Of a DNA stretch of 37,776 bases, positions 1 through 37,776 are shown in pieces. The translations under genes and the position numbers were made by a program. A model generated the notes under the pieces. That model did not search any database and was not told the DNA's origin. It was given only the letters and a program-made list of their open reading frames with translations. The stretch spans positions 1 through 37,776 of the forward strand of contig CAZMNQ010000003.1 of assembly GCA_964567695.1 (NCBI GenBank), in the 5' to 3' direction. Each line of letters opens with the position of its first letter. Positions within the stretch are counted from its first letter, which is position 1. The DNA comes from an uncultured Bdellovibrionales bacterium. GTDB lineage: Bacteria > Patescibacteriota > Minisyncoccia > Moranbacterales > UBA2206.

Positions 1-231
1 GGTGCACCAAACATCAAGGTTGGCGATAATGTGCCGGTGGCAATGGTGGGTGCAAAATTACCCAATGGTCTTGAAATCAAAGAAGCCGAAATTCGCGGGG
101 TAAAATCTTTTGGAATGCTTTGTGCTGAAGATGAGCTTGGGTTGGGTTCAGATCATGGCGGAATTATGATTTTAGATGAAAATGCCACGGTTGGAATGGA
201 GTTTACAAAATATATTGATTTACATAAATAA
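1..231 (+). CDS. 3' end of an ORF entering from upstream. It encodes a PheT-B2 / YtpR / Trbp111-type OB-fold tRNA-binding domain and stops right after that domain.
   Basis: Frame 1 is open from base 1. The translation GAPNIKVGDNVPVAMVGAKLPNGLEIKEAEIRGVKSFGMLCAEDELGLGSDHGGIMILD fits the classic PheRS beta-subunit N-terminal tRNA-binding signature (GAPN..G..V.VA..GA.LP.G..I....IRG..S.GMLC...ELGL). TAA stop at 229-231. Confidence 0.6.
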   Translation, partial: GAPNIKVGDNVPVAMVGAKLPNGLEIKEAEIRGVKSFGMLCAEDELGLGSDHGGIMILDENATVGMEFTKYIDLHK

Positions 232-234
232 TTA

Positions 235-297
235 ACCCTGTAGAGTAAATTCGCCGTGACGAATTATTTTTCCTAGGGGAAAATTACTCCACAGGGT
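235..297 (+). repeat. 63-nt inverted-repeat-bounded structured element, 4 nt after the stop codon of the upstream ORF
   Basis: Outer arms ACCCTGTAGAGTAA (235-248) and TTACTCCACAGGGT (284-297) pair at 13 of 14 positions. They enclose two small hairpins: AATTCG/CGAATT at 248-265 and TTTTTCC/GGGAAAA at 267-283. Confidence 0.6.
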
Positions 298-307
298 AAA
301 TAAAACT

Positions 308-1447
308 ATGAGAAAAATTGTTATTGAAGATCCGGACGAAAAAACACTAATAGAAGAGTTGAACAAAAGAAGTGATATAAAAGCCGAGCGCATAAAAAGG
401 CTTTTGGCTTTGTCAGACCTTACAAAAAAAGAGCATTCACCGGTGAAAATTTTATTTGATCAGATAATTAACCTGCCAAGGTTTGATGGTTTCGATATTG
501 TTGAATTTCCAAAGGTTATAACCGTAGAACAATGTTTCGATCTTCTGAACACGCCCAAAAATCATCCAAGTCGAGGAGAAACTGACACCTATTATCTGGA
601 TGACATTCATATTTTGAGAACGCAGATGACGGCTTTTTGGTCTTTTTATTTAAAAGACAAAGAGGTTTTAAAAAGATTGGAAGAAGAGGGCGAAATCAAA
701 GCTTTGGCTCCGGGAATCGTTTATAGAAAAGATGAAATAGACAGACATCACTTTCCCGCCTTTCATCAAATTGACGGGTTATTGATTTGCAAAAAAGATA
801 AAAAAATTATTACCCAAAAGGATCTGAAAGATGTTCAGATTGATTTAGCCAAGGGAATTTTCGGACCGGATATTGAGTATAAATTTTTGGAAGACACTTT
901 CCCGTATACAGTAGAAAGTTTGGAGATGGATATTAAATTCAATGGAAATTGGCTGGAAGTCAATGGCGCTGGGCTGGTTAATCCTGTTGTTTTAGAAAAA
1001 TTTGGCCTAGATCCCGAGGTTTATAATGGCTGGGCTTTTGGTTTTGGAGAAAGATTGGTCATGATAAAGATGGAAATACCGGATATTAGAATTCTTTGGT
1101 CGAATGACGAGCGAATTACAAGTCAATTTAAGGATATTAACAGCAAGTTTAAAGAAGTCAGTAAATTCCCCGCAACCATCAGAGATATCTCGTTTATCAT
1201 TAATAAGGATGTAAGCCTGAATAATTATTATGAAATTGTTCGGGATTACGCGGATAATCTGATTGAGGAAGTAAAACTTTTGGATGAATATGAAAATGAG
1301 GAAAAGTTTGGCAAGGATAAAAAAAGCTACACCTTTCGCATCGTTTATCGTTCATCTGAAAGAACATTAACTAACGAGGAAATTAATAAAATACAAACTG
1401 AAATCCGCACAAAAACCGAGAAGGAGTTAGGCGCATTACTCCGATAA
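308..1447 (+). CDS. pheS: Phenylalanyl-tRNA synthetase, mitochondrial-type single-chain architecture (class II catalytic core plus C-terminal FDX-ACB anticodon-binding domain)
   Basis: Class II motifs are present: NHPSRGETDTYYL, motif 2 region FPAFHQIDGL, motif 3 GWAFGFGERLVMIKMEIPDIRILW. About 95 extra C-terminal residues follow (KFPATIRDISFIINKD...KKSYTFRIVYRSSERTLTNEEIN...LGALLR), typical of the FDX-ACB fold. Confidence 0.85.
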   Translation: MRKIVIEDPDEKTLIEELNKRSDIKAERIKRLLALSDLTKKEHSPVKILFDQIINLPRFDGFDIVEFPKVITVEQCFDLLNTPKNHPSRGETDTYYLDDIHILRTQMTAFWSFYLKDKEVLKRLEEEGEIKALAPGIVYRKDEIDRHHFPAFHQIDGLLICKKDKKIITQKDLKDVQIDLAKGIFGPDIEYKFLEDTFPYTVESLEMDIKFNGNWLEVNGAGLVNPVVLEKFGLDPEVYNGWAFGFGERLVMIKMEIPDIRILWSNDERITSQFKDINSKFKEVSKFPATIRDISFIINKDVSLNNYYEIVRDYADNLIEEVKLLDEYENEEKFGKDKKSYTFRIVYRSSERTLTNEEINKIQTEIRTKTEKELGALLR

Positions 1448-1499
1448 ATTAAAAGTGGAAATTAGAAAATAAAATTGATAAGAATGTATTATATTTGAT

Positions 1500-4124
1500 A
1501 TGCGAGAAATTTCCAAACAATTTGATTTCAAAGAGAGGGAAGGGAAAATTTACGCGCTTTGGGAGAAGAGTGGGTTTTTTAATCCGGATAATATAAAATC
1601 TTCTAACCTGCCTGCCGGTAGGCAAGGAAAATATTGCAATGTTTTGCCGCCACCGAATGCCAATGGCGAATTGCATATCGGCCACGCCAGCGGTTATGCG
1701 GTGATGGATATTTTCGGCCGTTTCGAACGGATGGGTGGCAAAAAAGTTTTGCTTTTGCCAGGCAAAGATCATGCCGGCATCCAGACGCAAGTTGTTTTTG
1801 AGCGAAAAATAAAAGAAGAGCAAGGGATAATTCGCCAAGAAATGGGCCGGGGAAAATTTTACGCGGCTTGTTATGATTTTTGCATGGATCGCTCGAACTA
1901 TATGCGCTCGCAGGAAAAGAAAATCGGTATCAGCGCGGATTGGTCGCGGGAAAAATTTACACTGGATCCGGACGGATTGAAAATCGCGCTGGAGACTTTT
2001 GTAAAAATGTATAAAGATGGTTTGGTATATAAGGGTAATCGGATTATCAATTGGTGTTCGCGTTGCGCGACAGCTTTGAGTGATGTTGAGGTGGAGCACA
2101 AAGAAAGAGAGGGAAAATTATATTATATCAAATATCCAATCAAAGATTCCAAGGAATTCATTGTGGTGGCGACAACTCGTCCGGAAACAATGTTGGGAGA
2201 CTCTGCTGTGGCAGTTAATCCAAAAGACAAGAGATTCTTGGGTTTTATCGGCCAGAACTTGATTTTGCCATTGCAAAACAGGGAAATTCCCGTGATTGCC
2301 GATCGGCGAATTGATATGAAATTTGGAACCGGTGCGGTGAAGATTACGCCGGCGCATGATCCATTGGACTGGCAAATTGGCAAGGATCATAAATTGGAAG
2401 AAATTTTTGTCATTGATGAAAAAGCTAAAATTACGGAAGCCGGCGGTGAATATGTCGGTCTGGATGTTTTGGAGGCCAGAGAAAAAATTGTAGCCGATTT
2501 GCAAGGGCTGGGATTTTTGGAAAAAGAAGAATCTTTGACTAATGCTGTTTCTGTTTGTGAAAGATGTAAGACTATAATTGAGCCGTTGATTTCAAACCAA
2601 TGGTTTGTGTCGGTGGACTCGGAAAAATATTCCTTTAAGAAAAAAACTTTAGAGATGATCAAGTCCGGCAAGGTTGAGATTTATCCGGAAAATTTCAAAA
2701 AAATTCTCATCCATTGGTTAAATAATTTGCAGGATTGGTGTATTTCACGACAAATATGGTGGGGACCGCAGTTTCCAGTGTGGTATCGTGGCGAAGAGAT
2801 TTATGTCGGACTGGAAAAACCCAAAGGCAAGGATTCCGACTCCGCCAAGGCTACGACGGGCAAGTGGATTCAGGACGAAAATACTTTGGACACTTGGTTT
2901 TCTTCAAGTCAGTGGCCATATACAGCACTGGGTTATCCCAACGGAAAAGACTGTAAAAACTTTTATCCAACCGACGCTATGATTACGGGTCGTGATTTGT
3001 TGTTCTTTTGGGCAGCAAGAATGTTGATGATGGGTGGTTATCGTACCGGGAAAGTTCCTTTCAAAAATCTATATTTTACTGGCTTAATTTTGGACAAGGA
3101 TGGGCATAAATTTTCCAAGTCGCGAGGCAATGGCATTGACCCGCTAGAAATCATTGAAAAATATGGCGCGGATGCACTGCGTTTGAGCTTAGTGATGGAT
3201 ATTGCGCCGGGACAAGACGCGCGGCTCTATGAGGAAAAAATTGAAAGCTTCCGCAATTTTGTGACCAAGCTGTGGAATATTTTCCGCTATTGCAAGCAAT
3301 CGGATGAAAATTTTGCTTTGGTGGAAAAAATAAGCAAAAAAGATTTGAAAACTTTGTCAGACAGATGGATTGTTTCTGAATTGGAAGAGGTGACAAAAAA
3401 AGTTACACAATGCATGAAAGACAAGCAGATTTCTTTGGCGCAGGACGCATTGCGCAAATTTACTTGGGATAGTTTCGCTGATTGGTTCGTTGAAATAAAT
3501 AAACTGGAAAAGAATACTAAGGTTTTGGGCTATGTTCTGGACAAAATTTTGAAACTTTGGCATCCGTTCACGCCTTTTGTGACAGAGGAAATTTATCAAA
3601 TTTTGAATAAGAGTGAAGATATTTTGATGATGGCTAAATGGCCGAAAAGTGAAAAGAAATTTATTGATGCCAAGGCGCAGGCTAATTTTGCCGATCTGCA
3701 AGAATTGATTGCAAAAATTCGAAATATTCGGGCGAGTTATCACATTAATCCAGCGGAGTTGATAGAGGCGTATGGCAAGCTTAAGACCGAAAAAGAAATC
3801 GTGGAAAAACTCGGTCGAGTTAAAATTGAAACTAAGATTGCCAAAGAGAAAATGACCCAAATTTCTACTCGCAAGAGATCATTGCAACTGAATATCTCCA
3901 AATCGATAGATGTGGAAAAAGAAATTATTGCTTCAGCCAAAGAAATTCAAAATTTGACACAACTTGTGGCCAAAAACGAAGGTATGTTGAAAAACAAACA
4001 GTTTGTGGCTGGAGCGCCCAAGGAAATTATTGAGGCAACAAAGACAAGATTAGAAGAATATAAGGAAAAATTGGAGGTGCAAGCAGCGCTTAAGAATAGC
4101 CTAGAACAGCTTAAAAGAACTTAA
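1500..4124 (+). CDS. valS: Valyl-tRNA synthetase
   Basis: 874 aa. HIGH motif PPPNANGELHIGHA, KMSKS-type KFSKSRGN, DTWFSSSQWP and a C-terminal coiled coil. Carries a 21-nt palindromic insert near the N-terminus (1607-1627). Confidence 0.95.
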   Translation: MREISKQFDFKEREGKIYALWEKSGFFNPDNIKSSNLPAGRQGKYCNVLPPPNANGELHIGHASGYAVMDIFGRFERMGGKKVLLLPGKDHAGIQTQVVFERKIKEEQGIIRQEMGRGKFYAACYDFCMDRSNYMRSQEKKIGISADWSREKFTLDPDGLKIALETFVKMYKDGLVYKGNRIINWCSRCATALSDVEVEHKEREGKLYYIKYPIKDSKEFIVVATTRPETMLGDSAVAVNPKDKRFLGFIGQNLILPLQNREIPVIADRRIDMKFGTGAVKITPAHDPLDWQIGKDHKLEEIFVIDEKAKITEAGGEYVGLDVLEAREKIVADLQGLGFLEKEESLTNAVSVCERCKTIIEPLISNQWFVSVDSEKYSFKKKTLEMIKSGKVEIYPENFKKILIHWLNNLQDWCISRQIWWGPQFPVWYRGEEIYVGLEKPKGKDSDSAKATTGKWIQDENTLDTWFSSSQWPYTALGYPNGKDCKNFYPTDAMITGRDLLFFWAARMLMMGGYRTGKVPFKNLYFTGLILDKDGHKFSKSRGNGIDPLEIIEKYGADALRLSLVMDIAPGQDARLYEEKIESFRNFVTKLWNIFRYCKQSDENFALVEKISKKDLKTLSDRWIVSELEEVTKKVTQCMKDKQISLAQDALRKFTWDSFADWFVEINKLEKNTKVLGYVLDKILKLWHPFTPFVTEEIYQILNKSEDILMMAKWPKSEKKFIDAKAQANFADLQELIAKIRNIRASYHINPAELIEAYGKLKTEKEIVEKLGRVKIETKIAKEKMTQISTRKRSLQLNISKSIDVEKEIIASAKEIQNLTQLVAKNEGMLKNKQFVAGAPKEIIEATKTRLEEYKEKLEVQAALKNSLEQLKRT
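1607..1627. repeat. Family P1 palindromic core, degenerate copy, in frame inside valS
   Basis: CCTGCCTGCCGGTAGGCAAGG differs at 2 positions from the P1 consensus CCTGCCTGCCGGCAGGCAGG. It encodes LPAGRQG in the variable segment just before the HIGH motif. Confidence 0.7.
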
Positions 4125-4153
4125 CTGTATTGTTGGGCATTGGAAAATACCTG

Positions 4154-4162
4154 TGATATAAT
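4154..4162 (+). promoter_or_regulatory. Extended -10 promoter element upstream of eno
   Basis: TGATATAAT (TGnTATAAT) 34 nt upstream of the ATG. TTGGGC lies 18 nt upstream as a weak -35. Confidence 0.5.
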
Positions 4163-4195
4163 GTAGTTAGTAATAAAAAATAAATAAAAACTTTT

Positions 4196-5476
4196 ATGTC
4201 TAAGATAAAAAAGATTTTTGCCAGGGAGATTTTGGATTCACGGGGTAATCCGACAGTGGAAGTGGAAGTTGAATTGGAGTCGGGAATTAAAGCTGTGGCA
4301 GCGGTGCCGTCAGGCGCTTCGACTGGAATTTTTGAGGCTTTGGAATTGCGAGATGGCGATAAGAAAAGATTTAGTGGGTTGGGAGTTTTGCAAGCCGTGG
4401 AGAATGTGAATGAAAAAATCCAAAAAGTTGTGGTTGGTATGGAAGTGGAAGGTCAAATTGAAATTGATCAAAAAATGCTGGAATTGGATGGAACGGAAAA
4501 TAAAACTAATTTGGGAGCCAACGCAATTTTAGGTGTCTCACTGGCTGTTTGCCGCGCCGCGTCTGTTGAGGCTGGCATACCGTTGTATAAATATATTTCT
4601 AAGGCCTACAAACTACCTGCCTGCCGGACAGGCAGGAAAACCACGGGCTTTAAAATGCCCATTCCCATGTTTAATATCATCAATGGCGGCAAGCACAGTG
4701 ATTCAGGACTTTCAATTCAGGAATATAAGTTGGTACCCAATGGCATTAAATCGTTCAAGGAGCAATTCCGTGCTGGCAGTGAAATTTTTCATAAATTAAA
4801 AGATATCTTGGCTTCTGAGGGACAAAGCGTGGCTGTGGGTGATGAAGGTGGTTTTGCGCCTCGCCTGGAAAGCAACTCCAAACCCTTGGAACTGATTAAT
4901 CGTGCTATAGAAGAAGCCGGTTATAAAAAAGGAAAGGAAGTCAGTACGGCGATAGATGCGGCGGCTTCATCTTTTTTTGACGAAAAAGAAGGACAATATA
5001 TTTTCAAACCGGAAAGCAACGGCATCACTCGTGAAATGTTGGTGAATATTTATAGCGAATGGATAAATAAATATAATGTAATGTCAGTTGAGGACGGTTT
5101 GAATGAGCAAGATTGGGAAGGCTGGCGCGCGATGGAAGAAAAAATTGGAAAGACGGTGATGACAATTGGCGATGATCTCTTGGTGACCAATGTAAAAAGA
5201 TTGGAAATAGCGATCAAAGAAAAAGCGTGCAATTCTGTTTTGATCAAGGTTAATCAGATCGGCACCCTAACAGAAACGATGGCGTGCATAAAATTGGCCA
5301 AGAAAAATAAGATGCGAATCGTCATTTCGCATCGTTCAGGCGAAACCACTGATGACTTCATAGCCGACCTAGCCGTGGGCGTGCAAGCCGACTACATAAA
5401 ATCCGGCTCCCTTTCCCGAGGCGAGCGAATTTGTAAATATAATCGCTTGTTGAGGATTGAGGAAGAAATAAAATAG
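4196..5476 (+). CDS. eno: Enolase (phosphopyruvate hydratase)
   Basis: MSKIKKIFAREILDSRGNPTVEVEV..., SGASTG, NIINGGKH, IKVNQIGTLTET and SHRSGETTD are textbook enolase motifs. Carries a 21-nt palindromic insert (4616-4636). Confidence 0.95.
   Translation: MSKIKKIFAREILDSRGNPTVEVEVELESGIKAVAAVPSGASTGIFEALELRDGDKKRFSGLGVLQAVENVNEKIQKVVVGMEVEGQIEIDQKMLELDGTENKTNLGANAILGVSLAVCRAASVEAGIPLYKYISKAYKLPACRTGRKTTGFKMPIPMFNIINGGKHSDSGLSIQEYKLVPNGIKSFKEQFRAGSEIFHKLKDILASEGQSVAVGDEGGFAPRLESNSKPLELINRAIEEAGYKKGKEVSTAIDAAASSFFDEKEGQYIFKPESNGITREMLVNIYSEWINKYNVMSVEDGLNEQDWEGWRAMEEKIGKTVMTIGDDLLVTNVKRLEIAIKEKACNSVLIKVNQIGTLTETMACIKLAKKNKMRIVISHRSGETTDDFIADLAVGVQADYIKSGSLSRGERICKYNRLLRIEEEIK
4616..4636. repeat. 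Family P1 palindromic core in frame inside eno
   Basis: CCTGCCTG-CCGGA-CAGGCAGG. It encodes PACRTGR, within the LPACRTGRK segment, in the loop preceding PIPMFNIINGGKH. Confidence 0.75.
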
Positions 5477-5561
5477 TTCAACTTATTAATGTGAGAGTGC
5501 CATTGATTACCTTCCAGTTATAAATACAAAAAACCCTTTTTAATAATTTAAAAAAACAAAA

Positions 5562-7505
5562 ATGCAAGAAGAACAAAACAATTTGGGGGGAGTGGAAGAA
5601 AAATTGGATGGCATAATGAATGCCTTGAAAGTTCTGAATGAAAAAATTGAAAAACAGGGGGAGCGGATTGAGAGATTGGAAATAATTTCCAGCCAAAATG
5701 GAGTATCTCAGGCTTCTGTAACTAGCGCTGTTTCGGCGCCTCCGACACCGCCAGTGCCCGAAAATAAACTCACACAAGAATGGGCGACAAATGTTTCTGC
5801 TAAAATAGATGCGCCTGAGGAAAAAATCAATTTTGAGGAAAACATCGGTGGGACATGGTTTGCCAGAATCGGAATTACCTCCTTGGTGTTGGGTGTTTCT
5901 TTCTTGCTGAAATATGCTTTTGATAATAATTGGATTGGAGAAACTGGCCGAGTGATGATCGGGATTATTATTGGCTTGATTCTGTTAGGCTTGGGAGAAA
6001 AATATATCCGTAAATATTTTGTTTATGGACAGCTCATTACTGGCGGCGGAATCGCGGTTTTGTATCTTTCAATTTTTGCGGCTTTTAATTTCTATCATTT
6101 GATTGGTCAATTGCCGGCTTTTTTTATGATGATATTGATTACGGCCATCGGAATTGTTTTAAGCTTGCGTTATAATACATTATCATTGATAATTGTTTCC
6201 ATTATTGGCGGTTTTGTGACGCCCTTTCTTGTTTCAAATGGACAGAATAATCAAATTGGATTATTGTCATACGTTTTGCTTTTGGATGTGGCTATCCTAG
6301 TCATTTCTGTTTTCAGAAAATGGCGCGAATTGAATTTCATCGGTTTTATTGGAACTGTAATTCTTTTTGGTTCTTGGGCGGCAGAATTTTATACCACGAA
6401 AGATTTGGGAATGACAATGTTTTTCCTAACAACCTTTTTCATTGTTTATTCGATTTCTTCGTTGATTTATAATTTAGTAAAAAAGGAGAAGTCCTCCCAA
6501 ACAGAACAAATGCTGACATTGTTTTCGGCGACGGCCTATTTTGGCGCGAGCTATGCGCTTTTGAATGACGATTATCATCTATTTATGGGCTTTTTCTCTT
6601 TAATTTTGGCAATTTATTATTTCCTTTGGGCATATTTGGTCAAAGCAGTGACGCCGGAGGATGAAAATCTATATAATTTTCTCGCCTTTCTGACCGTTGG
6701 TTTTATAACTTTGGCCATTCCTTTGCAATTTGAGAAAAATATAATCTCAATCGGTTGGTTGATTGAATCAATAATCTTAATTTATTTGGGAGTTAAAACC
6801 CGAGGAAGTGAAATTAAGATTCTCGGAGTAGCAGTTTTGGTGTTGGCATTGCTTAGATTAATGACAATTGATTCCGTATATGCGCAAGACAGCGGTATGA
6901 TACTCAATCAAGTATTTTTGACTTTTATTTTTGCGGTGTTAATTTCTTATGTGGCGGCTTATCTCTTTAAGTTAATTTCAATCAGTGATGGGGACAAAAA
7001 TTATGCCCAGTCTAGGCAAATGACTGTAATCTTGCTGGTCGTGGCTAATTTCTTAACGATATATGCCATTAGCCGTGAAATAAGTTTTTATTATCAAAAA
7101 CAAACCACGGAAATCAGAGTGAAACAAGATAAAGCCAGGGCGGATGCCAGAGCTTTAAATAGTGCTGGAAGCTATAATAAAAATTATTATAATAGCATCT
7201 ATGATGATGCTGGCACATATGAAGAAATTCAAAGAATTGGAAATAAAAACAGCGTGTCGCTATCTATTTTCTGGCTGATGTACAGTATAATTTTATTGGC
7301 AGTTGGAATCATTGGAAAATATAAGGGGGTGCGCGTTGGCGGCTTGATCCTCCTATCAGCAGCTATTTTGAAACTATTTTTCTATGACTTATGGAGCTTG
7401 GGCACGCTTTATCGAATTATCTCATCAATCAGCTTGGGTGTCGTGCTTTTGTCAATTTCTTTCGCCTATCAAAAATATAAGGATAAAATTAAGGAAATAA
7501 TTTAA
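5562..7505 (+). CDS. Polytopic membrane protein, DUF2339-like
   Basis: N-terminal coiled-coil (EEKLDGIMNALKVLNEKIEKQGERIERLE), then many hydrophobic helices with the repeated pattern typical of DUF2339 (WFARIGITSLVLGVSFLLKYAFDNNWIG..GR...G). Recognised from memory, not searched. Confidence 0.65.
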   Translation: MQEEQNNLGGVEEKLDGIMNALKVLNEKIEKQGERIERLEIISSQNGVSQASVTSAVSAPPTPPVPENKLTQEWATNVSAKIDAPEEKINFEENIGGTWFARIGITSLVLGVSFLLKYAFDNNWIGETGRVMIGIIIGLILLGLGEKYIRKYFVYGQLITGGGIAVLYLSIFAAFNFYHLIGQLPAFFMMILITAIGIVLSLRYNTLSLIIVSIIGGFVTPFLVSNGQNNQIGLLSYVLLLDVAILVISVFRKWRELNFIGFIGTVILFGSWAAEFYTTKDLGMTMFFLTTFFIVYSISSLIYNLVKKEKSSQTEQMLTLFSATAYFGASYALLNDDYHLFMGFFSLILAIYYFLWAYLVKAVTPEDENLYNFLAFLTVGFITLAIPLQFEKNIISIGWLIESIILIYLGVKTRGSEIKILGVAVLVLALLRLMTIDSVYAQDSGMILNQVFLTFIFAVLISYVAAYLFKLISISDGDKNYAQSRQMTVILLVVANFLTIYAISREISFYYQKQTTEIRVKQDKARADARALNSAGSYNKNYYNSIYDDAGTYEEIQRIGNKNSVSLSIFWLMYSIILLAVGIIGKYKGVRVGGLILLSAAILKLFFYDLWSLGTLYRIISSISLGVVLLSISFAYQKYKDKIKEII

Positions 7506-7509
7506 AAAC

Positions 7510-8760
7510 ATGAAACGAAAACTTATTTTAATTGCCTCTATTTTAATTTTTCCGTCAATGTGCCTTGGCGCATTTGATGTTGCGCAGTGGAAATATTATA
7601 AAGACATCAGCATTAATTCAGTCGGTAGTAATTTGATTAAAATTACATTGGATGACGAAATTTTTTCCGGATCGAATAAAAATCTTAGTGATGTGCGAAT
7701 CGTCGGGGGCGGTGGAAAAGAAATTCCTTTCAAAATTGTTTCCGGAAAACAAGAAACAAAAACAACTAGCCATCCTTTGAAAATGATTAACAACTCATTT
7801 GTTCCTAGCCAGTATTCTTCAGTGATTATGGATCTGGGTGAAAAAGGAAAATTGACAAACAATTTGAAGGTTGCAACGACTTCAGAAAATTTTCAAAGAA
7901 ATGTGACGGTCTATGGCAGTGATGATATGAGCAACTGGAATATATTGCGAGACAAGGCTTATATTTATGATTATACCGATCGCAAGGGCAATTTTAAATC
8001 TCAAAATACCGGCGTATCTTTTCCGGAAAGCGCCTTTCGCTATCTGAAGTTGGAAATTTCAGATGAAAACAATAGCCCGGTAAAAATAAATTCAGTAACC
8101 GCAAGTCAGAATATTGATGAGAAAAATCGCGAGGCTGAACGACATCCGCAATTTTCAAGCAGTGAAAATGCGCTAAGACAATCAACGGAGATTATCGCCG
8201 ATTTGGGACTTCAAGGTGTTCCAATGAATCGTTTGCTCTTGCGAAGCGATGATGCTAATTTCAATCGGGGAGTATTGATTTTTTCCAGTAAGGATAAAAA
8301 TGATTGGAAATTGCTCGGACAGGGATATATTTTTCGTTATAACACGCCTAAGTTTTCCGGAGAAAATTTACAGCTTAATTTTACTGAAACAAATGATCGC
8401 TATTTGAAAATTGAAGTTTTAAACAAAGATGATGCACCGCTGACATTCAAAGATGTCACGACCTATTCAATCTACCGGGAAATTATTTTTCAAGGAGAAA
8501 AAAATAAAAACTATCAAATTTTTTATGGCAATCAAAAAGCTAATTATGCGGAATATGATCTGGATAAATATTTTCAATATTTAGATGTAAATAGTGCTCA
8601 AAATGGAACGCTTTCAGCGCAAAAAGACAATGTGAGTTATGTTCCGGAAATAGAACCGGTTAAGCCTCTTTCAGAGAGAATTCCTTATTTATTTCCGACG
8701 GTTCTCGGCGTAGTTTCAGTGCTGTTGCTTTCATTAGTGTATAGATTCTTAAAGAAATAA
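7510..8760 (+). CDS. Signal-peptide protein with C-terminal TM anchor, DUF3999-like
   Basis: N-terminal signal peptide (MKRKLILIASILIFPSMCLGA). W.YYK.I......L..I.L..EIF.......LSDVRIV...GKEIPFKIV resembles the DUF3999 N-terminus. C-terminal hydrophobic anchor LFPTVLGVVSVLLLSLVYRFLKK. Starts 4 nt after the DUF2339-like gene. Confidence 0.5.
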   Translation: MKRKLILIASILIFPSMCLGAFDVAQWKYYKDISINSVGSNLIKITLDDEIFSGSNKNLSDVRIVGGGGKEIPFKIVSGKQETKTTSHPLKMINNSFVPSQYSSVIMDLGEKGKLTNNLKVATTSENFQRNVTVYGSDDMSNWNILRDKAYIYDYTDRKGNFKSQNTGVSFPESAFRYLKLEISDENNSPVKINSVTASQNIDEKNREAERHPQFSSSENALRQSTEIIADLGLQGVPMNRLLLRSDDANFNRGVLIFSSKDKNDWKLLGQGYIFRYNTPKFSGENLQLNFTETNDRYLKIEVLNKDDAPLTFKDVTTYSIYREIIFQGEKNKNYQIFYGNQKANYAEYDLDKYFQYLDVNSAQNGTLSAQKDNVSYVPEIEPVKPLSERIPYLFPTVLGVVSVLLLSLVYRFLKK

Positions 8761-8765
8761 AAACT

Positions 8766-10322
8766 ATGAACAACAAAAAATCACCCATGCTTTTGGTAAT
8801 CCTAGATGGCTGGGGTATTGCGCCACCATCCAAAGGCAATGCTATAACCTTGGCTAAAAAACCGACCCTTGATCGGCTGTATGAAATTTATCCCTCAACT
8901 CTGCTTGGTGCGACTGGCAAAGATGTTGGACTTGAAGATCATAAGATGAGCGGGTCGGAAGCTGGGCATATGAATATTGGCGCTGGCAGAGTCGTGAAAC
9001 AGGATTCACGCCATATCACTAAGAGCATACACAACAAGAGTTTTTTTGTAAATCCGGTTTTAGTTAGTGCTGTTCATCATGCGCAAAAAAATAATGGCAA
9101 TTTGCATCTGATGGGACTCATGGGAAACTCGGACAGCCCGCATAGCGTGCCGGAACATTTTCGCGCTGTTTTGCAGCTGGCAAAAAATCATAACATCAAA
9201 GAAGTTTATTGTCATTTATTTACGGATGGTCGGGATTCATATCCCAAAAGCGCGCAGGAACATTTAAAAAATTATAAACAGATAATGGCAGAAGTCGGAA
9301 TTGGAAAGATTGCAACCCTGTGCGGTCGATTTTATGCCATGGATCGCGCTAAAAATTGGAAAAGATTAACGATGGCCTATGATGCGATGGTTTTTGCCAG
9401 AGGGGAAAAGGCTAATTCGCCGGAAGAGGCTATTGAACAGGCATATGCAAATAATTTAACGGACGAGTATCTGTTGCCGACAGTTATTTTTGAACAAGGT
9501 GAGCCAGTAGTTAAAATTAGCCAGGATGATGCGATTATTTTCTATAATCTGCGTTCTGATCGAGCCAGACAATTTACCAAGCTTTTTGTGGCGATGAATA
9601 AAAAAAGCATCCTTGATGACAATATGCCAATAATCGATAAGATAAAAAATTTATATTTCGCCGCGATGACAGACTTTGGTCCGGATTTGGATATCCACAC
9701 TGCTTTTCCTGGACACACTATTTCAGCTACTTTGCCAATGATTTTAGGTGATATAAAGCAATTATATATAGCGGAGTCAGAAAAATTTGCGCATATTACA
9801 TATTTTTTGAATGGAGGCTATGCTGATCCGGTGGATGCGGAGGCTAGAATTATGATCCCATCGCCGGTAGCTGATTCATATGCTAAAGTTCCGGAAATGT
9901 CAGCGGAAGCCATAACAGATAAGGTTTTGGAATATATAAACAAGGAGGAATATGATTTTATTGCTATCAATTACGCCAATGCTGATATGGTTGGGCACAC
10001 TGGTGATTTGCTAGCAACAATCAAGGCGGTTGAATTTTTAGATAAACAGCTTAGTCGAATTGTGCCGGAAGTTCTGCAGCGCAAAGGCGTGGTAATTATC
10101 ACAGCGGATCATGGCAATGCGGACGACATGATGGATTTTGATAGCGATCAGCCCAATACCTATCACACTAAAAATCCAGTACCGTTTCTGCTGATCGGAG
10201 AAAAATTTAAAGATAGGAAATTGCGGGATGGAGGAGTACTGGGAAACATTGCTCCGACTATTTTGGATATTTTAGACATAGAAAAACCAGAATTGATGAA
10301 AAAGGAATCATTGTTAAAATAA
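8766..10322 (+). CDS. gpmI: 2,3-bisphosphoglycerate-independent phosphoglycerate mutase
   Basis: LLVILDGWGI, GSEAGHMNIGAGR, TDGRDS, ITADHGNAD. Typical length of 518 aa. Confidence 0.9.
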   Translation: MNNKKSPMLLVILDGWGIAPPSKGNAITLAKKPTLDRLYEIYPSTLLGATGKDVGLEDHKMSGSEAGHMNIGAGRVVKQDSRHITKSIHNKSFFVNPVLVSAVHHAQKNNGNLHLMGLMGNSDSPHSVPEHFRAVLQLAKNHNIKEVYCHLFTDGRDSYPKSAQEHLKNYKQIMAEVGIGKIATLCGRFYAMDRAKNWKRLTMAYDAMVFARGEKANSPEEAIEQAYANNLTDEYLLPTVIFEQGEPVVKISQDDAIIFYNLRSDRARQFTKLFVAMNKKSILDDNMPIIDKIKNLYFAAMTDFGPDLDIHTAFPGHTISATLPMILGDIKQLYIAESEKFAHITYFLNGGYADPVDAEARIMIPSPVADSYAKVPEMSAEAITDKVLEYINKEEYDFIAINYANADMVGHTGDLLATIKAVEFLDKQLSRIVPEVLQRKGVVIITADHGNADDMMDFDSDQPNTYHTKNPVPFLLIGEKFKDRKLRDGGVLGNIAPTILDILDIEKPELMKKESLLK

Positions 10323-10341
10323 ATTTTTTAAAAGTAACTGT

Positions 10342-11322
10342 ATGAATAAAGTAATTTGCATCGGGTCTTCAACCAAAGATATTATTTTTCCTATTACGAA
10401 TGGAGAAATTATGGAAACGCCGGAAGACTTGGAGGCGCAGAGAAAAATTGTTTTTGAGTTGGGTGCTAAGTATCAAGTTTCGCAAGGGCGCCATGAAACT
10501 ATTGGCGGTTGCGCGGCCAATGTGTCTTGTGGGTTGGCACGCCTCAGTATTGAAACGCATTGTTGCACCAGAGTGGGAGATGATGAATCAGGCAATTGGC
10601 TCAAAAAAGAATTAGAAAAAAATGGCGTTGGAATTGATTTGGTTCAGACTGGAACAAATCATCGAAGCGACCTTTCCGCTATCATCGCGCACATTCCCAG
10701 TGAAGACCGGATTATTTTTTCTGATCGCGATTCTAACGAAAATTTGGAAATATTGCCGGAAGAAATCCAGAAAATCGGGGCTGAATGGATTTTTGTCAGT
10801 TCGCTGAATGGAAATAGCAATGAGAGTTGGGACAAAAAACTGGATAAGATTTTGGAATTGGCTGCACAAGAAAAAATAAAATTAGTTTTCAATCCTGGGC
10901 AGAAAAATATCAAAAGTGATCCGCAAAAAATTATAGAAGCTATCCGTCAAACAGAAGTTTTGATAATTAACAAGGATGAGGCAATTGAAATAGTTGATAA
11001 ATTAGATGGTTTTGATAAAACATTAATCAATGATGAAAAATTTTTGGCAGAAAAATTGCGAGACTTGGGCGCAAAAATTGTTGCCATGACGGATGGCGTT
11101 CGCGGCGCATGGGGATTAGGCGAGCAAGAATTTTTGCATGTGGACGCCAAAAAAGAAAAGGTGGCTGACACCTTGGGCGCTGGCGATGCTTTTTCCAGCG
11201 GATTTATAGCCTATCACATCAAAGGCAAGAGCTTGCAAGAATGTTTGGGTATGGGTATAGCAAACTCATCTAGTGTCATTAAATATTATGGCGCGGTGGA
11301 GGGATTGTTGAAAGAAAAATAA
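10342..11322 (+). CDS. PfkB-family carbohydrate/nucleoside kinase
   Basis: N-terminal GG dipeptide region (IGGCAANV) and C-terminal DTLGAGDAFSSGF anion-hole motif of the ribokinase/PfkB family. Confidence 0.8.
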   Translation: MNKVICIGSSTKDIIFPITNGEIMETPEDLEAQRKIVFELGAKYQVSQGRHETIGGCAANVSCGLARLSIETHCCTRVGDDESGNWLKKELEKNGVGIDLVQTGTNHRSDLSAIIAHIPSEDRIIFSDRDSNENLEILPEEIQKIGAEWIFVSSLNGNSNESWDKKLDKILELAAQEKIKLVFNPGQKNIKSDPQKIIEAIRQTEVLIINKDEAIEIVDKLDGFDKTLINDEKFLAEKLRDLGAKIVAMTDGVRGAWGLGEQEFLHVDAKKEKVADTLGAGDAFSSGFIAYHIKGKSLQECLGMGIANSSSVIKYYGAVEGLLKEK

Positions 11323-11336
11323 ATAATAAAACAAAA

Positions 11337-13487
11337 ATGTCTGATCTAAAAAAATTATTCAATCCGCAATCTATTGCCATTGTTGGCGCTTCGCAGGAGC
11401 GGGGCAAGGTTGGAAATGTGATTGCGAAAAATATTTTGGAGCTGGGTTATGCCGGCAAGGTTTTTTTGGTTAATCCGAAACACGAGAAGCTTTTTGAGAA
11501 AAAAAGCTATCGCAGTTTGACGGAAATCACGGACAAAGTTGATTTGGCAATCGTTGTTTTGCCGTCCAAGATTGTTGTGCCGATTATCCGAGAAGCATCG
11601 GAGCGAATAAACCTCTACACCAATTCTAAAAATTATAATGCTTTAAAAAATAAACTTGGTCTAACTGATATAAAAGAAAAAATTGGTGTGGGGGTGAAAA
11701 ATTTCGTGGTGGTTTCGGCTGGTTTTTCGGAAACAGATGAGGAGGGGAAAGCACGCGAAACAGAATTAAAAAAGTTGGCGCAAGAAAAGGGGCTCAACAT
11801 TCTCGGGCCCAATTGTCTGGGATTTATAATCCCCAAATTGAAATTGAATGCGTCTTTCGCGGGCGGCCTGCCAAAGGCCGGCAACATTTCTTTTGTTTCG
11901 CAATCGGGCGCCTTGGCGGTAGCGATTATGGACATTGCTAGAAAGGAAAACATAAAATTTTCCAATATAATTTCGGTCGGCAACAAGATGCAAGTGGATG
12001 AATCGGAAATTTTGGAATATTTGGCGCAAGACGGCGAAACAAAAGTTATTGGAATGTATTTGGAAGGTATTAAAAATGGACCAAAATTTATTGAAGTTGC
12101 TCAAAGAGTTTCTATGGTCAAGCCGATTGTAATCATCAAGGCTGGCAAAAATGAGAAAACACAAAAAGCTATTGCTTCCCACACTGGCGCTTTAGCTGGC
12201 AGTGCGGATATCATGGAGGCGGTTTTTCAGAAAACCGGAATTTTGCGGGCAGAAAACTTAGAAGATTTTTTTGCATTGATTGAATTTATTTCTGTGGCGA
12301 AGCCGCCGAAAAATAATCAAGTGGCGGTCATTACTAACGCCGGTGGACTGGGCGTTCTCACGGCCGACGCTTTCAATCAAAAAGAAATCCGACTGTTTGA
12401 TTTGAACGAAAAAACAAAAAAGGAGCTGCGTGAATTTTTGCCAGACGAATCTTCGGTAGAAAATCCCGTGGATCTTTTGGGTGATGCGATGGAAGATCGT
12501 TACGAAAAAGCTTTGCAGGTGTTAGACGCGGAAAAAGAAATTGGCTCAATCTTGTGTGTTTTGACATCGCAAGATCAAACGCCAGTGGGAAAGATTACGG
12601 ATAAGATAATTGAATTTAAAAATAAGACAGACAAATTGGTGGCTACGATTTTTATCGGCGGAGAAAGGGTGGAAAAATCAATCTCAAAATTGAGAGAAAA
12701 TGATGTTCCAAATTTTTTATTTCCAGATTTAGCAGTGAAGACAATCAATGCTTATTATAATTGGAGTGTAAATATGAGTTCGATACAAAATAAAGAATTG
12801 GCTATAAATATTGAGCGAAAAAATAAAGTCGCGGAGATTATTGCGGTGGCTAAAAAGGAAAAGCGCGGCGCCTTGTCTTTTCCGGAAGCTAGCAGAATTA
12901 TGGCGCTCTATGGCATAAAAACACCTAGTGTTATAAATATCGGAGCAAAGGATATTTTACCGAAGGAGATTGGATTTCCCGTAGTTATGAAAGTGGATAG
13001 TGATAAAGTTTTGCACAAAACTGATAAACAAGGCGTTATCTTGAACATTAAAAATCAGGCTGAGTTAGAAAAAGCGCATGCACAAATGCAAGCAAATTTT
13101 CCGGGAGAGAATTTAATCTTGCAACAGATGCGTTCGATTAAAACGGAATTAATTTTGGGAATTAAAAATGACAGCATCTTTGGTCCAATCGTAGTATATG
13201 GATTGGGTGGAATTTATACCGAGGTTTTTAAAATGGTGAATTTTTTGGTTCCACCACTTAATATCCAGGAAATTAAAAATTCTTTATTGCAAAGCAAAAT
13301 AAAGTTTTTGTTTGCGGAAACCAGGGGACAAAAGGCCTATAATGTTCAAGAATTGGCTGAAATCCTGCTGGGGCTGTCAAAATTAGCCCAAGAAGCACTG
13401 GAAATACAAGAGCTGGATATTAATCCATTACTTGTCTATAATGATAACAAGGAGGCAGTGGCCATTGATGTAAAAATAATAATTTAA
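11337..13487 (+). CDS. ADP-forming acetyl-CoA synthetase / NDP-forming acyl-CoA synthetase, fused alpha-beta
   Basis: LFNPQSIAIVGAS CoA-binding start, GPNCLGFI, SQSGAL and ASHTGALAGS (phosphohistidine loop), plus a C-terminal ATP-grasp part. Contains an IR-bounded insert at 11612-11694. Confidence 0.8.
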   Translation: MSDLKKLFNPQSIAIVGASQERGKVGNVIAKNILELGYAGKVFLVNPKHEKLFEKKSYRSLTEITDKVDLAIVVLPSKIVVPIIREASERINLYTNSKNYNALKNKLGLTDIKEKIGVGVKNFVVVSAGFSETDEEGKARETELKKLAQEKGLNILGPNCLGFIIPKLKLNASFAGGLPKAGNISFVSQSGALAVAIMDIARKENIKFSNIISVGNKMQVDESEILEYLAQDGETKVIGMYLEGIKNGPKFIEVAQRVSMVKPIVIIKAGKNEKTQKAIASHTGALAGSADIMEAVFQKTGILRAENLEDFFALIEFISVAKPPKNNQVAVITNAGGLGVLTADAFNQKEIRLFDLNEKTKKELREFLPDESSVENPVDLLGDAMEDRYEKALQVLDAEKEIGSILCVLTSQDQTPVGKITDKIIEFKNKTDKLVATIFIGGERVEKSISKLRENDVPNFLFPDLAVKTINAYYNWSVNMSSIQNKELAINIERKNKVAEIIAVAKKEKRGALSFPEASRIMALYGIKTPSVINIGAKDILPKEIGFPVVMKVDSDKVLHKTDKQGVILNIKNQAELEKAHAQMQANFPGENLILQQMRSIKTELILGIKNDSIFGPIVVYGLGGIYTEVFKMVNFLVPPLNIQEIKNSLLQSKIKFLFAETRGQKAYNVQELAEILLGLSKLAQEALEIQELDINPLLVYNDNKEAVAIDVKIII
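11612..11694 (+). repeat. 83-nt inverted-repeat-bounded element inside the acetyl-CoA synthetase CDS
   Basis: Arms CCTCTACACCAATT (11612-11625) and AATTGGTGTGGGGG (11681-11694). Nine Watson-Crick pairs extend to 14 with G-U pairs on the plus strand. It coincides with an extra peptide RINLYTNSKNYNALKNKLGLTDIKEKIGV between conserved blocks. Confidence 0.6.
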
Positions 13488-13510
13488 ATTTAATCGGGGT
13501 AAACAAATTT

Positions 13511-14071
13511 ATGAGCGCGCTAAAAATTTTATTAGTAGATGATGACGAAACAATCAGAGGTATGTATGATGATATTTTCAAGAAAGAAGGTTTTGAGGTG
13601 TTTGAAGCAATAGATGGAGTAGATGGTTTGGATAAGGCGACAAAAAACATCCCAGATGTTATTTTCACCGGTATCGTTATGCCGACGATGGATGGCTTTC
13701 AACTAATGGAAGCTTTGAAAAAAAATGTCGTGACTAGCAATATTCCGGTGGTAATTTCTTCTCATCTCGGAAGGGAAGAGGATCAGAAAAAAGCGCGGGA
13801 GCTCGGAGCTAAGGAATTTTTTGTCAGAGGGCTCTACACCCCGCATGAAATAATTGATAAAATTAGAGCTTTATTTAAGGCGGATGAATATAAATTAAAA
13901 TTCAATGTAGTTGAAATGGATGCAAAAAAAATAATTAGTGATATGCAATTTAGCGAAAACTTCAAATGTTCTAAATGCGGATCTGAACTGATATTGTCAA
14001 TGAAACCCGTGGGCGCTAAAAAGAATGAATTTGTTGCCAAATTTATTTGTCCTGAGTGCGGTATTGTATAG
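13511..14071 (+). CDS. Atypical (pseudo-)receiver domain protein with C-terminal CxxC...CxxC zinc ribbon
   Basis: LLVDDDETIRGMY...MPTMDGFQLMEALK is a CheY-like REC fold. The phospho-acceptor position reads FTGIVMP (Gly instead of Asp). C-terminus is CSKCGSE...CPECG. Confidence 0.75.
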   Translation: MSALKILLVDDDETIRGMYDDIFKKEGFEVFEAIDGVDGLDKATKNIPDVIFTGIVMPTMDGFQLMEALKKNVVTSNIPVVISSHLGREEDQKKARELGAKEFFVRGLYTPHEIIDKIRALFKADEYKLKFNVVEMDAKKIISDMQFSENFKCSKCGSELILSMKPVGAKKNEFVAKFICPECGIV

Positions 14072-14074
14072 AAT

Positions 14075-14234
14075 AGACCTGTTGCGTAATAACTTACTAC
14101 TGCAATTTCCATATTTTGGCCAAATTTTCCAAAAATTTTCTTGGCTTAGCGTAGGCTAAACCGCAAAAATTGTTTGAAAAATTATGCCTCAAAATCTGAA
14201 AATTTCGTTACGCAATTTATTACGCAACGGGTCT
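14075..14234 (+). repeat. 160-nt MITE-like or structured-RNA element with 18-nt terminal inverted repeats
   Basis: AGACCTGTTGCGTAATAA (14075-14092) and TTATTACGCAACGGGTCT (14217-14234) pair at 17 of 18 Watson-Crick positions, plus one T-G pair that is a G-U wobble only on the plus strand. It begins 4 nt after the TAG stop. Confidence 0.65.
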
Positions 14235-14245
14235 AATAAATAAAG

Positions 14246-15961
14246 ATGGCAGAAAAAAACTGGAAGCTAAAAAACGCAATAGGCGAAGTTGATATCGAAT
14301 TGAAAAATAGTTTTCATCCGATAATTTTGCGGTTGCTTGCAAATAGGGGAATTTCGGACAGTAAGAAATTAGAGAGTTTTTTTAATTTAAACTATGATGG
14401 CGATGTGCATGATCCATATTTATTTTCCGATATGGGAAAAGCGGTGGAAAGAATCGTGCGAGCCAAAAAAAATCAAGAAAAAATTGCCATTTTCGGTGAC
14501 TATGATGCGGACGGCGTGACGGCCACCGCACTTTTGTATGAAGCGCTGACTAATCTGGGTTTTCAAAATATTGTGGCCTACATTCCCGACCGGCAAACGG
14601 AGGGCTATGGCATGAATGAGCCGGCGGTTGAGTATTTGAGCAAGGAGGGTGTGAAATTAATTATTACTGTTGATTGTGGCATCACTAGTATCAAGGAGGT
14701 TGAAATGGCTAAACAATTAGGCATTGATGTGGTTATCACCGATCATCATCATGTGCCAAAAACTTTGCCACAAGCCGCGGCGATTATCAATCCGCATAGG
14801 GATGATTGCGGCTATCCTGAAAAAAATTTGGCTGGAGTCGGCGTGGCTTTCAAGTTGGCGCAGGCTTTATATAAAAAAATGGACGCTGATAATCTAGATC
14901 AATTAAAATGGCTTTTGGATTTGGTGGTCATCGGAACGGTGGCGGATTGCGTGCCGCTCATTGGTGAAAACAGAGTGCTAACAAAATATGGTTTAGTCGT
15001 TCTGTCCAAAACTCGTCGAGTTGGCCTTTTGGAAATGTTTAAAGTTGGTCGGATTACGATTGACGAACAAAATATTCCGAATGCGCAAAAAATCGCTTTT
15101 CAAATCGCACCGAGAATAAACGCAGCTGGCCGAATGGATCACGCCAGCATTTCCTATGAACTGATGATTGAAAAAAGCGCCGTTATGGCACGCGATATGG
15201 CCTTGGAAGTGGAGGATAAAAATAAAAGCCGGCAAAAAGTGACTGCGGAAATTGTGCGCGAAGTGCGAGCTTTGGCAGAAAATTTCTTCAAAGACCGAAA
15301 ACTTATTTTTGCGTCCAATGAACATTGGCAGGTGGGCATTCTGGGTCTCATTGCTGGCAGAATCGCGGAAGAATTTAACAAACCCACGGCGGTTTTTCAA
15401 AAACAAGAGACCGGTTTTGTTGGATCCTTTCGCAGCATTGATCAGGTGAACATTATTGAAGCACTGGAGCAATGTTCAGATTTGCTCATTCGCTTTGGCG
15501 GACATTCCCAGGCTGCGGGTGCGCAAGTGTTGGAAGAAAATATGGAAAAATTTTATACTAAATTATCCGGTTTAATTGAAAAAGAATTGGTAGGCAAGGA
15601 TATTACTCCAGCCATTGAAATTGATTTGGAAGTTTCTCCGCAAGACCTTGATTGGAATTTAGTGGACGGCATTAATAAATTGCAACCGTTCGGCGAAGGC
15701 AATGAAGAGCCAATTTTTCTGATGAAAAATTTGCTGATTGAAAATATGAAAGTTGTCGGCAATGGCAGTAAACATTTAAAATTGTCCTTGCGCGCGAAGT
15801 CGAGTCCCAAAATTTTTGAATCAATCGGTTTCGGCTTAGGCGAAAATATTCTCAATCTGAAAGTTGGCGATGCGGTGGACATCGTCTTCAATCTGCAAGA
15901 AGATGAGTGGAACGGTAACAAAAAAATGCAGTTGAATTTGGTTGATATTAAAAAGGGATAA
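14246..15961 (+). CDS. recJ: Single-stranded-DNA-specific exonuclease RecJ
   Basis: DHH family motifs: IFGDYDADGVTA, TVDCG, ITDHHH, plus the GGHSQAAG DHHA1 motif. Confidence 0.9.
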   Translation: MAEKNWKLKNAIGEVDIELKNSFHPIILRLLANRGISDSKKLESFFNLNYDGDVHDPYLFSDMGKAVERIVRAKKNQEKIAIFGDYDADGVTATALLYEALTNLGFQNIVAYIPDRQTEGYGMNEPAVEYLSKEGVKLIITVDCGITSIKEVEMAKQLGIDVVITDHHHVPKTLPQAAAIINPHRDDCGYPEKNLAGVGVAFKLAQALYKKMDADNLDQLKWLLDLVVIGTVADCVPLIGENRVLTKYGLVVLSKTRRVGLLEMFKVGRITIDEQNIPNAQKIAFQIAPRINAAGRMDHASISYELMIEKSAVMARDMALEVEDKNKSRQKVTAEIVREVRALAENFFKDRKLIFASNEHWQVGILGLIAGRIAEEFNKPTAVFQKQETGFVGSFRSIDQVNIIEALEQCSDLLIRFGGHSQAAGAQVLEENMEKFYTKLSGLIEKELVGKDITPAIEIDLEVSPQDLDWNLVDGINKLQPFGEGNEEPIFLMKNLLIENMKVVGNGSKHLKLSLRAKSSPKIFESIGFGLGENILNLKVGDAVDIVFNLQEDEWNGNKKMQLNLVDIKKG

Positions 15962-15977
15962 TTTTTTTAGAAAATAT

Positions 15978-16011
15978 AAAAGGAGTCTTGCGTGTTGGCA
16001 AGGCTCCTTTT
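15978..16011. terminator. Bidirectional rho-independent terminator between convergent recJ and the pyrD-like gene
   Basis: AAAAGGAGTCTTGC-GTGTTG-GCAAGGCTCCTTTT: 14-bp stem including one G-T pair, an A-run on the left and a T-run on the right. Confidence 0.7.
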
Positions 16012-16032
16012 CTGAGTGGTTGATACTGTTGC

Positions 16033-16992
16033 TCATTGATTTAATTCCCAAAGCAACTTAGCGGTTTTAATAGGATTATAAGTAGCGGCAGTGCAAATCG
16101 CGAAAAAGGTGTCTCGAGCATCTCCCTCTTTATTTACCAAAGCCGTTTTGTTAAATAGCATGGCGATATTATCCGCTGATACCCCTCCGCCGAAGATCAA
16201 AGGAATCGTGGCGGTAGGCACAACGGTCGACATAGTATAGTCGAAAGCCGGTTGCATGATGATATTGCCCGAATAACCTCCTTTGGTTTTTTCTCCGAGT
16301 GGAGATACTTCATAGGGAGATATTCCAAGTTTGACGGCGACATCAAAAGGAATAGTATTCATGCTGTGTATAATGTCCACACCAGCTTCTTCGAGTTGAG
16401 CATAGAAGCTGCTAGGATATACGATGCTGCCTTTGACTATCAGAGTTAGGTATGGAAATTCTCGCTTGATTGCCTCGCAAAGGCGTAAGATATTTCTCTG
16501 ATTGCTCAGAATATCTTCACCGGAATTTGGGCAGGATGGGTTTAGTTCGAGGATGCAGAATTTTTTCCCCAACACCCTTCGAAATATAGACAGGGCTTCC
16601 ATCGTTTCTTTGTATCCTGTCTCGTAACCCTTTGAGAAATTAACAAAGAAGCTGGGGACGACATTAAATCCCAGCGTCCAAGCAATTTTTATCATAATGG
16701 CACAAACCCATACGCCAGGATTTGTTAGTCCGTATGAATTCAGGATGCTCTGTAGGTCTTTAATTCTGTGGATGAATTTGTAGGTGAATAGATTCCACCA
16801 GATATAATTTCCATGGTGCCTGTAGCGGGTGGCCGACTTCGCAATTATCGCAGTATTGGTTAGCCAAGCTGTGAAAAGAAGAATCCAAAAAGGTGGATAA
16901 AAAATGTAGGGAAACATACCCATGCCACCATGTCCAAAGCAGGTGGATATGAGTATGTTTGTGAGTGGTTTATGCTCAGATGATTTGTTCAT
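16033..16992 (-). CDS. pyrD: Dihydroorotate dehydrogenase-like flavin TIM-barrel oxidoreductase (class 1 type)
   Basis: NSYGLTNPGV, ILELNPSCPNS (active-site Cys loop), LIVKGS, GGYSGNIIMQPA, PLIFGGGV. The likely start is ATG at 16992 (the ORF track starts 3 nt upstream at TTG), 7 nt downstream of a canonical AAGGAG (plus strand 17000-17005). Confidence 0.7.
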   Translation of the reverse strand: MNKSSEHKPLTNILISTCFGHGGMGMFPYIFYPPFWILLFTAWLTNTAIIAKSATRYRHHGNYIWWNLFTYKFIHRIKDLQSILNSYGLTNPGVWVCAIMIKIAWTLGFNVVPSFFVNFSKGYETGYKETMEALSIFRRVLGKKFCILELNPSCPNSGEDILSNQRNILRLCEAIKREFPYLTLIVKGSIVYPSSFYAQLEEAGVDIIHSMNTIPFDVAVKLGISPYEVSPLGEKTKGGYSGNIIMQPAFDYTMSTVVPTATIPLIFGGGVSADNIAMLFNKTALVNKEGDARDTFFAICTAATYNPIKTAKLLWELNQ

Positions 16993-17018
16993 CAAGATAC
17001 TCCTTTTTTCTGATTGAA

Positions 17019-18114
17019 TTAGTCCCGTACGGGAAATAATAATCTCGACCCGTTCCAGGGATTAGTGATAATCCCGTTGTTATAGGTCAAATCGTCAACT
17101 TTTTCGACAAGCTTACAGCGGTTAAATTCCTTGGAAATCGGAATCCCGAAAATCTTTCCGGCGTTCCAAGAAAGCAGTTCTGCTACGCGTTGATCAGAAA
17201 TGCCATGTTTTTGGGCGAGCGTGCAAATGACCGGAACCATTTCTTGGTTCGTGGGCAATCCTCCAAGTTTCTTTTCGATTTTTTCAGAGGTCGTGTGGTT
17301 TGCGTTGTCAGAACCGATAATAATCAATTTGATTATTTGTCAGAAGAAGACTTACGAGAAATTCACGATCTTCCCCTGAGCGTAGATTATTAAAGCACTT
17401 ATAAAAAACCGGATCCAAACTCGGATTCCAATTTGTGCCGTCCGCATCAAACCAGAGGTATTGCGGACAGAGCTCGATAACAATCCAAGGTCCTCGTAGT
17501 TGAGCTCGTAAGATAAGTTCGGCGTTTTGCCGGCACGAAACATGACAGATAACAATCTTGGCGCCTGGCACTTCTGATTCCAATGAAATCATATCTTCCA
17601 CATCAGCCACTTCGGCGTTAATGGAATTTCCTTCAATGGCAATAATTTCCGGGTTGTCGCAGTGGCGAGCATAAACCTTGCCATATTTCTTAGTAAGGCG
17701 CAGGCCGGCCAAGCGAGTTTCGCGACGACAAACCCCAATAGTTCCAGTTGTGACAGTTTTGCCGTCGGCGCTCAGGGGGTAATCCTTGAGTCCAATAACT
17801 TCATGATATTGGAGTGCGGCCTCGCATTCAGCCAGATTTGTATCTGTGATACCGAAATAGATAAATTGAGGGCATTGAATTCCAAGGACTGACTTGGCAT
17901 AGCGAATGAGGTTGATGTAGCGTCGGAGTATTTCCAATGTCGTGATTGCTGGTTTTGTATTCGGCATAAAAATGGAAGTTGAAATATGCGCTCCCATTGC
18001 TTCCAATAGAGTTTGATAGGGGGTTGTTTTATAAGATTGTTCCATGCCCCGGCTATGACAATGGCTGTCAATTATCATTGCTATCAAATACAAATACATT
18101 ATTGATCTAGACAT
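17019..18114 (-). pseudogene. pyrC: Dihydroorotase-like cyclic amidohydrolase split by a 1-nt frameshift (ORFs 17308-18114 and 17019-17327)
   Basis: N-terminal ORF has DSHCHSRG (HxH metal site), MPNTKP and CHVS. C-terminal ORF continues with IIIGSDNANH (equivalent to the D-H-A-P-H region). The two ORFs overlap by 20 nt in different frames. A canonical AAGGAG lies 8 nt upstream of the ATG at 18114. Confidence 0.7.
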
Positions 18115-18262
18115 GGATTATTCTCCTTGGTAGCTAGGGTTATATTGATTGAAAATCGGGTTATTTTGTTGGGAAGGTGCACAGTATTTGTAGCAAATTT
18201 ATATAGTTAGTGTCAACAGGAAATGGCTTTGCAACCCTTCAATAATAGTGTAGAATTAAGTT

Positions 18263-18691
18263 ATGGAAAAAAAGATAATTATGTACACAGACGGCGGATC
18301 GCATAATAATCCTGGACCGGCTGGAATTGGCATTTGGATTGAGACGCTAAATAAAAAATATGGTGAATATATTGGCATAAAAACCAATAACGAGGCGGAA
18401 TATATGGCCTTGATTTCTGGTCTGAAAAAGCTGAAACAACTGTTAGGTAAAACAGTCAAACAAGCGGAAATCGAGTGCTATTTGGATAGTGAGTTGGTAG
18501 TGAAACAATTGAATCACGAATACAAACTCAAAGATGAACGGATTCAGCAATTTTTTATCGAGATTTGGAATTTGATGCTGGAATTCAAGGCAGTTAAATT
18601 CAGGCATATTTTGCGCGAGAAAAATAAAATTGCTGACGCTTTGGTTAACGAAGCTTTGGACGCGCAGGAAAGACAAAAAAGTTTTTTATAA
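18263..18691 (+). CDS. rnhA: Ribonuclease HI
   Basis: MYTDGGSHNNPGPAGIG, NNEAEYMALISGL, DSELVVKQL, N..AD.L. DEDD catalytic pattern of type 1 RNase H. Confidence 0.85.
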   Translation: MEKKIIMYTDGGSHNNPGPAGIGIWIETLNKKYGEYIGIKTNNEAEYMALISGLKKLKQLLGKTVKQAEIECYLDSELVVKQLNHEYKLKDERIQQFFIEIWNLMLEFKAVKFRHILREKNKIADALVNEALDAQERQKSFL

Positions 18692-18711
18692 AAATTAAAA
18701 TATAGATCATC

Positions 18712-19722
18712 ATGAATATGAAAAAATATAGAAAAAGAATAATTTGGAGCCTGATTATCTTGGCGGTGATTTATGGCGGTTATAAATATTTTTCCGACAA
18801 CAAGCCGGTGACTACCTATGTCACGGAAGATGTGGCCAAAGGCACTTTGACGCAAACTGTTTCGGCGACGGGAAGATTTGATTCCAACGAACAAGTGGAT
18901 TTGTCATTCAAATCAACTGGTCGAATTGAAAAAATAAATGTGCAAATTGGCGACAAGGTTGTGAAAGGCCAACAATTGGCGGTGATGGAAAAAGGCGCTT
19001 TGGCGGAACAATTGCGACAAGCGGAAGCGGATATACAAGCGCAAAAAAATACTTTGAGCGATATGGTGGATAAAAAAGACACCACGACAAAAGATCAGCG
19101 CGACACGCAAAGAGCGATTGTGCAGAAAGTGGAAGCGGCGCGAGATGGGGTTTTGCGCCAGATAAGAGAAACTTCCATAGTTTCGCCGATAGACGGAATT
19201 GTGATTCAAAAAAATAATGAGGCAGGTGAATTGATTGCGGCGAACTCGCTGGTTCTGGCCGTAGCCAATCCAAATGATTTGGTTATTGAATCAAATATTC
19301 CGGAAGTCGACATTATTAAGGTGGCTATCGGGCAATCTGCCATAGTAACTTTTGATGCCCTGACGGAGAAGGATGTTTTTATAGCCAAGGTGATTGAAAT
19401 TGATCCGGCTTCGACCGTGATTCAGGATGTGGTTTTCTATCGCGTCAAATTGAAAATTGATAACGCTGACGGTCGGCTCAAGATTGGCATGAGTTGCAAT
19501 GATGATATTTTGACGGCGGAAAAAAATGATGTATTAATGATTCCGGAGCGCGCCGTGAAAACAGAAGGCGAAAAACAATTTGTAGAAGTTTTAAAAGCCG
19601 ATGGCATCACGATTGAAAAAGTCTATGTTGAAACCGGTTTGTCAGGGGACAACGGAATGATTGAAGTGAAGAACAATTTGAAAGAAGGCGAGAAAGTTGT
19701 GACTCTTACAAAAAGCGTATAA
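18712..19722 (+). CDS. Membrane-fusion / periplasmic adaptor protein (HlyD/MacA/YknX type)
   Basis: N-terminal TM, lipoyl-like hairpin (GRIEKINVQIGDKVVKGQQLAVM ... SPIDGIVI), central coiled coil and beta-barrel C-terminus. Confidence 0.8.
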   Translation: MNMKKYRKRIIWSLIILAVIYGGYKYFSDNKPVTTYVTEDVAKGTLTQTVSATGRFDSNEQVDLSFKSTGRIEKINVQIGDKVVKGQQLAVMEKGALAEQLRQAEADIQAQKNTLSDMVDKKDTTTKDQRDTQRAIVQKVEAARDGVLRQIRETSIVSPIDGIVIQKNNEAGELIAANSLVLAVANPNDLVIESNIPEVDIIKVAIGQSAIVTFDALTEKDVFIAKVIEIDPASTVIQDVVFYRVKLKIDNADGRLKIGMSCNDDILTAEKNDVLMIPERAVKTEGEKQFVEVLKADGITIEKVYVETGLSGDNGMIEVKNNLKEGEKVVTLTKSV

Positions 19723-19777
19723 AACAGGCAGTTCTTCAAATTTACCAAGGCACTTTTTTTAATTATACTCTTATTTT

Positions 19778-20506
19778 ATGAATTTGTCAAGTTTAATTCA
19801 GATAAAAAATTTATCAAAAACTTACGAAAATGAAGGGGTCGCGACTCCGGCAGTTTGCAGCGTGTCATTTGCGATTGAAAAAGGTGAATTTGTTTCAATT
19901 ATGGGACCGTCCGGTTCCGGCAAATCAACCCTGATGCAGATGTTGGGTTTTTTGGATCGGCCGACTGACGGAGAATATTTGTTTGAAGAAAAAAACACCG
20001 AGGGTTTCTCGGATGATGAGCTGGCGGAAATTCGCAATTCCAAAGTTGGTTTTGTTTTTCAAACCTTCAATTTGTTGCCCAGAACGACAGTTTTTGAAAA
20101 TGTCGAACTGCCGCTTCTATATGACAAAAAATTTTTCGAAGATAACACGCAAAAAGTTTTACAAGCTTTGCGCAGCGTTGGTATGGAACACCGCAAGGAC
20201 TATTTTTCCAATCAACTTTCCGGCGGTGAACGGCAGCGCGTGGCCATTGCGCGCGCTTTGGTCAATGACCCAAGTGTGATTTTTGCCGATGAACCAACTG
20301 GCAACCTGGATTCCAAATCCGGCACGCAAGTGATGAAAATTTTGCAGAAACTCAACGACGAAGGCAAGACAATAATCCTTGTTACACATGAGACTTTCAC
20401 CGCTGAGCATGGCAAGAGAATTATTAAGATGGTGGATGGAGCCATTGTTTTTGATGAGCTGATTGCCAATCGTCGTATTGCAACCGATGGTGAATTATTG
20501 AAATAG
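19778..20506 (+). CDS. ABC transporter ATP-binding protein, MacB/LolD family
   Basis: Walker A GPSGSGKST, signature LSGGERQRVAIARAL, Walker B VIFADEPTGNLD, H-loop VTHE. Confidence 0.9.
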   Translation: MNLSSLIQIKNLSKTYENEGVATPAVCSVSFAIEKGEFVSIMGPSGSGKSTLMQMLGFLDRPTDGEYLFEEKNTEGFSDDELAEIRNSKVGFVFQTFNLLPRTTVFENVELPLLYDKKFFEDNTQKVLQALRSVGMEHRKDYFSNQLSGGERQRVAIARALVNDPSVIFADEPTGNLDSKSGTQVMKILQKLNDEGKTIILVTHETFTAEHGKRIIKMVDGAIVFDELIANRRIATDGELLK

Positions 20507-20523
20507 AAAAATAGGCTAATATT

Positions 20524-21774
20524 ATGCGATTCACTGATCCGGTTAAAATTTCATATCGCAATTTGGTGGCGAACAAGTTTCGTTCTTTTTTGACGATTCT
20601 GGGAATTGTGATTGGAGTGGGGTCGGTGATTGTGATTATGGCGATTGGAGGTTCAGCGCAATCCTTGATTTTGAGTCAGATTTCCGGAATCGGTTCAAAT
20701 TTAGTCGGTGTTTTGCCGGGAGCTTCCGATGAAAAAGACCCGCCGGCGCAAGCGCTGGGAATTATCATTACCACTTTAACCTATGACGATTTTCTATCCT
20801 TGGTAGATAAAAAAAATGTTCCGAGTGTGGAAACCGGAGCGGCCTATGCGCAAGGAACACAAACTGTTTCACATCAGGATAATGATTTTTCTCTTGCGAT
20901 TATGGGTGTTACGCATGACTATATAAATGTGGAAAGTGTCGAAGTGGCGGAAGGAAGATTTTTTTCCTTGGAGGATGATGGGAGCCTTTCGCGAATTGTT
21001 GTTTTGGGCGCGAATGTCAAGGAAGATCTTTTTGGACAGGATAACGCGCTGGGAAAAAAAATAAAAATAAAGAACGAAAATTTTACGGTAATTGGAATTT
21101 TGAAGAAAAAAGGGAGCGCCGGCTTTGGCGTGGCAAGTCCGGACGATTCAGTCATTGTTCCATTAAAAACCGCGCAAAAAATAATTCTTGGAATAAATCA
21201 TTTGTCTTTTTTACGCTTGAAAATAAAAAGCATTGATGAAATTTCCAACGCAAAAGAAGACATCGTAATAACTTTACGAGAGCGCCATAATATTAAAAAT
21301 TCGAAAGATGATGATTTTTCGGTGCGTGATATTGCATCAGCTCTGGATACGATTACCAATGTTACTAATGTTTTGAAATATTTTTTGCTGGCCGTCGGAT
21401 CCATTTCTCTCTTGGTGGGCGGAGTGGGGATTATGAATATAATGCTTATTTCGGTTAATCAGCGGATTCGAGAAGTGGGGCTGAGAAAAGCGGTGGGAGC
21501 AAAAAACGGAACGATTATGACCCAATTTTTGATTGAATCGGTAACAATAACCTTGATTGGAGGAATTATTGGAATTATTTTGGGAGTATTAATTGCTTTT
21601 CTTATTTCAATCATCATCATTAATATATTCGGATATGATTGGAAGTTTATTGTTTCTTGGCAATCGATTGCGGTAGCAACGACAGTTTCAATTCTAATTG
21701 GTTTGATTTTTGGGTTGTATCCCGCCCGCAAAGCTTCACACATAAGTCCGATGGAAGCCTTGCGATATGAATAA
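20524..21774 (+). CDS. ABC transporter permease, MacB-PCD plus FtsX domain (paralog 1)
   Basis: N-terminal TM, large extracytoplasmic domain, C-terminal FtsX-type helices with GGVGIMNIMLISVNQRIREVGLRKAVGA and YPARKASHISPMEALRYE. Confidence 0.85.
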   Translation: MRFTDPVKISYRNLVANKFRSFLTILGIVIGVGSVIVIMAIGGSAQSLILSQISGIGSNLVGVLPGASDEKDPPAQALGIIITTLTYDDFLSLVDKKNVPSVETGAAYAQGTQTVSHQDNDFSLAIMGVTHDYINVESVEVAEGRFFSLEDDGSLSRIVVLGANVKEDLFGQDNALGKKIKIKNENFTVIGILKKKGSAGFGVASPDDSVIVPLKTAQKIILGINHLSFLRLKIKSIDEISNAKEDIVITLRERHNIKNSKDDDFSVRDIASALDTITNVTNVLKYFLLAVGSISLLVGGVGIMNIMLISVNQRIREVGLRKAVGAKNGTIMTQFLIESVTITLIGGIIGIILGVLIAFLISIIIINIFGYDWKFIVSWQSIAVATTVSILIGLIFGLYPARKASHISPMEALRYE

Positions 21775-23029
21775 AATTATGCATGGAATTTTAATTTCAA
21801 TTAAATTAGCTCTACACAATTTGCGTTCTAATGTGGGCAGAACGACTTTGTCCGTTTTAGGAATTGTGATTGGCGTGGTGTCAGTCGTTCTGGTTCTTTC
21901 ACTTGGTTTTGGAGTGAAAAACTATATTGTTGGCCAAATCGAATCTTTTGGAACGGATATAATTCAAGTGGAAGTGAAAGTTCCCCAAACGAAGCAGATG
22001 TCCGCAAAAAATATACAAGGAACAGCAAGCGGTTCAATTACTACTTTGAAAATTGACGATCTGGAAGAGGTTGGAAAATTGCCAAACATTGCCGGTTGGT
22101 ATGGAGCAAGTATTGGACAGGCTATTGCAAGTTACGGCTCAGAAACCAAACAGACCATAATTTATGCTGCCACAGCCGGAATTTTTGATATTGATCAACA
22201 AATAAAATTTGCAGCTGGTCTGGGTTATACAAATGATGAAGATAGGAGTTTGAATCAAGTGGTTGTTTTGGGGAGTCAAATCAAAGAAACTCTTTTCAAG
22301 GATGAAAATCCGGTAGGAAAAAACATTAAAGTAAAGGGCTTAAACTATCGGGTAATTGGTTATCTTGAAGAAAGAGGTTCGATGGCTTTTTTTAATTTTG
22401 ATGATTTGATATATATTCCGCTGGAAACTTATCAGAAAAAAATTGCAGGCATAGATTATGCGCAATCATCAATTTTTAAATTAAAAGATAAAAAGTTGAC
22501 TGATTTGACCATAGCTCAAACCGTGGATGTTATGCGGGATCGTCACAACATCACCGATCCGGAAAAAGATGATTTTGTGGTGGCATCTATTGAGGAGTTT
22601 ACAACGATGCTGGAGGATGTCTTTTTGATTGTCAATTTTCTTCTGATCTCTCTGACCTCAATTTCTTTGATTGTGGGCGGAGTGGGGATTATGAATGTGA
22701 TGTATGTTTCAGTGGTGGAGAGAACGCCAGAAATAGGCCTGCGCAAGGCCGTTGGAGCTAAAAATTCCAATATTCTTAAGCAATTTTTATTTGAATCAAT
22801 CTTTATAACAATTTTGGGCGGATTAGCGGGTATTGCTATTGGAGTGATTGTGGCTTTTTTTGCCACCAAGATGGCCATAAATGCCGGATATACAATATCC
22901 TTTGAAGTGTCCTGGTACGCCATTTCAATAGGCATTGTTTTTTCTGTTATAACCGGGGTGGGTTTCGGACTCTATCCGGCGCGCAAAGCTTCGCAATTGT
23001 CGCCGATGGAAGCATTGAGAAAAGAATAA
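21767..23029 (+). CDS. ABC transporter permease, MacB-PCD plus FtsX domain (paralog 2)
   Basis: Same architecture: GGVGIMNVMYVSVVERTPEIGLRKAVGA and YPARKASQLSPMEALRKE. Overlaps the previous gene by 8 nt. Confidence 0.85.
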   Translation: MNKIMHGILISIKLALHNLRSNVGRTTLSVLGIVIGVVSVVLVLSLGFGVKNYIVGQIESFGTDIIQVEVKVPQTKQMSAKNIQGTASGSITTLKIDDLEEVGKLPNIAGWYGASIGQAIASYGSETKQTIIYAATAGIFDIDQQIKFAAGLGYTNDEDRSLNQVVVLGSQIKETLFKDENPVGKNIKVKGLNYRVIGYLEERGSMAFFNFDDLIYIPLETYQKKIAGIDYAQSSIFKLKDKKLTDLTIAQTVDVMRDRHNITDPEKDDFVVASIEEFTTMLEDVFLIVNFLLISLTSISLIVGGVGIMNVMYVSVVERTPEIGLRKAVGAKNSNILKQFLFESIFITILGGLAGIAIGVIVAFFATKMAINAGYTISFEVSWYAISIGIVFSVITGVGFGLYPARKASQLSPMEALRKE

Positions 23030-23148
23030 TAATATTACGCAATACAAACAAATATGGTGCAAGTTGTTGCCTTTTTATGTTTATGCTAGTCTTTAGATAG
23101 GAGTATTTAAAAATTACAAAATTAAAAATTATAAAATTTAAATAAATT

Positions 23149-23475
23149 ATGGAAGAAGAAAATAAAATTAGCGAAGCGGAAGTTGAAAAAATAGAAAAAA
23201 TTGAAACAGAGCGGAATAAAAAAATGGATGTCTATATTGAATTCGCCCTGATTTTTATTTTAGGGATCCTCATCGGCATCGCTGTCAAAACCGAGGCTAA
23301 CAAAAAAATAACAATCGGCTTTGATGATTATCAGATGAAATTGTCCAAGCAGGATTTTAATATTAATAATTTGCAATTCGAGGTCGCTAAAAAGAATGTG
23401 GAGGAAGCGAAGATGGCCGAAGATGAAGCGCAAAAACAAAACAATGAAGCGCCAGTTGATGGAAGTGGAAATTAA
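23149..23475 (+). CDS. Small single-pass membrane protein, unknown function
   Basis: Charged N-terminus, one hydrophobic helix (VYIEFALIFILGILIGIAV), charged C-terminus. No recognisable family. Confidence 0.4.
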   Translation: MEEENKISEAEVEKIEKIETERNKKMDVYIEFALIFILGILIGIAVKTEANKKITIGFDDYQMKLSKQDFNINNLQFEVAKKNVEEAKMAEDEAQKQNNEAPVDGSGN

Positions 23476-23504
23476 TTTATAAATAAAAATATTTAATAAA
23501 AACT

Positions 23505-24521
23505 ATGGAATCAAAGAATGATAAAAAAATAAAGAATTTAATTTCAATCGCAATTCTTTTGGGCGGTCTTTTTGTCGGCAGTCTGTTTGTGGATGTGACA
23601 CAAATCATCAAGGGCAGTGGATTTTCTTCTAAGAATTTGAGCAAATCTGAAATTTTTGAGGCGAATGGCAAAACTTGGGTGGCCTACAGCGAGCCGGTGG
23701 TGGGCGTGAAAGTCATCAGTGATGATGCTTGCGACAAATGTGATCCATCCGAGGCCTTGGTGTGGTTGCGACGGGTCTTGCCGACAATCAGCGCGGAAAA
23801 GGTGGCTTTCGACAGCCAAGACGGCAAGGATTTGATTAACAAATTCGGCATAACGACTTTGCCAGCCTTTATTTTTGATGGAAATATTGCCAAGACGGAT
23901 TTTTATTCCCAGGCGCAAGTTCTGTTTGACGCAAAAGATGATTTGTATATCTTAAAAACGCAAGAGCTGGGGCTGACTCCTGGCAAATATTTGAATATTC
24001 CGGAAGTGAAAGAGGGCGATGCAACCTTTGGAAAGGCTGATTCAACCGTGAAAGTTGTGGTCTTTTCTGATTTTCAATGTCCATTTTGCAGATCTTTCTG
24101 GAATTCGCTACGCACGACGATGAAAGGCTATGAAGACAAGGTTTTGTTTGCCTATAAACATTTGCCACTTGGCATCCATCCGCAAGCTAATAATGCCGCG
24201 CTGGCTTCCAGTTGCGCGCAAGAACAAAATAAATTCTGGGAATATGGCGATAAGCTATATGCGACGCAAGCTGCTTGGGCATCGACAGCTGACACTCAAA
24301 TATTCAAAGACTATGCCAAAAGTCTAAGATTGGATGAAAATCAGTTCAATGAATGTCTGGACAGCAAAAAATATCAGGACAAAATCGATGCGGACAAAAA
24401 TGAAGCCAACAGCTTCGGCGTCTCAGGCACTCCTGCCACCTTCATCAACAGCCAGTTCAAAAATGGCGTCGTCAGCGCCGATGATTTGAAAACAGCAATC
24501 GATCAAGAATTAGCGAAATGA
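23505..24521 (+). CDS. Membrane-anchored DsbA-family thiol:disulfide oxidoreductase
   Basis: N-terminal TM. Thioredoxin-fold active site FSDFQCPFCRSF and cis-Pro region FGVSGTPATFIN. A degenerate second thioredoxin-like segment lies N-terminal. Confidence 0.8.
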   Translation: MESKNDKKIKNLISIAILLGGLFVGSLFVDVTQIIKGSGFSSKNLSKSEIFEANGKTWVAYSEPVVGVKVISDDACDKCDPSEALVWLRRVLPTISAEKVAFDSQDGKDLINKFGITTLPAFIFDGNIAKTDFYSQAQVLFDAKDDLYILKTQELGLTPGKYLNIPEVKEGDATFGKADSTVKVVVFSDFQCPFCRSFWNSLRTTMKGYEDKVLFAYKHLPLGIHPQANNAALASSCAQEQNKFWEYGDKLYATQAAWASTADTQIFKDYAKSLRLDENQFNECLDSKKYQDKIDADKNEANSFGVSGTPATFINSQFKNGVVSADDLKTAIDQELAK

Positions 24522-25300
24522 AAAATATAGAAATTATCACAAGTTCTCAGAATGCTCAGATAAAATTGTTGGGCAAATTGTCGCAAAAAAAGTATCGTCA
24601 TAAATTCGGAAAATTTATGATTGAAAATTTGGCGATTATTTATGATGCTTTGCGAGATGGCTATGCAGCGGAGTCTTTGTTTGCCACGCAGGAATTTATT
24701 AACAAGCATCTTGAGAAATTTGAATATTTACAAAAAAATTCACCCGACACCCAATTTTATTTAATCGATGAAAAGTTGAATAAGCAGTATTCCGAATTGG
24801 AAATGCCGTCTGGGATTACGGCGGTCTATAATATAAAAAAATCAGCTCTTGTACAAGGCCAATCAGTTGTCTATTTAAACGGCGTTCATGACCCAGGCAA
24901 TTTGGGCACGATTTTGCGCACGGCGCTGGCTTTCGATTTTGTGAATGTTGTGGTGGATGAAACTTGCGTTGATTTGTATAATGCCAAAACTTTGGGTGCA
25001 GCTAAGGACGCAATTTTCAAATTAAATATAATTGAAGATAAGGATTGTGAATGGTTGAAAGAAAATAAAAATGTTTTGCCGATTTATGCAGCCAATTCGA
25101 ATACCGGCACGCCTCTCCAAAAATTCCAAGCGCAAGAAATATTTTGTTTAGTTATGGGTAGTGAAAGTCATGGTGTGAGTGAGGATGTTTTGAGTTTGGC
25201 GCAGGAAAGTATCAAGATAGAAATTTCAGAAAAAATGGAATCATTAAATGTGGCCATCGCCACGGCTATTTTGCTATACAAATTACGCAAAGGCGCATAA
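24518..25300 (+). CDS. TrmH/SpoU-family RNA 2'-O-methyltransferase
   Basis: SpoU motifs GVHDPGNLGTILRTA, LVMGSESHGVS and SLNVAIATAILLY. ATGA start/stop overlap with the DsbA-like gene. Confidence 0.8.
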   Translation: MKNIEIITSSQNAQIKLLGKLSQKKYRHKFGKFMIENLAIIYDALRDGYAAESLFATQEFINKHLEKFEYLQKNSPDTQFYLIDEKLNKQYSELEMPSGITAVYNIKKSALVQGQSVVYLNGVHDPGNLGTILRTALAFDFVNVVVDETCVDLYNAKTLGAAKDAIFKLNIIEDKDCEWLKENKNVLPIYAANSNTGTPLQKFQAQEIFCLVMGSESHGVSEDVLSLAQESIKIEISEKMESLNVAIATAILLYKLRKGA

Positions 25301-25374
25301 AAGCACGCTCAGTTTAGGTTGGTTTCGTGACTATTGACAAAAAGCTAGAGATACTAGCATTTTTTTACGGGTAG

Positions 25375-25382
25375 TGTATAAT
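25375..25382 (+). promoter_or_regulatory. Extended -10 promoter element upstream of the HU gene
   Basis: TGTATAAT about 72 nt upstream of the start codon. Confidence 0.45.
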
Positions 25383-25453
25383 AAATGAGTACAAATGCAC
25401 TTGGGATAAACTGGGTGCAAAATTAAATAAATAATAATTAAAAAAACAATACT

Positions 25454-25735
25454 ATGGCAAAGATGACAAAGTCACAGTTGCTCGTTACTCTTGCAGAGCA
25501 AACAGGGCTGGCAAAGAAAGATGTGAAAAACTTTCTTGATGTGCTAACAGCACTAGCGTACAAAGAAGTTAAGAAGGTTGGAGAATTTGTTCTACCTGGG
25601 TTTGGAAAGATGGTAAAAGCAAAAAGAAAGGCGCGAGCTGGAGTTAATCCTGCTACAGGAGAAAAAATCCAAATTGCCGCAAAAACTGTTGTTAAATTTA
25701 GATTGGCAAAAGCTGCTAAAGAAGCAGTTCTATAG
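25454..25735 (+). CDS. hup: HU-family DNA-binding protein
   Basis: 93 aa. MTKSQLL..LAEQTGL.KKD...FLD, GFGKMVKAKRKARAGVNPATGEKIQIAAK (beta-arm with RNP-like signature). Confidence 0.9.
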   Translation: MAKMTKSQLLVTLAEQTGLAKKDVKNFLDVLTALAYKEVKKVGEFVLPGFGKMVKAKRKARAGVNPATGEKIQIAAKTVVKFRLAKAAKEAVL

Positions 25736-25760
25736 GCTGATTTTACTTTCAAATGGAAAT

Positions 25761-25798
25761 AGTCCCTCTGCCAGTTGGCAAATAGGGACTGTTTTTTT
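25761..25798 (+). terminator. Rho-independent terminator after the HU gene
   Basis: AGTCCCT...TGCCAGTTGGCA...AGGGACT stem-loop followed by GTTTTTTT. Confidence 0.75.
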
Positions 25799-25817
25799 AT
25801 TGGATTTTAAAGGCGAT

Positions 25818-25846
25818 TTGACAAAGTATCACATCTAATTCATAAT
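25818..25846 (+). promoter_or_regulatory. Sigma-70-type promoter upstream of the KH-protein gene
   Basis: TTGACA (25818-25823), 17-nt spacer, CATAAT (25841-25846). Confidence 0.55.
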
Positions 25847-25937
25847 TCAGTTATAAAAGATGATGGGGGAATGACTGGTCGATCTTCCGATAAACTCATC
25901 GTTTTGAAAGAGATAATAAATCAAAGAAATTACTAAA

Positions 25938-26282
25938 ATGACAGAAATTATTCAAGACAGAGACTTCGTTGAATATATTGTGAAACAAATTGTTAACAAT
26001 CCAGACGCAGTCAAGGTTGACAGAAAAATTGACGAAATGGGTGTTCTTATTTCATTGGATGTAGCTCCAGAGGATATGGGAATGGTTATTGGTCGAGAAG
26101 GAGCAACAGCGAAAGCTCTTCGAACTCTACTTCGAGTTATCGGTGCCAAGAACAACGCCAGAGTTAATCTTAAAATAAACGAACCGGAAGGATCAACCAG
26201 AGAACCTCGCGAACCTCGTGAAAATAATGAAAATCGTGAAAGAAAAAGTATTGATGAGGTTGTTGGAGATATTCAAATATAG
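25938..26282 (+). CDS. KH-domain RNA-binding protein (KhpA/YlqC, UPF0109 type) with charged C-terminal tail
   Basis: IVKQIVNNPDAVKV......L.VAPEDMGMVIGREGATAKALRTLL matches the UPF0109 KH fold. Tail is EPEGSTREPREPRENNENRERKS. Confidence 0.8.
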   Translation: MTEIIQDRDFVEYIVKQIVNNPDAVKVDRKIDEMGVLISLDVAPEDMGMVIGREGATAKALRTLLRVIGAKNNARVNLKINEPEGSTREPREPRENNENRERKSIDEVVGDIQI

Positions 26283-26335
26283 TATTTAGCATTTTTATCC
26301 TCAGTTTGCATTTTTAATGTAGCGGGGTAGCTAAC

Positions 26336-26361
26336 AAAAAAGACCATAAACGGTCTTTTTT
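26336..26361 (+). terminator. Rho-independent terminator after the KH-protein gene
   Basis: AAAAAAGACC-ATAAAC-GGTCTTTTTT. Confidence 0.75.
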
Positions 26362-26494
26362 GTTTCCCTTTTGTGTGGTATTATTAGATTGCATTCGCCC
26401 CAGTAGTATATTTTGGGTGGGTGGATTAATACATAAATAAAAATCTTGAAGTATTAAAAAACAGCTAGTTAATGCTTTAAGATTATACTGTGGG

Positions 26495-27208
26495 GTGAAA
26501 TTTGATATAATTACAATTTTTCCTGAGATATTTGACTCCTATTTTTCCGAGTCGATTATTAAGCGCGCGCAAGGCGCTGGTTTTGTAGATATAAATATTA
26601 TTAATTTGCGTGACTACACGACAGATAGTCATAAGACTGTTGACGACACGCCCTATGGCGGAGGAGCGGGTATGGTTATGAAAGTTGAACCGATATATCG
26701 AGCTGTTGGCTCGATAATTTCCAATTTCCTCCGCCGCGGCGGACCAATTTCCAATGAATTTTCAAATTCAAATTCCAAAATTTCTAAACCAGATAATGTA
26801 TGTATTATTTTATTTTCAGCTAAGGGGAAGCGCTATACACAGCAAGACGCAGTTAGATTATCTAAATATGAAAATATTATAATGATTTGCGGTCGCTATG
26901 AAGGCGTGGATGAAAGAGTGATTGAACACATCGCGGATGAAGAAATTTCCATCGGAGATTTTGTTTTAACGGGTGGTGAAATTCCGGCGATGGTGGTTGT
27001 GGATAGCATCACGCGTCTCATTCCGGGTGTTCTTGGCAATAGTGAATCAATTGTGGCAGAGTCCCACAGTGAAGAACAATATTTGGAATATCCGCAATAC
27101 ACAAAACCGGAGTATTTTTCAGGTTGGAAAGTCCCTGAAGTGCTTTTGAGCGGCAATCATAAAAAAATTTCCGTTTGGCGCGAAGATAGTTCTAAATCAG
27201 TGAAATAA
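26495..27208 (+). CDS. trmD: tRNA (guanine37-N1)-methyltransferase
   Basis: GTG start. [53 protein letters not shown]. Carries an in-frame repeat element at 26715-26784. Confidence 0.9.
26715..26784 (+). repeat. Family P2 element (core TCCGCCGCGGCGGA at 26730-26743) in frame inside trmD
   Basis: AATTTCCAATTTCC-TCCGCCGCGGCGGA-CCAATTTCCAATGAATTTTCAAATTCAAATTCCAAAATTTC. The 9-mer CCAATTTCC directly flanks the core on both sides. Encodes [23 protein letters not shown]. Confidence 0.8.
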
Positions 27209-27225
27209 TTTTTTAGAAAAGAATT

Positions 27226-28332
27226 ATGACTAAAGGTGACGCAAAAAAAGCTGATGCAATTTTATTATATTCAGTTTTTGGATTGATTATTTTTGGCCTA
27301 ATCATGATTGCCAGTGCTGGAGTCGGCTATTCCTTAACGCATTTCGGAGATGAATATTATTTTCTCAAGCGGCAACTATTATTTGGTGTTTTACAAGGCT
27401 TGCTCATCATGAGTATTGTAAAAAACATTGATTATAGGATTTGGAGAAAATTGTCCTTTCCATTTTTTGTCGCAAGTATAATTTTTCTGATCCTGGTATT
27501 TATTCCGGGGATTGGATCAAAAATTTATGGAGCAAATCGCTGGATTCAACTTGGGTTCTTTTCTTTTCAGCCGGCTGAAATGCTGAAAATATCTTTAATT
27601 TTATATTTAGCGGCTTGGCTTGAAAGCAGGCAGGAACGAATAAAAGACTTCTATGAGGGACTTGTGCCGTTCCTGATGATTGTTGCTCTGGTTAGTTTTC
27701 TTTTAGTGAAACAGCCGGATATCGGAACGCTGGGCATTATAATATTTATTGCCATGTCAATTTTTTTTGTTTCCGGTGCAAAAATTTCCCACATACTTTT
27801 AATGGGCGGGGCGGGTGTTATGTTGCTTTTTGCCTTGATTAAATTAGAATCATACCGAATGGACAGGTTTTTAGTTTTTTTGCATCCTGAGCTTGATCCG
27901 CGCGGAATTGGCTACCAGATTAACCAAGCGCTTCTGGCAATCGGCTCGGGCGGAATTTTTGGGGTTGGATTAGGCCATAGTATGCAAAAATTCAATTATT
28001 TGCCGGAACCGGCGGGCGATTCAATTTTTGCTATAATCGGGGAGGAATTGGGAATTTTCGGAGAATTTATTTTGATTGTTTTGTTTGTTATATTGGCGAT
28101 GCGCGGATTGCGTATTGCAAAACATGCTCCGGATATTTTTGGAAGATTGACGGCTGTCGGGATTGTTTCCTGGATAATGTTTCAAGCCTTCATAAATATC
28201 GCAGCTATTTCCGGTTTAATTCCATTAACTGGAGTTCCATTGCCATTTATCAGTTATGGAGGAACATCGGTCGTGTTTTTATTGACTGGCATTGGAATTT
28301 TATTGAATATTTCTAAACAAGCTAAAATTTAA
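27226..28332 (+). CDS. ftsW: SEDS-family peptidoglycan polymerase (FtsW by dcw context)
   Basis: 10-TM profile. RWIQLGFFSFQPAEMLK, PDIGT, GLGHSMQKFNYLPEPAGDSIFA, PLPFISYGGTS. Confidence 0.8.
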   Translation: MTKGDAKKADAILLYSVFGLIIFGLIMIASAGVGYSLTHFGDEYYFLKRQLLFGVLQGLLIMSIVKNIDYRIWRKLSFPFFVASIIFLILVFIPGIGSKIYGANRWIQLGFFSFQPAEMLKISLILYLAAWLESRQERIKDFYEGLVPFLMIVALVSFLLVKQPDIGTLGIIIFIAMSIFFVSGAKISHILLMGGAGVMLLFALIKLESYRMDRFLVFLHPELDPRGIGYQINQALLAIGSGGIFGVGLGHSMQKFNYLPEPAGDSIFAIIGEELGIFGEFILIVLFVILAMRGLRIAKHAPDIFGRLTAVGIVSWIMFQAFINIAAISGLIPLTGVPLPFISYGGTSVVFLLTGIGILLNISKQAKI

Positions 28333-28392
28333 TTTACAATTATCAATGATCAATTTTCAATAAAGTTACAATAATCAATGTTCAATTTTTAT

Positions 28393-28469
28393 CTTGAAAA
28401 TTTAGTAATTGAAGATTGATTGTAAATTCCTGCCTGCCGGCAGGCAGGGAAAATTGTAAATTGAAAATT
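28393..28469 (+). repeat. Family P1 full-length element (core 28429-28448), intergenic between ftsW and murG
   Basis: CTTGAAAATTTAGTAATTGAAGATTGATTGTAAATT-CCTGCCTGCCGGCAGGCAGG-GAAAATTGTAAATTGAAAATT. Perfect 20-nt palindrome. The arms are homologous to the copy inside miaB. Confidence 0.8.
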
Positions 28470-28480
28470 AATATCAAATT

Positions 28481-29581
28481 ATGAAAATTATATTAACGGG
28501 TGGTGGAACGGGCGGTCATTTGATGCCACTTATAGCAGTAGCTAGAAAAATTAAGGAGAAAGTTCCAGCGGTCGAATTTATTTTTATTGGTCCAAAAGGG
28601 AAAATGGAAGAGGCATTTATGGGCGCCGAAAACATCTCTTCCAAATGGATATCTGTTGGCAAGATGCGCAGATATTTTTCCTTGCTTAATTTCGTAGATT
28701 TTTTTAAAGTTATTTTTGGGGTTATGCAGTCGCTTGTAATCCTGCTGATTGAAATGCCCGACGCAATCTTTTCTAAAGGCGGCTATGCTTCATTTCCAGT
28801 TGTTTTTGTGGGCTGGCTCTATCGCATTCCGATTTTGATCCATGAATCAGACGCGACGCCCGGTTTGGCCAATAGAATATTGAAAAAATTTGTTGATCGC
28901 GTAGCAGTGGCTTATGTGGAAGCTGAAAAGGAATTTCCGGCTGCGCAAGTTGTGGTGACTGGCAATCCGTTGCGAGCCGATATTAATCTGGGTGATGCCA
29001 AAAAAGCCAGAGAAATGTTTTCTCTGGCTGAATCAAAAAAAGTAATTTTTGTTTATGGCGGGTCTCAGGGGGCGAGAGCTATTAATAATAAAATCTTGGA
29101 TATTTTGCCGGAACTTTTGCAAAAATATCAGGTTATACATCAGACTGGAGAAAGCAATTTTAATGAGGTTTGCCATCGCGCCGGAGAAATGGGTATCAAG
29201 GCGGGCCGGGAAGGTTATATCCCACTGTCTTTTATCGGGGAAGAATTAAAGGATATTTTGGCGGTTTCCGATTTAGTTATTTCGCGGGCGGGCGCCAATT
29301 CAATTTCCGAGATTGCGGCCAATGGAAAGCCATCAATCCTGATTCCCTTGCAAACAGCCGCCAATGACCATCAGCGGATGAATGCCTATGTTTTAGCGAA
29401 AATTGGCGGATGCGTCGTGCTGGAAGAAAGTAATTTGGGAGAGAATTTGTTCATGAGCAGAATTTCGGAAATTATGGAGAGCCCGGAGTTACAAAAGAAG
29501 TTATCCGAAAATATAAAAACATTTTATCACGCTGACGCGACTGAAAAAATTGCTGTGGGAATTTTGGATATGATAAAATAG
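28481..29581 (+). CDS. murG: UDP-N-acetylglucosamine--N-acetylmuramyl-(pentapeptide) pyrophosphoryl-undecaprenol GlcNAc transferase
   Basis: MKIILTGGGTGGHLMPLIAVA, GGSQGA, ISRAGANSISEIAANGKPSILIP, DHQ..NA. Confidence 0.9.
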   Translation: MKIILTGGGTGGHLMPLIAVARKIKEKVPAVEFIFIGPKGKMEEAFMGAENISSKWISVGKMRRYFSLLNFVDFFKVIFGVMQSLVILLIEMPDAIFSKGGYASFPVVFVGWLYRIPILIHESDATPGLANRILKKFVDRVAVAYVEAEKEFPAAQVVVTGNPLRADINLGDAKKAREMFSLAESKKVIFVYGGSQGARAINNKILDILPELLQKYQVIHQTGESNFNEVCHRAGEMGIKAGREGYIPLSFIGEELKDILAVSDLVISRAGANSISEIAANGKPSILIPLQTAANDHQRMNAYVLAKIGGCVVLEESNLGENLFMSRISEIMESPELQKKLSENIKTFYHADATEKIAVGILDMIK

Positions 29582-29583
29582 TA

Positions 29584-29645
29584 ATTTAATTTCAAAAACC
29601 AAATTTCAAATTTCAAATCAACTTTAAAAAACAAATTTCAAACTA
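29584..29645 (+). repeat. AT-rich AATTTCA heptamer tract without a GC core (murG-murC intergenic)
   Basis: ATTTAATTTCAAAAACCAAATTTCAAATTTCAAATCAAC...CAAATTTCAAAC carries the same heptamer as the P2 flanks. Confidence 0.5.
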
Positions 29646-29652
29646 ACTATAA

Positions 29653-31086
29653 TTGAAAAATATGGATTTATCAAAAATTAAAAATGTCTATGTGATTGGC
29701 ATTAAGGGCTCGGGTATTGTGGGTATTGTGGAAATTCTCACAAAAATGGGCATATTTGTGAGCGGATCGGATGTACCGGAGAAGTTTTTTACTGATGAAA
29801 TTTTGCAAAAATTAGATATAAAATATTTTGAGGAATTCTCAGAAAAAAATATTCCGGAAAATGTTGATTTAATTTTATATTCAACCGCCTATAACGCGGA
29901 GAATAATATTGAATTTAATGCGGCTAAAGAAAGAGATGTGTTGATGATGAGTTATCCGGAAATTTTAGGGGAACTTTTTAATCAAAAATATGGCATTGCG
30001 GTTTGTGGAACACATGGCAAAACTACAACTTCTGCCATGATGGCCTTTGTTTTGCAGGCAGTGGGCGTTTCTCCGACCGCGGTCATTGGTAGCCGCGTCA
30101 AACAGTGGGGTGGCAATGCTCTAGTTGGCACAGGAGAATATTTTGTTATTGAAGCGGATGAATATCAAAATAAATTAAGACTATATGAGCCAAAAGGAGT
30201 AATTCTTACAAGTGTGGATTGGGACCATCCAGACACATATCCAACTCTTAATGAATATAAAAAAGCTTTTACAGATTTTGTGGCTAAAATTCCCAAAACT
30301 GGTTTTCTAGTCGTTTGGGGAGATAGTATTGATACAAATGAAATTGCTAAGTATTGTACTGCTAAAGTAATTAAATATGGATTTGGAGAGGATAATGATG
30401 TTGTAATTTCAAATTTCAAATTTCATCCGCCGCGGCGGACAAATCAAAATCAAATGTCAAATGATCAAAATGATGAATTAAAATATCAGAGTTTTGATGT
30501 TATGTATAAAAAAGAGAATCTGGGTAGTTTTCAAATTAAACTTATTGGAAAACATAATGTTTTGAATGCTGGAGCGGTAATTGCAGTGTGTCACAAGTTG
30601 AATTTGGATATGGAAAAGGTGCGTGAAGCATTGAAGGATTTTTCCGGAACTTCAAGGCGCTTTGAAATGATTGGGCAGAGGAATGGCGCTATTTTAATTG
30701 ATGATTATGGCCATCATCCGGAAGAAATCAAAGCTACGCTGAAAGCGACTAGAGAAATTTATCCGGACAAAAATATTATTGCAGTCTTTCATCCGCATTC
30801 CTATTCACGAACCGAAGCCTTGTTACAAGATTTTGCGCAAAGTTTTGATGACGCGGACCGTGTGATTGTGCTGGACATCTATGGTAGCGCCCGGGAAAAC
30901 ACAGGCAATGTTTCTTCTGAGGATCTAGTAAAATTGATTAACAAATATAATCGCGGCAAAGCTGAATATATTGCAACCATTGATGGAGCCGTAGAATCCT
31001 TGCAAGATAAAATCAGCGACACGGATATTGTTCTGGCGATTGGCGCCGGCAATGTTTTTGAGGTGGTGAAAAAATTAAAATTTTAA
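29653..31086 (+). CDS. murC: UDP-N-acetylmuramate--L-alanine ligase
   Basis: GIKGSGI..., VSGSD, VCGTHGKTTTSAM, EADEYQ, GKHNVLNA, IDDYGHHPEEI. The ORF track starts at TTG 29653; ATG at 29662 is an equally plausible start. In-frame repeat element at 30404-30470. Confidence 0.9.
   Translation: MKNMDLSKIKNVYVIGIKGSGIVGIVEILTKMGIFVSGSDVPEKFFTDEILQKLDIKYFEEFSEKNIPENVDLILYSTAYNAENNIEFNAAKERDVLMMSYPEILGELFNQKYGIAVCGTHGKTTTSAMMAFVLQAVGVSPTAVIGSRVKQWGGNALVGTGEYFVIEADEYQNKLRLYEPKGVILTSVDWDHPDTYPTLNEYKKAFTDFVAKIPKTGFLVVWGDSIDTNEIAKYCTAKVIKYGFGEDNDVVISNFKFHPPRRTNQNQMSNDQNDELKYQSFDVMYKKENLGSFQIKLIGKHNVLNAGAVIAVCHKLNLDMEKVREALKDFSGTSRRFEMIGQRNGAILIDDYGHHPEEIKATLKATREIYPDKNIIAVFHPHSYSRTEALLQDFAQSFDDADRVIVLDIYGSARENTGNVSSEDLVKLINKYNRGKAEYIATIDGAVESLQDKISDTDIVLAIGAGNVFEVVKKLKF
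30404..30470 (+). repeat. Family P2 element (core 30426-30439) in frame inside murC
   Basis: TAATTTCAAATTTCAAATTTCA-TCCGCCGCGGCGGA-CAAATCAAAATCAAATGTCAAATGATCAAAA. Encodes SNFKFHPPRRTNQNQMSNDQ, a different reading frame from the trmD and miaA copies. Confidence 0.8.
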
Positions 31087-31090
31087 ATTT

Positions 31091-32023
31091 ATGTTAAATA
31101 TTCAAAAAAATATAAATATAGCTCCCTACACAACTTTCAAAATCGGCGGACCAGCGAAATATTTTGCAGAGGTTAATTCGGAGGAAGATATTTTTGAGGC
31201 GCTGAGATATGCCAAGGATAATGGCCTGCAATTTTTTATATTGGGTGGCGGTAGCAATATTTTGGTGAATGACAAAGGCTTTGACGGGTTGATTATAAAA
31301 ATGAAATTAGATGATCTCAAGATGGATGTGTCTCGGGGCATAATCGAAATCGGGGCAGGGGTGATTCTGGCGAAAATAGTGAAAAATTCCACTGCCGAGG
31401 GATTGACGGGCCTAGAATGGGCTTCCGGCATCCCTGGGACGGTTGGCGGAGCATTGAGGGGCAATGCGAGAGCTTTTGGACGCAATATCGGTATGTCAGT
31501 CGAAACTATTGAGGCACTAGATATTACGACCCTAGAAAGAACCACTTATAATAATTCCGAGTGTGAATTTGCCTATTGGGGTAGTATGTTTAAAAAAAAT
31601 CCCAACCTGATTATTTTGTCCGCTAAGATTAAGCTGGAAAAAGGTGACGCGGAAAAAAGTCAACAAGAGGCCAGGAATATTATAGTCAAAAGAATGGCTA
31701 TACATCCGACAGGCAGCAGCGCAGGTTCATTTTTTCTAAATCCAGTGGTGTTTGATGAAAAATTGCGGGAGAGATTTGAAAAGGATTCCGGAACAGCCTG
31801 TCGAGACAACAAAATTCCTGCTGGCTGGCTAATAGACGAAGTTGGACTGCGCGGTAAAAAAATAGGCGGAATTCAAGTGAGCGAAAAACATGCGAACTTT
31901 GTAATAAATATTGGGGGCGGAACAGCCGAGGAGGTTGTGATGCTGACAAGCTTTGTTAAACAGCAAGTGCGTGATAAACTAGGGATTGAGTTGCAAGAAG
32001 AAATTCAATTTGTAGGGTTCTGA
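31091..32023 (+). CDS. murB: UDP-N-acetylenolpyruvoylglucosamine reductase
   Basis: YTTFKIGGPAKYF, ILGGGSNILV, GIPGTVGGA, GSFFLNP, AGWLID..GLRG...G...VS.KHANF. Confidence 0.9.
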   Translation: MLNIQKNINIAPYTTFKIGGPAKYFAEVNSEEDIFEALRYAKDNGLQFFILGGGSNILVNDKGFDGLIIKMKLDDLKMDVSRGIIEIGAGVILAKIVKNSTAEGLTGLEWASGIPGTVGGALRGNARAFGRNIGMSVETIEALDITTLERTTYNNSECEFAYWGSMFKKNPNLIILSAKIKLEKGDAEKSQQEARNIIVKRMAIHPTGSSAGSFFLNPVVFDEKLRERFEKDSGTACRDNKIPAGWLIDEVGLRGKKIGGIQVSEKHANFVINIGGGTAEEVVMLTSFVKQQVRDKLGIELQEEIQFVGF

Positions 32024-32182
32024 GAGCCTGTTCATAATCTCCGTATTCTGCTGCGAAATTGAAATTCCGGCTGCAAATTGTTCAAAATTCGTCGAAATAT
32101 CCAGATATTCCTCCTCATTTTTCACAATTTTCGCTCGAAATTTCAATCTCTCGCGACGAAAGAGAGATTATGAGCAGGCTCT
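32023..32182 (+). repeat. 160-nt MITE-like or structured-RNA element with 19-nt terminal inverted repeats
   Basis: AGAGCCTGTTCATAATCTC (32023-32041) and GAGATTATGAGCAGGCTCT (32164-32182) pair at 18 of 19 Watson-Crick positions, plus one T-G (plus-strand G-U). It starts at the last base of the murB TGA stop. Internal sub-hairpins are present. Confidence 0.65.
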
Positions 32183-32212
32183 TAATTTGTTAATTAATAA
32201 TTTTAAAAATAT

Positions 32213-32581
32213 ATGGTTGTTGCAAGTACGAACAATGTGCGTTTTATGTACAAAGGTGTCAAAATAGATGACAGAACAAAGGAATATATTTTTAAAAGAC
32301 TGGGGCGGCTAGACAAAGTATTGGAAAAAGTTTTACACAAGGAAATTGAGATCGATATGGACAAAAAAGGCAAGTTTCGAGTGGAGGTTCTAATTAAAAC
32401 CCCCTACGATTTGTATCGAGCGGAGGAAATTACAGAAAGCATCGAGGGTTCAATCGATATTGTGGTTGATGAATTAAAGACGCAAATAACCCGCGGCAAG
32501 GAAAAGCAAAAAACCTTGATCAATCGCGGCGCCCGGTCCATCAAAAAGAAAATTGTCCTCGACAAAAGAGCCCGTTTCTAA
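32213..32581 (+). CDS. hpf: Ribosome hibernation promoting factor / RaiA family (short form)
   Basis: G..I.D....YI.KRL.RLDK, F.VEV.I........AEE..ES...SIDIVVDELKTQI fits the sigma-54 modulation protein/S30EA fold. Confidence 0.75.
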   Translation: MVVASTNNVRFMYKGVKIDDRTKEYIFKRLGRLDKVLEKVLHKEIEIDMDKKGKFRVEVLIKTPYDLYRAEEITESIEGSIDIVVDELKTQITRGKEKQKTLINRGARSIKKKIVLDKRARF

Positions 32582-32662
32582 ATGCATTAATCCAAAAACT
32601 TTTTGAAAGCTCGTCCCAAGTGGATGAGCTTTTGCTTGAGGATAACTTTTTTGGTAAAAAGG

Positions 32663-32671
32663 TGGTATAAT
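32663..32671 (+). promoter_or_regulatory. Extended -10 promoter element upstream of the secreted-protein gene
   Basis: TGGTATAAT about 30 nt upstream of the ATG at 32701. Confidence 0.4.
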
Positions 32672-32700
32672 AAAGGCAGGTAAAAAAACCAGAAATAATT

Positions 32701-33399
32701 ATGAACAAAAAAATAAAAATCGAGATTGCAGTGGGGACAATAGTGTTGCTTGCGCTAATGAGCGGATTGTATATTTGGAAAAGCAGCCAAGAAATTAAGT
32801 TTGCCAGTCCCGTGGTGGAAATTGGCAAAAAGCCGGAGCAAAAAATGTGTACTCAGGATGCAAAACTTTGCGCGGACGGAACCTATGTTTCCCGCACTGG
32901 CTCAAATTGTGAATTTGCAGCGTGTCCGGAAGTTAAAAATGATGTAACGGCTGATTGGCAAACATATCGAAATGAAGAATATGGATTCGAATTTCAATAT
33001 CCAAAAAATTGGAGTGTCACAGAAACTAAGGGTATAAATATGCCACAAAAAACATCAGTTGCTGTCACTTCAAATATTGATGATAAACTTGGTTTTGGTG
33101 TGCTTTTGTTTAAATCAACGGATGATTTGAAGACATTATACGATCATTTTTTTGGTTGCGTTGAATGTGGCAGGAAGGCTGGATATAAAATTGATACAAA
33201 GCAACTAACTATCAATGGTTATCCGGCATACTATGTCCATTCAGAAACGGTTAGTCCACATGTTAAATTTCACTACGCCATTTCTGATAATAAGGGAATG
33301 ATATTAGTAGCTAATTTTTATGAAAAAGACAATTCATACGATTCCTATTTACCAGATTTTAATCGTTTTGCTAATTCGATAAAATTCACTAGTAAATAA
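32701..33399 (+). CDS. Secreted or membrane-anchored hypothetical protein with a Cys-rich module
   Basis: N-terminal TM (IAVGTIVLLALMSGLYIW), CTQDAKLCADGTYVSRTGSNCEFAACPE four-Cys module, then WQTYRNEEYGFEFQYPKNW. In my recollection this motif is common in CPR surface proteins. Confidence 0.55.
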   Translation: MNKKIKIEIAVGTIVLLALMSGLYIWKSSQEIKFASPVVEIGKKPEQKMCTQDAKLCADGTYVSRTGSNCEFAACPEVKNDVTADWQTYRNEEYGFEFQYPKNWSVTETKGINMPQKTSVAVTSNIDDKLGFGVLLFKSTDDLKTLYDHFFGCVECGRKAGYKIDTKQLTINGYPAYYVHSETVSPHVKFHYAISDNKGMILVANFYEKDNSYDSYLPDFNRFANSIKFTSK

Positions 33400-33429
33400 T
33401 CTTGAAACATTATAAAAAATACTTTAAAT

Positions 33430-33458
33430 TTGCAATAAGCTTTGTTTTTAGCTAAAAT
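33430..33458 (+). promoter_or_regulatory. Sigma-70-type promoter upstream of gatB
   Basis: TTGCAA (33430-33435), 17-nt spacer, TAAAAT (33453-33458), 23 nt before the ATG. Confidence 0.5.
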
Positions 33459-33481
33459 GAATAAGTAATTAAGAAATCTTT

Positions 33482-34957
33482 ATGACAAAATACATTCCCG
33501 TCATTGGCATGGAAATCCATGTTGAACTGAAGACTAAATCAAAAATGTTTTGTAGTTGCAAAAATGGTTTGGGCATGGAGAAGGAACCTAATGTAAACAT
33601 TTGTCCGGTTTGTACGGCGCAACCGGGGACTTTGCCGGTGGCTAACAAACAGGCAATTGAGTTTGTGCAAAGAGCGGGCTTGGCGTTGAATTGTCAAATT
33701 GCTGAAAATTCCAAGTTTGATCGTAAAAACTATTTTTATCCGGATATCCCGAAAGGCTACCAGATTTCACAATATGATCAACCACTTTGCGAACACGGGA
33801 ATATCAAAATTGACGGTAAGAATGTGGGCATCACGCGCATTCACATGGAGGAAGACACGGGCAAATTAGTGCATCCGAAAGGCGCTGACCATTCCTTGAT
33901 CGATTTTAATCGTGCGGGTGTGCCTTTGATGGAATTGGTGACTGAGCCGGACATTGAGAGTGGCAAAGAGGCGCGGTTGTTTTGTCAGAAATTGCAGCAG
34001 ATTTTCCGTTATTTGGAAATTTCCGAAGCGGACATGGAAAAAGGGCATATGCGCTGTGAAGTCAACATTTCTCTGCACAAAGAAGGTGAGGAAAAGTTGA
34101 GTGGCACCAAAGCGGAAATTAAAAATCTGAATTCTTTTCGTGTGGTGGAAAAAGCGGTGGATTATGAGATTGTGCGCCAGACAGAAATTTTGGAGAAAGG
34201 TGAAAAAGTGGTGCAAGAAACCATGGGCTGGGATGAAGCGCATGGCATCACGGTGACGCAAAGAAAAAAAGAATCCGCGCATGACTATCGCTATTTTCCG
34301 GAACCGGACATTCCGCCGATGAAATTTACGCAGGATCATGTGGAAAATTTACGCCGACATTTGCCGGAGCTTCCAGATGCTAAATCTGCACGGTTTATGG
34401 AAGAATATGGTTTGTCTCCAGAAAATGTCAGCGTGATAACTGGCGAGCGGGATTTGGCTGAATATTTTGAGCAAGTTATTTCCGAACTGAAAGAAAAAAA
34501 ACAAAGCGGCGAGGTGGTTGCGGCCGAAGAAAAATTGGTCAAACTAGCGGCGAATTATATGGCGAGTGAATTGCAAAAACATTTTGTTAAAAATTTCCAG
34601 ACCATCAAGGATGTGAAAATCAGCGCGGAAAATTATGCTGAACTGATTGGCATTTTGGCTGATGGAAAAATAAATTCCAGCGCGGGTCAATTGGTCTTGA
34701 AAGAAATGTATGCCACGGGCGGCGATCCATCACAAATTATCGAAAGTAAAAATTTGGCGCAGATGAGTGATTCATCAGAATTGGAAAAAATTGTGGATGA
34801 AGTTATGTCCAAAAATCAAAAATCAGTAGCGGACTTTCACGCCGGCAAGGATAATGCTTTGCAATTTTTGATAGGACAAGTTATGGCTGCTTCAAAAGGC
34901 AAGGCGAATCCTAAAGTAGTAACCGATTTATTAAAAAGTAAATTAGAGAGTAGTTAG
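33482..34957 (+). CDS. gatB: Asp-tRNA(Asn)/Glu-tRNA(Gln) amidotransferase subunit B
   Basis: IGMEIHVELKTKSKMFCSC, CPVC.AQPGTLPV, MEEDTGK, DFNRAGVPLMELVTEPD, plus a C-terminal GatB/YqeY domain. Confidence 0.9.
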   Translation: MTKYIPVIGMEIHVELKTKSKMFCSCKNGLGMEKEPNVNICPVCTAQPGTLPVANKQAIEFVQRAGLALNCQIAENSKFDRKNYFYPDIPKGYQISQYDQPLCEHGNIKIDGKNVGITRIHMEEDTGKLVHPKGADHSLIDFNRAGVPLMELVTEPDIESGKEARLFCQKLQQIFRYLEISEADMEKGHMRCEVNISLHKEGEEKLSGTKAEIKNLNSFRVVEKAVDYEIVRQTEILEKGEKVVQETMGWDEAHGITVTQRKKESAHDYRYFPEPDIPPMKFTQDHVENLRRHLPELPDAKSARFMEEYGLSPENVSVITGERDLAEYFEQVISELKEKKQSGEVVAAEEKLVKLAANYMASELQKHFVKNFQTIKDVKISAENYAELIGILADGKINSSAGQLVLKEMYATGGDPSQIIESKNLAQMSDSSELEKIVDEVMSKNQKSVADFHAGKDNALQFLIGQVMAASKGKANPKVVTDLLKSKLESS

Positions 34958-35949
34958 TTTTTTATAAAAACTGAAACTTCTTTCTCCATATCCTTGTATT
35001 TTTTCAACCACTTTATGCGATGGTCTTTTTGAAACCAGGTCATTTGCCGTTTAGCATAGTCTTTTTCGGCTAAATAGACTCGTTCGTATAATTCTTCAAG
35101 AGTTATTTTTTCTTGCAGATATTCCGGTATCCAAAAATAGCCCAGTCCGAAGCTTTGAATTTTTTGAAAACTTAAGCCGGATTTTTTCAGTTTTTGTACC
35201 TCAGAAATCATGCCGGCCTGCCAGCGCGTATCGAGGCGTTTTTTGATTTTAGCGTGCAGTTTTTCTTTGGGAACGGAAATGCCGATTTGGAGAAACTCGT
35301 AACTCGTAACTTGTAATCCGTAACTCATGTCGGGAACTTTACCTAAAGTTTTGCAAATTTCAATGGCGCGAATGAGGCGCACTTTGTTTTTGGCATCGAT
35401 GTTTTCAGCGCGTCTAGGATCTAGTTTTTTTAATTCATGAATTAATTCAGTAATTTCTTTTTGCTCAAGTTTCTTGCGTAATTTCCAATCCGGCTTGACT
35501 TCTGGATAGGTTATATTATCCACAGCAGCTTTTATCCAAAAGCCGGTACCGCCACACAAGATGGGCAACTTTCCGCGTCTCAGAATGTCTTTAATAATTT
35601 TGTCTGCTTTCTTTTTAAATTGTGCTGCGCTGAAATTGGTTTTAGGACTGACAATGTCCAGCATATGATGCACGACGCCTTCGGAAATAAAAGGTTTTAT
35701 TTTTTTAAATTTAGTATTTTGAATTTGATTTGAAATTTGTCCGCCGCGGCGGATGAAATTTGAAATTTTATCTTGTGTCACTTTGCCCGTACCAACATCC
35801 ATGCCACGATAAATCTGGCGTGAATCAACCGAAACAACTTCGCCATCGAATTTCTGGGCAAGTTTAATCGCCACCGCTGATTTTCCAGCCGATGTAGGAC
35901 CTAATATCACGATAATTTTATTCAGTGGTAATTTATTGTATTTTGTCAT
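34954..35949 (-). CDS. miaA: tRNA dimethylallyltransferase
   Basis: ILGPTSAGKSAVAIKLA P-loop, SVDSRQIYRGMDVGTGK, HHMLDI, ILCGGTGFW, RLIRAIEI. Contains an in-frame repeat element at 35707-35769 and a heptamer microsatellite at 35296-35326. Confidence 0.9.
   Translation of the reverse strand: MTKYNKLPLNKIIVILGPTSAGKSAVAIKLAQKFDGEVVSVDSRQIYRGMDVGTGKVTQDKISNFIRRGGQISNQIQNTKFKKIKPFISEGVVHHMLDIVSPKTNFSAAQFKKKADKIIKDILRRGKLPILCGGTGFWIKAAVDNITYPEVKPDWKLRKKLEQKEITELIHELKKLDPRRAENIDAKNKVRLIRAIEICKTLGKVPDMSYGLQVTSYEFLQIGISVPKEKLHAKIKKRLDTRWQAGMISEVQKLKKSGLSFQKIQSFGLGYFWIPEYLQEKITLEELYERVYLAEKDYAKRQMTWFQKDHRIKWLKKYKDMEKEVSVFIKN
35296..35326. repeat. Heptamer microsatellite inside miaA
   Basis: CTCGTAA CTCGTAA CTTGTAA TCCGTAA CTC on the plus strand. 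Encodes YGLQVTSYEF on the coding (minus) strand. Confidence 0.6.
35707..35769 (-). repeat. Family P2 element (core 35740-35753) in frame inside miaA
   Basis: Coding strand reads AAAATTTCAAATTTCA-TCCGCCGCGGCGGA-CAAATTTCAAATCAAATTCAAAATACT. The 9-mer CAAATTTCA flanks the core on both sides. Encodes KISNFIRRGGQISNQIQNT. Confidence 0.8.
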
Positions 35950-36042
35950 ATATTTTTTTATACGCGTATTCGTTAGATGCTCAAATTTTTAATTTTTAAT
36001 TTTCAATTTTTAAACAAATCTCAATGATTAAATTTTTAAATA

Positions 36043-37494
36043 TTAAACGATTTCTCCTTCCAAATTCCAAATGCTAACTTTAGTAATTTTAACTTTTATA
36101 ATCTTGCCAATCAGAGATCCCTCGACAAGTTCGGGATGACAATCGTTACTGATTGTCATTTTGACATTTTTTCCGGTGCGGGTTTTGCCGAAATAAATAT
36201 GGTGCTTTCCTAGAGCTAAGCTCTTGGAATCCAAGAGCTTAGCTCTAGGAGAACTTTCCTTTTCGATCAGGATTTCGACAGTCGTGTTGAGGAATTTTTT
36301 GCTATTTTTCAGCGCGGTCTTTTTCAGGATTTCATTTAAAAATTGTTCGCGACGGGCTTTTTCGGTTTTGGAAACTGAGTCTTTCATATTCCAAGCCGGT
36401 GTGCCGGGGCGGGGGGAAAATTGGCCAAAGAAAACCATGTCGTAACCGACTTTTTCCATGATTTCCGCAGAGTCTAAAAATTGTTTTTTGGTTTCACTTG
36501 GGAAGCCGACAATGATATCGGAAGTGATGACGGCTGGCACGCCCGATTTATTTTTTTTGAAAGCGGCTTGAATTTTTTTAACTAAAATCAAATATTCTTG
36601 CGCGGTGTATTTGCGATTCATTTTTCTGAGGACTTCATCATTGCCAGCTTGGATGGGCAGATGAAAAGCTTCGCAAACTTTTTTGCATTTCGTTACTGTT
36701 TCAATCATTTCTGGCGACACATCTTTCGGGTGATTGCTGACAAAGCGAATCCAAAATTTTCCCGGGATGGCGTTGACTTTTTTTACGAGCTTAGAAAAAT
36801 TTATTTTGCCATCCGAGTATGAATTAACATTTTGTCCAAGCAAAGTTATTTCTTTGTAGCCTTTTTTCACTAGATTTTTTACTTCATAAATTATTTCTTC
36901 CGCCGGTCTGGAAACTTCCCGTCCACGAGCATAGGGCACGACGCAGTAGGCGCAGAAATTGTTGCAGCCGGTCATAATCGGCACAAAAGCTTGATATGCA
37001 TTTGTAAGTTTTGGTTTAATGGATAGATAAGAGATATTTTCTTTGCTTAGTTCGATATTTTTTTGTGCCGAAATTTTCAATTTACAATTTACAACCTTGC
37101 CTGCCGGCAGGCAGGTTTTCAATGAATTTTCAATGATAAAATTTTCAAACAGCTCAAAATTGTTAATAGGGGAAAATAAATCAACTTTATTTTTTAGTCT
37201 TCTTTGCACATCTTTGCGGTTGGCGAGACAACCAGTTAAAACAATCTTGATTTTTGGATTAGCCTTTTTGAGATTATGAACTTGTCCATAGACCCGATCT
37301 TCGGCCATTTGGCGCACCCCACAGGTGTTGAAAATGACCAAACCTGCCTTCGCTAAGGCTTCGGCAGGCAAGTCAGCATTTTCGTTCCTAGTAAGTGGTT
37401 CTAGTCCTTGTGATTCCAGAAAACTGGCAATCCGCTCACTGTCTGAATGGTTCATCTGGCAACCAAAAGTTTTGATAGAGTATGTTTTATTCAT
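36043..37494 (-). CDS. miaB: tRNA-i6A37 methylthiotransferase (radical SAM MTTase)
   Basis: TFGCQMNHSDSE and FNTCGVR (N-terminal cluster), GCNNFCAYCVVPYARGRE (radical SAM CxxxCxxC), C-terminal TRAM domain. Contains at least three palindromic in-frame inserts. Confidence 0.9.
   Translation of the reverse strand: MNKTYSIKTFGCQMNHSDSERIASFLESQGLEPLTRNENADLPAEALAKAGLVIFNTCGVRQMAEDRVYGQVHNLKKANPKIKIVLTGCLANRKDVQRRLKNKVDLFSPINNFELFENFIIENSLKTCLPAGKVVNCKLKISAQKNIELSKENISYLSIKPKLTNAYQAFVPIMTGCNNFCAYCVVPYARGREVSRPAEEIIYEVKNLVKKGYKEITLLGQNVNSYSDGKINFSKLVKKVNAIPGKFWIRFVSNHPKDVSPEMIETVTKCKKVCEAFHLPIQAGNDEVLRKMNRKYTAQEYLILVKKIQAAFKKNKSGVPAVITSDIIVGFPSETKKQFLDSAEIMEKVGYDMVFFGQFSPRPGTPAWNMKDSVSKTEKARREQFLNEILKKTALKNSKKFLNTTVEILIEKESSPRAKLLDSKSLALGKHHIYFGKTRTGKNVKMTISNDCHPELVEGSLIGKIIKVKITKVSIWNLEGEIV
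36116..36159 (-). repeat. Hairpin-containing in-frame insert in the miaB TRAM domain
   Basis: ATGACAATC-GTTACT-GATTGTCAT hairpin at 36136-36159, next to CCCTCGACAAGTTCGGG. Encodes TISNDCHPELVEGS between conserved V.M and LIGKIIKVKI. Confidence 0.55.
36208..36250. repeat. Near-perfect 41-43-nt palindrome in frame inside miaB
   Basis: CCTAGAGCTAAGCTCTTGGA-A-TCCAAGAGCTTAGCTCTAGG: 20 of 20 pairs around a single central base, and each arm is itself palindromic (AGAGCTAAGCTCT). Encodes SPRAKLLDSKSLALG. Confidence 0.75.
37072..37149 (-). repeat. Family P1 full-length element (core 37095-37115), 78 nt, in frame inside miaB
   Basis: Minus strand reads TTTGAAAATTTTATCATTGAAAATTCATTGAAAA-CCTGCCTGCCGGCAAGG-TTGTAAATTGTAAATTGAAAATT. 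It shares ATTGTAAATTGAAAATT and the left arm with the intergenic copy at 28393-28469. Encodes FENFIIENSLKTCLPAGKVVNCKLKI. Confidence 0.8.
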
Positions 37495-37776
37495 AGATAT
37501 TCACTTGCTCCGCCCCAATTCACTCACAAAATGTAGATTTGGTTATAACTTGAGCCGGAGGCGACTATGCAAGCAAAATTAACAGTTAATATGCAATTAA
37601 ACCTAGAATTGGGGCTGGGGTTTGACAGCCAAGTTTTTATGTAATAATGATGTGTCATAGTTTTTTGACAAATGAATAATTGACTATAGGGAAGTATATC
37701 AGTAATGGGGGAAAAATCCAACATCAAGTAGGGGGGGCAGAACATGTCAAAGAGGTATGTGTCAGAAATCGAGAGT

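Follow-up and report, generated by a model that had tools for sequence, protein, structure and literature searches.

The question raised by this locus is whether a bacterium charges tRNA-Phe with a single-chain phenylalanyl-tRNA synthetase (PheRS) of the kind known from mitochondria. According to reviews, all prokaryotes known so far share the heterotetrameric form of PheRS, and full-text searches of the literature gave us no account of a bacterial single-chain PheRS. The stretch of DNA analysed here (37,776 nucleotides of contig CAZMNQ010000003.1, hereafter the window) belongs to an uncultured organism of the Moranbacterales. We consider it likely, with a probability of roughly 0.7, that the gene at 308-1447 encodes the housekeeping single-chain PheRS of this ultra-small Moranbacteria (Paceibacteria, Patescibacteria/CPR) organism.

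Gene and domain architecture

The initial annotation, made from the letters of the DNA, had proposed a PheS-like catalytic core fused to an FDX-ACB anticodon-binding domain. Pfam searches confirmed this fusion (tRNA-synt_2d at aa 39-274, FDX-ACB at aa 285-379), and the gene and its parts are as follows.

308..1447, + strand: putative single-chain PheRS gene (ORF of 379 aa plus stop, ATG start; PF01409 and PF03147), a PheS-type core fused to FDX-ACB
308..421, + strand: short N-terminal helical segment, aa 1-38, the remnant of the PheS coiled-coil arm (no PF02912 match; helices at 11-20 and 24-34 in the AF2 model)
422..1129, + strand: class II PheS catalytic core, aa 39-274 (PF01409 tRNA-synt_2d, E 4.4e-51, 174 bits)
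1067..1159, + strand: conserved PheS C-terminal tail (EIPDIRILWSNDERITSQF) and short linker, aa 254-284 (counterpart of the E. coli PheS C-terminus in the alignment; low pLDDT at 280-284)
1160..1444, + strand: FDX-ACB (B8-type) anticodon-binding domain, aa 285-379 (PF03147, E 3e-25, 88.9 bits, profile positions 1-94 of 94)

Besides PF01409 and PF03147, no Pfam family scored above its cut-off in the 379-aa protein, that is, no B3_4, B5 or tRNA_synthFbeta. The coiled-coil domain Phe_tRNA-synt_N (PF02912) was not detected by Pfam either; about 38-45 residues precede the core, which agrees with the proposed reduction of the N-terminal coiled coil to about 45 residues, and the alignment with TIGR00468 begins at aa 12 of the query and position 40 of the profile. 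The core aligns with residues 108-327 of E. coli PheS in a search of PDB sequences, and the FDX-ACB domain also matches positions 689-798 of TIGR00472. Both strings quoted earlier for the latter domain are present (KFPATIRDISFII at aa 286-298, SYTFRIVYRSSERTLTNEEIN at aa 340-360). Homologues that are 79-94% identical share the length and the start (MRK...) with the protein of the window.

At E<=1e-10, 5112 clusters (90% identity) match the protein, and all 120 of the 120 matches listed have the two-domain layout (345-398 aa, nearly all 379-380). Its relative P0121 matches another 6361 clusters, which carry the source names Paceibacterota, Minisyncoccia, Liptonbacteria, Yanofskybacteria and Parcubacteria. 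A chance arrangement is ruled out by the E-values of the domains and by the fact that thousands of homologues share this layout.

Comparison with mitochondrial and canonical PheRS

The best match among PDB sequences was human mitochondrial PheRS, which aligned over both domains (E 1e-53, 186 bits), whereas E. coli PheS scored 139 bits over the core only; the raw identity of the core is alike for the two enzymes (38.7% and 39.7%, respectively). The AF2 model of the protein, which is of moderate quality (pLDDT 73.7), has its best fold match in the closed form of human mitochondrial PheRS, 3CMQ (TM 0.76/0.72, rmsd 3.5, 392 columns). For the open, tRNA-bound form, 3TUP, the TM-score is 0.57, and bacterial PheS covers only ~234 columns of the model.

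With mitochondrial PheRS (human FARS2, 3CMQ/3TUP; yeast MSF1; TIGR00469; also called PheRS-M) the protein shares the same two modules and the lack of editing, B5 and catalytic-like domains, as well as the residues of motifs 1-3 and of the Phe pocket. It differs in its bacterial host, in having 38 aa of N-terminal helices of its own and no targeting peptide, and in its identity of only ~39% (core) and 36% (ACB domain). Furthermore, the human enzyme has an insertion of ~25 residues after motif 2, which is missing in the protein of the window and splits the alignment in two.

In comparison with the canonical (alpha-beta)2 enzyme (TIGR00468 plus TIGR00472; E. coli 3PCO, T. thermophilus 1EIY), the core shares ~40% identity with E. 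coli PheS, the C-terminal tail included, and the FDX-ACB domain is a homologue of PheT B8. However, a single chain takes the place of the two subunits, the beta-subunit domains B1-B7 are lacking, the coiled-coil arm is shortened and no pheT is adjacent.

Curated family models file the protein under neither enzyme. With 240.4 bits it stays below the cut-off of TIGR00469 (pheS_mito, 258.35) and is therefore not filed as an orthologue of that family, although some relatives pass (P0121 with 264 bits, phage-like proteins with 260-308); with 167.7 bits it is also below the cut-off of TIGR00468 (canonical pheS, 237.45). It is annotated as 'hypothetical' by NCBI PGAP and as 'alpha chain' by JGI.

Active-site motifs

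The active-site segments were located by comparing alignment columns with canonical, mitochondrial and 'SrmL' proteins.

539..637, + strand: motif 1 / substrate-site segment DLLNTPKNHPSR..DTYYL..ILRTQMT, aa 78-110
707..787, + strand: motif 2 APGIVYRKDEIDRHHFPAFHQIDGLLI, aa 134-160, invariant in 40 homologues and matching canonical and mitochondrial PheRS
899..919, + strand: Phe-pocket strand FPYTVES, aa 198-204, a derived form of FPFT(D/E)PS
1025..1066, + strand: motif 3 NGWAFGFG-ERLVMI, aa 240-253, one residue deleted specifically in this lineage; Ala243 and Arg249 kept

The active-site columns HPSR, DTYY, LRTQxT, YRKDEIDxxHxPxFHQIDG, FP(Y/F)T, GAG and GWAFGFG(x)ERL are retained. Motifs 2 and 3 had both been reported as intact; this holds for motif 2 (GIVYRKDEIDRHHFPAFHQIDG), whereas motif 3 keeps the invariant Arg but reads GWAFGFG-ERL, one residue short of GxGxERL, a deletion that had been overlooked. 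The deletion is conserved in the subclade of the window and absent in deeper Paceibacteria. Likewise, FPYTVES is confined to this subclade, which is thereby set apart from mitochondrial PheRS too, whereas FPFTxPS is found in deeper Paceibacteria and in mitochondrial and canonical proteins. In the AF2 model, residues 140-152 and 248-264, where the active-site changes of the subclade lie, are of low confidence. The suggestion that several local strings are closer to the mitochondrial enzymes had to be abandoned, as the column comparison showed them to be common to PheS in general: E. coli PheS also has HHPAR and ends with ...DLRSFFENDLRFLKQFK.

These changes bear on whether the protein is a PheRS at all. 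Its top NCBIfam score is for the 'PheS-related mystery ligase SrmL' (NF051887; 244.9 bits, slightly above the 240.4 bits for pheS_mito), SrmL proteins, likewise single chains with these two domains (~350-420 aa), fall in the same superclade, and the subclade of the window has altered pocket residues besides the motif 3 deletion. A PheS-derived ligase of another or unknown substrate is nevertheless very improbable. The score of the protein is below the SrmL cut-off of 300, and true SrmL members reach 376-447 bits on the same model; SrmL forms a separate clade (100/100 in neighbour-joining trees) in which the active-site residues of PheRS are replaced (HPSR, DTFY, FHQ and FPFT are lost), while the protein of the window keeps them. 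Indeed, the deeper Paceibacteria orthologues are fully canonical at the deviating positions (FPFTDPS and GFGLERL).

Phylogeny of the two domains

The ancestry of both domains was analysed with neighbour-joining trees (bootstrap, 100 replicates), in which canonical sequences are few (13 PheS; 26 PheT B8). The catalytic cores of the single-chain proteins are monophyletic with respect to the 13 canonical PheS (100/100), and their ACB domains with respect to the 26 PheT B8 domains (86/100). The phylogeny proposed as a check thus places both domains in the mitochondrial-type clade, outside canonical PheS and PheT. This clade comprises Paceibacteria, mitochondrial, huge-phage and SrmL proteins, and the closest canonical PheS are those of small-genome, CPR-like lineages (64/100). 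Together with the domain search, the PDB sequence search and the predicted fold, the trees of both domains support the claim of the initial annotation that a mitochondrial (FARS2)-type single-chain architecture occurs in a bacterium.

Within this clade, the Paceibacteria proteins form a clade of their own, separate from the mitochondrial plus phage group and not among the mitochondrial orthologues. Single-chain PheRS of huge phages and of giant-virus metagenome-assembled genomes have the same architecture, and several of them pass TIGR00469; however, they belong with the mitochondrial clade rather than with Paceibacteria and are only 30-44% identical to the protein of the window. Neither the Paceibacteria cores nor their ACB domains grouped with CPR-like PheS or PheT in any replicate (0/100), and a recent, independent local fusion of a CPR pheS-pheT pair was therefore rejected.

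Tentatively, the single-chain enzyme may have replaced the (alpha-beta)2 form, with loss of editing, throughout the class in Paceibacteria/Parcubacteria, with its thousands of species, and mitochondrial PheRS may descend from an older bacterial or viral family and have been acquired already fused; we regard this scenario as possible rather than probable. The fused gene would then have a single origin for mitochondrial PheRS, the huge-phage and giant-virus copies and SrmL, and the 'mitochondrial' monomeric PheRS would be no eukaryotic invention.

Gene context and the upstream YtpR-like gene

The following features flank the gene in the window.

1..234, + strand: 3' end of a gene for a PheT-N-terminal (B1-B2)/YtpR-type tRNA-binding protein, truncated at the edge of the window, with the final 77 codons and the stop remaining (tRNA_bind; pheT_bact positions 81-157)
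235..298, + strand: hairpin/palindromic insert between the YtpR-like and PheRS genes (RNA folding energy -25.4 kcal/mol, z -4.96)
1500..4124, + strand: valyl-tRNA synthetase, downstream neighbour, context only (Pfam; same order in Moranbacteria loci)

Genomes of GTDB encode a relative of the PheRS gene in 92 stretches, one of which is a complete chromosome of 876,331 bp (OY969557.1); in the best 80 of these 92 loci the proteins are 59-94% identical and have the same architecture. The gene order in Moranbacteria is TyrRS, YtpR-like gene, PheRS gene and ValRS. In other Paceibacteria it is rpsB, tsf, one gene, PheRS gene and gyrB, the last being found at most three genes from the PheRS gene in 41 loci.

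The YtpR-like gene lies between the TyrRS and PheRS genes in 14 loci of the Moranbacteria type. Its full-length orthologue of 151 aa (locus L001) passes the YtpR model (NF045760; 120.2 bits, cut-off 100), whereas the fragment in the window scores just 78.1 bits because it is cut by the window edge; identity as TapR (NF045867) was rejected (49.6 bits against a cut-off of 120). The orthologue also matches the N-terminus of pheT_bact (positions 28-154, 137.5 bits), and its identity to the N-terminal part of a complete PheT from a small-genome lineage is 48%. One may thus imagine a minimal PheRS in two pieces, with this B1-B2 type protein as a remnant of the beta subunit that acts in trans as a cofactor of PheRS and/or TyrRS. 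Such an arrangement would be compatible with a housekeeping single-chain PheRS, but we consider it rather unlikely. The gap between the YtpR-like gene and that of TyrRS is 13 bp, a tighter coupling than to the PheRS gene, which is 77-175 bp away, and the YtpR-like gene is not adjacent to the latter in most other Paceibacteria loci. Moreover, E. coli PheRS can do without its B2 domain (Roy & Ibba 2006, as cited in PMC5370408), and B2-TyrRS fusions are known in CPR (PMC5370408), which indicates a link to TyrRS.

The hairpin at 235-298 occurs as a single copy in the window and is missing in the relatives, most of which have a spacer of ~20-40 nt; it was therefore rejected as a conserved leader or regulatory RNA, and this lineage-specific insert is probably not part of the PheRS system. 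At its gathering thresholds, Rfam revealed no regulatory RNA upstream of the gene, ARAGORN found no tRNA, and scans for promoters and terminators in the upstream region gave results no better than those for shuffled sequences.

Search for pheT and the possibility of a second PheRS

Neither the window nor 1.33 Mb of related loci showed any similarity to B3/4, B5 or B6/7, pheT was adjacent in none of 79 loci, and no infC-rpmI-rplT neighbourhood was present in the related loci examined. A gene for a protein of ~700 aa that is often found downstream in other Paceibacteria (cluster 1) was considered as a hidden divergent PheT and rejected, as it encodes GyrB.

A canonical (alpha-beta)2 or archaeal-type PheRS could still be encoded elsewhere in the genome, with the single chain serving as a second form in stress, resistance or the charging of a specific isoacceptor. 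Canonical pheS-pheT operons do exist in other small-genome lineages (L088, L089), PheRS-beta proteins of CPR were mentioned in 2017 (PMC5370408), and the related SrmL clade presumably represents such a paralogue. We regard this role as unlikely all the same. Genomes of the class have a size of ~0.9 Mb (contigs of 876-914 kb), so that two PheRS systems would be unusual. In addition, the gene is found class-wide, in housekeeping contexts, and is better conserved than GyrB, ValRS and TyrRS: the median pairwise identity in the same loci is 71% for PheRS versus 60% for GyrB, 74% versus 59% for ValRS and 82% versus 49% for TyrRS, a comparison that is biased by the recovery of the loci with peptide patterns from the PheRS protein. 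Near-identical phage-borne copies were rejected as the cause of this high conservation, since an IMG/VR scan gave only copies with the 30-44% identity noted above. Finally, a CPR-like PheT query retrieved, among the matches listed, ~48 related clusters followed by Chloroflexi proteins (36-37%) and no PheT named after Paceibacteria or Parcubacteria, nor any on a contig equal in length to one that bears the fusion, as opposed to thousands of clusters for the single-chain enzyme; this argument is weak, because a more divergent PheT would be missed. Taken together, these indirect indications suggest that pheT, and with it editing, may be absent genome-wide.

Proposed function and implications

Monomeric mitochondrial PheRS consisting of a core and an FDX-ACB domain is fully active (reviewed in PMC3275996). 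By analogy with the human and yeast mitochondrial enzymes, the protein of the window would act on tRNA-Phe as a monomer: the PheS-type core would bind Phe and ATP to form Phe-AMP, the C-terminal FDX-ACB domain would read the GAA anticodon of tRNA-Phe, swinging from the closed position on the core to the open one upon tRNA binding, and Phe would then be passed to A76. A beta subunit would not be needed for this, hence the absence of the B3/B4 editing site, of B5 and of the catalytic-like B6/B7 module. tRNA-Phe is thus probably charged without the usual proofreading domain, and in the absence of the B3/B4 site it would fall to the synthetic site or to trans factors to discriminate against Tyr and m-Tyr.

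If the single-chain enzyme is the sole PheRS, a very large bacterial radiation would rely on the smallest known class II synthetase to translate its Phe codons, without cis-editing of Tyr/m-Tyr, which has implications for translational fidelity where genomes are reduced. Whether mitochondrial PheRS was acquired horizontally from bacteria or phages could then be tested. Furthermore, the standard marker and annotation models (TIGR00468, TIGR00472) would miss the enzyme, affecting completeness estimates and metabolic reconstructions for CPR, and a compact, highly conserved bacterial scaffold would be available for PheRS engineering.

Domain composition and curated models

The PheS core–FDX-ACB fusion that the initial annotation had proposed at 308-1447 is borne out by Pfam, which finds both domains in exactly this ORF of the 37.8-kb window (GC ~39%). 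The features at the beginning of the window are as follows.

1-234: 3' end of a YtpR-like gene (the window starts inside it); its last 77 codons encode a PheT-N-terminal/tRNA_bind domain
235-298: hairpin/palindromic element of ~64 nt, lying after the YtpR-like stop and before the PheRS start codon (RNA folding energy -25.4 kcal/mol, z -4.96)
308-1447, + strand: single-chain PheRS, ATG start, 379 aa
residues 39-274 of PheRS: tRNA-synt_2d, class II PheS core (Pfam E 4.4e-51)
residues 285-379 of PheRS: FDX-ACB, ferredoxin-fold anticodon-binding domain (Pfam E 3e-25, all 94 profile positions)

Pfam detected neither the Phe_tRNA-synt_N coiled coil nor a B3_4, B5 or catalytic-like domain in the ORF. 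Its scores lie below the cut-offs of all three curated models, i.e., the PheS-related mystery ligase SrmL (244.9; cut-off 300), pheS_mito (240.4; cut-off 258.35) and pheS (167.7; cut-off 237.45). Among PDB sequences, human mitochondrial PheRS (8P8X/3CMQ; E 1e-53, 186 bits) matches best; this alignment covers both domains, though as two stretches, because an insertion follows motif 2 in the human enzyme. With E. coli PheS (139 bits) only the core aligns, and PheT chains align with residues 280-379 only. An AlphaFold2 model built from 40 homologues is of moderate quality (pLDDT 73.7, pTM 0.63), with its weak regions in the loop of motif 2, the helix of motif 3 and the linker between the domains. 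In Foldseek, this moderate-confidence model matched closed-state human mitochondrial PheRS with TM 0.76/0.72 (rmsd 3.5 Å, 392 columns) and the open, tRNA-bound form (3TUP) with TM 0.57, and bacterial PheS chains spanned only ~234 columns.

Active site

We aligned 95 sequences of canonical PheS, SrmL, Paceibacteria, phage-like and eukaryotic mitochondrial proteins, with human FARS2 verified against 3CMQ. The Paceibacteria proteins keep HPSR, DTYY, LRTQ(M/T)T, YRKDEIDxxHxPxFHQIDG, FP(Y/F)T, GAG and GWAFGFG(x)ERL. In SrmL, by contrast, most of these residues are replaced (including HPSR, DTFY, FHQ and FPFT), and these losses are consistent with another substrate. Motifs 2 and 3 had been described as intact: the motif 2 residues are indeed kept, but motif 3 of the window protein (GWAFGFG-ERL) is one residue short of GxGxERL. 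This deletion (window 1025-1066) is conserved across the subclade of the window protein, which also has FPYTVES at 899-919 in place of the FPFT(D/E)PS of others; both are missing from deeper Paceibacteria, and loci L075, L082 and L083 are fully canonical. Judged from these residues, we read the window protein as a genuine PheRS with a pocket slightly drifted in one subclade. The strings thought to look mitochondrial turned out to be PheS-wide features, as E. coli PheS has H(H)PxR too and its C-terminus reads ...DLRSFFENDLRFLKQFK.

Phylogeny of single-chain proteins

When 1.84 billion cluster representatives were searched exhaustively with HMMER, 238 matched below 1e-30, and 86 of the best 150 of these contain both domains. 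Neighbor-joining trees of the core (217 catalytic-core columns, 100 bootstraps) included 13 canonical PheS sequences, two of them from small-genome CPR-like lineages. All single-chain-type cores were monophyletic (100/100). Within them, Paceibacteria with four sister sequences and the SrmL clade each received a support of 100, and the remaining mitochondrial and phage sequences 52-66; the order among these three groups is not firm in the core trees. Paceibacteria joined the CPR-like canonical PheS in 0/100 replicates. In the FDX-ACB tree, the 74 single-chain domains were monophyletic with respect to 26 PheT B8 domains (86/100). Pairwise identities of the window protein do not favour mitochondria (core: 38.7% to the human enzyme, 39.7% to E. 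coli PheS; FDX-ACB: 36% to the human enzyme, 34-35% to CPR-like PheT B8). The designation "mitochondrial-type" therefore needs to be narrowed: it holds for the architecture and the shared origin of the fused gene, but in these distance trees, whose canonical sampling is thin, the Paceibacteria enzyme forms a clade sister to the mitochondrial one and is not its orthologue.

The SrmL clade inside the single-chain superclade (representatives P0186, P0195, P0213, P0242, P0255, P0269) scores 376-447 bits on the SrmL model, and the eukaryotic mitochondrial clade includes amphioxus and wallaby proteins. Another representative, P0122, comes from an Oligoflexia MAG. Proteins of ~350 aa, some above the TIGR00469 (pheS_mito) cut-off, originate from huge-phage-looking contigs of 160-341 kb. 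More generally, fused PheS–FDX-ACB genes, several above the same cut-off, were seen on huge-phage-like (160-430 kb) and giant-virus MAG contigs: L085 (10001-11065), L086 (8001-9047), L090-L105 and INPHARED LR745206.1 (613869-614858), the sole match in deposited phage genomes, in a record without annotation. Copies in IMG/VR, on huge-phage and giant-virus contigs, are only 30-44% identical to the window PheRS, which does not support viral shuttling of near-identical copies.

Distribution and gene neighbourhood

The nearest proteins are 79-94% identical, have the same two Pfam domains in 379-380 aa and belong to Candidatus Moranbacteria, placed by NCBI within the Parcubacteria group of Patescibacteria, and to other Patescibacteria MAGs. 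Clusters at 90% identity with E<=1e-10 to the window protein number 5112. A further 6361 belong to P0121, the closest 50%-cluster representative (Paceibacteria; sources including Minisyncoccia, Liptonbacteria and Yanofskybacteria), several coming from contigs of 0.89-0.91 Mb. Among the matches listed, NCBI names are "hypothetical protein" throughout, and JGI uses "phenylalanyl-tRNA synthetase alpha chain". In GTDB, scanned with one genome per species, 92 stretches encode a relative; of the best 80 of these 92 loci (59-94% identity), those with a credible lineage name all belong to Parcubacteria/Paceibacteria (Moran-, Staskawicz-, Wildermuth-, Ryan-, Taylor-, Wolfe- and Jorgensenbacteria). A complete chromosome of 876,331 bp carries one of the 80.

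In close relatives, the YtpR-like gene (151 aa at full length; L001, 9371-9826) lies 13 bp past TyrRS and 77-175 bp ahead of the PheRS gene, with ValRS next in order. A stand-alone PheT-N-terminal (B1-B2)/YtpR-type gene is thus wedged between TyrRS and PheRS in Moranbacteria. Its product passes the YtpR model (120.2; cut-off 100), fails the TapR model, so that identity was rejected, and shares 48% identity with the N-terminal part of full-length PheT from the small-genome lineage L088. The protein may have been left over when a beta subunit was dismantled, or may serve in trans as a tRNA-binding cofactor. The 235-298 element is missing from relatives, with a spacer of mostly ~20-40 nt; as L001 and L041 bear different hairpin inserts at the same position, the spacer appears to be a hotspot of small palindromic insertions.

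Most other Paceibacteria have the PheRS gene amid rpsB, tsf, gyrB, nusG and hsp20, with gyrB at most three genes away in 41 loci. Median pairwise identities of PheRS exceed those of its neighbours in the same loci (71% vs 60% for GyrB, 74% vs 59% for ValRS, 82% vs 49% for TyrRS), a comparison (L004-L083) biased by the retrieval of loci with peptide patterns from PheRS itself. Identity drops to 40-46% for TyrRS and ValRS (for ValRS in two loci even to ~30%), against 72-91% for PheRS. With this ascertainment bias, the gap may reflect non-orthologous replacement of TyrRS/ValRS or unusually strong constraint on PheRS.

A block of RNase H, HlyD, ABC, MacB, MacB and DsbA genes directly precedes TyrRS in the 94%-identical relative (L001, 1-8069) but lies ~17 kb downstream of PheRS in the window (18263-24521), hence local rearrangement between close relatives. 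Two small genes occupy an apparent gap before trmD; by eye, 25454-25735 (93 aa) resembles an HU/IHF-like DNA-binding protein and 25938-26282 (114 aa) a KH-domain protein. The ORF at 17308-18114 (- strand, 268 aa) has no Pfam match.

A probable sole PheRS

Neither pheS nor pheT is among the other genes of the window (ValRS, enolase, iPGM, PfkB, ADP-forming acyl-CoA synthetase, RecJ, RNase H, a MacB-type ABC system, DsbA, SpoU, TrmD, FtsW, MurG/C/B, HPF, GatB, MiaA, MiaB), and no locus examined has a pheT-like neighbour of the single-chain gene. When E. coli PheT was searched by tblastn against related loci totalling 1.33 Mb, it matched only the YtpR-like gene and the FDX-ACB part of the fusion. 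Two other small-genome lineages do carry canonical pheS-pheT operons, namely L088 (6001-9416; PheT of 803 aa) and L089 (4862-9184; infC-rpmI-rplT-pheS-pheT, PheT of 705 aa without the B2 tRNA_bind domain, GC 26%), and their PheS are the canonical sequences closest to the single-chain clade (NJ, 64/100). The matches listed for L088 PheT begin with ~48 related clusters, after which come Chloroflexi sequences of 36-37% identity; no Parcubacteria/Paceibacteria names appear among them, and none lies on a contig equal in length to a fusion-bearing one. This counts as weak evidence, as a more divergent PheT would rank below the 120 matches listed. Because the genomes measure only ~0.9 Mb, the active site is preserved and the gene occurs throughout the class in a housekeeping context, the single-chain enzyme is likely to be a functional housekeeping enzyme and probably the sole PheRS (probability of about 0.7).

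Human and yeast mitochondrial PheRS provide the mechanistic model for a single-chain enzyme (PMC3275996). By analogy, the PheS-type core would form Phe-AMP, and the FDX-ACB domain would read the anticodon, turning away from the core upon tRNA binding. As the B3/B4 editing site is absent, fidelity would depend on the synthetic site.

A 2010 review described the heterotetramer as conserved in all known prokaryotes and the monomer as mitochondrial (PMC3275996), and the accessible portions of AARS Online and a related NAR paper give PheRS-M without bacterial members. Single-chain sequences are abundant in public databases, in part auto-annotated; full-text literature searches turned up no account of a single-chain PheRS from bacteria. 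We regard the Paceibacteria proteins as a new clade, and a bacterial one, of an already known enzyme type, a finding whose weight would grow if the enzyme is indeed the sole PheRS and shares a common origin with the mitochondrial one.

Follow-up and report, generated by a model that had tools for sequence, protein, structure and literature searches.

The valS gene of G000, an ultra-small groundwater bacterium of Moranbacteria-like (CPR) affiliation (1.10 Mb in 171 contigs, 39.1% GC, 95% complete), contains 21 bases that are very probably a copy of a dispersed GC-rich palindrome, here named P1, a tiny mobile or unstable insert in Patescibacteria that is translated and tolerated in a loop of valyl-tRNA synthetase (ValRS). 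The valS copy is an insertion and a member of a family, the copies inside genes follow a rule of lengths divisible by three (3n), and there is no decay. The relevant features of the window, that is, the whole analysed stretch of 37,776 nucleotides, are collected in Table 1.

Table 1. Position and basis of the valS insert, its host gene and the other P1 copies of the window.
Feature	Position	Strand	Basis
valS, valyl-tRNA synthetase, 874 aa	1500..4124	+	ORF; matches 1GAX ValRS, E 9.9e-175
P1 near-palindrome CCTGCCTGCCGGTAGGCAAGG, 21-nt unit inserted in valS	1607..1627	+	exact 7-codon gap in orthologues; missing from one metagenome contig
LPAGRQG, translated insert, codons 37-43	1608..1628	+	reading frame and orthologue alignment
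PPPNANGELHIGH, end of strand beta1 through HIGH signature (H59-H62 = 1674-1685)	1647..1685	+	P50-N53 and H59 invariant in 28 orthologues
P1 copy in eno, 21 nt, centre-A variant, G000-specific	4616..4636	+	absent in 5/5 orthologues including G002
Perfect P1 copy, 20 nt, intergenic	28429..28448	.	pattern search
P1 copy in MiaB-like radical-SAM gene, 21 nt, G000-specific	37095..37115	-	alignment; Pfam matches

The palindrome lies in valS upstream of the HIGH signature and encodes LPAGRQG, just as a first-pass annotation had described, and that annotation was also correct that the core is read in all three frames across the valS, eno and miaB-like copies. Six residues separate the end of the insert from PPPN, which starts at P50 (1647). 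With up to three mismatches allowed, the 21-mer has four matches in the window versus none in 100 dinucleotide-preserving shuffles. Relative to the perfect 20-mer (CCTGCCTGCCGGCAGGCAGG), the valS copy is at edit distance 2, through a single C>T change and an additional A rather than the two substitutions first reported; the hairpin is indeed weaker, at -5.1 versus -8.8 kcal/mol as DNA and -9.5 versus -17.0 kcal/mol as RNA in comparison with the perfect intergenic copy. The extra A brings the length of the unit to 3n. Rfam gave no match at gathering score across the whole window.

P1 copies across the genome

Within an edit distance of 3 from the 20-mer, 78 P1 copies were found in the genome (approximately one per 14 kb), and a reversed control pattern gave no match in any genome searched. 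Stop-free frames of at least 250 aa hold 21 copies of 21 nt and four of 20 nt, versus seven of 21 nt and 31 of 20 or 19 nt in frames shorter than 100 aa (Fisher p = 3e-7); when four copies at the 5' edge of frames are moved to the non-genic class, the numbers of 21-nt and shorter copies become 20/1 inside genes versus 8/34 outside (p = 4e-9). The nearly uniform 21-nt length inside genes, where non-genic copies are mostly of 20 nt, suggests that P1 inserts are translated with their host genes; the valS copy would be transcribed and translated as LPAGRQG, and selection in essential genes may pass only the frame-preserving 21-nt forms. About 21 of the 78 copies are inside housekeeping genes, and Pfam domains were identified in 21 of the 22 host frames scanned (IleRS, SecA, RecG, LigA, UvrD, NrdD, PriA, LepA, UvrC and others).

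All five clean cases (valS, eno, the miaB-like gene, SecA and one copy present only in the congener G002) are net 21-nt indels, and no target-site duplication was found at any of these five sites. P1 would likewise have entered valS as a net gain of 21 nt with no duplication of its target. The description of the valS copy as distinctively "core-only" could not be upheld, as the AT-rich stretches on either side of the miaB-like copy belong to the original coding sequence, which orthologues conserve, and the clean indels are all of the same length. The miaB-like gene has an exact 7-codon gap in G002, G005, G008 and G024; the gap in G018 (L063) is shorter and unclear. Both flanks could be placed in G000 for 12 of the G002 copies; five of these sites are shared and seven are empty in G000. 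Six of nine such sites were also compared pairwise, and the C4, C7 and C68 sites were read from the junctions of the flank mapping. P1 copies may come and go within short periods, whether by site-preferring re-insertion, by precise hairpin-mediated deletion or by replacement of alleles through recombination.

Other properties proposed for the family found no support. Hairpins are not demonstrably weaker in genes (medians -11.7 versus -11.8 kcal/mol, Mann-Whitney p = 0.07), and a target preference for A/T runs, hinted at by four clean sites, does not extend to the family (18 of 78 copies versus 20% of random junctions). Deletion of P1 in silico from 10 tRNA-like stretches yielded no new ARAGORN call, and an interruption of tRNA genes by P1 was rejected; these P1-bearing stretches are incomplete copies of tRNAs that lie next to intact genes.

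Distribution and possible mobilisation of P1

With at most one mismatch, the 20-mer is present in 83 of the 301 genomes sampled across Patescibacteria and on 31 environmental viral contigs, whereas the other 218 genomes have none; cultured phages and plasmids gave nothing beyond partial matches expected by chance (E of at least 0.1), and no paper describing P1 was found in a literature search of main texts. It is unusual for a purely selfish repeat of 20 nt to stay almost unchanged throughout a phylum, and P1 could therefore have a function for its hosts. It is possible, although we would not wager on it, that what moves is nothing more than the 20-nt palindrome, a unit having no flanks, terminal repeats or target duplication, remaining nearly invariant throughout the phylum and on viral contigs, re-occupying tolerant sites (the ValRS loop, SecA, tRNA-like loops) and flipping between presence and absence within species. 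Such a unit would imply that a machinery present throughout the phylum, RAYT-like or not, inserts hairpins or converts genes by means of them, and to our knowledge would be among the smallest insertion elements known.

The catalyst might speculatively be an enzyme that recognises hairpins in single strands, for example one of the RAYT-like HUH/Y1 transposases that the genome encodes, but this is doubtful. The four RAYT-like Y1 genes of G000 contain HYH and Y-x-x-N motifs; they score 29.9 bits against the NCBIfam model of REP-associated tyrosine transposases (NF047646, cut-off 80), and no GC-rich palindrome with arms of at least 6 nt lies within 600 bp of the four. Co-occurrence of P1 and RAYT-like genes is weakly positive (38/45/50/168, odds ratio 2.8, p = 2e-4, uncorrected for phylogeny; rho = 0.46 in the order-level sample), and 10 of the 22 genomes with at least eight P1 copies have no match to a RAYT-like protein. 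Five P1-bearing viral records, four of them fragments, contain no Y1 gene. Neither of two other arrangements was borne out: PF07282, indicative of a TnpB-type partner, was not found in the 95% complete G000, and one RAYT per palindrome family would require a 4-to-4 pattern that does not exist, P1 being dominant, a second family (TCCGCCGCGGCGGA) having about nine copies and the remaining families at most three each.

Rather than being a mobile insert, P1 might be kept for a function at the level of nucleic acid, as a binding, uptake or recombination signal of a phylum-conserved machine, and be spread by transformation and homologous recombination instead of transposition. This is improbable, although it would accommodate the presence of the 20-mer in so many genomes and viral contigs, the identity of the synonymous sites of the valS insert between species, the extra nearby changes between empty and filled valS alleles, as a recombination tract would leave, and the SecA site, which is filled in G000, G002 and G024 (of another genus) and empty in G005, G008 and G018. 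Uptake sequences (USS/DUS) occur roughly once per kb and in all members of a clade, whereas P1 is some 14-fold sparser in G000 and absent from most genomes of the phylum sample; moreover, new copies appear as separate insertions of 21 nt, and biased uptake cannot by itself produce these. The asymmetric variant is oriented at random relative to genes (sense strand GGTAGG in five in-gene copies versus CCTACC in nine, p = 0.42), a result by which RNA-level selection for a G-U pair was also rejected. Terminator-like context was not found either: none is predicted within 1300-2000 of the valS region, and TTT directly follows 6 of the 78 copies on the 3' side, about the random rate, so that a role as intrinsic terminator was rejected.

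The valS copy in orthologues and strains

P1 occupies the ValRS loop in one of 41 other distinct orthologues, that of G002, where as in G000 the gene reads AAC CTG CCT GCC GGT AGG CAA GGA AAA. Of the 13 closest orthologues, 10 (L003-7, 9, 11-14) show a clean 7-codon gap (..KSSK-KYCN), and junction alignment revealed no target-site duplication. LPAGRQG is present in none of the other 40 distinct orthologues, and hence is not a sequence conserved in distant ValRS proteins that lack the palindrome. The same loop holds other GC hairpins in other lineages (L010, L092/L093/L095, perhaps L008).

The first-pass annotation had interpreted the valS copy as an older insertion decaying under protein-level selection. 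Its relative age stands: G002 has the valS copy and lacks the eno and miaB-like copies, and therefore the valS copy is older than those two. An eroding palindrome in which protein-level selection keeps the reading frame alone is very unlikely, and largely refuted, despite the weaker hairpin, the origin of the copy before the G000/G002 split and the shared SecA copy, which by gaining one substitution in G002 shows that old copies can drift. The alignment with orthologues that the annotation had suggested reveals no erosion relative to G002: the insert is identical at 21 of 21 nt, in genes that are 77.5% identical overall and 53.8% at third positions of 861 aligned codons (divergence of 22.5% and 46%, respectively), and it lies inside the longest run of identical codons in the gene (N36-N47; 12 codons, 36 nt). 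The exact valS 21-mer occurs six times in the genome (five besides valS), and most copies that could be classified, 39 of 63, are of the T variant; because of this, the two deviations of the valS copy are a subfamily signature. In G030, among the 25 matches listed, all 24 that differ from the perfect 16-mer are of the T variant, and one is perfect. The extra A is required for 3n length, and a contig nearly identical to the window has no insert at all.

The valS insert is present or absent within the species, the empty allele being represented by one contig from one metagenomic run. This contig (run X10, record 9, approximately 99.4% identical) spans 1300-2300 with six other letters differing, and lacks 1607-1626 plus 1628, leaving the TCT AAG AAA TAT of other genera. 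Contigs of runs X1 and X3, which may be the window's own source, include the whole stretch with the insert, and an X5 contig that covers part of the stretch also has it. No contiguous 21-nt indel suffices to convert the filled allele into the empty one; the junction must also differ at one A/G position, and 15 nt upstream of it an SNP separates the two alleles. Thus, the polymorphism may be due to recombination with another allele, not to insertion or excision. Ancient gain with later loss, or repeated gain at valS, would each require two events and one extra junction change.

In an AF2 model of ValRS (mean pLDDT 87.8), LPAGRQG is placed in a surface loop that runs from the N-terminal helix to strand beta1 and leads into the HIGH motif. 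The model has no regular secondary structure from residue 36 to the strand at 44-48, and confidence averages 58 for residues 31-40 and is below 50 for 38-40; the 1GAX ValRS is about six residues shorter at this position. The insert is probably dispensable for ValRS, and tolerated because the loop is unconstrained. Selection of the seven residues for a new function in an adaptive, lineage-specific loop, with the palindrome incidental, is scarcely credible, for although the insert is near the active-site entry strand and its amino acids are conserved in two species, the same nucleotides occur as inserts of some 20 unrelated genes and are read there in any of the three frames, the loop is predicted to be disordered, a near-identical contig lacks the insert, and unrelated hairpin inserts occur at the same place in other lineages.

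Analogues and implications

The closest analogues of P1, by comparison of features, appear to be the Rickettsia palindromic elements (RPEs), the GC clusters of yeast mitochondria, and REPs. RPEs are elements of about 150 bp that have integrated 44 times in genes of R. conorii (PMC10969869). Like P1, they are dispersed palindromes, translated in frame within unrelated housekeeping genes, and the in-frame insertion by which RPEs are recognised is seen in 20 of 21 in-gene P1 copies. RPEs are about 100-150 bp with a conserved peptide segment and are conserved across a genus, whereas P1 is 20-21 nt, encodes seven residues with no conserved peptide module in three frames, and is conserved across a phylum, the Patescibacteria.

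GC clusters are short GC-rich palindromes of an AT-rich genome, mostly intergenic and linked to gene conversion, and some are polymorphic insertions that keep the reading frame of a coding gene, var1 (PMC8811140). The analogy with P1, a GC-rich palindrome in a genome of 39.1% GC with a polymorphic in-frame insert in valS, is one of behaviour and implies no common descent. GC clusters have AG/TAG terminal repeats read as target duplications (PMC8811140), and none were seen at the examined P1 junctions; GC clusters are also organellar and diverge fast, whereas P1 is bacterial and nearly invariant. MITEs are non-autonomous, multi-copy and hairpin-forming, sometimes located in genes, and typically >50 and <500 bp (PMC10969869). 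P1 resembles MITEs in being non-autonomous, multi-copy, hairpin-forming and partly within genes, and differs in its length of 20-21 nt, with no terminal inverted repeats beyond the palindrome and no target-site duplication.

REPs and REPINs are short imperfect hairpins (20-40 nt) repeated tens of times; P1, with 78 copies and a hairpin that the T variant renders imperfect, is comparable. REPs by definition lie outside genes, unlike roughly one-quarter of the P1 copies, and a 5' GTAG foot, which P1 lacks, is a REP feature. A cognate RAYT is flanked by REPs, whereas the RAYT-like genes of G000 are not flanked by P1 and many P1-rich genomes have no such gene.

The P1 of valS is thus most probably an active passenger rather than a relic in decay, since some strains have it and others do not, the empty allele coming from one contig. 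Essential enzymes of genome-reduced CPR bacteria (ValRS, IleRS, SecA, LigA, PriA and others) would contain selfish DNA that is translated, which is unexpected in streamlined 1-Mb genomes. Indels of seven residues in marker proteins can mislead alignments and trees, and are also usable as strain-level markers; P1 palindromes may in addition contribute to the fragmentation of assemblies of this kind (171 contigs in G000). A 20-nt unit with no target duplication and a phylum-wide distribution points to an undescribed mechanism of DNA insertion or gene conversion.

An in-frame P1 copy in the valyl-tRNA synthetase gene

The assembly holding the window (contig C3) comprises 1,097,922 bp in 171 contigs at 39.1% GC. 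Its valS gene, which matches the Thermus ValRS 1GAX (E 9.9e-175), contains a 21-nt copy of P1, a dispersed GC-rich near-palindrome with 20- and 21-nt forms; at up to three mismatches, this 21-mer has four matches in the window versus none in 100 shuffles. The copy encodes LPAGRQG (codons 37-43), ahead of PPPN (from residue 50) and HIGH (residues 59-62), so that position and reading frame bear out the first-pass annotation, which had placed a P1 palindrome upstream of the HIGH motif. Its hairpin is indeed weaker than that of the perfect 20-mer CCTGCCTGCCGGCAGGCAGG (-5.1 versus -8.8 kcal/mol as DNA, -9.5 versus -17.0 kcal/mol as RNA), but the two substitutions attributed to it are instead one substitution (C>T) and one additional A.

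ValRS is present in 41 of 41 related genomes (Candidatus Moranbacteria/Moraniibacteriota, Parcubacteria group); no orthologue was obtained from G001, a third genus member that is 70% complete. The stretch AAC CTG CCT GCC GGT AGG CAA GGA AAA is common to the window and, among the 13 closest orthologues, that of the congener G002 alone. A clean 7-codon gap (..KSSK-KYCN) in 10 of the 13 (L003-L007, L009, L011-L014) supports the earlier reading of the copy as an in-frame insertion, KSSKKYCN being the result of deleting 1607-1627 from the window; L008 and L010 have unrelated inserts of seven residues. After 12 more distinct orthologues, taken from named records, were added, P1 occupies this loop in 1 of 41. 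The loop is evidently a permissive insertion site, as unlike GC hairpins fill it in other lineages: L010 has GTCCGCC-TGG-GGCGGAC, L093 and L095 have TCAGCC-TTG-GGCTGA, of which L092 has a shorter form, and L008 may have ACCAG..CTGGT. An AlphaFold2 model from an alignment of 28 orthologues (mean pLDDT 87.8) has a helix at residues 10-24, the insert without regular structure (mean 58 for residues 31-40, below 50 for 38-40), and a strand at 44-48 (KYCNV), presumably the first strand in the Rossmann fold of class I enzymes, which runs on into PPPN and HIGH; 1GAX is about six residues shorter at the insert point.

Filled and empty valS alleles

The P1 insert in valS is polymorphic within the species. 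The valS stretch was found only in DNA contigs of aquifer and groundwater metagenomes: contigs of runs X1 and X3 (both possibly the source of the window itself) span 1300-2300 with the insert, and one of X5 covers 1300-2068 with the insert. A 2569-nt contig of X10 spans 1300-2300 with six other letters different and lacks 1607-1626 and 1628; contigs show presence only, and the filled allele may also occur in X10. Its junction, TCT AAG AAA TAT, is the empty-site sequence of other genera. One junction base and a SNP 15 nt upstream distinguish it from the filled allele, and no single contiguous 21-nt indel connects the two, which makes allele replacement by recombination as likely as insertion or excision. 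Summed contig depth in these four runs is up to 13-fold higher over P1 (window 1572-1639; 117 versus 8.9 in X3), so that P1-like sequence occurs on many further contigs from these communities.

The valS genes of the window and G002 (861 codons) share 77.5% of their bases overall and 53.8% of those at third positions, their products are 83% identical, and the genes' longest run of identical codons (12 codons, 36 nt) is N36-N47, the insert plus KYCN. The exact 21-mer also occurs at five more sites in the genome (RNase HII, LigA, NrdD and two intergenic). The proposal of an old, decaying insertion is thus unsupported. The C>T variant is found in 39 of 63 classified P1 copies and dominates in some relatives; its spread and the recurrence of the exact 21-mer mark the two deviations of the valS copy as subfamily characters, and one of the two provides a codon's third base.

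Hosts, reading frame and turnover of the P1 family

No other GC-rich perfect palindrome comes near P1 in number in this genome, where 78 copies match the 20-mer at an edit distance of up to 3. Long open frames containing it encode IleRS, SecA, RecG, LigA, UvrD, NrdD, PriA, LepA, UvrC, RlmN, RsmH, Fpg, PrmC, RNase HII, two glycosyltransferases, enolase, a MiaB-like enzyme and others; Pfam domains were found in 21 of 22 host frames scanned (of 25 of at least 250 aa, omitting ValRS and two with a copy at the extreme 5' edge). In frames of at least 250 aa, 21 copies are 21 nt and four are 20 nt long, versus seven of 21 nt, 30 of 20 nt and one of 19 nt in frames below 100 aa (Fisher p = 3e-7). Four copies at the 5' edge of a frame probably lie upstream of the start codon; with these reclassed, 21-nt and shorter copies number 20 and 1 in genes versus 8 and 34 outside (p = 4e-9). 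The sole in-gene 20-mer, in SecA, still adds a net seven codons compared with G005, G008 and G018, where the site is empty; it is filled in the window's genome, G002 and G024, of another genus. The eno copy is missing in five of five orthologues examined, which show gaps of 7-8 codons. Four of five orthologues of the miaB-like gene lack exactly the seven codons of its copy (G018 has a shorter, unclear gap), and a copy private to G002 corresponds to a clean 21-nt gap in the window's genome. This strict 3n rule suggests that ribosomes translate the in-gene inserts and that these are not removed. The moving unit appears to be the palindrome alone, because the AT-rich "arms" beside the miaB-like copy belong to coding sequence conserved in orthologues; being core-only, as the valS copy was described earlier, is the norm.

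G002 has 23 copies, 12 with both flanks mapped close together in the window's genome, where five of these sites are filled and seven empty. At two of the common sites the copy is enlarged relative to G002, one by a second 21-nt P1 within the CCGG centre of the first, the other by symmetrical extension of both arms with CTGC/GCAG units. The 16-mer core (at most one mismatch) occurs in 28 of 41 order-level relatives (0-49 copies each) and the 20-mer in 83 of 301 genomes sampled across the phylum; a reversed control pattern matched nothing in both surveys. Exact copies of the 20-mer occupy 40 stretches on 31 IMG/VR contigs, many in GC-rich context and often flanked by short tandem repeats, and cultured phages and plasmids yielded chance-level partial matches only.

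P1 also occurs in partial or corrupted tRNA copies adjoining intact tRNA genes, in some cases together with a further GC palindrome, and lies precisely within the D-loop (..GGTTA^GAGC, ..GGATA^GAGC) or T-loop (GGTTC^GAGTCC); deleting P1 in silico from these stretches restored no tRNA call. P1 lies within tRNA-like sequence on three IMG/VR contigs, in the variable region after a CTCATAA anticodon loop (L108, L134) or in a D-loop, matching the GGTA^GAGC position of the window's genome (L142). A second palindrome family, TCCGCCGCGGCGGA, with about nine copies in the genome, lies in the window between runs of AAATTTC-like short repeats.

Coordinates of P1 copies, related repeats and candidate genes
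Feature	Sequence	Positions	Strand	Remark
P1 copy in valS, CCTGCCTGCCGGTAGGCAAGG	C3 (window)	1607-1627	+	within 874-aa ORF
valS ORF	C3 (window)	1500..4124	+	874 aa
GC hairpin, ValRS loop	L010	1501-1640
GC hairpin, ValRS loop	L092, L093, L095	201-330
Enlarged P1	C7	14773-14819		versus G002 L047
Enlarged P1	C4	9842-9884		versus G002 L038
tRNA-like P1 site	C23	4012-4135		second tRNA-Lys copy in tandem, two inserts
tRNA-like P1 site	C27	5998-6090		duplicates upstream region and 5' part of tRNA-Ile
tRNA-like P1 site	C37	1540-1590
tRNA-like P1 site	C84	4313-4370
tRNA-like P1 sites	C101	1331-1400, 3255-3360
tRNA-like P1 site	C65	845-945
tRNA-like P1 site	C106	165-230
Second T-arm/acceptor-like segment	C82	3098-3160		P1 in loop; directly after tmRNA gene (2605-3097)
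Second palindrome family	C3 (window)	26716-26748, 30412-30444, 35726-35758
79-nt inverted repeat	C3 (window)	32023-32182		71% complementary, arms 2 nt apart, between two ORFs
RAYT-like gene	C63	1582-2256
RAYT-like gene	C6	4503-5189
RAYT-like gene	C126	906-1610
RAYT-like gene	C46	6419-7114

Candidate enzyme and comparison with known systems

No target duplication was seen at any clean P1 site, there is no enrichment of A or T runs beside the copies, the asymmetric variant is oriented randomly relative to transcription, and in-gene hairpins are not weaker than other copies. Y1-type enzymes work on single-stranded hairpins without producing a duplication, a mode of action that the P1 sites fit. 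The genome encodes four paralogous RAYT-like proteins (candidate Y1/HUH transposases of the REP-associated type; about 225 aa, 59-78% mutually identical) with a Pfam Y1_Tnp match and HYH and Y-x-x-N motifs, of a family present in 88 of 301 phylum genomes. It is nevertheless rather unlikely that they catalyze P1 movement, because their genes have no flanking palindromes, their scores fall short of the cut-off that NCBIfam sets for REP-associated tyrosine transposases, the genome yielded no TnpB-type partner, and co-occurrence with P1 is moderate, at rho = 0.46 in the order-level sample. The phylum-wide odds ratio is 2.8, relatedness ignored, and 10 of 22 high-copy P1 genomes have no RAYT-like match.

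No published description of P1 was found in the literature searched. P1 resembles Rickettsia palindromic elements, which are in-frame, translated inserts in housekeeping genes (PMC10969869), and yeast mitochondrial GC clusters, which are GC palindromes of an AT-rich genome with polymorphic in-frame insertions in var1 (PMC8811140); in size it is like REPs. It is closest in behaviour to these three and lacks defining features of each. The valS copy belongs to a family of 20/21-nt palindromes whose conservation across the phylum is remarkable; its members would be translated inside essential genes and appear to be gained and lost within species. P1 is probably a hairpin insert that is either mobile or unstable, with selection for reading frame acting as the filter.

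Follow-up and report, generated by a model that had tools for sequence, protein, structure and literature searches.

The sole enolase gene of a 1.1-Mb Moranbacteria genome very probably carries a recent, lineage-specific insertion of a short GC-rich palindrome, P1, which keeps the reading frame and is most likely read as the seven residues PACRTGR in a flexible linker of the enzyme. The frame is kept because the copy is 21 nt long and sits on a codon boundary. Positions refer to the window, the whole 37,776-nt stretch of DNA that was analyzed.

The Palindrome in the Enolase Gene

Direct reading of the window places CCTGCCTG-CCGGA-CAGGCAGG at 4616-4636 of the plus strand, where a sequence-only reading had reported it. 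The palindrome measures 21 nt, with 8-bp arms and a 5-nt loop, and coincides exactly with enolase codons 141-147 (CCT GCC TGC CGG ACA GGC AGG, encoding PACRTGR), within the peptide YKLPACRTGRKTTGF and immediately before PIPMFNIINGGKH. Its occurrence goes far beyond chance: when the window was shuffled 100 times with dinucleotides preserved, no shuffle gave a match at ≤3 mismatches, and the arm CCTGCCTG is found 7 times in the window against 0.46 expected. The features concerned are the following.

4616..4636, plus strand: 21-nt P1 palindrome, an in-frame insert encoding PACRTGR at enolase residues 141-147 (sequence, shuffles, orthologue alignment, fold, filled/empty comparison)
4196..5476, plus strand: enolase (phosphopyruvate hydratase) gene, 426 aa, otherwise intact (Pfam, PDB match, invariant columns)
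4607..4660, plus strand: interdomain coil, codons 138-155, following the last N-domain helix (130-137) and preceding the first barrel strand (156-166), hosting the insert (AlphaFold2)

The host ORF is the only enolase match detected in its own genome (G000; 1 match). Pfam assigns Enolase_N (PF03952) to residues 4-134 (E 2e-57) and Enolase_C (PF00113) to residues 153-425 (E 9e-104), leaving residues 135-152 unmatched, and the protein matches the solved enolase PDB 9no2 with an E value of 3.6e-135. Every column that is invariant across all 53 aligned enolases is retained, for example E176, D216, E217, D254, E299, D326, K351, H379 and K402; these and like columns we take to be the catalytic residues. 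With an Enolase_N domain, an Enolase_C TIM barrel and conserved catalytic and metal residues, the protein belongs to the enolase family.

The same reading had labeled this copy a core-only P1, and the label is fair, as AAATT-type repeats are absent on its flanks. The core is the unit and the enolase copy no truncated form, because the state free of flank repeats is the commoner one, with repeats on both sides of just 15 of the 56 non-ORF copies. GC-rich hairpins can cause local sequencing trouble, and this general concern is all that could speak for an assembly or sequencing artifact, for which no specific support was found. Against it, the insert is in frame, is shared by six protein variants on several contigs from JGI, ENA, NCBI and Logan, occurs in two separate metagenome contigs, one of them with a nearby A-to-V difference, and is present in contigs of all four public runs. 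The probability of an artifact is therefore negligible.

Recency, Fixation and Recurrence of the Insertion

The enolase alignment comprised the best 120 of 7,996 enolase matches, and the closest of these (P0002, 95% identity) lacks exactly the seven residues PACRTGR: it reads KL followed directly by KTTGFKM, where the window reads KL-PACRTGR-KTTGFKM. PDB enolases show gaps of 8-12 residues at this position of the alignment. None of the 29 relatives' enolase loci read contains the insert, the same-genus G002 being among those without it. The segment had been suspected to be an insert relative to other enolases, with an alignment proposed as the check and equal length as the outcome that would count against it; the length difference found here bears the suspicion out. 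At the DNA level, alignment of the filled site with the empty sites of six relatives leaves a 21-nt gap that equals the palindrome. This filled/empty alignment contains no target-site duplication, the junction placement being ambiguous by ±1 nt.

In the enolase tree, P0001 groups with the insert-free P0002 as its sister (100% support), and PACRTGR is kept in all six cluster members that cover the loop. Contigs from all four public runs bridge the site and show no deletion allele, though contigs drop rare variants and a rare empty-site allele is possible. Of the 24 runs listed for the organism, none is of RNA. The enolase insertion is recent and fixed.

The same enolase codon boundary has been hit independently in other lineages. 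In L036 and L038 another 21-nt variant, CCTGCCTCGCCGGCAGGCAGG, lies precisely there, a near-perfect palindrome is found at this boundary in three lineages, and a single origin of the PA...GR rows is rejected (p-AU 2e-53). In two older clades, of 5 and 6 rows, all rows keep an insert of similar length and drifted sequence, the palindrome having decayed while the extra residues stay. The peptides vary by lineage (PACRTGR, PASPAGR, PAYRSGR, QSASRRT, SAKGGPAGG). Enolase offers a clean natural experiment: separate lineages have gained exact, dated insertions of seven residues at a single interdomain linker, where older copies are decaying. It presents repeat DNA as a source of protein length variation and marks insertion-tolerant linkers.

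Protein and RNA Context of the Seven Residues

Mapping the insert onto an enolase structure, another check that had been proposed, was carried out on an AlphaFold2 model (mean pLDDT 85.9, pTM 0.88). The insert falls in the one low-confidence coil of the model, at the junction of N-domain and barrel: residues 144-149 are the only segment predicted below 50 pLDDT, and the block 141-150 averages 47. The ribosome most likely reads the 21 nt as PACRTGR, which would add seven residues to the coil joining the N-terminal domain to the first TIM-barrel strand. Since this coil is predicted to lie at the N-terminal end of the first strand, on the side remote from the catalytic face, normal enzyme function is expected.

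PACRTGR might instead be an adaptive, positively charged surface loop, serving as a partner-binding patch or in a moonlighting role, with the palindrome as just its raw material. Fixation in the cluster and in the public runs, retention of the drifted insert in both older clades and independent gains at one boundary would all suit such a loop. However, the region is predicted to be disordered, the inserted residues vary from lineage to lineage, other genes translate the same DNA into unrelated peptides, and neutral drift in a tolerant linker would also retain length, so that we attach little probability to an adaptive loop. Retention in the two older clades fits neutrality, and equally a useful loop.

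As RNA, the enolase 21-mer alone folds with -13.8 kcal/mol, and this hairpin is retained in the MFE fold as well as the centroid fold of its 121-nt mRNA context. Together with the position of the stem at the N-domain/barrel junction and the near-perfect palindrome at this boundary in three lineages, this could hint that the hairpin is kept for acting in enolase mRNA, either by a ribosome pause that lets the N-domain fold first or by changing the mRNA half-life, effects on translation and stability that the earlier reading had also raised. Yet the structure of the 121-nt context is unremarkable (z = -1.69), 12 of 200 shuffles folding equally well. Of the genic copies, 13 have the more stable fold in the antisense RNA and 6 in the sense RNA, with both equal in 2 (13 of 19 informative); the enolase copy has -13.8 for sense versus -15.0 for antisense. 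Moreover, the sister P0002 and 29 of 29 relatives read manage without the hairpin, the palindrome has decayed in older clades that still keep the extra residues, and most P1 copies are non-genic. No evidence here supports an mRNA-hairpin function of the enolase stem, and we regard such a function as quite improbable.

A terminator role of the enolase hairpin was also considered and rejected; it was flagged on the minus strand alone, with 3 terminator-like sites versus 1.2 ± 1.2 in shuffles, and the consensus match is without significance.

P1 as a Repeat Family in the Genome

P1 comprises a 20-nt perfect palindrome, (CCTG)2-CCGG-(CAGG)2, and 21-nt derivatives of it. The genome holds 77 copies at ≤2 mismatches and 82 hairpins at ≤3 (arm-matching scan), and the strict pattern CCTGCCTN{6,7}AGGCAGG occurs 56 times versus 0 for a reversed control. 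Three further members in the window illustrate the range of settings.

1607..1627, plus strand: second in-frame 21-nt family member, CCTGCCTGCCGGTAGGCAAGG, in the valyl-tRNA synthetase gene, read in another frame as (N)LPAGRQG (family scan, orthologue loci)
28429..28448, no strand assigned: perfect 20-nt palindrome CCTGCCTGCCGGCAGGCAGG in an intergenic spacer, with AAATTG-type repeats on its flanks (repeat scan)
37095..37115, minus strand: 21-nt family member (CCTTGCCTGCCGGCAGGCAGG on the plus strand) inside a miaB-type gene, nested in AT-rich repeats (UPF0004 and Radical_SAM domains)

The valyl-tRNA synthetase (ValRS) copy is common to the same-genus G002 and absent from 13 other ValRS loci at ≥65% identity (L164-L176). 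Filled and empty sites differ by a clean 21 nt, with no target duplication and a junction ambiguity of ≤1 nt. Because G002 has the ValRS copy but not the enolase copy, the two insertions took place at different times. P1 is a DNA-level repeat family, read in different genes in three frames and on both strands (LPAGRQ, CLPAGR, PACRQAG, PAYRTGR, LPTGQAG). For annotation, this means that segments of the LPAGRQ or PACRTGR type in CPR proteins are repeat DNA, not conserved motifs.

Copies deep in intact ORFs of ≥200 aa number 21 of 77, compared with 1,934 of 3,000 random 21-nt windows (64%). While 18 of these 21 genic copies are 21 nt long, elsewhere that length is found in 12 of 56 copies and 20 nt in the other 44, a contrast that is partly forced by the definition of 'inside an intact ORF'. 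Only two observations are free of this circularity: none of the 56 other copies gives back a long ORF when excised, and the in-frame genic copies are numerous. Pfam domains are present in 19 of the 20 other host ORFs, so that with enolase 20 of the 21 genic copies have Pfam-recognized hosts, among them SecA, LigA, RecG, UvrC, UvrD, Fpg, RNase HII, NrdD, aminoacyl-tRNA synthetases, LepA and MiaB. The genic copies thus lie in frame, in recognizable genes, and since no gene is split by a 20-nt copy they are most likely translated.

The 21 nt could also be missing from the mature product, with P1 removed from the RNA like an intron or skipped by the ribosome, as are the 'byp' elements of some yeast mitochondria. 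The hairpin is compact and stable, and the flanks of at least 8 P1 copies resemble tRNA D- or T-loops, which at first sight recalls non-canonical tRNA introns. However, these tRNA-like pieces are decayed tandem pseudo-copies beside intact tRNA genes, and P1 as an intron of functional tRNAs was rejected, as ARAGORN predicts the same 33 tRNAs whether or not P1 is excised. Removal or bypass would furthermore tolerate 20-nt copies in genes, at odds with the prevalence of 21 nt among the genic copies and with the outcome of the excision test. We see only a very slim chance that the seven residues are absent from the protein.

We infer that P1 spreads as selfish DNA, moved in trans by an activity that weakly favors A/T-rich flanks, the flanks of P1 reading N-A-W-T-T outward. 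Selection would then purge frame-breaking copies and copies in structured parts of proteins, leaving 21-nt copies in linkers, and the enolase insert would be neutral or nearly so. A target-site PWM made from non-ORF copies ranks 9 of 21 genic sites among the best-scoring 10% of positions in their gene (p about 1e-4); for the enolase site the rank is 87 of 1,253. Because the PWM is weak (≤0.37 bits per position) and 86 other enolase positions have equal or higher scores, target preference does not fully account for recurrence at exactly this site in three lineages, and positive selection for the loop could play a part here. CPR bacteria have among the smallest and most streamlined genomes known; this tiny groundwater CPR genome tolerates about 80 apparently selfish hairpins, about 20 of them inside essential genes (enolase, SecA, DNA ligase, tRNA synthetases).

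Comparison with Known Repeat Systems

In the account by Di Nocera et al. (2013, PMC3733652), intragenic REP elements are short (20-40 bp) GC-rich palindromes with many copies, mostly extragenic and in some cases inside known genes, many of them for replication or repair; different REPs occupy about the same recB site in two Xanthomonas species, more than half of the intragenic inserts described are dimers or groups encoding 20-30 residues, and the units carry a conserved GTAG or CGTC tetranucleotide at one end. P1 is alike in being short, GC-rich, multicopy (77 copies in 1.1 Mb) and mostly extragenic (56 of 77 outside intact long ORFs), in having LigA, RecG, UvrC, UvrD, Fpg, RNase HII and NrdD among its hosts, and in its patchy abundance between related genomes, and the enolase hot spot parallels the shared recB site. 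P1 differs in that single in-frame 21-nt units are the rule, whereas REP inserts are mostly dimers or groups. P1 units start with CCTG and end with CAGG, with no terminal GTAG or CGTC; GTAG is confined to an internal position in the CCGGTAGG variant, and the enolase copy lacks it. Neither does P1 show the REPtron arrangement of a RAYT gene flanked by the repeats. Finally, P1 is a perfect palindrome whereas REPs are imperfect, and its 20-mer recurs unchanged in many phyla, while a REP family is usually limited to one species or genus.

Rickettsia palindromic elements (RPEs), reportedly described by Ogata et al. in 2000, are said to be selfish palindromes lying in frame in many unrelated housekeeping genes. 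P1 likewise is a repeated palindrome in frame in many unrelated genes, with exact inserts relative to orthologues in enolase and ValRS, and at 20-21 nt it is set apart from RPE-1 to RPE-8 by length. RPEs are translated and tolerated through landing in surface-exposed parts; they measure about 100-150 bp, add tens of residues and are confined to Rickettsia, whereas P1 adds 7 residues in a free-living or episymbiotic CPR lineage and extends across phyla.

The GC clusters of yeast mitochondria are also GC-rich palindromes in an AT-rich genome, prefer AT-rich DNA and are occasionally in frame (var1). To our knowledge, they have no linked transposase and their mode of movement is unresolved. P1 shares with them the scattered GC-rich palindromes, the AT-rich targets, the occasional in-frame copies and the lack of a linked transposase. 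GC clusters are organellar, 30-50 bp long and of several sequence classes, whereas P1 is bacterial and shorter. MITEs (reviewed in PMC10969869) are small, non-autonomous and present in many copies, presumably mobilized in trans, and have terminal inverted repeats around an internal segment and target-site duplications. P1 is similar in being small, multi-copy and presumably trans-moved, and dissimilar in consisting of nothing but the hairpin, which has no separate terminal inverted repeats, and in the absence of target-site duplication in the enolase and ValRS comparisons. Among intragenic REP/RPE-type elements, P1 is a new and very short variant.

Distribution of P1 and Candidate Mobilizers

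P1 copy number is patchy, ranging from 0 to 56 across 41 relatives, of which 27 are positive, and exact copies of the 20-mer are found in many phyla as well as on viral contigs. Rfam covariance models gave 0 matches at gathering score, both for the window and for 9 loci of other phyla that carry P1. A search of the literature outside subscription journals and bioRxiv supplements found nothing on the P1 20-mer, its sub-strings, 'LPAGRQ' or palindromes inside CPR genes. An identical 20-mer in many phyla without a linked transposase poses the question of how so minimal an element moves. We tentatively propose, as a reading that is on balance unlikely, that P1 is an undescribed ultra-short (20-nt) mobile hairpin with no gene, terminal repeats or target duplication, moved in trans by an unrecognized activity common to Patescibacteria, Omnitrophota, Bacteroidota, Planctomycetota and others. 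It would possibly be ferried by phages and be site-selective, reaching the same enolase boundary in at least three CPR lineages. If so, P1 would be a general source from which essential proteins of streamlined genomes gain new loops of seven residues.

The genome encodes four Y1_Tnp homologues (29-33 bits). None of the four is flanked by P1, and only one has P1 on the same contig, about 5 kb away; they carry palindromes other than P1. The RAYT model NF047646, whose cut-off is 80, gives the one homologue scanned (C63) a score of 29.9, and a search of the Y1_Tnp protein against PDB sequences gave no match at E up to 1. Across the 41 relatives, presence and absence of Y1_Tnp and P1 are associated (table 18/9/4/10, Fisher p = 0.026; Spearman rho 0.51 on counts), and G030 has 21 P1 copies and no Y1_Tnp homologue. 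Y1/RAYT was set aside as the mobilizer of P1, its link to P1 being weak: the correlation is modest and phylogenetically confounded, and none of the homologues has P1 at its flanks. P1-dense viral contigs were rejected as carriers of an enzyme as well, with Y1_Tnp or GIY-YIG in 0 of 5 P1-bearing records, which are mostly fragments.

Striking juxtapositions of P1 with GIY-YIG genes exist in L210-L213, in a WWE3 genome and in G000:C27. In two Bacteroidota genomes no such adjacency was seen, the contig numbers for G044 and G045 having been matched without certainty. Among the first 40 GIY-YIG genes listed (±400 nt), P1 is present in 2, one of which was known beforehand, and on this count the idea that small GIY-YIG nuclease cassettes end in a P1 hairpin was rejected. 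The link between nuclease and P1 is weak; that between nuclease and tRNA is real, with tRNA genes in 21 of the same 40 windows.

The enolase palindrome is an insertion

The palindrome CCTGCCTG-CCGGA-CAGGCAGG, which the sequence-only reading had placed in enolase, is indeed present there, between the two Pfam domains of the ORF (Enolase_N, residues 4-134; Enolase_C, residues 153-425; residues 135-152 have no match).

4196..5476, + strand: enolase ORF, 426 aa, Pfam Enolase_N and Enolase_C
4616-4636, + strand: enolase copy of P1, a family of 20/21-nt palindromes; 21 nt, exactly codons 141-147, CCT GCC TGC CGG ACA GGC AGG, encoding PACRTGR

In 100 dinucleotide-preserving shuffles of the window, no match to the palindrome arose at ≤3 mismatches. 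The host gene is the single enolase detected in the window's own Moranbacteria genome (G000); its top PDB match has an E-value of 3.6e-135, and it retains all columns invariant among 53 aligned relatives.

The same reading had taken the segment for an insert relative to other enolases, which the comparisons bear out. The closest among the best 120 of 7,996 enolase matches, nearly all from named or unnamed Moranbacteria/Parcubacteria, is P0002 (421 aa, 95% identity), which passes from SYKL directly into KTTGFKMPIPMF, where the window protein reads AYKL-PACRTGR-KTTGFKMPIPMF. Solved enolases show gaps of 8-12 residues at this place. An enolase match was found in 40 of the 41 nearest species-representative genomes, and the insert is absent from all 29 relatives with a readable loop (30 loci fetched); the loop of the same-genus genome G002 is KTFGFPVKFKLP, without insert. 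Upon DNA alignment of three filled and six empty sites, the 21-nt gap coincides with the palindrome, with a junction slidable by one base and no target-site duplication. Insertion is thus the supported origin of the enolase palindrome.

In a tree of 54 enolases, built with the loop columns left out, the window enolase groups as sister of P0002, which lacks the insert (100% support), indicating that the insertion is younger than the split from P0002. PACRTGR is kept in all six loop-covering members of the window protein's 90% cluster, and the identical 21 nt occur on two metagenome contigs, one with an adjacent Ala-to-Val change. The site is bridged in contigs, which cannot reveal rare variants, of four out of four public runs, and no deletion allele was seen in them.

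An AlphaFold2 model from a 53-sequence alignment (mean pLDDT 85.9, pTM 0.88) places the insert within a coil (residues 138-155) flanked by helix 130-137 and strand 156-166 (PIPMFNIINGG), the first barrel strand of enolase. The pLDDT drops below 50 solely at residues 144-149, and block 141-150 averages 47. Active sites of TIM barrels lie at the C-terminal ends of the strands. Since the insert is placed ahead of the N-terminal end of strand 156-166 in the predicted fold, it should be remote from catalysis.

Recurrent insertion at the enolase linker

Extra residues occupy the same loop in other enolases among the best 120 of 7,996 matches. A JGI metagenome scan at the protein level (P-A-x3-G-R, seven codons, PxPMFN), which did not presuppose the palindrome, returned four loci, two of them from the window's own lineage. 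In the others, L036 (alignment row P0079) and L038 (P0037), the very same enolase codon boundary is occupied by another 21-nt variant of P1, CCTGCCTCGCCGGCAGGCAGG, with junctions AAAATT-P1-CAA and AAACTA-P1-AAA. The PA...GR rows, a group named from the alignment prior to tree building, require four changes on the enolase tree, and their union in one clade is rejected (p-AU 2e-53). Every member of the five-row clade of P0037 and the six-row clade of P0079/P0106 has an insert, some recognizable (PAYRSGR) and others drifted (QSASRRT, SAKGGPAGG, KASARGG), indicating that older inserts are retained at the site while their sequences degenerate.

The outward flank of P1 reads N-A(63%)-W-T-T. A weight matrix trained solely on the 56 copies outside ORFs, with ≤0.37 bits per position, ranks 9 of the 21 genic insertion sites in the top 10% of their own gene's positions (binomial 9.5e-5) and the enolase site 87 of 1,253. 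This enrichment points at a target preference contributing to P1 site choice. At ≤0.37 bits per position, target preference alone is too weak for the exact enolase recurrence, and tolerance of the linker must account for the remainder.

The P1 family in the genome

Both G000 (171 contigs, 1.098 Mb) and the window have a GC content of 39%, and the window holds three further P1-related copies.

1607-1627: P1 copy in valyl-tRNA synthetase (ValRS)
28429-28448: perfect 20-mer P1 in a spacer
37095-37115: P1 copy in a miaB-type gene

Hairpins with arms CCTGCCTG/CAGGCAGG at ≤3 mismatches number 87 in G000 versus 4-10 in five shuffles; 82 of the 87 have loops of 4 or 5 nt, and 77 are found at ≤2 mismatches. 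The strict pattern gives 56 matches, its reversed control 0. The consensus is the perfect 20-mer (CCTG)2-CCGG-(CAGG)2, to which the 21-nt forms add one base in the loop (CCGGA or TCCGG) or in an arm (CAAGG, CATGG, CCTTG). The label "core-only", given to the enolase copy from sequence, is accurate, though it describes the usual state of P1 copies. Genic copies are read in three frames and on both strands (LPAGRQ, CLPAGR, PACRQAG, PAYRTGR, LPTGQAG), which marks P1 as repeated DNA rather than a protein motif.

P1 inside genes

We counted a copy as deep when it lay ≥25 codons from both ends of a stop-free frame of ≥200 aa. This holds for 21 of 77 P1 copies versus 1,934 of 3,000 random 21-nt windows. 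Eighteen of the 21 deep copies are 21 nt long, compared to 12 of the 56 others (44 of which are 20 nt; Fisher 3.7e-7), a contrast partly inherent in the definition, as a 20-nt insert breaks the frame. The converse test was therefore run by excising each of the 56 other copies: a long frame was restored in none, and there is thus no visible case of a gene interrupted by a 20-nt copy. Excision of P1 at the RNA level, or its bypass by the ribosome, is thereby disfavoured. The sequence evidence argues instead for genic copies that are probably translated, with frame-breaking ones purged.

Pfam domains are present in 19 of the 20 other host ORFs: WecG-type and two GT4 glycosyltransferases, RNase HII, RlmN, Fpg, SecA, LigA, NrdD, RecG, a class I aaRS, RsmH, UvrC, UvrD, LepA, an HI0933-like flavoprotein, PrmC, ValRS and MiaB. 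The copy lies between domains in Fpg, both GT4s, the aaRS, UvrD, MiaB and enolase.

The ValRS copy is older than the enolase copy. Its identical 21 nt occur at the equivalent place in G002, and it is absent from all 13 other ValRS loci at ≥65% identity (L164-L176), 11 of which are seven residues shorter at the site (e.g. SSKKYCN). L169 (genome G021) and L171 (G017) carry unrelated seven-residue inserts at the equivalent site, the former GC-rich and the latter including the palindrome GTCCGCC-TGG-GGCGGAC. Hence the ValRS loop, like the enolase linker, has been struck by more than one insert type.

At the RNA level, the enolase stem is predicted to form in its 121-nt mRNA context, which is not unusually stable (z = -1.69); the copy is predicted to fold at -15.0 antisense versus -13.8 sense. 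Among genic copies, the antisense RNA would be stabler in 13, the sense in 6, and both would be equal in 2 (p = 0.17). Rfam returned no family match, and the sole terminator-like call for the enolase hairpin falls on the opposite strand, within shuffle expectation.

Distribution and candidate mobilizing enzymes

The strict pattern occurs in 27 of 41 relatives, with 0-56 copies (reversed control 0-1); the window's genome ranks highest, followed by G012 (31), G030 (21), G040 (19) and G002 (18). The exact 20-mer is found in at least 123 stretches of species-representative genomes, spanning, among the matches listed, many Patescibacteria classes, Omnitrophota, Bacteroidota (with cultured Winogradskyella, Flagellimonas, Longitalea and Flavivirga), Planctomycetota, proteobacterial MAGs, Thermodesulfovibrio and Chloroflexi. 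IMG/VR contigs contain it in 40 stretches, and in one case seven copies fall within 29.5 kb.

G000 encodes four paralogous Y1_Tnp ORFs of 225-235 aa, none with P1 beside it. The one on contig C63 scores 29.9 against the RAYT model (cut-off 80), and its protein has no PDB sequence match at E ≤1. P1 and Y1 homologue counts correlate over the 41 relatives, which as kin are not independent (rho 0.51; presence/absence 18/9/4/10, p = 0.026), and a Y1 homologue is missing from G030 (21 P1 copies) and G031 (9 copies). Movement of P1 in trans by a Y1-type enzyme is conceivable and rather doubtful.

The Y1_Tnp-like genes each hold other palindromes in frame, of the form TTCCTAAAG...CTTTAGGAA or of the 25+25-nt GGAGGCTCAACCTCC type, and in three of four loci a further palindrome lies just downstream (L001:1263-1287, 1739-1761; L002:1743-1793; L003:1136-1160, 1623-1647; L004:1468-1490). 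The GGAGGYTSARCCTCC motif has 13 matches in G000.

Small stand-alone GIY-YIG genes (~80-120 aa; L213, L212, G000:C27:5692-5967, L216-L255) number 0-15 per genome in the 41 relatives. In G026, a GIY-YIG ORF stands between a 5' tRNA-Leu fragment, whose D-loop holds P1, and an intact tRNA-Leu that comes after it; this locus (L213:1-1201 = G026:C70:300-1500) resembles a homing cassette that targets a tRNA and restores it. Two small GIY-YIG genes are bracketed by P1 in G030, and the sole one of a complete WWE3 genome begins ~20 nt after P1. As a test of the nuclease as P1 mover, the windows of ±400 nt around the first 40 genes by E-value (L216-L255) were largely negative, with P1 in just 2 and tRNA genes in 21. 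We read GIY-YIG cassettes as elements that home to tRNA genes, with defunct tRNA pieces left behind in which P1 builds up; that they move P1 is improbable. None of five P1-bearing viral records encodes Y1_Tnp or GIY-YIG. P1 is probably moved by something other than either enzyme type.

In G000, at least eight P1 copies occupy D-loop- or T-loop-like positions within degenerate, incomplete tRNA copies, which are arrayed in tandem next to an intact tRNA gene of matching type and in some cases contain a second GC-rich insert (G000:C27:5968-6186; C37:1520-1683; C84:4300-4455; C101:1310-1495, 3050-3250 and 3290-3444; C106:150-332; C23:3938-4130). ARAGORN calls the same 33 tRNAs in G000 with or without P1 excision.

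Relation to known repeats

In-frame RPEs are established in Rickettsia, and yeast mitochondrial GC clusters are what we take to be the nearest functional analogue of P1. Intragenic REPs are likewise established, many in replication/repair genes (PMC3733652). P1 behaves like intragenic REPs and Rickettsia RPEs; however, it has neither the GTAG/CGTC end tag nor the REPtron of a REP, fails the length criterion of an RPE, and lacks the TIR-plus-TSD of a MITE. Neither its sequence nor palindromes inside CPR genes were found in the text of openly accessible articles. The enolase copy is most likely a nearly neutral passenger, an unusually short selfish intragenic palindrome. New here are an enolase insertion that is exact, dated and located in the protein structure; the rule of 21 nt for copies in genes, together with its converse test; the finding that other enolase lineages were hit independently at the same site; a quantitative test of target-site choice; and a largely negative test of the nuclease lead.

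Sequence context of P1 copies

AAATT/AATTT repeats flank both sides within 25 nt in 15 of 56 copies outside ORFs, 3 of 21 ORF copies and 190 of 5,000 random positions. Some copies are preceded or followed by extra CCTG/TAGGCAGG units, e.g. GGCAGGTAGGCAGGTAGGCAGG (G000:C120:1517-1570, C7:14765-14820, C1:27540-27600), which suggests slippage expansion of the tetranucleotide arms. Three copies share the longer context ATGGGCGCTTTCATAGTGCG-P1-CTTTCGCATGC (G000:C32:7543-7600, C42:4884-4940, C78:3868-3925), a larger repeated unit. P1 frequently lies within the loop of another widespread palindrome, with the form GTCATTCC(N)...(N)GGAATC(C), giving a hairpin in a hairpin (G000:C44:6800-6860, in the RecG gene; L211:455-510; L215:590-660; G000:C52:3455-3515), in one case in frame within recG. 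A lone half-arm CAGGCAGG at 27627-27634 (+ strand) of the window, within ORF 27226..28332, could be chance or the remnant of a decayed copy.

Follow-up and report, generated by a model that had tools for sequence, protein, structure and literature searches.

A probable MITE/REP-like palindromic insertion read in frame within an ADP-forming acyl-CoA synthetase gene of a Moranbacteria-like bacterium

The stretch of DNA analyzed here, hereafter called the window, is 37,776 nt long and carries on its + strand (11337..13487) a gene for a 716-aa ADP-forming acyl-CoA synthetase of the acetate--CoA ligase family. Its source is a Moranbacteria-like organism from aquifer metagenomes. ADP-forming acetyl-CoA synthetase (ACD), an enzyme of central metabolism which belongs to the NDP-forming acyl-CoA synthetase superfamily, catalyzes the step of fermentative acetate formation that yields ATP. 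The assignment of the gene is supported by Pfam, by sequence matches in the PDB, by an AF2 model compared with Foldseek and by dN/dS analysis. The CoA_binding_2, Succ_CoA_lig, Ligase_CoA_2 and ATP-grasp_5 domains, which constitute the full set of an ADP-forming acyl-CoA synthetase, are all detected by Pfam, and the sequence contains the SHTGALAG histidine motif, whose residues S281-H282-T283-G284 (the phosphohistidine motif) are invariant in alignment A1. The protein matches PDB entries 8wzu, 4xyl and 2csu in sequence, and its AF2 model exhibits an intact fold (pLDDT 88.9 overall) which superimposes on 8wzu with a Foldseek TM of 0.92. Compared with L001, the nearest relative at 85% protein identity, its dN/dS is 0.067; the gene is intact and evolves under purifying selection. 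While it shares all the domains, motifs and predicted fold of ACD (PDB 4xyl, 8wzu), the protein is the only one among the members compared to possess 29 extra residues in domain 1, between strand 5 and the helix that comes after strand 4.

These residues (92-120, NLYTNSKNYNALKNKLGLTDIKEKIGVGV) are encoded by an 87-nt, 29-codon insertion located by protein and DNA alignments at 11610..11696 (+ strand), a placement which shared A's leave uncertain by up to 3 nt. All the 119 homologues listed (56-85% identity) show a 29-column gap at this site, between ...REASER and (I/V)KNFVV, and the site is likewise empty in L001 and L002. At the DNA level, alignment with L001 gives one clean 87-nt gap. HMMER alignments of the protein to PDB chains 8wzu, 9y43 and 2csu break between query residues 89/90 and 118/120, and the Pfam CoA_binding_2 match is cut by the insert, ending at residue 90. 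A reading of this DNA made from the sequence only had placed an extra peptide between two blocks adjacent in the enzyme family, a proposal which is borne out by the homologues, the PDB structures and the L001 DNA; the equivalent conserved segment that would have contradicted it was found in none of the proteins examined. The insertion is identical in independent assemblies and in single contigs from eight public runs, and so is not an assembly artefact. Within the source population, no empty-site variant was found in the eight metagenome runs containing this genome. Among 1.84 billion representative proteins, a phmmer search with the 32-aa insert segment found nothing related at E <= 0.001, this library holding one representative per 50% cluster, such that insert-bearing members may be hidden. 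The insert resembles neither its neighbouring sequence nor any other part of the window. Collectively, these data establish that the insertion is real and derived.

Most of the insertion is formed by an 83-nt palindromic element on the + strand, composed of a left arm, CCTCTACACCAATT (11612..11625), an A/T-rich core of 55 nt (11626..11680) and a right arm, AATTGGTGTGGGGG (11681..11694). The sequence-only reading had described these arms, at these coordinates, as a 14-bp stem tolerating G-U pairs around an A/T-rich 55-nt loop, and both the sequence check and RNA folding agree. On the + strand, the stem consists of 12 Watson-Crick and two U.G pairs and is extended to 15 bp by A11611/T11695. When the inserted segment was shuffled 200,000 times, a terminal stem of at least 14 bp arose only 3 times. 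In the sense RNA, the paired arms are the centroid structure (-18 kcal/mol, z = -4.2), and none of 200 shuffles folded as well. The antisense RNA folds less stably (-15.1 kcal/mol, z = -3.1), the hairpin being stronger in the sense RNA, where both mismatches form G-U pairs. The G+C content of the element is 29%, compared to 39% in the remainder of the gene. Only one of its six reading frames is free of stop codons, which is exactly the frame used by the host gene. No promoter or terminator consensus was found in the element. With the covariance models of Rfam 15, nothing reached the gathering score in the window, and 11550-11760 gave only chance-level matches (E >= 0.4).

The 4 nt by which the insertion exceeds the element may represent a target-site duplication. 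Its putative left copy is TAAA (11608..11611, + strand), as deduced from the empty site, the length arithmetic (83 + 4 = 87 nt) and a related hairpin, L009, which is flanked by clean TCAA/TCAA repeats; the putative right copy, TGAA (11695..11698, + strand), has one mismatch, which would be synonymous (GTA -> GTG). The empty site of L001 reads CGAATAAAGAATTTC. Imperfect flanks are found in the window (TAAA/TGAA) and also around the related hairpins L024 (TTAA/TGAA) and L015 (TCAG/CCAG), while no flanking repeat is visible at L008, L019, L022 and L026.

These related hairpins were recovered by exact-pattern scans with the arms. We designate as family A the sequences in which the arms CC(C)CTACACCAATT and AATTGGTGTGGG(G), as terminal inverted repeats, enclose an A/T-rich core that varies between copies; T11614, in the left arm of the window copy, departs from this consensus, is private to this copy and specifies Leu instead of Pro. 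At least seven further hairpins share the family A arms, namely L008 (Parcubacteria), L009 (Moraniibacteriota) and, in metagenome contigs, L015 (= L016 = L021), L019, L022, L024 and L026. Their A/T-rich cores, of 36-59 nt, are mutually unrelated, and the core in the window has no similarity to them. The family is defined by its arms alone, 22 positions of which are forced by the search pattern, and diverged copies would escape scans demanding exact arms; a C/G stem extension which is absent from the pattern recurs among the members. The arms are conserved in contigs ranging from 38 to 58% G+C, the loops being unconstrained. By their sequences, the arms belong to a dispersed family. Several other hits (L003-L007, L010-L014, L017, L020, L023 and L025) were rejected as chance pattern matches, having no extended stem and an ordinary composition.

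Family A sites are mostly intergenic and their contexts are varied, with no common theme: the lepA/divIC gap, the gap between ftsW and the L25 gene, a position abutting tRNA-Ile, another overlapping the 3' end of a response-regulator ORF, and sites before recA, after a comM-like gene and before dnaJ. Open sense frames are found in seven cases compared to 4.4 expected, which is not significant (P = 0.10). The two GTDB genomes having any strict-pattern copy have one each, and L016 is the only contig with two, its second, short-loop copy lying 10.6 kb from the first. Such a low copy number is unusual for a MITE. The search of the genome for the arms, advised in the sequence-only reading, succeeded in so far as the pattern scans located the same arms in other genomes and contigs, but there is no second copy in the 37.8-kb window, nor, in the eight runs containing this genome, any other contig with at least 80% identity. 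The design noted by the same reading as common to inverted repeats at 235, 14075 and 32023 is shared only in a generic sense (an inverted repeat with an A/T-rich core), the arms of these elements being unrelated in sequence. Two scans of viral contigs gave no hits, and neither a transposase nor an autonomous partner element was identified. No RAYT gene was noticed at the member loci, whose ORFs were partly annotated. Y-shaped "family B" and TCCGCC-NNN-GGCGGA hairpins were seen in passing.

Based on these results, we consider it likely, with a substantial margin of doubt, that the segment is a MITE/REP-like palindromic element, a copy of family A, which was inserted in frame and is probably translated and tolerated. 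In the scenario proposed, a small non-autonomous palindrome would have entered the synthetase gene in the lineage of this Moranbacteria-like population, later than its split from the P0002/L001 lineage. The 83-nt element and the probable 4-bp duplication would together have added 87 nt, i.e., 29 codons, and the gene would have stayed open because its frame is the only stop-free frame of the element. Transposition is, from the sequence features, the presumed mechanism of insertion.

Regarding the protein, the insert is most likely translated as 29 extra residues in a surface loop, since it comprises 29 whole codons without a stop in a gene under purifying selection. In the AF2 model, in which the insert is predicted with low confidence (pLDDT 53-59), it would form a helix extension and a loop in the N-terminal Rossmann-like domain that binds CoA, between the helix after the fourth strand and the strand that comes next (KNFVVVSAGF). 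It would lie at the N-terminal end of this strand, on the side of the sheet opposite the usual ligand-binding side of Rossmann folds. This position away from the ligand suggests that the insert is tolerated rather than functional, and it would be neutral.

Bacterial MITEs are small elements with terminal inverted repeats, no transposase and short flanking repeats, which are mostly intergenic with occasional ORF overlap (PMC10969869; PMC5896051). The window element resembles them by its terminal inverted repeats of 14-15 bp at the exact ends of the indel, its 83-nt size, the lack of a transposase gene and the existence of filled and empty sites, but it does not occur as multiple related copies per genome. 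Family A has MITE traits in common with Correia/NEMIS, ERIC, RUP and Coxiella QMITE1/2. While a typical MITE family is conserved in its core and present many times per genome, family A has only its arms conserved, one or two copies per contig or genome and no known parent insertion sequence. In REP and REPIN sequences, which are mobilized by RAYT transposases, the conserved stem is imperfect, its mismatch being conserved as well; one arm carries the tetranucleotide CTAC/GTAG, and the loop or spacer varies. Family A also has such a stem, CTAC/GTAG in one arm and a variable loop, a likeness offered as a lead only. REPs, in contrast, occur as hundreds of extragenic copies and adjoin a RAYT gene, neither of which is seen for family A, whose copy number is low and one copy of which is intragenic.

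In-frame MITE insertions have been documented for the Rickettsia palindromic elements (RPEs) and others (PMC10969869; PMC5896051). RPEs are small palindromes inserted in frame in unrelated housekeeping genes of a reduced genome, where the added peptide is compatible with the fold (PMC10969869). They are the closest analogue of the window element, which is likewise a small in-frame palindrome in a housekeeping gene, with a predicted fold-compatible peptide. However, RPEs measure about 100-150 bp and form sequence-defined families with conserved peptides and tens of copies per genome, while the window element, of 83 bp, belongs to another phylum, is present once in this genome and lacks a conserved core and a conserved peptide. 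Its peptide having no relative in the protein library and its host phylum being another, it may be regarded as an analogue of RPEs and not as a member of RPE-1 to RPE-10. By analogy, its insertion would be the same kind of event as in Rickettsia, now in a new bacterial group.

Among the alternatives, it is conceivable, yet unlikely, that family A is a functional motif whose stem binds a conserved protein, possibly one which recognizes a 23S helix, with copies kept for regulation or processing and the synthetase copy being co-opted or accidental. The conservation of the arms over contigs of 38 to 58% G+C, while the loops are free, is consistent with this proposal, as are the several copies that directly precede genes or a tRNA. 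In addition, the metagenomic contig L018 has a native 23S rRNA helix made up of the same arm sequences (Rfam LSU positions about 629-711). However, the arms owe part of their conservation to the exact-match pattern, the matching helix is hypervariable among aquifer 23S genes (Rfam alignment, aquifer contigs), and its L018 form is absent from the contigs compared in runs X1-X3, which contain this genome. Furthermore, no theme emerges from the gene contexts, and a regulatory site would be unexpected in the middle of a coding region.

Quite unlikely is that the segment is an ordinary lineage-specific surface loop, possibly adaptive, which arose by local duplication or slippage and whose terminal complementarity is incidental. 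The insert indeed occupies a loop position tolerant of length change, is present as a single copy in this genome and encodes a peptide without relatives in the protein library. Nevertheless, arms as extensive as these are improbable by chance, as the shuffles indicate, the insert nowhere shows a likeness to neighbouring or other window sequence, and its low G+C content marks it as foreign. Family A largely refutes this explanation, since the same arms, with the same asymmetry, form hairpins at unrelated loci elsewhere.

Finally, an RNA-level intervening sequence, whose hairpin would be cut in the transcript (e.g., by RNase III or another structure-specific nuclease) and the ends ligated, the insert being removed or the mRNA regulated or cleaved, fits the strong hairpin and its better folding on the sense strand, the sense orientation of six of the eight family A members relative to local transcription, one T.G position conserved throughout the family and the post-transcriptional removal of insertions from candidate-phyla rRNAs, but it is very improbable: the stem-to-stem unit of 83 nt is not a multiple of three, an exact 29-codon indel which is stop-free only in the gene frame is expected under selection on translation and needless if excised, the orientation bias is not significant, and no bacterial system is known to cut and religate mRNA.

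If the segment is indeed a transposed palindrome, a conserved enzyme of central metabolism would have taken up a hairpin of foreign origin in the form of 29 additional residues. Patescibacteria genomes, of about 1 Mb, are gene-dense like those of Rickettsia, in which selfish palindromes in protein genes were first seen, and the present case points to the same process at work in both groups. Should this be general, gene calling and domain annotation would be affected, as illustrated by the truncated Pfam match, and such insertions would represent a raw material for new protein loops as well as presence/absence markers with which strains could be followed in aquifer communities. Conserved arms, free cores and low copy number in a family spread over genomes raise the question of what mobilizes family A.

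A broader and improbable proposal is that family A, family B and the TCCGCC-NNN-GGCGGA hairpins constitute, instead of ordinary selfish DNA, a class of modules common in candidate-phyla bacteria, with conserved stems and free loops, recognized by a conserved host or mobile protein; one of these modules has its stem in common with a 23S rRNA helix. Written frequently enough into coding regions, the modules would regularly supply new surface loops to the proteins of these minimal genomes. In a stronger version, the stem may be an RNA-level recognition site coupling synthetase expression to the recognizing factor. NLYT(K/R)NL peptides in the linker of P0043 and P0115 were considered as a second family A insertion and dropped, their DNA being without paired arms. 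Two other kinds of palindromic insert are present in frame in Parcubacteria orthologues of the synthetase.

The 83-nt element at window 11612-11694 quite probably belongs to a new family of palindromic elements and, inserted in frame, is translated and tolerated. Its host ORF (11337..13487, + strand) encodes a 716-aa ADP-forming acyl-CoA synthetase (ACD) with the Pfam domains CoA_binding_2, Succ_CoA_lig, Ligase_CoA_2 and ATP-grasp_5, which matches the solved enzymes 8wzu (E = 6e-114), 4xyl, the Korarchaeum ACD alpha subunit (E = 6e-85), and 2csu. All three alignments are split between query residues 89/90 and 118/120, with contiguous target residues, and the Pfam CoA-binding match stops at residue 90. 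A 29-column gap is present in 119 of the 119 best homologues (56-85% identity, 674-756 aa; annotated, where a name is given, as acetate--CoA ligase family proteins from Moranbacteria, Parcubacteria or Patescibacteria), between ...REASER and (I/V)KNFVV(I/V)SAGF. At the DNA level, L001, the locus of the closest relative (protein P0002, same gene order), differs from the window by one clean 87-nt gap, the empty site reading ...GCGCGA ATA / AAG AAT TTC and the filled site ...GAGCGA ATA [AAC CTC ... GGG GTG] AAA AAT TTC. The sequence-only reading, which had proposed that an extra peptide coincides with the element and separates two blocks adjacent in the family, is borne out on both points, and the homologue alignment that it suggested revealed an equivalent segment in none of the 119. 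The two gaps show the segment to be derived: exactly 29 codons were inserted, after the lineage had parted from that of L001 (dS ~0.96). The insertion is no artefact. The query's 90% cluster has seven members, each of 715 or 716 aa, with an identical insert peptide in all six sequences compared; the element DNA is identical in two strain variants, and single contigs from eight public runs of aquifer or groundwater origin span it without a break.

The inserted element consists of CCTCTACACCAATT, 55 nt and AATTGGTGTGGGGG, in a window of ~39% G+C. As had been claimed from the sequence, the arms form a 14-bp stem around a 55-nt loop, including two U.G pairs on the + strand, and A11611/T11695 provides a 15th pair. 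The sense RNA folds with the paired arms as its centroid (-18 kcal/mol, z = -4.2; none of 200 shuffles was as good) and the antisense RNA at -15.1 kcal/mol (z = -3.1). Shuffling the inserted segment 200,000 times gave a terminal stem of at least 14 bp in 3 cases, offsets of up to 5 nt being permitted, and such stems are rare in the window too, at 18 of the 37,688 88-nt frames, a count that takes in frames overlapping the element. The element matches no Rfam family, no promoter or terminator consensus was found inside it, and a search of representative proteins returned no relatives of the insert peptide.

Neither arms nor core resemble anything else in the window, and the runs holding the window genome yielded no second contig at a match of at least 80%. 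The arm sequences do occur in other genomes and metagenomes: scanning GTDB species genomes for CTACACCAATT-N40-70-AATTGGTGTRG gave 12 loci, and scanning JGI metagenomes with N30-60 and a right arm ending ...GTGG gave 12 further loci. Most matches in high-G+C or non-candidate-phyla contigs look like chance, pairing stopping at the pattern. Eight distinct loci, including the window, share three features beyond what the pattern demands: a stem prolonged outward as CC(C)/GG(G), an A/T-rich core with G+C far under the local level, and a conserved T.G pair formed by a left-arm T opposite a right-arm G. Their cores have no sequence in common. In this family, hereafter family A, copies occupy the spacers between lepA and a DivIC-family gene, abutting the ATG of the latter (L008, Parcubacteria; core 50 nt), between an FtsW/RodA-family gene and the L25 gene (L009, Moraniibacteriota; 40 nt) and, in metagenomes, between ftsH and tRNA-Ile(UAU) (L015, identical to L016 and L021; 36 nt), between an HTH_25-domain gene and recA (L022; 36 nt) and between a 317-aa gene and dnaJ (L026; 41 nt). 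In the ftsH spacer, the outer GGG corresponds to bases 1-3 of the tRNA. Another metagenomic copy (L024; 59 nt) directly follows the stop codon of a Mg-chelatase/ComM-like gene and precedes a Shine-Dalgarno sequence and ATG. A second, short copy is located 10.6 kb away on L016 (TTACTACACCAATT, 10-nt loop, AATTGGTGTAGTAA), between a 128-aa ORF and a 754-aa valS-like ORF. The metagenomic copy at L019 1054-1134 (core 54 nt), on the opposite strand at the 3' end of a response-regulator receiver ORF, lends this otherwise complete ORF its final eight codons (SPHQFSAE) and stop codon, and is a second case of family A contributing coding sequence. Relative to local transcription, six of the eight copies are in sense orientation, a nonsignificant bias.

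It has also been considered that the arms may mimic a 23S rRNA helix. One metagenome match, at 2641-2722 of locus L018, does not represent an insertion: there, CTCTACACCAATT ... AATTGGTGTGGGG, identical to the element arms, make up both strands of a native 23S rRNA helix; they align with high posterior probability at Rfam LSU positions ~629-711, with a normal conserved interior between them. This form of the helix occurs in no contig of the metagenome runs X1-X3, which contain the window genome, and aquifer contigs aligned to this stretch show the helix to be hypervariable between organisms. Given the number of rRNA variants in the collection, the identity may be due to chance, or else to mimicry.

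Regarding the mobility of family A, the L009 copy lies between two TCAA repeats, and the window element between TAAA and TGAA, the inserted length being exactly 83 + 4; the single mismatch between the window flanks would correspond to a synonymous GTA -> GTG change. The flanks are TTAA/TGAA at L024 and TCAG/CCAG at L015, and no flanking repeat is present at L008, L019, L022 or L026. Collectively, these flanks suggest that a 4-bp duplication at T-N-A-A-like sites is likely. No transposase, autonomous partner or viral carrier of family A was found with a pattern whose spacing is shorter than an insertion sequence.

Other ACD orthologues carry palindromic inserts of their own. Two of them, P0044 and P0076 (64% identical to each other), contain an 18-aa insert, HPVKS...FNG, directly after SAGF(A/G)E, ~10 codons downstream of the insertion site in the window. 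The arms of the insert DNA, CCCCGTTAAAT / ATTTAACGGGG, do not differ between the two, even at synonymous positions, and enclose two small hairpins whose stems differ, pairing being kept by compensating changes, which results in a Y-shaped fold (-31 kcal/mol and z -4.3 to -5.7 for the P0044 and P0076 copies; -26 to -35 kcal/mol across the family). This family B, which has no Rfam entry, is represented in frame in the ACD orthologues at L029 2963-3010 and L030 1226-1273, and by a third, intergenic copy at L026 429-476. Four further orthologues (P0070, P0077, P0078 and P0111) bear SAKGGSASGG-type inserts, the P0070 insert DNA consisting of TCCGCC-NNN-GGCGGA hairpins. This 15-nt hairpin is repeated, often in tandem, on the candidate-phyla loci examined, both between genes and in frame within them (L033 2192-2221; L016 611, 4698, 6008, 6023, 10343, 11479 and 11496; L009 3421 and 3436; L015 970; L030 5790); a valS-like gene reads it in frame as SAKGGS...ASGGK, and the window has none. 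With these inserts in orthologues, in-frame palindromic insertions prove recurrent in these genomes. The situation is the same as that of the Rickettsia RPEs, for which, and less often for other MITEs, in-frame palindromic insertions have been described (PMC10969869; PMC5896051). In the literature searched, no such description was found for candidate-phyla bacteria.

Only one of the six frames of the window element is stop-free, the one in which it sits. Among the other family A members, 0-2 frames are open, a number that does not exceed that of shuffled cores; an insertion that is both in frame and free of stops is thus a rare survivor, not a feature of the element's design. The window left arm departs from the family consensus by one base, CCCC -> CCTC, turning a proline codon into a leucine codon, which fits an adjustment after insertion. 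The gene itself is under strong purifying selection (dN/dS = 0.067 against L001), and all invariant residues of the protein family are present. An AlphaFold2 model built with 56 sequences (pLDDT 88.9, pTM 0.86) superposes on 8wzu with a TM-score of 0.92 and on 4xym with 0.93, each normalised to the target. Residues 91-120 (pLDDT 53-59) are drawn as an extension of helix 77-107, then as coil leading into strand 122-125. By Rossmann-fold topology, such a connection between helix and strand enters at the strand's N-terminus, on the other face from the ligand site, which the SAGF end of the same strand forms. An insertion at this position should be tolerated.

The overall sequence-only reading is thus supported, except for the kinship that it had proposed with the other inverted-repeat elements of the window (235-298, 14067-14242 and 32023-32182), whose arms are unrelated. 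The element at 14067-14242, between the response-regulator gene and recJ, has arms of ~18-29 nt (AGACCTGTTGCGTAATAA / TTATTACGCAACGGGTCT) flanked on each side by AAT. It is also absent from L001, whose spacer there is only ~40 nt, and the genome has therefore acquired inverted-repeat elements of more than one kind. The repeats at 235-298 and 32023-32182 are intergenic, and their arms are related neither to one another nor to the 11612-11694 element; the 32023-32182 repeat is a palindrome with 79-nt arms of 71% complementarity. Positions 36208-36250 form a perfect palindrome of 21 bp, TCCTAGAGCTAAGCTCTTGGA / TCCAAGAGCTTAGCTCTAGGA, its arms separated by 1 nt.

The window differs from L001 in other respects. 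A 2.3-kb block on the - strand (15962-18262), with higher G+C (0.43-0.45) and lower GC skew than its surroundings, is missing in L001, which has a 25-nt spacer, and is present in the strain variants L027 and L028; it encodes a DHO_dh-family protein (16033..16995) and two overlapping ORFs without Pfam match (17019..17327 and 17308..18114). Conversely, L001 contains a 93-aa gene and a 23S_rRNA_IVP-family gene (8437-8929 and 9652-10119) that the window spacers 19722-19785 and 20508-20522 lack. Downstream of the ACD gene, the C-terminal CxxC...CxxC tail of the response regulator (13511..14071) weakly resembles, below threshold, the zinc ribbon of the IS1595 transposase (E = 8e-4), and this tail is probably just a zinc ribbon.

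Follow-up and report, generated by a model that had tools for sequence, protein, structure and literature searches.

The Rickettsia palindromic elements (RPEs) are repeats of approximately 150 bp in which each family encodes one conserved peptide in a single frame (Ogata et al. 2000, as summarised in PMC10969869). The GC clusters of yeast mitochondria are usually 30–50 nt in length and mostly intergenic; insertions in frame are known from var1, and unidirectional conversion of these elements has been demonstrated genetically (PMC8811140). The REPs and REPINs of bacteria are described as extragenic, imperfect palindromes of 20–40 nt that carry a GTAG or CGTC head and are mobilised by a RAYT protein (as outlined in PMC3733652). 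The byp GC clusters in the mitochondria of Magnusiomyces capitatus are, according to the account of Lang et al. 2014 given in PMC8811140, skipped by the ribosome.

A GC-only perfect palindrome of 14 nt, TCCGCCGCGGCGGA (hereafter P2), is present in three exact copies, at positions 26730–26743, 30426–30439 and 35740–35753, in the window, by which the whole 37.8-kb stretch of DNA that was analysed is meant. The 14-mer is composed of two inverted 7-nt halves with the half-site TCCGCCG and is a simple (CCG)2(CGG)2 sequence. A search of the window that allowed up to two mismatches returned nothing beyond the three exact copies. The GC content of the window is 38% overall and 35–45% along its length; dinucleotide shuffles of the window gave an expectation of 0.03 matches, and none of 100 shuffles reached three. 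A preliminary description of this DNA had placed the three identical copies inside trmD, murC and miaA without a break in the reading frame, and both statements hold. The host ORFs were identified by Pfam as TrmD (26495–27208, + strand), MurC (29653–31086, + strand) and MiaA (34954–35949, − strand). All three are uninterrupted, and the P2 copies lie in frame and contain no stop codon. The core is translated as RRGG in trmD and miaA and as PPRR in murC. Two reading frames are therefore used in the window and three overall, SAAAD being another reading of the same core, in agreement with the earlier suggestion that the family is defined by its nucleotides and not by its protein product.

The preliminary description had also raised the question of whether the copies might be assembly chimeras. 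The P2 copies are identical in GCA_002772105.1 and, where contigs cover them, in five independent ENA assemblies; these six assemblies of the same species match the window at 99.3–99.9% identity. An assembly chimera was ruled out by the concordance of the six, and the chance of an assembly or binning artefact is negligible, since the same sequence was recovered in one NCBI MAG and in five ENA assemblies from different assemblers, with the genes intact and colinear. The P2 copies are real and fixed in the population. One strain, L119, has 64 mismatches and several indels at 20293–20778, at the ABC-ATPase/FtsX junction, and is 99.9% identical elsewhere. This patch looks like an imported recombination tract.

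Each core is embedded in an AT-rich tract of AATTTC(A/C) heptamers, as had been noted. In trmD, two AATTTCC heptamers (26716–26729, + strand) precede the core (26730–26743, + strand), which is read as (L)RRGG and is followed by the dinucleotide CC, one more AATTTCC and a degenerate AT-rich repeat tract (26744–26791, + strand). In murC, an array of three AATTTCA units (30405–30425, + strand) leads into the core (30426–30439, + strand), which is read as (H)PPRR(T) in a frame unlike that of trmD and miaA; the dinucleotide CA and a degenerate CAAAAT/CAAATG repeat tract follow (30440–30480, + strand). On the sense strand of miaA, the core (35740–35753, − strand), read as (I)RRGG, stands between two AATTTCA units on its 5' side (35754–35767, − strand) and a segment composed of CA, one AATTTCA and a degenerate tract (35683–35739, − strand). 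Heptamers of the sense strand are found 5' of every core, as AATTTCC in trmD and as AATTTCA in murC and miaA, and heptamer-like repeats are found on the 3' side as well. In all three copies, the same dinucleotide stands on either side of the core (CC/CC, CA/CA and CA/CA), and similar repeats (CA/CA, CG/CG) flank many copies elsewhere among the matches listed. Perfect 9-nt direct repeats surround the core in trmD (CCAATTTCC) and on the sense strand of miaA (CAAATTTCA). The murC and miaA copies have 33 identical nucleotides in common.

A comparison with orthologues, which had been proposed as a check, recovered an empty-site allele for each of the three genes. These alleles come from related Moranbacteria genomes and carry their arrays at the same codons. 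For trmD, the empty allele (L125) has four AATTTCC units, where the window has two AATTTCC units, the core, CC and a further AATTTCC. For miaA, four AATTTCA units in the empty allele (L249) correspond to two AATTTCA units, the core, CA and one AATTTCA in the window. For murC, four units of the ATTTCA type (L250) correspond to three units, the core, CA and a diverged tract. For each of the genes, exchanging the AATTT of a single heptamer in the empty allele for the 14-mer gives the filled one, which has the same unit count and is longer by 9 nt. The dinucleotide CC or CA after the core is the tail of the heptamer unit that was replaced. The alignments show that the gain (or loss) of the palindrome is a change of +9 nt that keeps the frame and leaves the other units of the array as they were. 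The rule is precise and testable: within a four-unit heptamer array, AATTT is exchanged for the 14-mer, with a net gain of 9 nt.

The direct repeats of 9 nt had been read as a possible target-site duplication. The repeats themselves are present in trmD and miaA, but they are the array itself and not a target-site duplication, because core-less orthologues already carry four-unit arrays; with the unit count kept in all three genes, this explanation was ruled out. The duplication by which a MITE is recognised is thus lacking, since the 9-nt repeats are array units present without the core. Similarly, the heptamers had been counted as part of the inserted unit, a claim that does not survive the finding of core-less orthologous arrays at the same codons. 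Judged by this comparison, the AATTTC(A/C) heptamers predate the palindrome and do not belong to a mobile unit; P2 is best described as a very small repeat family whose members each take up a single unit of an AATTTC(A/C) microsatellite that was already there.

At the protein level, the segments concerned are insertions relative to solved homologues and close orthologues, as expected from the earlier proposal that the peptides lie in variable loops. TrmD residues 73–99, encoded by 26711–26743 and 26744–26791 (+ strand), are missing from solved TrmD structures and stand where the solved structure 3ky7 has a link of five residues. MiaA residues 62–89 have no counterpart in the solved structures 3d3q and 2qgn, and MurC has approximately 16 extra residues, over the tract at 30440–30480, when compared to the solved structure 6cau. 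The AlphaFold2 model of TrmD, which had been suggested as a means of placing the insert, has a helix at residues 64–79, a coil at 80–101 and a strand at 102–108, with pLDDT values below 50 at residues 82–88; the segment is accordingly modeled as a low-confidence coil between helix and strand. The loops of the housekeeping enzymes in which the microsatellites lie are solvent-exposed, and the insert is presumably translated as extra loop residues; the predicted translation of a peptide spanning a P2 insert is ISNFIRRGGQISNQ. The whole extra segment amounts to 48–84 nt per gene and is mostly pre-existing microsatellite. Among 120 Moranbacteria orthologues of TrmD, the loop is absent from about one third, most of the others have a heptamer-encoded peptide (ISNFQFPISN...) and approximately a dozen contain assorted GC-rich segments. 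The pattern of loop variation is similar among the MiaA and MurC orthologues. These observations suggest how small CPR genomes gain odd low-complexity loops in conserved proteins, with a bearing on annotation, structure prediction and the alignments used in marker-gene phylogeny.

Heptamer arrays are a feature of the window in general. Four exact period-7 arrays were found against 0.07 expected, while periods of 5 and of 8–11 were not enriched. In a TRF analysis, 12 of 37 rows had a period of 7, including AACTCGT (2.6 units) inside miaA and AATTTTT (four units) in the miaA–miaB spacer (35294–35311 and 35984–36003). An unoccupied AATTTCA array of approximately 4.4 units is located in the murG–murC spacer (29588–29618, + strand). 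The sole indel near any element among the six strains is the loss of 7 nt at 29600–29606 from this unoccupied array in strain L118, and heptamer arrays are thereby shown to slip by whole units. In the miaB ORF, a tandem repeat of 22 nt, TCCAAGAGCTAAGCTCTAGGAA, is present in two units at 36208–36250. The predicted MiaB protein also has a 10-residue segment at its amino terminus that is missing from the solved homologue 7mjv.

A second family of GC palindromes, P1, has the form CCTGCCTGCCGG(N)AGGCAGG and is present in four copies in the window. One is a perfect palindrome of 20 nt, CCTGCCTGCCGGCAGGCAGG, in the ftsW–murG spacer (28429–28448, no strand assigned) between AATTGTA and GAAAATT heptamers; no empty site was recovered for this intergenic copy, as the related spacers are too diverged. 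The other three copies are found in genes. In ValRS (valS; 1607–1627, + strand), P1 is read as NLPAGRQG. In MiaB (37095–37115, − strand), it is read as CLPAGKV and adjoins AATTTAC heptamers. In enolase (eno; 4616–4636, + strand), it is read as LPACRTGRK inside a segment of 12 residues that solved enolases lack, and heptamer flanks are absent. The P1 type of core (LPTGRQV) is also encoded in several Moranbacteria orthologues of TrmD and MurC, and adjoins P2 in one locus (L017). Together, seven P1 and P2 cores are present in the 37.8 kb of the window as opposed to none in approximately 46 kb of related Moranbacteria loci (L123, L125, L126, L249 and L250), which indicates a lineage-specific expansion.

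With a probability of about 0.5, we favor the reading that P2 is a selfish or neutral mini-repeat that may pass from one heptamer array to another by gene conversion over short homology. The core would be copied non-reciprocally from an occupied array to an empty one, either by gene conversion or by template switching during replication, with the shared heptamers serving as short homology arms. An extruded hairpin could favor stalling and the escape from mismatch correction, and the element may spread or persist as selfish or neutral DNA with no transposase of its own. A one-step, in-frame, unit-for-unit replacement is the outcome expected of non-reciprocal copying between arrays, and a gain of 9 nt with the unit count kept is predicted by homology-guided replacement and not by cut-and-paste with a target-site duplication. 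No gene for a transposase, a RAYT (Y1/HUH) or other HUH protein, or a recombinase was found within the 37.8-kb window. A donor–recipient copying event was not seen among the six strains, in all of which the copies are fixed. Several points weigh against copying between arrays. Since the flanks are AATTTCC in trmD and AATTTCA in murC and miaA, the conversion tract must end no more than one base from the core on both sides. The available homology of 14–21 nt is short for RecA-dependent exchange. Selection for frame could also yield a change of +9 nt from a 16-nt insertion combined with the loss of one heptamer. Finally, GC palindromes are able to enter sites where there is no array, as is shown by the P1 copy in enolase, which lacks heptamer flanks.

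The last of these points would also fit enzyme-driven transposition, in which an enzyme that recognises hairpins or palindromes and is encoded elsewhere in the genome, such as a RAYT/IS200-like HUH nuclease or another endonuclease, would act in trans on a minimal REP-like or MITE-like palindrome. Insertion would take place beside TTTCM, the CA..CA or CC..CC pairs would represent a 2-bp duplication, and slippage of the heptamers would restore the frame. We regard this as doubtful, while granting it a minor share of the probability. The dinucleotide repeated on both sides of the core in the three window copies and in many others is what such an enzyme would leave behind, the GC clusters of yeast mitochondria have similar terminal repeats of 2–3 nt that are read as target-site duplications (PMC8811140), and the core alone, without donor flanks, is common to trmD and to murC/miaA. 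The same dinucleotide would equally be expected if the tail of the replaced heptamer had stayed in place, however. After an insertion of 16 nt, essential genes would be out of frame unless a further event took place at the same time. The unit count was kept in all three pairs of empty and filled alleles. The window is also without a transposase or HUH domain, and the GTAG or CGTC head typical of REPs is missing.

The copies differ in age. The trmD copy is old or ancestral, because it is common to related lineages. In L247 the stem is kept around a different center (TCCGCC-AGCC-GGCGGA), L248 has a perfect palindrome of 16 nt (TCCGCC-AGCT-GGCGGA) and in L124 the core is decayed and another hairpin comes after it. 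All 12 stem bases are retained in the L247 and L248 copies, the centers of which differ, despite a third-codon identity of approximately 50% for the gene. Where the alignment is clean (L125, L126, L247 and L250), the trmD tract is 82–91% identical as compared to 71–76% for the rest of the gene; in a protein-guided alignment, tract identity is 74% for L124 and L248. The closest relative of trmD outside the tract, L123 (84% nucleotide identity), is yet without any tract. In contrast to the trmD copy, those of murC and miaA are younger, because they share 33 identical nucleotides and their orthologues, at approximately 75% identity, are empty; both are probably species-specific acquisitions. The trmD locus of L248 (5470–5640) contains a further GC-rich insert of approximately 90 nt at the same point of the array, with internal direct repeats (cccgtctcgactc in two copies and ccgaggcggac in two copies). 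Because this insert is at the same point, the trmD array is a repeated landing site. In the murB gene of L124 (15033–15070), a hairpin with the P2 stem and a different loop, ATCCGCC-AAT-GGCGGAT, is inserted relative to L125.

The conservation of the stem across lineages could equally reflect function, which argues against selfish copying. A selected role in cis might be that of a site for a dimeric DNA-binding protein, or of an mRNA hairpin that tunes translation, by pausing for co-translational folding or by −1 frameshifting. The stem bases of the orthologous trmD copies are invariant while synonymous sites are near saturation. The symmetry is perfect even at the center (GC here, AGCT in L248), a pattern that fits the recognition of double-stranded DNA and indicates that constraint or correction may act at the level of DNA rather than RNA. 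Among the matches listed, the hairpin also serves as a terminator-like stem in many genomes. Set against this are the close orthologues of all three genes that do without the palindrome, and its occurrence in unrelated host genes, at unrelated positions and in three reading frames. From these, there is no sign of a dedicated function. The predicted P2 RNA hairpin has only 5 bp and a free energy of −8.1 kcal/mol, and in a search for larger RNA structure around the core, the trmD and murC flanks folded no better than shuffles, the miaA tract being marginal (z = −2.2). No Rfam match was obtained in the window, at eight copies from Bacteroidota, Planctomycetes and Acidobacteriota, or in the freshwater double-hairpin unit described below. 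In murC and miaA, the hairpin is preceded by a slippery A_AAT_TTC in the zero frame, which would favor frameshifting; trmD has C_AAT_TTC and no slippery heptamer, the spacer in miaA is 1 nt and a frameshift would truncate essential enzymes. A −1 programmed frameshift cassette, which calls for a slippery X_XXY_YYZ in the zero frame, a spacer of 5–9 nt and a stable structure downstream, was rejected, as murC alone fits, with a spacer of 8 nt, and the hairpin is weak. A selected function in cis is considered unlikely.

Outside of the window, genome and metagenome scans identified at least 10 host genes for P2 in other genomes. Among the matches listed, the core is in frame and has AT-rich, short-period flanks in RsmH, UvrD, IscS and Tgt of other Moranbacteria MAGs, in WecB and DegT of one Elusimicrobia MAG, in a DHH-family protein on a contig binned as Nitrospirae, and in UvrB, a GT4 glycosyltransferase and a MurA-like enzyme on metagenome contigs. 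Of the 13 coding copies among those listed, 11 have the C-rich strand of the heptamers as their sense strand; if AATTTCA units were read from the other strand (TGAAATT), stop codons would arise. In cultured Bacteroidota, P2 copies flanked by heptamers or octamers were observed just upstream of an ORF start in Moheibacter lacus BDHS18 (L089, position 244) and twice, approximately 9 kb apart, in Chitinophagaceae bacterium LWZ2-11 (L078, position 7316; L110, position 975). Such copies in cultured organisms would open the mechanism to experiment. Viral contigs gave only two P2 matches, both with symmetric flanks, and a phage origin was rejected on this basis.

Many of the matches listed to the 14-mer are long hairpins of Acidobacteriaceae or terminator-like stems with runs of A or T. 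Since the 14-mer also arises, or is used, independently, the identity of the core across phyla proves neither common descent nor transfer, and the notion of the same element in all phyla is weakened by this partial convergence. A long perfect hairpin, gtgccccatcctttcg-TCCGCCGCGGCGGA-cgaaaggatggggcac, recurs many times in Acidobacteriaceae and Terracidiphilus (for example L003, 2040–2090, and L014, 2320–2365; within L002–L116) and is a REP-like family built on the P2 14-mer. Dense arrays with several units per kb, of the form '...cccggtttat-TCCGCCGCGGCGGA-ataaaa..gtgaactggcacgaaaaccc...', were seen in three loci (L146, L215 and L243). A conserved unit of about 170 nt was seen on freshwater contigs of approximately 35% GC (L232, 3905–4085); it contains two hairpins of the P2 type, and a T-run and a further hairpin come after the second. 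This unit is also present, sometimes with two or three units per locus, in L137, L139, L144, L153, L192, L204, L206, L214 and L246, and could be an undescribed small RNA or repeat.

The recurrence of so simple a 14-mer in many phyla and in unrelated contexts, including ordinary terminators, raises the question of whether the copies in the window are themselves convergent, with (CCG)2(CGG)2 arising repeatedly by mutation, slippage or palindrome-forming repair in fragile heptamer arrays. That the centers evolve while the symmetry stays is consistent with such an origin. Three identical 14-mers at 38% GC, with 0.03 expected, are difficult to reconcile with it, as are the lack of intermediate forms in the window and of a plausible path from AATTT to 14 nt of GC only. 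The P1 family is unrelated in sequence and behaves alike. Independent origin is thus judged very improbable.

An extension of the copying model may be put forward tentatively, although we would sooner expect it to be wrong. P1- and P2-type palindromes could form a class of transposase-free mobile DNA for which AT-rich heptamer microsatellites serve as universal landing pads. Such elements would copy themselves by short homology and may help to generate the arrays; since arrays of this kind are present in many phyla, the elements could move between distant bacteria on short transforming DNA. If true, this would explain the heptamer-flanked copies in genes of Moranbacteria, of the Elusimicrobia MAG and of metagenome contigs, and those near genes of cultured Bacteroidota.

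In terms of described systems, P2 has some resemblance to REPs as these are portrayed in the source cited above, both being short, GC-rich, hairpin-forming repeats that are dispersed in many copies. Unlike REPs, P2 is intragenic in all three copies, perfect and 14 nt in length; its core begins with TCCG and is flanked by CA or CC in place of a GTAG or CGTC head. The byp elements interrupt the reading frame. From what is summarised of them, they are like P2 in being GC-rich hairpin inserts in the coding regions of an AT-rich genome; unlike them, the P2 copies keep the frame without stop codons, so that read-through translation suffices.

In behaviour, the closest analogues of P2 are the RPEs of Rickettsia and the GC clusters of yeast mitochondria. 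Like the GC clusters, P2 is a short GC palindrome in AT-rich DNA (38% GC) that lies in frame in a gene between short terminal direct repeats (CA..CA or CC..CC), with loops that evolve faster than stems; this is an analogy, and homology is not implied. The GC clusters are tied to gene conversion and recombination (PMC8811140), while for P2 conversion is something we infer. P2 differs in being bacterial and in its landing site, the heptamer array, which is specific to it. The resemblance to RPEs, on the descriptions available of these, extends to palindromic repeats in frame in unrelated housekeeping genes, sites that are compatible with the fold, a small AT-rich genome, no associated transposase and a family defined at the level of DNA. 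The in-frame insertion at tolerated sites of unrelated housekeeping genes is seen in trmD, murC and miaA and in at least 10 hosts elsewhere. The preliminary description had spoken of selfish DNA similar to RPEs; an RPE-like colonisation of housekeeping genes is borne out, and the word selfish is best kept conditional. By the same descriptions, P2 is set apart from RPEs by a core of 14 bp in place of approximately 100–150 bp, by several frames and peptides (RRGG, PPRR and SAAAD) in place of a single conserved one, by its position inside a heptamer microsatellite with a change of +9 nt, and by its host, a member of the Patescibacteria/CPR. A search of the literature, in full text and including the sequence string, found no description of P1- or P2-type palindromes, and the earlier statement that none exists for CPR-like genomes stands for the literature searched. 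P2 is new in that it is extremely short, nests in coding microsatellites, follows the +9 replacement rule and is found in CPR bacteria. It brings the Candidate Phyla Radiation into the range of a phenomenon, selfish DNA inside protein genes, that was described for Rickettsia and for yeast mitochondria, and does so with an element approximately 10 times shorter than an RPE.

Follow-up and report, generated by a model that had tools for sequence, protein, structure and literature searches.

A perfect 20-nt palindrome found across bacterial phyla behaves like one of the smallest mobile DNA elements

Introduction

The usual view is that mobile DNA requires, at a minimum, transposase-binding ends that each span some tens of bases. 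To our knowledge, the smallest genomic parasites, such as MITEs, REPINs and RPEs, are usually 40-150 nt long and belong to a single lineage. The RPEs, reportedly described by Ogata et al. in 2000, are said to be selfish palindromic DNA of ~100-150 nt, found only in Rickettsia and located in frame within housekeeping protein genes. RPEs are also mentioned in PMC1779305. In the case of the SDRs, we know of no mobilising enzyme that has been recognised. These are reportedly 21-27-nt hairpin repeats that behave as mobile DNA, a description attributed to Elhai in 2008 (Genome Res 18:1484).

The features of the SDRs considered here were gathered from citing papers (PMC5861425, PMC4390886, PMC3116915). 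According to these, SDRs are known only from Nostocaceae (PMC5861425), and SDR5 inserts between the third and fourth base of the HIP1 palindrome (PMC4390886). In the P6b region of the Nostoc trnL intron, indels of extra elements occur within degenerate heptanucleotide repeats (PMC3488679). REPs are dispersed, non-autonomous, GC-rich palindromes of 20-40 nt that are at times intragenic; they carry a GTAG or CGTC tag, are species-specific and RAYT-linked, and lie mostly downstream of unidirectional or convergent ORFs (PMC3733652). Short GC-rich palindromes known as GC clusters have invaded the AT-rich DNA of yeast mitochondria, including coding and RNA genes (PMC4478555, PMC8811140). The TAACTGA direct repeats of Beggiatoaceae, Cyanobacteria and Bacteroidetes are 7 nt long, mostly intergenic and sporadic across phyla (PMC4679880; MacGregor).

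Here we describe a palindrome that occurs four times in a stretch of 37,776 nt (the window) from an ultra-small, Moranbacteria-like CPR host and whose behaviour is that of a mobile DNA element, among the smallest seen. An earlier note, made from the letters of the window, had pointed to it as the centre of a repeat family. Literature searches by sequence, by encoded peptides and by topic retrieved no description of this core, and its comparison with the SDRs was made via the citing papers.

Results

The core of the family, the perfect 20-nt palindrome CCTGCCTGCCGGCAGGCAGG, was found at positions 28429-28448 (assigned to neither strand), in the ftsW-murG spacer where the earlier note had placed it. 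The spacer is 148 nt long and separates the ORF at 27226-28332, which encodes FtsW (Pfam FTSW_RODA_SPOVE, E 6e-108), from the ORF at 28481-29581, which encodes MurG (Pfam Glyco_transf_28 N and C domains). The sequence is of low complexity and can be written as (CCTG)2CC followed by GG(CAGG)2. With up to three mismatches allowed, the core has 3 matches in the window versus 0.00 expected from 100 dinucleotide shuffles; the eno copy falls outside these matches because of a 1-nt insertion, one extra central base. With four copies in 37.8 kb, three of them coding, the family is real and beyond chance and lies mostly in coding sequence, as had been proposed.

The whole spacer folds strongly (RNA fold of 28325-28480, -42.9 kcal/mol, z -6.96), and much of this energy is contributed by inverted heptamer arrays. 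Those of the TCAATNN type at 28330-28392 (+ strand) pair in the predicted fold with the left arm of the palindrome (28393-28428) and, together with the arms, turn the spacer into a compound hairpin. A larger hairpin formed by the flanks around the core was rejected, since across copies the two flanks pair with each other no more strongly than at random positions (p 0.86). The view that the core is not a canonical terminator held, as no T-run follows the hairpin and a terminator scan was empty at the core. A terminator or promoter role was rejected on the lack of a U-tract and of any bias in spacer type, and a known RNA family was rejected after a search of Rfam, in which no match reached the gathering threshold and those admitted at E<=1 were noise. 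The intergenic core most likely serves no function of its own. An incidental effect of its hairpin on the ftsW-murG transcript is possible.

The repeat unit had been taken to be a 77-nt element (28393-28469), with arms resembling those of a 78-nt inverted copy inside miaB (37072-37149). The resemblance was reproduced, over 37 nt at 84% and 33 nt at 82% identity, and the 17-mer ATTGTAAATTGAAAATT common to both sets of arms is exact. The 77-nt unit itself did not survive. Both arms are tandem heptamer arrays, (ATTGNAA)n: the left one (28393-28428, + strand) is a degenerate array of the ATTGNAA type that belongs to the host and lies outside the mobile unit, and the right one (28449-28469, + strand) consists of (GAAAATT) x3, was recovered by TRF as period 7 with 3.0 copies, and includes the 17-mer. 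In miaB, the arms are present in orthologs that have no core, base for base in locus L163 and also in most Moranbacteria MiaB; the arms are therefore older host sequence, and the mobile unit is the 20/21-nt palindrome alone. It follows that the copies in valS and eno, which had been listed as core-only, are full copies rather than degenerate ones.

Removal of the core from the spacer joins ...ATTGTAAATT to GAAAATTGTAAATTGAAAATT and leaves an uninterrupted ATTGNAA heptamer array. TRF located about ten 7-nt arrays in the window, and in each the unit belongs to the family AATTTNA/TNAAATT. Contigs of the same population differ in the length of one of these arrays, that of the murG-murC spacer, by exactly one heptamer. 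The possibility that the heptamer arrays are piled-up 7-bp target-site duplications was rejected, since the filled sites in eno, tRNA-Met and miaB carry no duplication when compared with the empty ones. Also rejected was the idea that the core represents two abutted terminal repeats left when a larger transposon was excised: a search of 1.18 Mb for longer elements with core half-sites at their ends found none, and true solo halves were rare there.

The three coding copies lie in genes whose assignment as ValS, Eno and MiaB is backed by translations and by PDB or homolog matches. The names of the homologs put the host among Moranbacteria (Parcubacteria, CPR). In valS, the 21-nt form CCTGCCTGCCGGTAGGCAAGG at 1607-1627 (+ strand) adds NLPAGRQG in place of K. 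In eno, the form at 4616-4636 (+ strand), given as CCTGCCTGCCGGaCAGGCAGG and as CCTGCCTGCCGGACAGGCAGG, adds PACRTGR. The miaB copy at 37095-37115 (- strand), which reads CCTTGCCTGCCGGCAGGCAGG on the + strand and CCTGCCTGCCGGCAGGCAAGG in the sense direction, replaces I with TCLPAGKV. It is flanked by a heptamer array at 37072-37094 (- strand; AATTTAC x3.3 on the + strand) that is pre-existing coding sequence for VNCKLKI and, on its other side, by a heptamer-type array at 37116-37149 (- strand) that encodes FENFIIENSLK and is likewise pre-existing. All three coding copies are 21 nt long, i.e., seven codons, and the intergenic copy is 20 nt long. The valS and eno copies reported before are present, and both, like the miaB copy, are 21 nt rather than 20 nt long.

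Comparisons with orthologs revealed empty sites for these copies. The sense strand of miaB in the window reads cattgaaaa, then CCTGCCTGCCGGCAGGCAAGG, then ttgtaaattgtaaattgaaaatt; the ortholog in L163 (GCA_041643255.1) reads cattgaaaattgtaaattgtaaattgaaaatt, which is the window sequence minus exactly 21 nt. The difference lies between ttgaaaa and ttgtaaa, with identical flanks and no target duplication. Deletion of the miaB core restores a perfect heptamer array, and most of 60 Moranbacteria MiaB proteins have the heptamer-encoded peptide FENFVIENSLKIENLKLKI without any core. In eno, the ortholog P0122/L175 (95% protein and 87% DNA identity to the window) has tat aaa cta aaa act acg where the window has tac aaa cta CCT GCC TGC CGG ACA GGC AGG aaa acc acg, a difference of exactly 21 nt between aaacta and aaaac, again with no duplication. 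For valS the comparison was made at the protein level: the two closest relatives (84% and 83% identity) have KSSKKYCN where the window has KSS[NLPAGRQG]KYCN, the expected product of the insertion of a 21-mer within an AAA codon. The heptamer phase at which the core is inserted differs between the intergenic and miaB copies.

The same 21-nt variants were found at other sites and in other hosts, and the copies in L162 miaB and in the eno genes of L177 and L176 represent independent insertions. The valS-type 21-mer CCTGCCTGCCGGTAGGCAAGG occurs in at least 120 metagenome stretches and also in the miaB gene of L162 (MiaB P0017), where it lies one heptamer further along in a (TTGGAAA)n array. The 21-mer CCTGCCTCGCCGGCAGGCAGG is present in the eno gene of L177 at the same codon boundary as in the window, with many closer relatives empty, and in the eno gene of L176 inside a (CAAAATT)n array of the same loop. 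The miaB form of the window was seen again in L013 and L107, the valS form in L019, and an eno-like form with a central A twice in the viral locus L137. The 21-mer CCTGCCTGCCGGYAGGCAAGG matches at least 120 metagenome stretches. Variants of 21 nt that recur in unrelated hosts constitute the subfamily structure that copied elements should give.

The core is free of stop codons in all six frames, and a 21-nt copy therefore amounts to seven harmless extra residues in a surface loop. The occurrence of both forms in long ORFs (open for at least 60 codons on both sides) was compared at loci with less than 45% GC. While the 20-nt form was in long ORFs in 5 of 66 cases (8%), the 21-nt form was in 35 of 83 (42%), and random positions were in 246 of 492 (50%); the contrast between the two forms at these loci has a Fisher odds ratio of 8.9 (p 1.7e-6). 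Over all loci, with those of high GC included, it was not significant, because high-GC contigs yield spurious long ORFs. The window fits the rule, with one intergenic 20-mer and three coding 21-mers. The frame-shifting 20-nt form survives almost only outside genes, and 21-nt copies persist in the essential genes valS, eno and miaB. This contrast argues that the coding copies are translated, and that selection then acts on them as a filter.

The flanks of 116 perfect copies are unconserved, and palindromy does not continue past the 20 nt (extension 0 in 78 copies). In these 116 copies the bias is limited to the first base outside the core (A 9%, T 40%). Among oriented 21-mers, 39% have AA at the end of the left flank and 60% have T at the start of the right flank, and A|T steps thus tend to serve as preferred but loose landing sites. 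After deletion of the core, a strong 7-8-nt periodicity is seen at the junction in 8.8% of copies, compared with 0.15% of controls; in a second comparison the values were 23.8% versus 0.8%, with period 7 in 35 of 41 cases. The core is therefore enriched in 7-nt arrays 30-60 times. The heptamers of these arrays vary by locus and cover all GC contents, while the core stays identical. Copies were also found nested in other copies, usually after position 11 (L030, L068, L074, L082), and the phage locus L160 has at least 11 tandem 21-nt units. A phage tRNA-Met gene in L151 was predicted by ARAGORN as 92 nt long with the core as a long variable arm, and it has the canonical 72 nt once the core is removed; three more copies adjoin tRNA D-loop fragments. 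The enrichment in arrays and loops could partly reflect tolerance rather than targeting.

Additional copies outside the window, on which the earlier note had made the family depend, decisively exist. The exact core was found in at least 120 stretches of one-genome-per-species contigs, searched with a pattern of the core with three two-fold degenerate positions, for which roughly 9 matches are expected by chance under uniform composition and fewer in the mostly low-GC hosts. Among the matches listed, the hosts include many Patescibacteria classes, Bacteroidota (eight cultured strains among them), Ignavibacteriota, Omnitrophota, Planctomycetota, Nitrospirota, Chloroflexota, Desulfobacterota, Bdellovibrionota and gammaproteobacterial MAGs; the 120 genome loci listed include no cyanobacteria. 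The perfect 20-mer is also present in 35 IMG/VR stretches, with at least 6 copies on one 29.5-kb contig. Two control palindromes, one inside-out with the same halves and one matched in composition, had 0 matches each in this viral set versus 35 for the core. Against the reading as a mobile element, host-specific REP-like systems do not usually keep a 20-mer exactly the same from one phylum to another.

An assembly artefact, the other way in which the family might have dissolved, was refuted: the intergenic copy recurs without a change in 10 more contigs of the population, which come from independent assemblies (SPAdes, MEGAHIT, JGI, NCBI GCA_002772105.1), and the valS copy in 4 others. No presence/absence polymorphism was detected within the population, the intergenic copy being fixed in 11 of 11 contigs and the valS copy showing none, and it is from comparisons between species only that mobility may be inferred. 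Neither a transposase nor a RAYT was found among the 30 Pfam-scanned ORFs of the window. An all-against-all ORF comparison over 150 loci returned no gene family that recurs beside the cores. The asymmetric forms have no orientation bias with respect to GC skew or to ORF strand (21/42).

Discussion

We consider it probable that the element is an ultra-small, non-autonomous mobile palindrome. The comparisons show a fixed 20-nt unit, CCTGCCTGCCGGCAGGCAGG, or one of its 21-nt subfamilies with one extra base, inserted precisely, without duplication and without carrying flanks along. Its landing sites tend to be A|T steps, and especially tandem 7-nt arrays, hairpin loops (its own centre included) and tRNA loops. 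Movement would probably depend on an enzyme supplied in trans, one able to recognise the hairpin when it folds in single-stranded DNA, by analogy with the HUH/Y1 transposases that act on REPs or on the ends of IS200/IS605. The same sequence could spread between phyla, with phages as plausible carriers. A mechanism acting on the single-stranded DNA of the lagging strand might have left an orientation bias, and the absence of such a bias counts against a strict version of it.

The palindrome might have spread with no dedicated enzyme, if similar heptamer arrays undergo homologous recombination, gene conversion or switching of the replication template with each other; it would then persist because mismatch repair fails to remove hairpin loops from heteroduplex DNA. 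The strong enrichment of cores in 7-nt arrays, the scatter over the window of arrays of a single unit family (AATTTNA/TNAAATT) and their proneness to slippage, visible as the one-heptamer polymorphism of the murG-murC spacer, are what such a process would produce, and a second family (TCCGCCGCGGCGGA) has both arms common to murC and miaA, at 84% over 51 nt. However, the sites in eno, valS and tRNA-Met have neither an array nor homology to the flanks of other copies, the heptamer phase is not the same at the intergenic and miaB cores, the flanks of the 116 copies are unconserved, and the arrays are wholly different between genomes where the core is identical. We regard this route as unlikely. 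It is more improbable still that the hairpin is functional and selected site by site, for RNA stability, processing, termination or DNA structure, with the intergenic copy regulating ftsW-murG. Many REPs do act so (PMC3733652), the ftsW-murG spacer folds strongly (z -6.96) around a copy that is fixed in the population, and the copies in the phage locus L160 cluster at gene boundaries. Yet three of the four window copies are coding, a U-tract is lacking, the spacers that hold cores are tandem, convergent and divergent in 69/17/14% against a background of 66/18/16%, there is no orientation bias relative to ORFs, Rfam was empty, and a function would leave the tRNA-loop and nested copies unexplained.

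Repeated independent origin, for example by CCTG/CAGG slippage with fold-back synthesis, or a binding site for a conserved protein would make the identity across phyla a matter of convergence. The core is indeed low-complexity, and longer CCTGCCTGCCG repeats exist in L030, L068 and L074; but the two control palindromes had 0 viral matches against 35, a result that already suggests an outlier among GC-rich 20-nt palindromes, the empty sites have no CCTG seed, isolated half-sites are rare and the same 21-nt variants occur in unrelated hosts, so that we judge convergence very improbable. The probability of an assembly or sequencing artefact is close to nil: in one SPAdes scaffold (L122) the valS copy coincides exactly with a gap of 100 N, which shows only that the hairpin assembles with difficulty, and against it stand identical copies from different assemblers and samples, their presence in cultured isolates, coding copies in frame and the strong frame signature that separates the 20- and 21-nt forms.

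A bare 20-nt palindrome, identical in very distant phyla and in phages, here bears three signatures of mobility, namely clean empty and filled sites, subfamilies that recur in unrelated hosts, and frame selection. If confirmed, the reading of the core as a mobile palindrome would imply an insertion activity of a new sort, one that probably acts specifically on hairpins in single-stranded DNA, and would offer a concrete way into the long-standing puzzle of tandem heptamer arrays. It would also explain odd peptides (LPAGRQG, PACRQAG, PTGRQA) and the length variation of housekeeping proteins in uncultivated bacteria, and would warn annotators and phylogeneticists that such segments are insertions rather than homologous residues. 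The element is present in several cultured Bacteroidota, and the question is therefore open to experiment. Cultured carriers include Winogradskyella echinorum KCTC 22026, Olivibacter oleidegradans CCM 7765, Flagellimonas yonaguniensis 334s03 and Longitalea luteola. A bolder proposal, which we hold to be possible and on balance doubtful, is that CCTGCCTGCCGGCAGGCAGG is a pan-bacterial "nano-transposon", a 20-nt hairpin cut-and-pasted or copied by a widely distributed, possibly phage-borne DNA-processing activity that acts on single-stranded hairpins and heptamer arrays. It would then belong, with other GC-rich palindromic cassettes, to a common vocabulary by which loops of essential proteins and tRNAs are remodelled in CPR bacteria, Bacteroidota and other phyla; further candidate members are TCCGCCGCGGCGGA, TCCGCCAGCTGGCGGA and the cassettes encoding HPELVEGS and PPKADQP.

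The repeat is real, and the spacer copy probably belongs to a family of mobile palindromes of 20/21 nt that extends across phyla. Several known systems share some of its features. GC clusters of yeast mitochondria and the double-hairpin elements of fungal mtDNA are also short GC-rich palindromes in AT-rich genomes, although they are organellar, 30-60 nt long, in some cases accompanied by target duplications, and lineage-specific in sequence. The arms resemble the cyanobacterial STRR and the TAACTGA repeats in being 7-nt tandem direct repeats; in contrast to these, their unit is AATTTNA/TNAAATT and they also occur inside genes as landing pads for the palindrome. Unlike MITEs, which have terminal inverted repeats and target-site duplications and derive from a longer IS with matching ends, the core shows no duplication at miaB, eno or tRNA-Met and has no longer counterpart in the 1.18 Mb searched. 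IS200/IS605-type transposition serves as a mechanistic analogy only. It depends on hairpins, leaves no target duplication, uses a fixed 4-5-nt target on one side and has an orientation tied to the direction of replication; the core is also inserted without duplication, shows only a loose A|T preference, and its orientation relative to GC skew was not significant.

The closest relatives are the SDRs, REPs and RPEs. The core resembles the RPEs in its in-frame insertion into housekeeping genes, tolerated as an added surface peptide, and differs from them in its length of 20-21 nt (RPEs are 5-7 times longer), in having no sequence relation to them and in its Moranbacteria-like CPR host. With REPs and REPINs it has in common a short dispersed palindrome (4 copies in 37.8 kb) with no terminal inverted repeat or target duplication. 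Unlike REPs, the core starts with CCTG and ends with CAGG, carries no GTAG or CGTC, and has unconserved flanking positions 1-12 in the 116 copies. Three of the four window copies are coding, intergenic copies follow the background of spacer types, identity extends across phyla, and neither the window nor the surroundings of cores in 150 loci yielded a RAYT, all of which further separate it from REPs. The SDRs are the closest described kind. As far as the citing papers describe them, they match the core in being hairpin repeats of ~21-27 nt that insert precisely and nest in repeats or heptamer arrays. The differences, judged from the same papers, are that SDRs belong to Nostocaceae, whereas the core is identical in many phyla and in phage contigs, and that its 21-nt forms are common in essential protein genes.

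Palindromes inserted in housekeeping genes

The window contains a second palindrome family, TCCGCCGCGGCGGA, which is separate from the P1 core and is represented by three copies located in trmD (26730-26743), murC (30426-30439) and, on the minus strand, miaA (35740-35753). All three host genes are housekeeping genes, and the reading frame is kept in each of them. The TCCGCCGCGGCGGA copies are bordered by heptamer arrays of the AATTTCA type, and those in murC and miaA are alike in both arms and core (84% over 51 nt). The MiaA protein of the closest relative (L164) is without an insert, and in L163 the matching loop is occupied by a different GC palindrome, ccctctcc..gggagaggg, which encodes the peptide PTLSLSGRGG.

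Besides its P1 copy, the miaB gene (36043-37494, minus strand) includes three GC-rich cassettes that many orthologs do not have. These cassettes, found on the minus strand at ~37339-37374, 36208-36250 and 36115-36137, encode the peptides ADLPAEALAKAG, SPRAKLLDSKSLALG and CHPELVEGS, respectively, and the one coding for SPRAKLLDSKSLALG is a perfect DNA palindrome of 40 nt. In other lineages, the same three sites are occupied by different peptides that are likewise encoded by hairpins, which suggests that the inserted palindromes form a wider vocabulary.

A comparison of Eno orthologs identified unrelated GC-rich inserts in the loop corresponding to window residues ~138-150 in six proteins (P0152, P0156, P0194, P0206, P0208 and P0240), and the ValS ortholog P0246 has one in the loop that is also used in the window. 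The peptides encoded by the Eno and ValS inserts of these other lineages include PKADSPRAK, SAKGGSASGG and PEADQPWAD, among others. These loops are recurrent landing sites.

Arrays and hairpins in the window spacers

The length of the (AAATTTC)n array in the murG-murC spacer (29588-29618) varies within the population by exactly one heptamer. Of 11 versions, comprising that of the window and those of 10 contigs from the same population, 4 are one unit shorter. The spacer between murB and the hpf-like gene includes an imperfect long hairpin (32018-32188) of 165 nt with 79-nt arms, a folding energy of -58.3 kcal/mol and a z-score of -6.9; it had no match in Rfam.

Copies of the core in other loci

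In the Saccharibacteria MAG locus L026 (132-200), the sequence after the core reads gaaaattg-TCCGCCAGCTGGCGGA-ttaaattgaaaatt; this heptamer arm is that of the window, broken by another palindrome. Three different GC palindromes are found in succession in L016 (3285-3350).

A four-helix-bundle protein of the "23S rRNA intervening-sequence / Avd-like" type is encoded at most 8 kb from the core in four unrelated loci (L042, L080, L131 and L153), which may be a coincidence.

The viral locus L160 (IMGVR_UViG_3300025106_000007) carries at least 11 head-to-tail units of a 21-nt variant, CCATGCCTACCGGCAGGCAGG, at 3915-4142, in an array that reaches the contig end. Six dispersed variants, several of them at gene boundaries, are found in the 2.4 kb before the array.

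Other copies are associated with tRNA genes. In the viral contig L151 (2284), a phage tRNA-Met has the core inserted in its variable loop and is still recognisable as a tRNA, and in the viral contig L128 (8616) the T-arm of the same tRNA is deleted beside the core. In L158 (515), L024 (4041) and L059 (2127), the core directly follows a tRNA 5′ fragment that stops within the D-loop.

Follow-up and report, generated by a model that had tools for sequence, protein, structure and literature searches.

The window, i.e. the whole 37.8-kb stretch of DNA analyzed here, harbors murC, the gene of UDP-N-acetylmuramate--L-alanine ligase, whose product is identical to the database protein P0001 (474 aa) and is matched by MurC homologs from PDB (E = 6e-79). 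Inside this gene, set among 7-base AAATTTC repeats, lies TCCGCCGCGGCGGA, a perfect 14-nt GC-rich palindrome, which we call the P2 core. Copies of the core are also present in trmD and miaA, and all three are located inside ORFs (Table 1). Three copies were observed where 0.03 are expected, and 0 of 100 shuffled sequences contained three; no further copies were found in the window with up to two mismatches tolerated, and none in the 9.7 kb past its right end. The density in the window is about one copy per 12 kb.

Judged by their AAATTTC-type arms, the three copies are in the sense orientation relative to the host genes. Read in gene sense, the copies in murC and miaA share an identical stretch of 34 nt (AAATTTCAAATTTCA, the core and CAAAT) and are 84% alike across 51 nt, in line with the near-identity seen in a preceding sequence-only reading of the same DNA; in trmD the arms deviate, being AATTTCC and CCAAT. 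The left and right flanks of the core covary, being CCAATTTCC/CCAATTTCC in trmD, CAAATTTCA/CAAATTTCA in miaA and CAAATTTTCA/CAAATTTTCA in loci of Bacteroidota, and in these three cases perfect direct repeats of 9-10 nt adjoin the core (9 nt in both trmD and miaA). Tandem Repeats Finder additionally detected a period of 7-8 at 30449-30474 in the right arm of the murC copy. The three AATTTCA heptads that form its left arm also precede the core in L128, L036 and L136.

Table 1. Host genes, P2 copies, heptad arrays and P1 copies in the window.
Feature	Position	Strand	Evidence or detail
murC (UDP-N-acetylmuramate--L-alanine ligase)	29662..31086 (ORF 29653/29662-31086)	+	Pfam Mur_ligase, Mur_ligase_M, Mur_ligase_C
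murC copy, left arm: three perfect AATTTCA heptads	30405..30425	+	Tandem Repeats Finder: period 7, 3.0 copies, 100% matches
murC copy, P2 core TCCGCCGCGGCGGA, read (H)PPRR(T)	30426..30439	.	perfect 14-nt palindrome
murC copy, right arm: CAAAT, then CAAAAT/CAAATG-type repeats (NQNQMSNDQND)	30440..30474	+	
trmD, second host gene	26495..27208	+	Pfam tRNA_m1G_MT
trmD 48-nt block: arm, P2 core (26730-26743), arm	26723..26770	+	DNA alignment with L140
miaA, third host gene	34954..35949	-	Pfam IPPT and IPT
miaA copy: AAATTTC AAATTTC A-core-C AAATTTC AAATC (sense strand)	35718..35768	-	core 35740-35753
AATTTCA heptad array without core, murG-murC spacer	29588..29618	+	Tandem Repeats Finder: period 7, 4.4 copies
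P1 palindrome CCTGCCTGCCGGCAGGCAGG with period-7 AT-rich arms, ftsW-murG spacer	28429..28448	.	
P1 copy in valS	~1605-1627		
P1 copy in eno	4616-4636		
P1 copy in miaB	37096-37115		

Reading frames, orientation and stop codons

The first base of the core occupies codon position 3 in murC but codon position 2 in trmD and miaA, so that the murC copy is indeed read in another frame than the two others, as had been noticed from the sequence. The murC copy is translated as VISNFKFHPPRRTNQNQ, with the core read as HPPRRT, whereas the miaA copy is translated as KISNFIRRGGQISNQ, with the core read as RRGG, more precisely (I)RRGG(Q). The trmD core is read as RRGG, too, and the two latter proteins share ISNF-x-RRGG-x-ISN.

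A contig collection was scanned with TTTCNTCCGCCGCGGCGGAC, yielding about seven useful loci among the matches listed. Most of the listed matches had arisen by chance in GC-rich DNA or belonged to a separate Terracidiphilus repeat. Other Moranbacteria contigs contributed at least five further coding copies, in a murE-like gene, lspA, rsmH, uvrD and a gene of a GT4 glycosyltransferase, the host genes of all five loci being confirmed by Pfam, and non-coding copies in spacers were found as well. Among the matches listed, the copies in rsmH, uvrD and the GT4 gene are read in a third frame, as SSAAAD. Altogether the frames of the at least eight coding copies are RRGG in two (trmD and miaA), PPRR in three (murC, the murE-like gene and lspA) and SAAAD in three; this census of eight loci covers the window and the matches listed from the contig collection, not a whole genome. 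The presence of P2 in three sense frames in eight unrelated proteins shows that it is a DNA-level repeat, not a protein motif. The proposal of the sequence-only reading that no protein motif is maintained here is thereby supported, and the copies, instead of being confined to one frame and one paralogous domain, are distributed over three frames and unrelated hosts.

The shared string contains no stop codons in any of the three sense frames. In the antisense orientation, one frame is open over a 33-mer and none is open when three heptads are added, the stops being TGA; a six-frame translation of the idealized element thus gives zero stops in the sense frames and at least one in every antisense frame. 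All eight coding copies in the window and among the matches listed are in the sense orientation (P = 0.10 against a 3:1 expectation), and a survival filter, which retains copies with no stop and a net length divisible by three, is already sufficient to explain this. The earlier suggestion that the sense strand is stop-free by design therefore holds as far as the absence of stops in three frames is concerned, while the filter makes the design superfluous. Similarly, of the two kinds of selection that had been proposed, on the DNA or RNA element or on the mere absence of stops, the data agree with the latter and give no sign of selection maintaining the element.

Comparison with orthologs and strains

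The murC ortholog L140 has an array of four AAATTTC units, and one of these gives way in the window to A-TCCGCCGCGGCGGA-C, the 16-mer composed of A30425, the core and C30440. The same 16-for-7 swap is seen in miaA when compared with L151, which has four AAATTTC units and no core. In both genes the swap adds net 9 nt (three codons), and hence the reading frame is kept; since the 7-nt repeat passes through all codon phases, the core comes out as PPRR, RRGG or SAAAD depending on which unit is replaced. In trmD, the DNA alignment demonstrates that the entire 48-nt block is missing from L140, the TrmD proteins having 237 aa in the window and 222 aa in L140. Each P2 copy of the window is therefore an insertion relative to the orthologs, the inserted blocks ranging from 9 nt (net) to 48 nt. 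We infer the direction of the swap (core gained versus lost) by parsimony over the orthologs only.

Among 120 MurC and 120 MiaA orthologs, P2 at these sites is found only in the species of the window itself, which indicates that the insertions are recent. About a quarter of the MurC orthologs and 40% of the MiaA orthologs have no insert; many orthologs have a heptad-coded peptide without the core, and in still others this loop holds GC palindromes of another kind. One palindromic variant, TCCGCC-AGCT-GGCGGA, is present in murC of L143 and secA of L144. Heptad arrays lacking the core comprise one unit in L142 and four units in L140 and L151, and the heptad number inside murC differs between orthologs by three units. 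The stretch corresponding to the right arm of the murC copy is also present in L140 and L142, which have no core, indicating that the right arm is older than the core.

At the level of strains, two of 13 SNPs in a strain with 99.86% identity affect the core in trmD or the base adjoining it (Poisson P = 1e-4), and the sole MiaA variant in its cluster, G70E, falls in the core. The SNPs within the core suggest that it is under relaxed constraint. In strain L148, one 7-nt unit is missing at 29600-29606 in the array of the murG-murC spacer; this indel and the three-unit difference in murC indicate that the heptad arrays are unstable. No presence/absence polymorphism at P2 sites was found among strains with at least 90% identity, so that these strains give no sign of present mobility. 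The length differences that occur in clusters of proteins with at least 90% identity are located elsewhere or result from alternative start codons.

The P2 peptides fall in alignment gaps relative to solved homologs: TrmD residues 73-99 are not aligned to PDB 3ky7, and MiaA residues 62-89 are not aligned to PDB 3d3q. In the AlphaFold2 model of MurC, residues 261-271 are the only segment with pLDDT below 50. By these models the products of P2 are surface-loop extensions predicted to be disordered, and the peptides may be neutral passengers.

Origin of P2 and rival explanations

We consider it probable (approximately 0.8) that P2 is a DNA repeat of non-coding origin multiplying in Moranbacteria, that is, a selfish or neutral GC-palindrome cassette inserted in essential genes independently of the frame. 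It is tolerated in such genes because nothing about it depends on the reading frame. It could spread by gene conversion or template switching, copied non-reciprocally from one dispersed heptad array to another, with the arrays as landing pads for the cassette, or through an enzyme acting in trans, and the sense-only appearance would arise because purifying selection purges copies introducing TGA stops. An argument against array copying is that conversion of the RecA type would have only 14-21 nt of homology on each side, which is short. Exactly three heptads are present to the left of the core in four loci from different genomes, and this is more readily explained by an element that brings its own arm along than by insertion into arrays of any length. 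No mobilizing enzyme or transposase was found in the window, and no longer element with the half-sites TCCGCCG...CGGCGGA or with split half-sites was found in the loci examined. Viral contigs yielded no matches to P2 and one match to P1, the sister palindrome family of the window (Table 1); a phage vector of P2 is thus unsupported.

The enzyme in trans could be a RAYT/IS200-type Y1 (HUH) transposase that moves REP-like palindromes on single-stranded hairpins, with array recombination playing no part, and we regard this as unlikely, even though the clade does offer a precedent. In the related genome UBA2282, a 210-aa Y1_Tnp protein is encoded directly after murC (L142, 11521-12153). Its score against PF01797 is 38 bits (cut-off 23), the strongest hit in NCBIfam is REP_Tyr_transpos (63 bits, E = 2.5e-17, below the curated cut-off of 80), and its gene is ringed by four GTAG-tagged palindrome copies, two of them within its own ORF, showing that REP/RAYT systems and REPs inside ORFs occur in the clade. 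However, the palindrome of this RAYT-like gene, GTAGAGACGCGATTAATCGCGTCTC, is unrelated to P2, the surrounding 21.4 kb of L142 contain zero P2 copies, and P2 has neither a GTAG nor a CGTC tag, its flanks being TTTCA/TTTCC and CAAAT/CCAAT. There is no Y1/RAYT-type gene in the 37.8-kb window and no RAYT gene in the 9.7 kb past its right end. Moreover, IS200/RAYT movement leaves no target duplication, whereas P2 has flanking direct repeats of 9-10 nt. Still less probable, in our opinion, is a selected cis-acting DNA or RNA signal, such as a pause or stability hairpin, a protein-binding or recombination site, or an uptake sequence. The core is perfectly palindromic, the variant in L143 and L144 remains palindromic, and uptake sequences in other bacteria lie in genes in all frames. 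In addition, several contigs of Bacteroidota retain core and flanks upstream of scpB, where the orientation is invariably sense relative to the neighboring gene; identical core and flanks at this one conserved locus (among the matches listed) could hint at a function. On the other hand, the core hairpin is weak, with five base pairs and -8 kcal/mol, and its stability does not exceed that of shuffled sequences (z = -0.7 in murC, z = -0.2 in trmD), for which reason a structured RNA signal was dropped from consideration, and no match in the window reached the gathering threshold of Rfam. An intrinsic terminator (a GC-rich hairpin followed by a T run) was rejected likewise, as the terminator scan contains no P2 copy; of the palindromes it lists only that of P1 at 37096-37115, and this one is antisense with respect to miaB. 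DNA uptake sequences (USS/DUS) occur at about one per kb and arise by substitution rather than insertion; P2, with its three copies in the 37.8 kb of the window and no copy in the 9.7 kb that follow, is far below this density, and its copies are insertions, not point-mutational convergences. Finally, the core is missing at the orthologous sites of relatives, and strain SNPs break the palindrome.

Two more explanations can be given very little credit. Selection at the protein level for a conserved peptide module, namely a paralogous mini-domain specified by the shared string, would agree with the common motif of TrmD and MiaA, but is barely conceivable given that identical DNA is read as HPPRRT in the products of murC, the murE-like gene and lspA and as SSAAAD in those of rsmH, uvrD and the GT4 gene, and that the peptide is missing in orthologs, has low pLDDT, varies between strains and has its DNA also in non-coding copies. 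An assembly or sequencing artifact, i.e. a chimeric junction or adapter-derived sequence, comes to mind because GC-rich perfect palindromes can trouble polymerase and assembly, and it is the most far-fetched of all: the same copies are present at the same sites in independent NCBI, ENA, JGI and Logan assemblies, the long ORFs are intact in all copies, and real polymorphisms segregate inside the copies.

P2 among known repeat systems

Taking P2 as a cassette tolerated in coding DNA, we compared it with known repeats. GC clusters of yeast mitochondria, for example in var1, are short GC-rich palindromes of an AT-rich genome and mostly represent tolerated in-frame insertions; they evolve fast and recombine, their short flanking direct repeats are read as target duplications, and their sites are single or form tandem arrays (PMC8811140). 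P2 resembles them as a GC-rich palindrome in AT-rich DNA with short flanking direct repeats and with target-like units that are single or tandem and occur with or without the core. The analogy is functional only: the sequences are not similar and no homology is implied, GC clusters being fungal and mitochondrial, with AG/TAG flanking repeats and 30-50 nt including loops, whereas P2 is bacterial (Candidatus Moranbacteria, according to MurC and MiaA homologs), with a 7-nt unit and a 14-nt perfect palindrome.

Rickettsia palindromic elements (RPEs), which were reportedly described by Ogata et al. in 2000 and 2002, are comparable in another respect. They are selfish elements found in frame in unrelated housekeeping genes of a small genome, at fold-compatible positions, and also in non-coding DNA (PMC10969869). 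P2 is similar in having in-frame copies in unrelated housekeeping genes along with spacer copies. In contrast to RPEs of ~100-150 bp, which are palindromic throughout, P2 is palindromic only in the 14-nt core (33-48 nt with arms), its arms are direct heptad repeats, and it is read in three frames, while an RPE family encodes one conserved peptide in one frame. Bacterial MITEs can form in-frame fusions with host ORFs, too (PMC10969869), and P2 shares with them the lack of autonomy, the inverted-repeat symmetry and flanks resembling target duplications; however, MITEs measure 50-500 bp, their terminal inverted repeats enclose internal sequence, and the insertion sequence from which they stem can be identified, whereas no internal sequence was seen in P2 in the loci examined. 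REPs are extragenic by definition and are imperfect palindromes of 20-40 nt with a GTAG or CGTC tag (PMC3733652). Like REP/REPIN sequences, P2 is a small GC-rich hairpin-forming repeat with many copies, but it is untagged, mostly intragenic (3/3 in ORFs in the window) and flanked by direct repeats.

A search of a limited full-text library retrieved no account of such elements in candidate phyla radiation bacteria. To our knowledge, few systems of selfish repeats within essential genes are known, mainly the RPEs of Rickettsia and the mitochondrial GC clusters. A smaller, frame-independent version in the candidate phyla radiation would mean that genomes nearly devoid of spacers still host repeat parasites, which reside in protein loops, with frame independence following from a simple rule: the 7-nt repeat visits all codon phases and the 16-for-7 swap adds three codons. 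Such cassettes enlarge and diversify the loops of conserved proteins such as MurC, MiaA, TrmD, UvrD and SecA, yield spurious "lineage-specific motifs" in alignments, and can mislead analyses of homology, structure and selection in metagenome-assembled genomes.

With considerable reservation, P2, P1 and the remaining loop palindromes might be regarded as a hitherto undescribed bacterial counterpart of the GC clusters, 14-20 nt long and requiring no enzyme encoded by the element, which copies itself between dispersed AAATTTC arrays by the frame-preserving 16-for-7 swap. If this were true, it would be a DNA parasite specialized for essential genes of ultra-compact, 92%-coding genomes, and its presence with unchanged flanks in Bacteroidota would imply that P2 crosses phylum boundaries. 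Of the seven copies of P1 and P2 found in the window, six are coding, which, in a window that is itself 92.5% coding, indicates no avoidance of coding regions.

Copies of the P2 repeat and their reading frames

The P2 repeat, a 14-nt GC-rich perfect palindrome (core) within AAATTTC-type heptad arms, occurs three times in the window, compared with 0.03 copies expected from shuffles, and no fourth copy was found there even at two or fewer mismatches. The window, which makes up an entire contig of 37,776 bp, has a G+C content of about 38%, is 92.5% coding and carries ordinary housekeeping genes; homologs of its MurC and MiaA with a named source carry the labels Candidatus Moranbacteria, Moraniibacteriota, Parcubacteria group or Patescibacteria group. 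Contigs that are 99.86-99.9% identical in independent NCBI, ENA, JGI and Logan assemblies contain the three copies at identical sites, which excludes an assembly artefact.

The consensus of the three copies in the gene-sense orientation is AATTTC(A/C)AATTTC(A/C)-core-C(A/C)AAT, with a 34-nt identity between the murC and miaA copies. The first core base occupies codon position 3 in murC and codon position 2 in trmD and miaA, and the region is translated as VISNFKFHPPRRTNQ in murC and as KISNFIRRGGQISN in miaA, confirming the sequence-only reading that the murC copy is read in a frame of its own. When public genomes and metagenomes were scanned by pattern, the matches listed included at least five further coding loci on other Moranbacteria-like contigs, with host genes verified by Pfam; spacer copies were found too.

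Features of the window and of related contigs
Feature	Source	Position	Location	Reading or evidence
P2 core TCCGCCGCGGCGGA	window	30426-30439	murC (ORF 29653/29662-31086, +)	PPRR; Pfam
P2 core	window	26730-26743	trmD (ORF 26495-27208, +)	RRGG; Pfam
P2 core	window	35740-35753	miaA (ORF 34954-35949, -)	RRGG; Pfam
P2 core	L128		murE-like Mur ligase	PPRR
P2 core	L125 / L129 / L136		lspA	PPRR
P2 core	L002		rsmH	SAAAD
P2 core	L036		uvrD/pcrA	SAAAD
P2 core	L124		GT4 glycosyltransferase	SAAAD
Core-less AATTTCA heptad array	window	29588-29618	murG-murC spacer	
P1 (CCTGCCTGCCGGCAGGCAGG and near variants)	window	1605-1627	valS	
P1	window	4616-4636	eno	
P1	window	28429-28448	ftsW-murG spacer	
P1	window	37096-37115	miaB	
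RAYT-like Y1 transposase gene (210 aa) and four GTAG-tagged palindromes GTAGAGACGCGATTAATCGCGTCTC	L142	11409-11880	directly after murC	

Among the same listed matches, the eight independent coding loci (window included) use the three frames at 2:3:3, and the arms are sense-oriented in all eight. With three frames in use and copies in spacers, P2 is a repeat at the DNA level, blind to reading frame, rather than a protein motif, as had been proposed from the sequence; this census covers eight coding loci in incomplete genomes. The additional proposal that P2 is stop-free by design held only in part. Six-frame translation of an idealised (AATTTCA)3-core-(CAAATTT)n element gave stop-free sense frames, whereas each antisense frame contained one or more TGA codons (in the shared 33-mer, one antisense frame is open). 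Of composition-matched shuffles, just 0.8% have all three frames open. Eight sense orientations out of eight have P = 0.004 under random orientation but are compatible with random insertion and removal of stop-containing copies (P = 0.10, 3:1 expectation), so that no design is needed.

It is improbable that P2 acts as a functional signal. The core transcript folds into a tetraloop hairpin with a 5-bp stem (-8 kcal/mol), and this hairpin is not better than shuffled sequences in murC (z = -0.7) and trmD (z = -0.2), the miaA copy alone gaining by arm pairing (z = -2.8). No P2 copy was terminator-like in a terminator scan, and an Rfam search gave no match. The functional reading is kept alive by a variant core that is still palindromic (TCCGCC-AGCT-GGCGGA) in murC of L143 and secA of L144, and by conservation of the core with AAATTTTC-type flanks just 5' of scpB in several Sphingobacteriales/Chitinophagaceae contigs. 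In contigs of this Bacteroidota type (L018, L088, L120, L121, L127, L133 and L138), the identical core lies between CAAATTTTCA flanks, in several cases some 20 nt 5' of the start codon of scpB; in L120, one spacer contains two divergent copies. Core and flanks together are shared across phyla.

Heptad arrays and the exchange of one unit for the core

The murC site of UBA2282 (L142), a relative, has one unit only (GTA ATTTCAAAT AAAATCC) and that of L140 has four AAATTTC units without the core, whereas in murC of the window A-TCCGCCGCGGCGGA-C replaces the fourth unit, behind the other three. The miaA site of L151 reads GAT G-AAATTTC x4-AAATC, again without the core; in the window, two units are followed by the same 16-mer in place of the third and then by one more unit. 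The 16-mer thus stands in for precisely one 7-nt unit in each of the two genes, with a net gain of 9 nt, or three codons. In trmD, a 48-nt block (26723-26770; arm, core and arm) is missing in L140, and the arms are a local variant, AATTTCC, already present at the empty site. Perfect direct repeats abut the core on both sides and covary by locus (CCAATTTCC in trmD, CAAATTTCA in miaA, CAAATTTTCA in Bacteroidota loci). Since the codon phase moves by one per unit in a 7-nt repeat, the position of the swapped unit selects among the core readings PPRR, RRGG and SAAAD, and this is the mechanical explanation of the frame difference between copies.

AAATTTC arrays in the window are found essentially only beside P2 cores, plus the core-less array between murG and murC. 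Exactly one 7-nt unit of the latter (29600-29606) is absent from strain L148, 99.86% identical, and thus the arrays change by unit slippage at the strain level. The P2-containing murE-like gene of L128 has a second insertion (about 4000-4080) of AT-rich heptads only (SPNFQFPISNFQTISNDQISND), without a GC core.

Neither the window nor the next 9.7 kb contains a transposase, no longer element bounded by P2 half-sites was seen in the DNA examined, and no P2 copy was found in viral contigs. The core could be copied non-reciprocally between dispersed heptad arrays, by template switching or gene conversion, in which the heptads would supply homology on both sides; the register-preserving 16-for-7 swap, the locus-specific arm variants kept by trmD and the arrays that have no core all fit such copying. 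Exactly three heptads precede the core at four loci from different genomes, a hint that the core can take its left arm along. Alternatively, a hairpin-recognising enzyme could act in trans; a RAYT-like Y1 transposase gene, with four GTAG-tagged palindromes around it, is found beside murC in the Moranbacteria genome UBA2282. Two of the palindromes at this gene are upstream and inverted, and two lie in its own ORF, translated as NCRDAINRVSTG; therefore REP/RAYT systems exist in the clade and REPs can occupy ORFs. However, this GTAG-tagged repeat is unrelated to P2, which has no tag. Copying between arrays is weakly favored over the enzyme, the mobility being deduced from the comparison of orthologs.

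Host proteins and strain variation

In alignments with solved homologs, the P2 peptides coincide with a gap or a split alignment in all three proteins: a 16-residue gap at KFHPPRRTNQNQMSND in MurC (6cau), residues 73-99 in TrmD (3ky7) and residues 62-89 in MiaA (3d3q). The AlphaFold2 model of MurC (55 orthologs, mean pLDDT 87.6) has a single segment below 50, residues 261-271, which form the tip of a beta-hairpin; the element encodes its loop (256-274). Among 120 MurC and 120 MiaA orthologs, P2 occurs at these sites in the window's own species only, and about a quarter and about 40%, respectively, are insert-free. Many others have heptad-coded peptides without the core (for example, SNFKFQISN and SNFQFPISN) or different GC-rich palindromes in that loop (for example, FPPSRDPATAV, TLPTGRQV, SPPAGG and PEYSG). 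The MurC and MiaA loops are insertion hot spots, and P2 arrived in them recently. A distinct GC-rich cassette, PSPSGRGW..GPGEG or PSPARGRGWLEEPGEG, occupies the same loops in MurC P0053 and MiaA P0228 of other Moranbacteria; further cassettes there are FPPSRDPATAV, LQPKADPPMA and PEYSG.

The P2 copies are fixed among strains. Two of the 13 SNPs in a 99.86%-identical strain fall on the trmD core or the adjacent base (Poisson P = 1e-4), TrmD P84S is present in 5 of 14 cluster members, and MiaA G70E, the sole variant in its cluster, disrupts the palindrome. These changes look like relaxed constraint, from which hairpin-associated mutability is inseparable. ValRS P0157 (cluster at >=90% identity) has gained 14 residues (DKSKVESLKSKIEN) and lost 10 (SDSAKATTGK) a few residues apart, so loops also turn over between strains independently of P1 and P2.

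Known repeat families and other palindromes

P2 belongs with selfish palindromic repeats inside genes. Its closest functional analogs are the GC clusters of yeast mitochondria: short palindromes of GC-rich sequence, bordered by direct repeats in an AT-rich genome, with target sites described as single or tandemly arrayed and with in-frame insertions in var1 (PMC8811140). Rickettsia palindromic elements (RPE), inserted in frame in housekeeping genes (PMC10969869), are the second close analog. P2 is a member of neither: unlike GC clusters, it is bacterial and its sequence is unrelated; compared with RPE, it is smaller by an order of magnitude, its arms are direct repeats and all three frames are used, where an RPE family specifies a single peptide. 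It has no tag and is not extragenic, in contrast to REPs, and it lacks the defining features of intrinsic terminators and uptake sequences; nor does it appear to be a classical MITE. The literature searched contains no account of such cassettes in candidate phyla radiation bacteria, and heptad landing pads combined with a frame-preserving 16-for-7 swap are apparently an undescribed architecture.

P1, the sister palindrome family, also encodes peptides that differ by frame (LPAGRQG in valS, LPACRTGRK in eno, CLPAGK in miaB), placed in interdomain linkers in eno and miaB and near the N-terminus in valS. Period-7 AT-rich arms (AATTTAC, GAAAATT), of which just one sense frame is open, accompany P1 in the spacer and in miaB, the valS and eno copies being arm-less. 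A P1-like core lies directly 3' of the P2 core in uvrD of L036, and among viral contigs the AT-flanked P1 core had one match, L146 758-781 (IMG/VR IMGVR_UViG_3300033145_001678). The ftsW-murG spacer (28333-28480) consists of 148 nt of period-7 repeats and P1, compared with 12 nt in UBA2282 (L142 8875-8886); thus, repeats make up most of the genome's scarce intergenic DNA.

Two other structures were observed in the window. The miaB ORF (-) contains at 36207-36251 a 45-nt near-perfect palindrome with a 20-bp stem (TTCCTAGAGCTAAGCTCTTGG AATCC AAGAGCTTAGCTCTAGGA, translated ...SSPRAKLLDSKSLALGK...), possibly a further palindromic insertion, but of another kind that is less GC-rich. At 32023-32182, most of the murB-hpf spacer is taken up by a 79-nt inverted repeat with arms 2 nt apart and 71% complementary, which could be a long hairpin or a MITE-like element.
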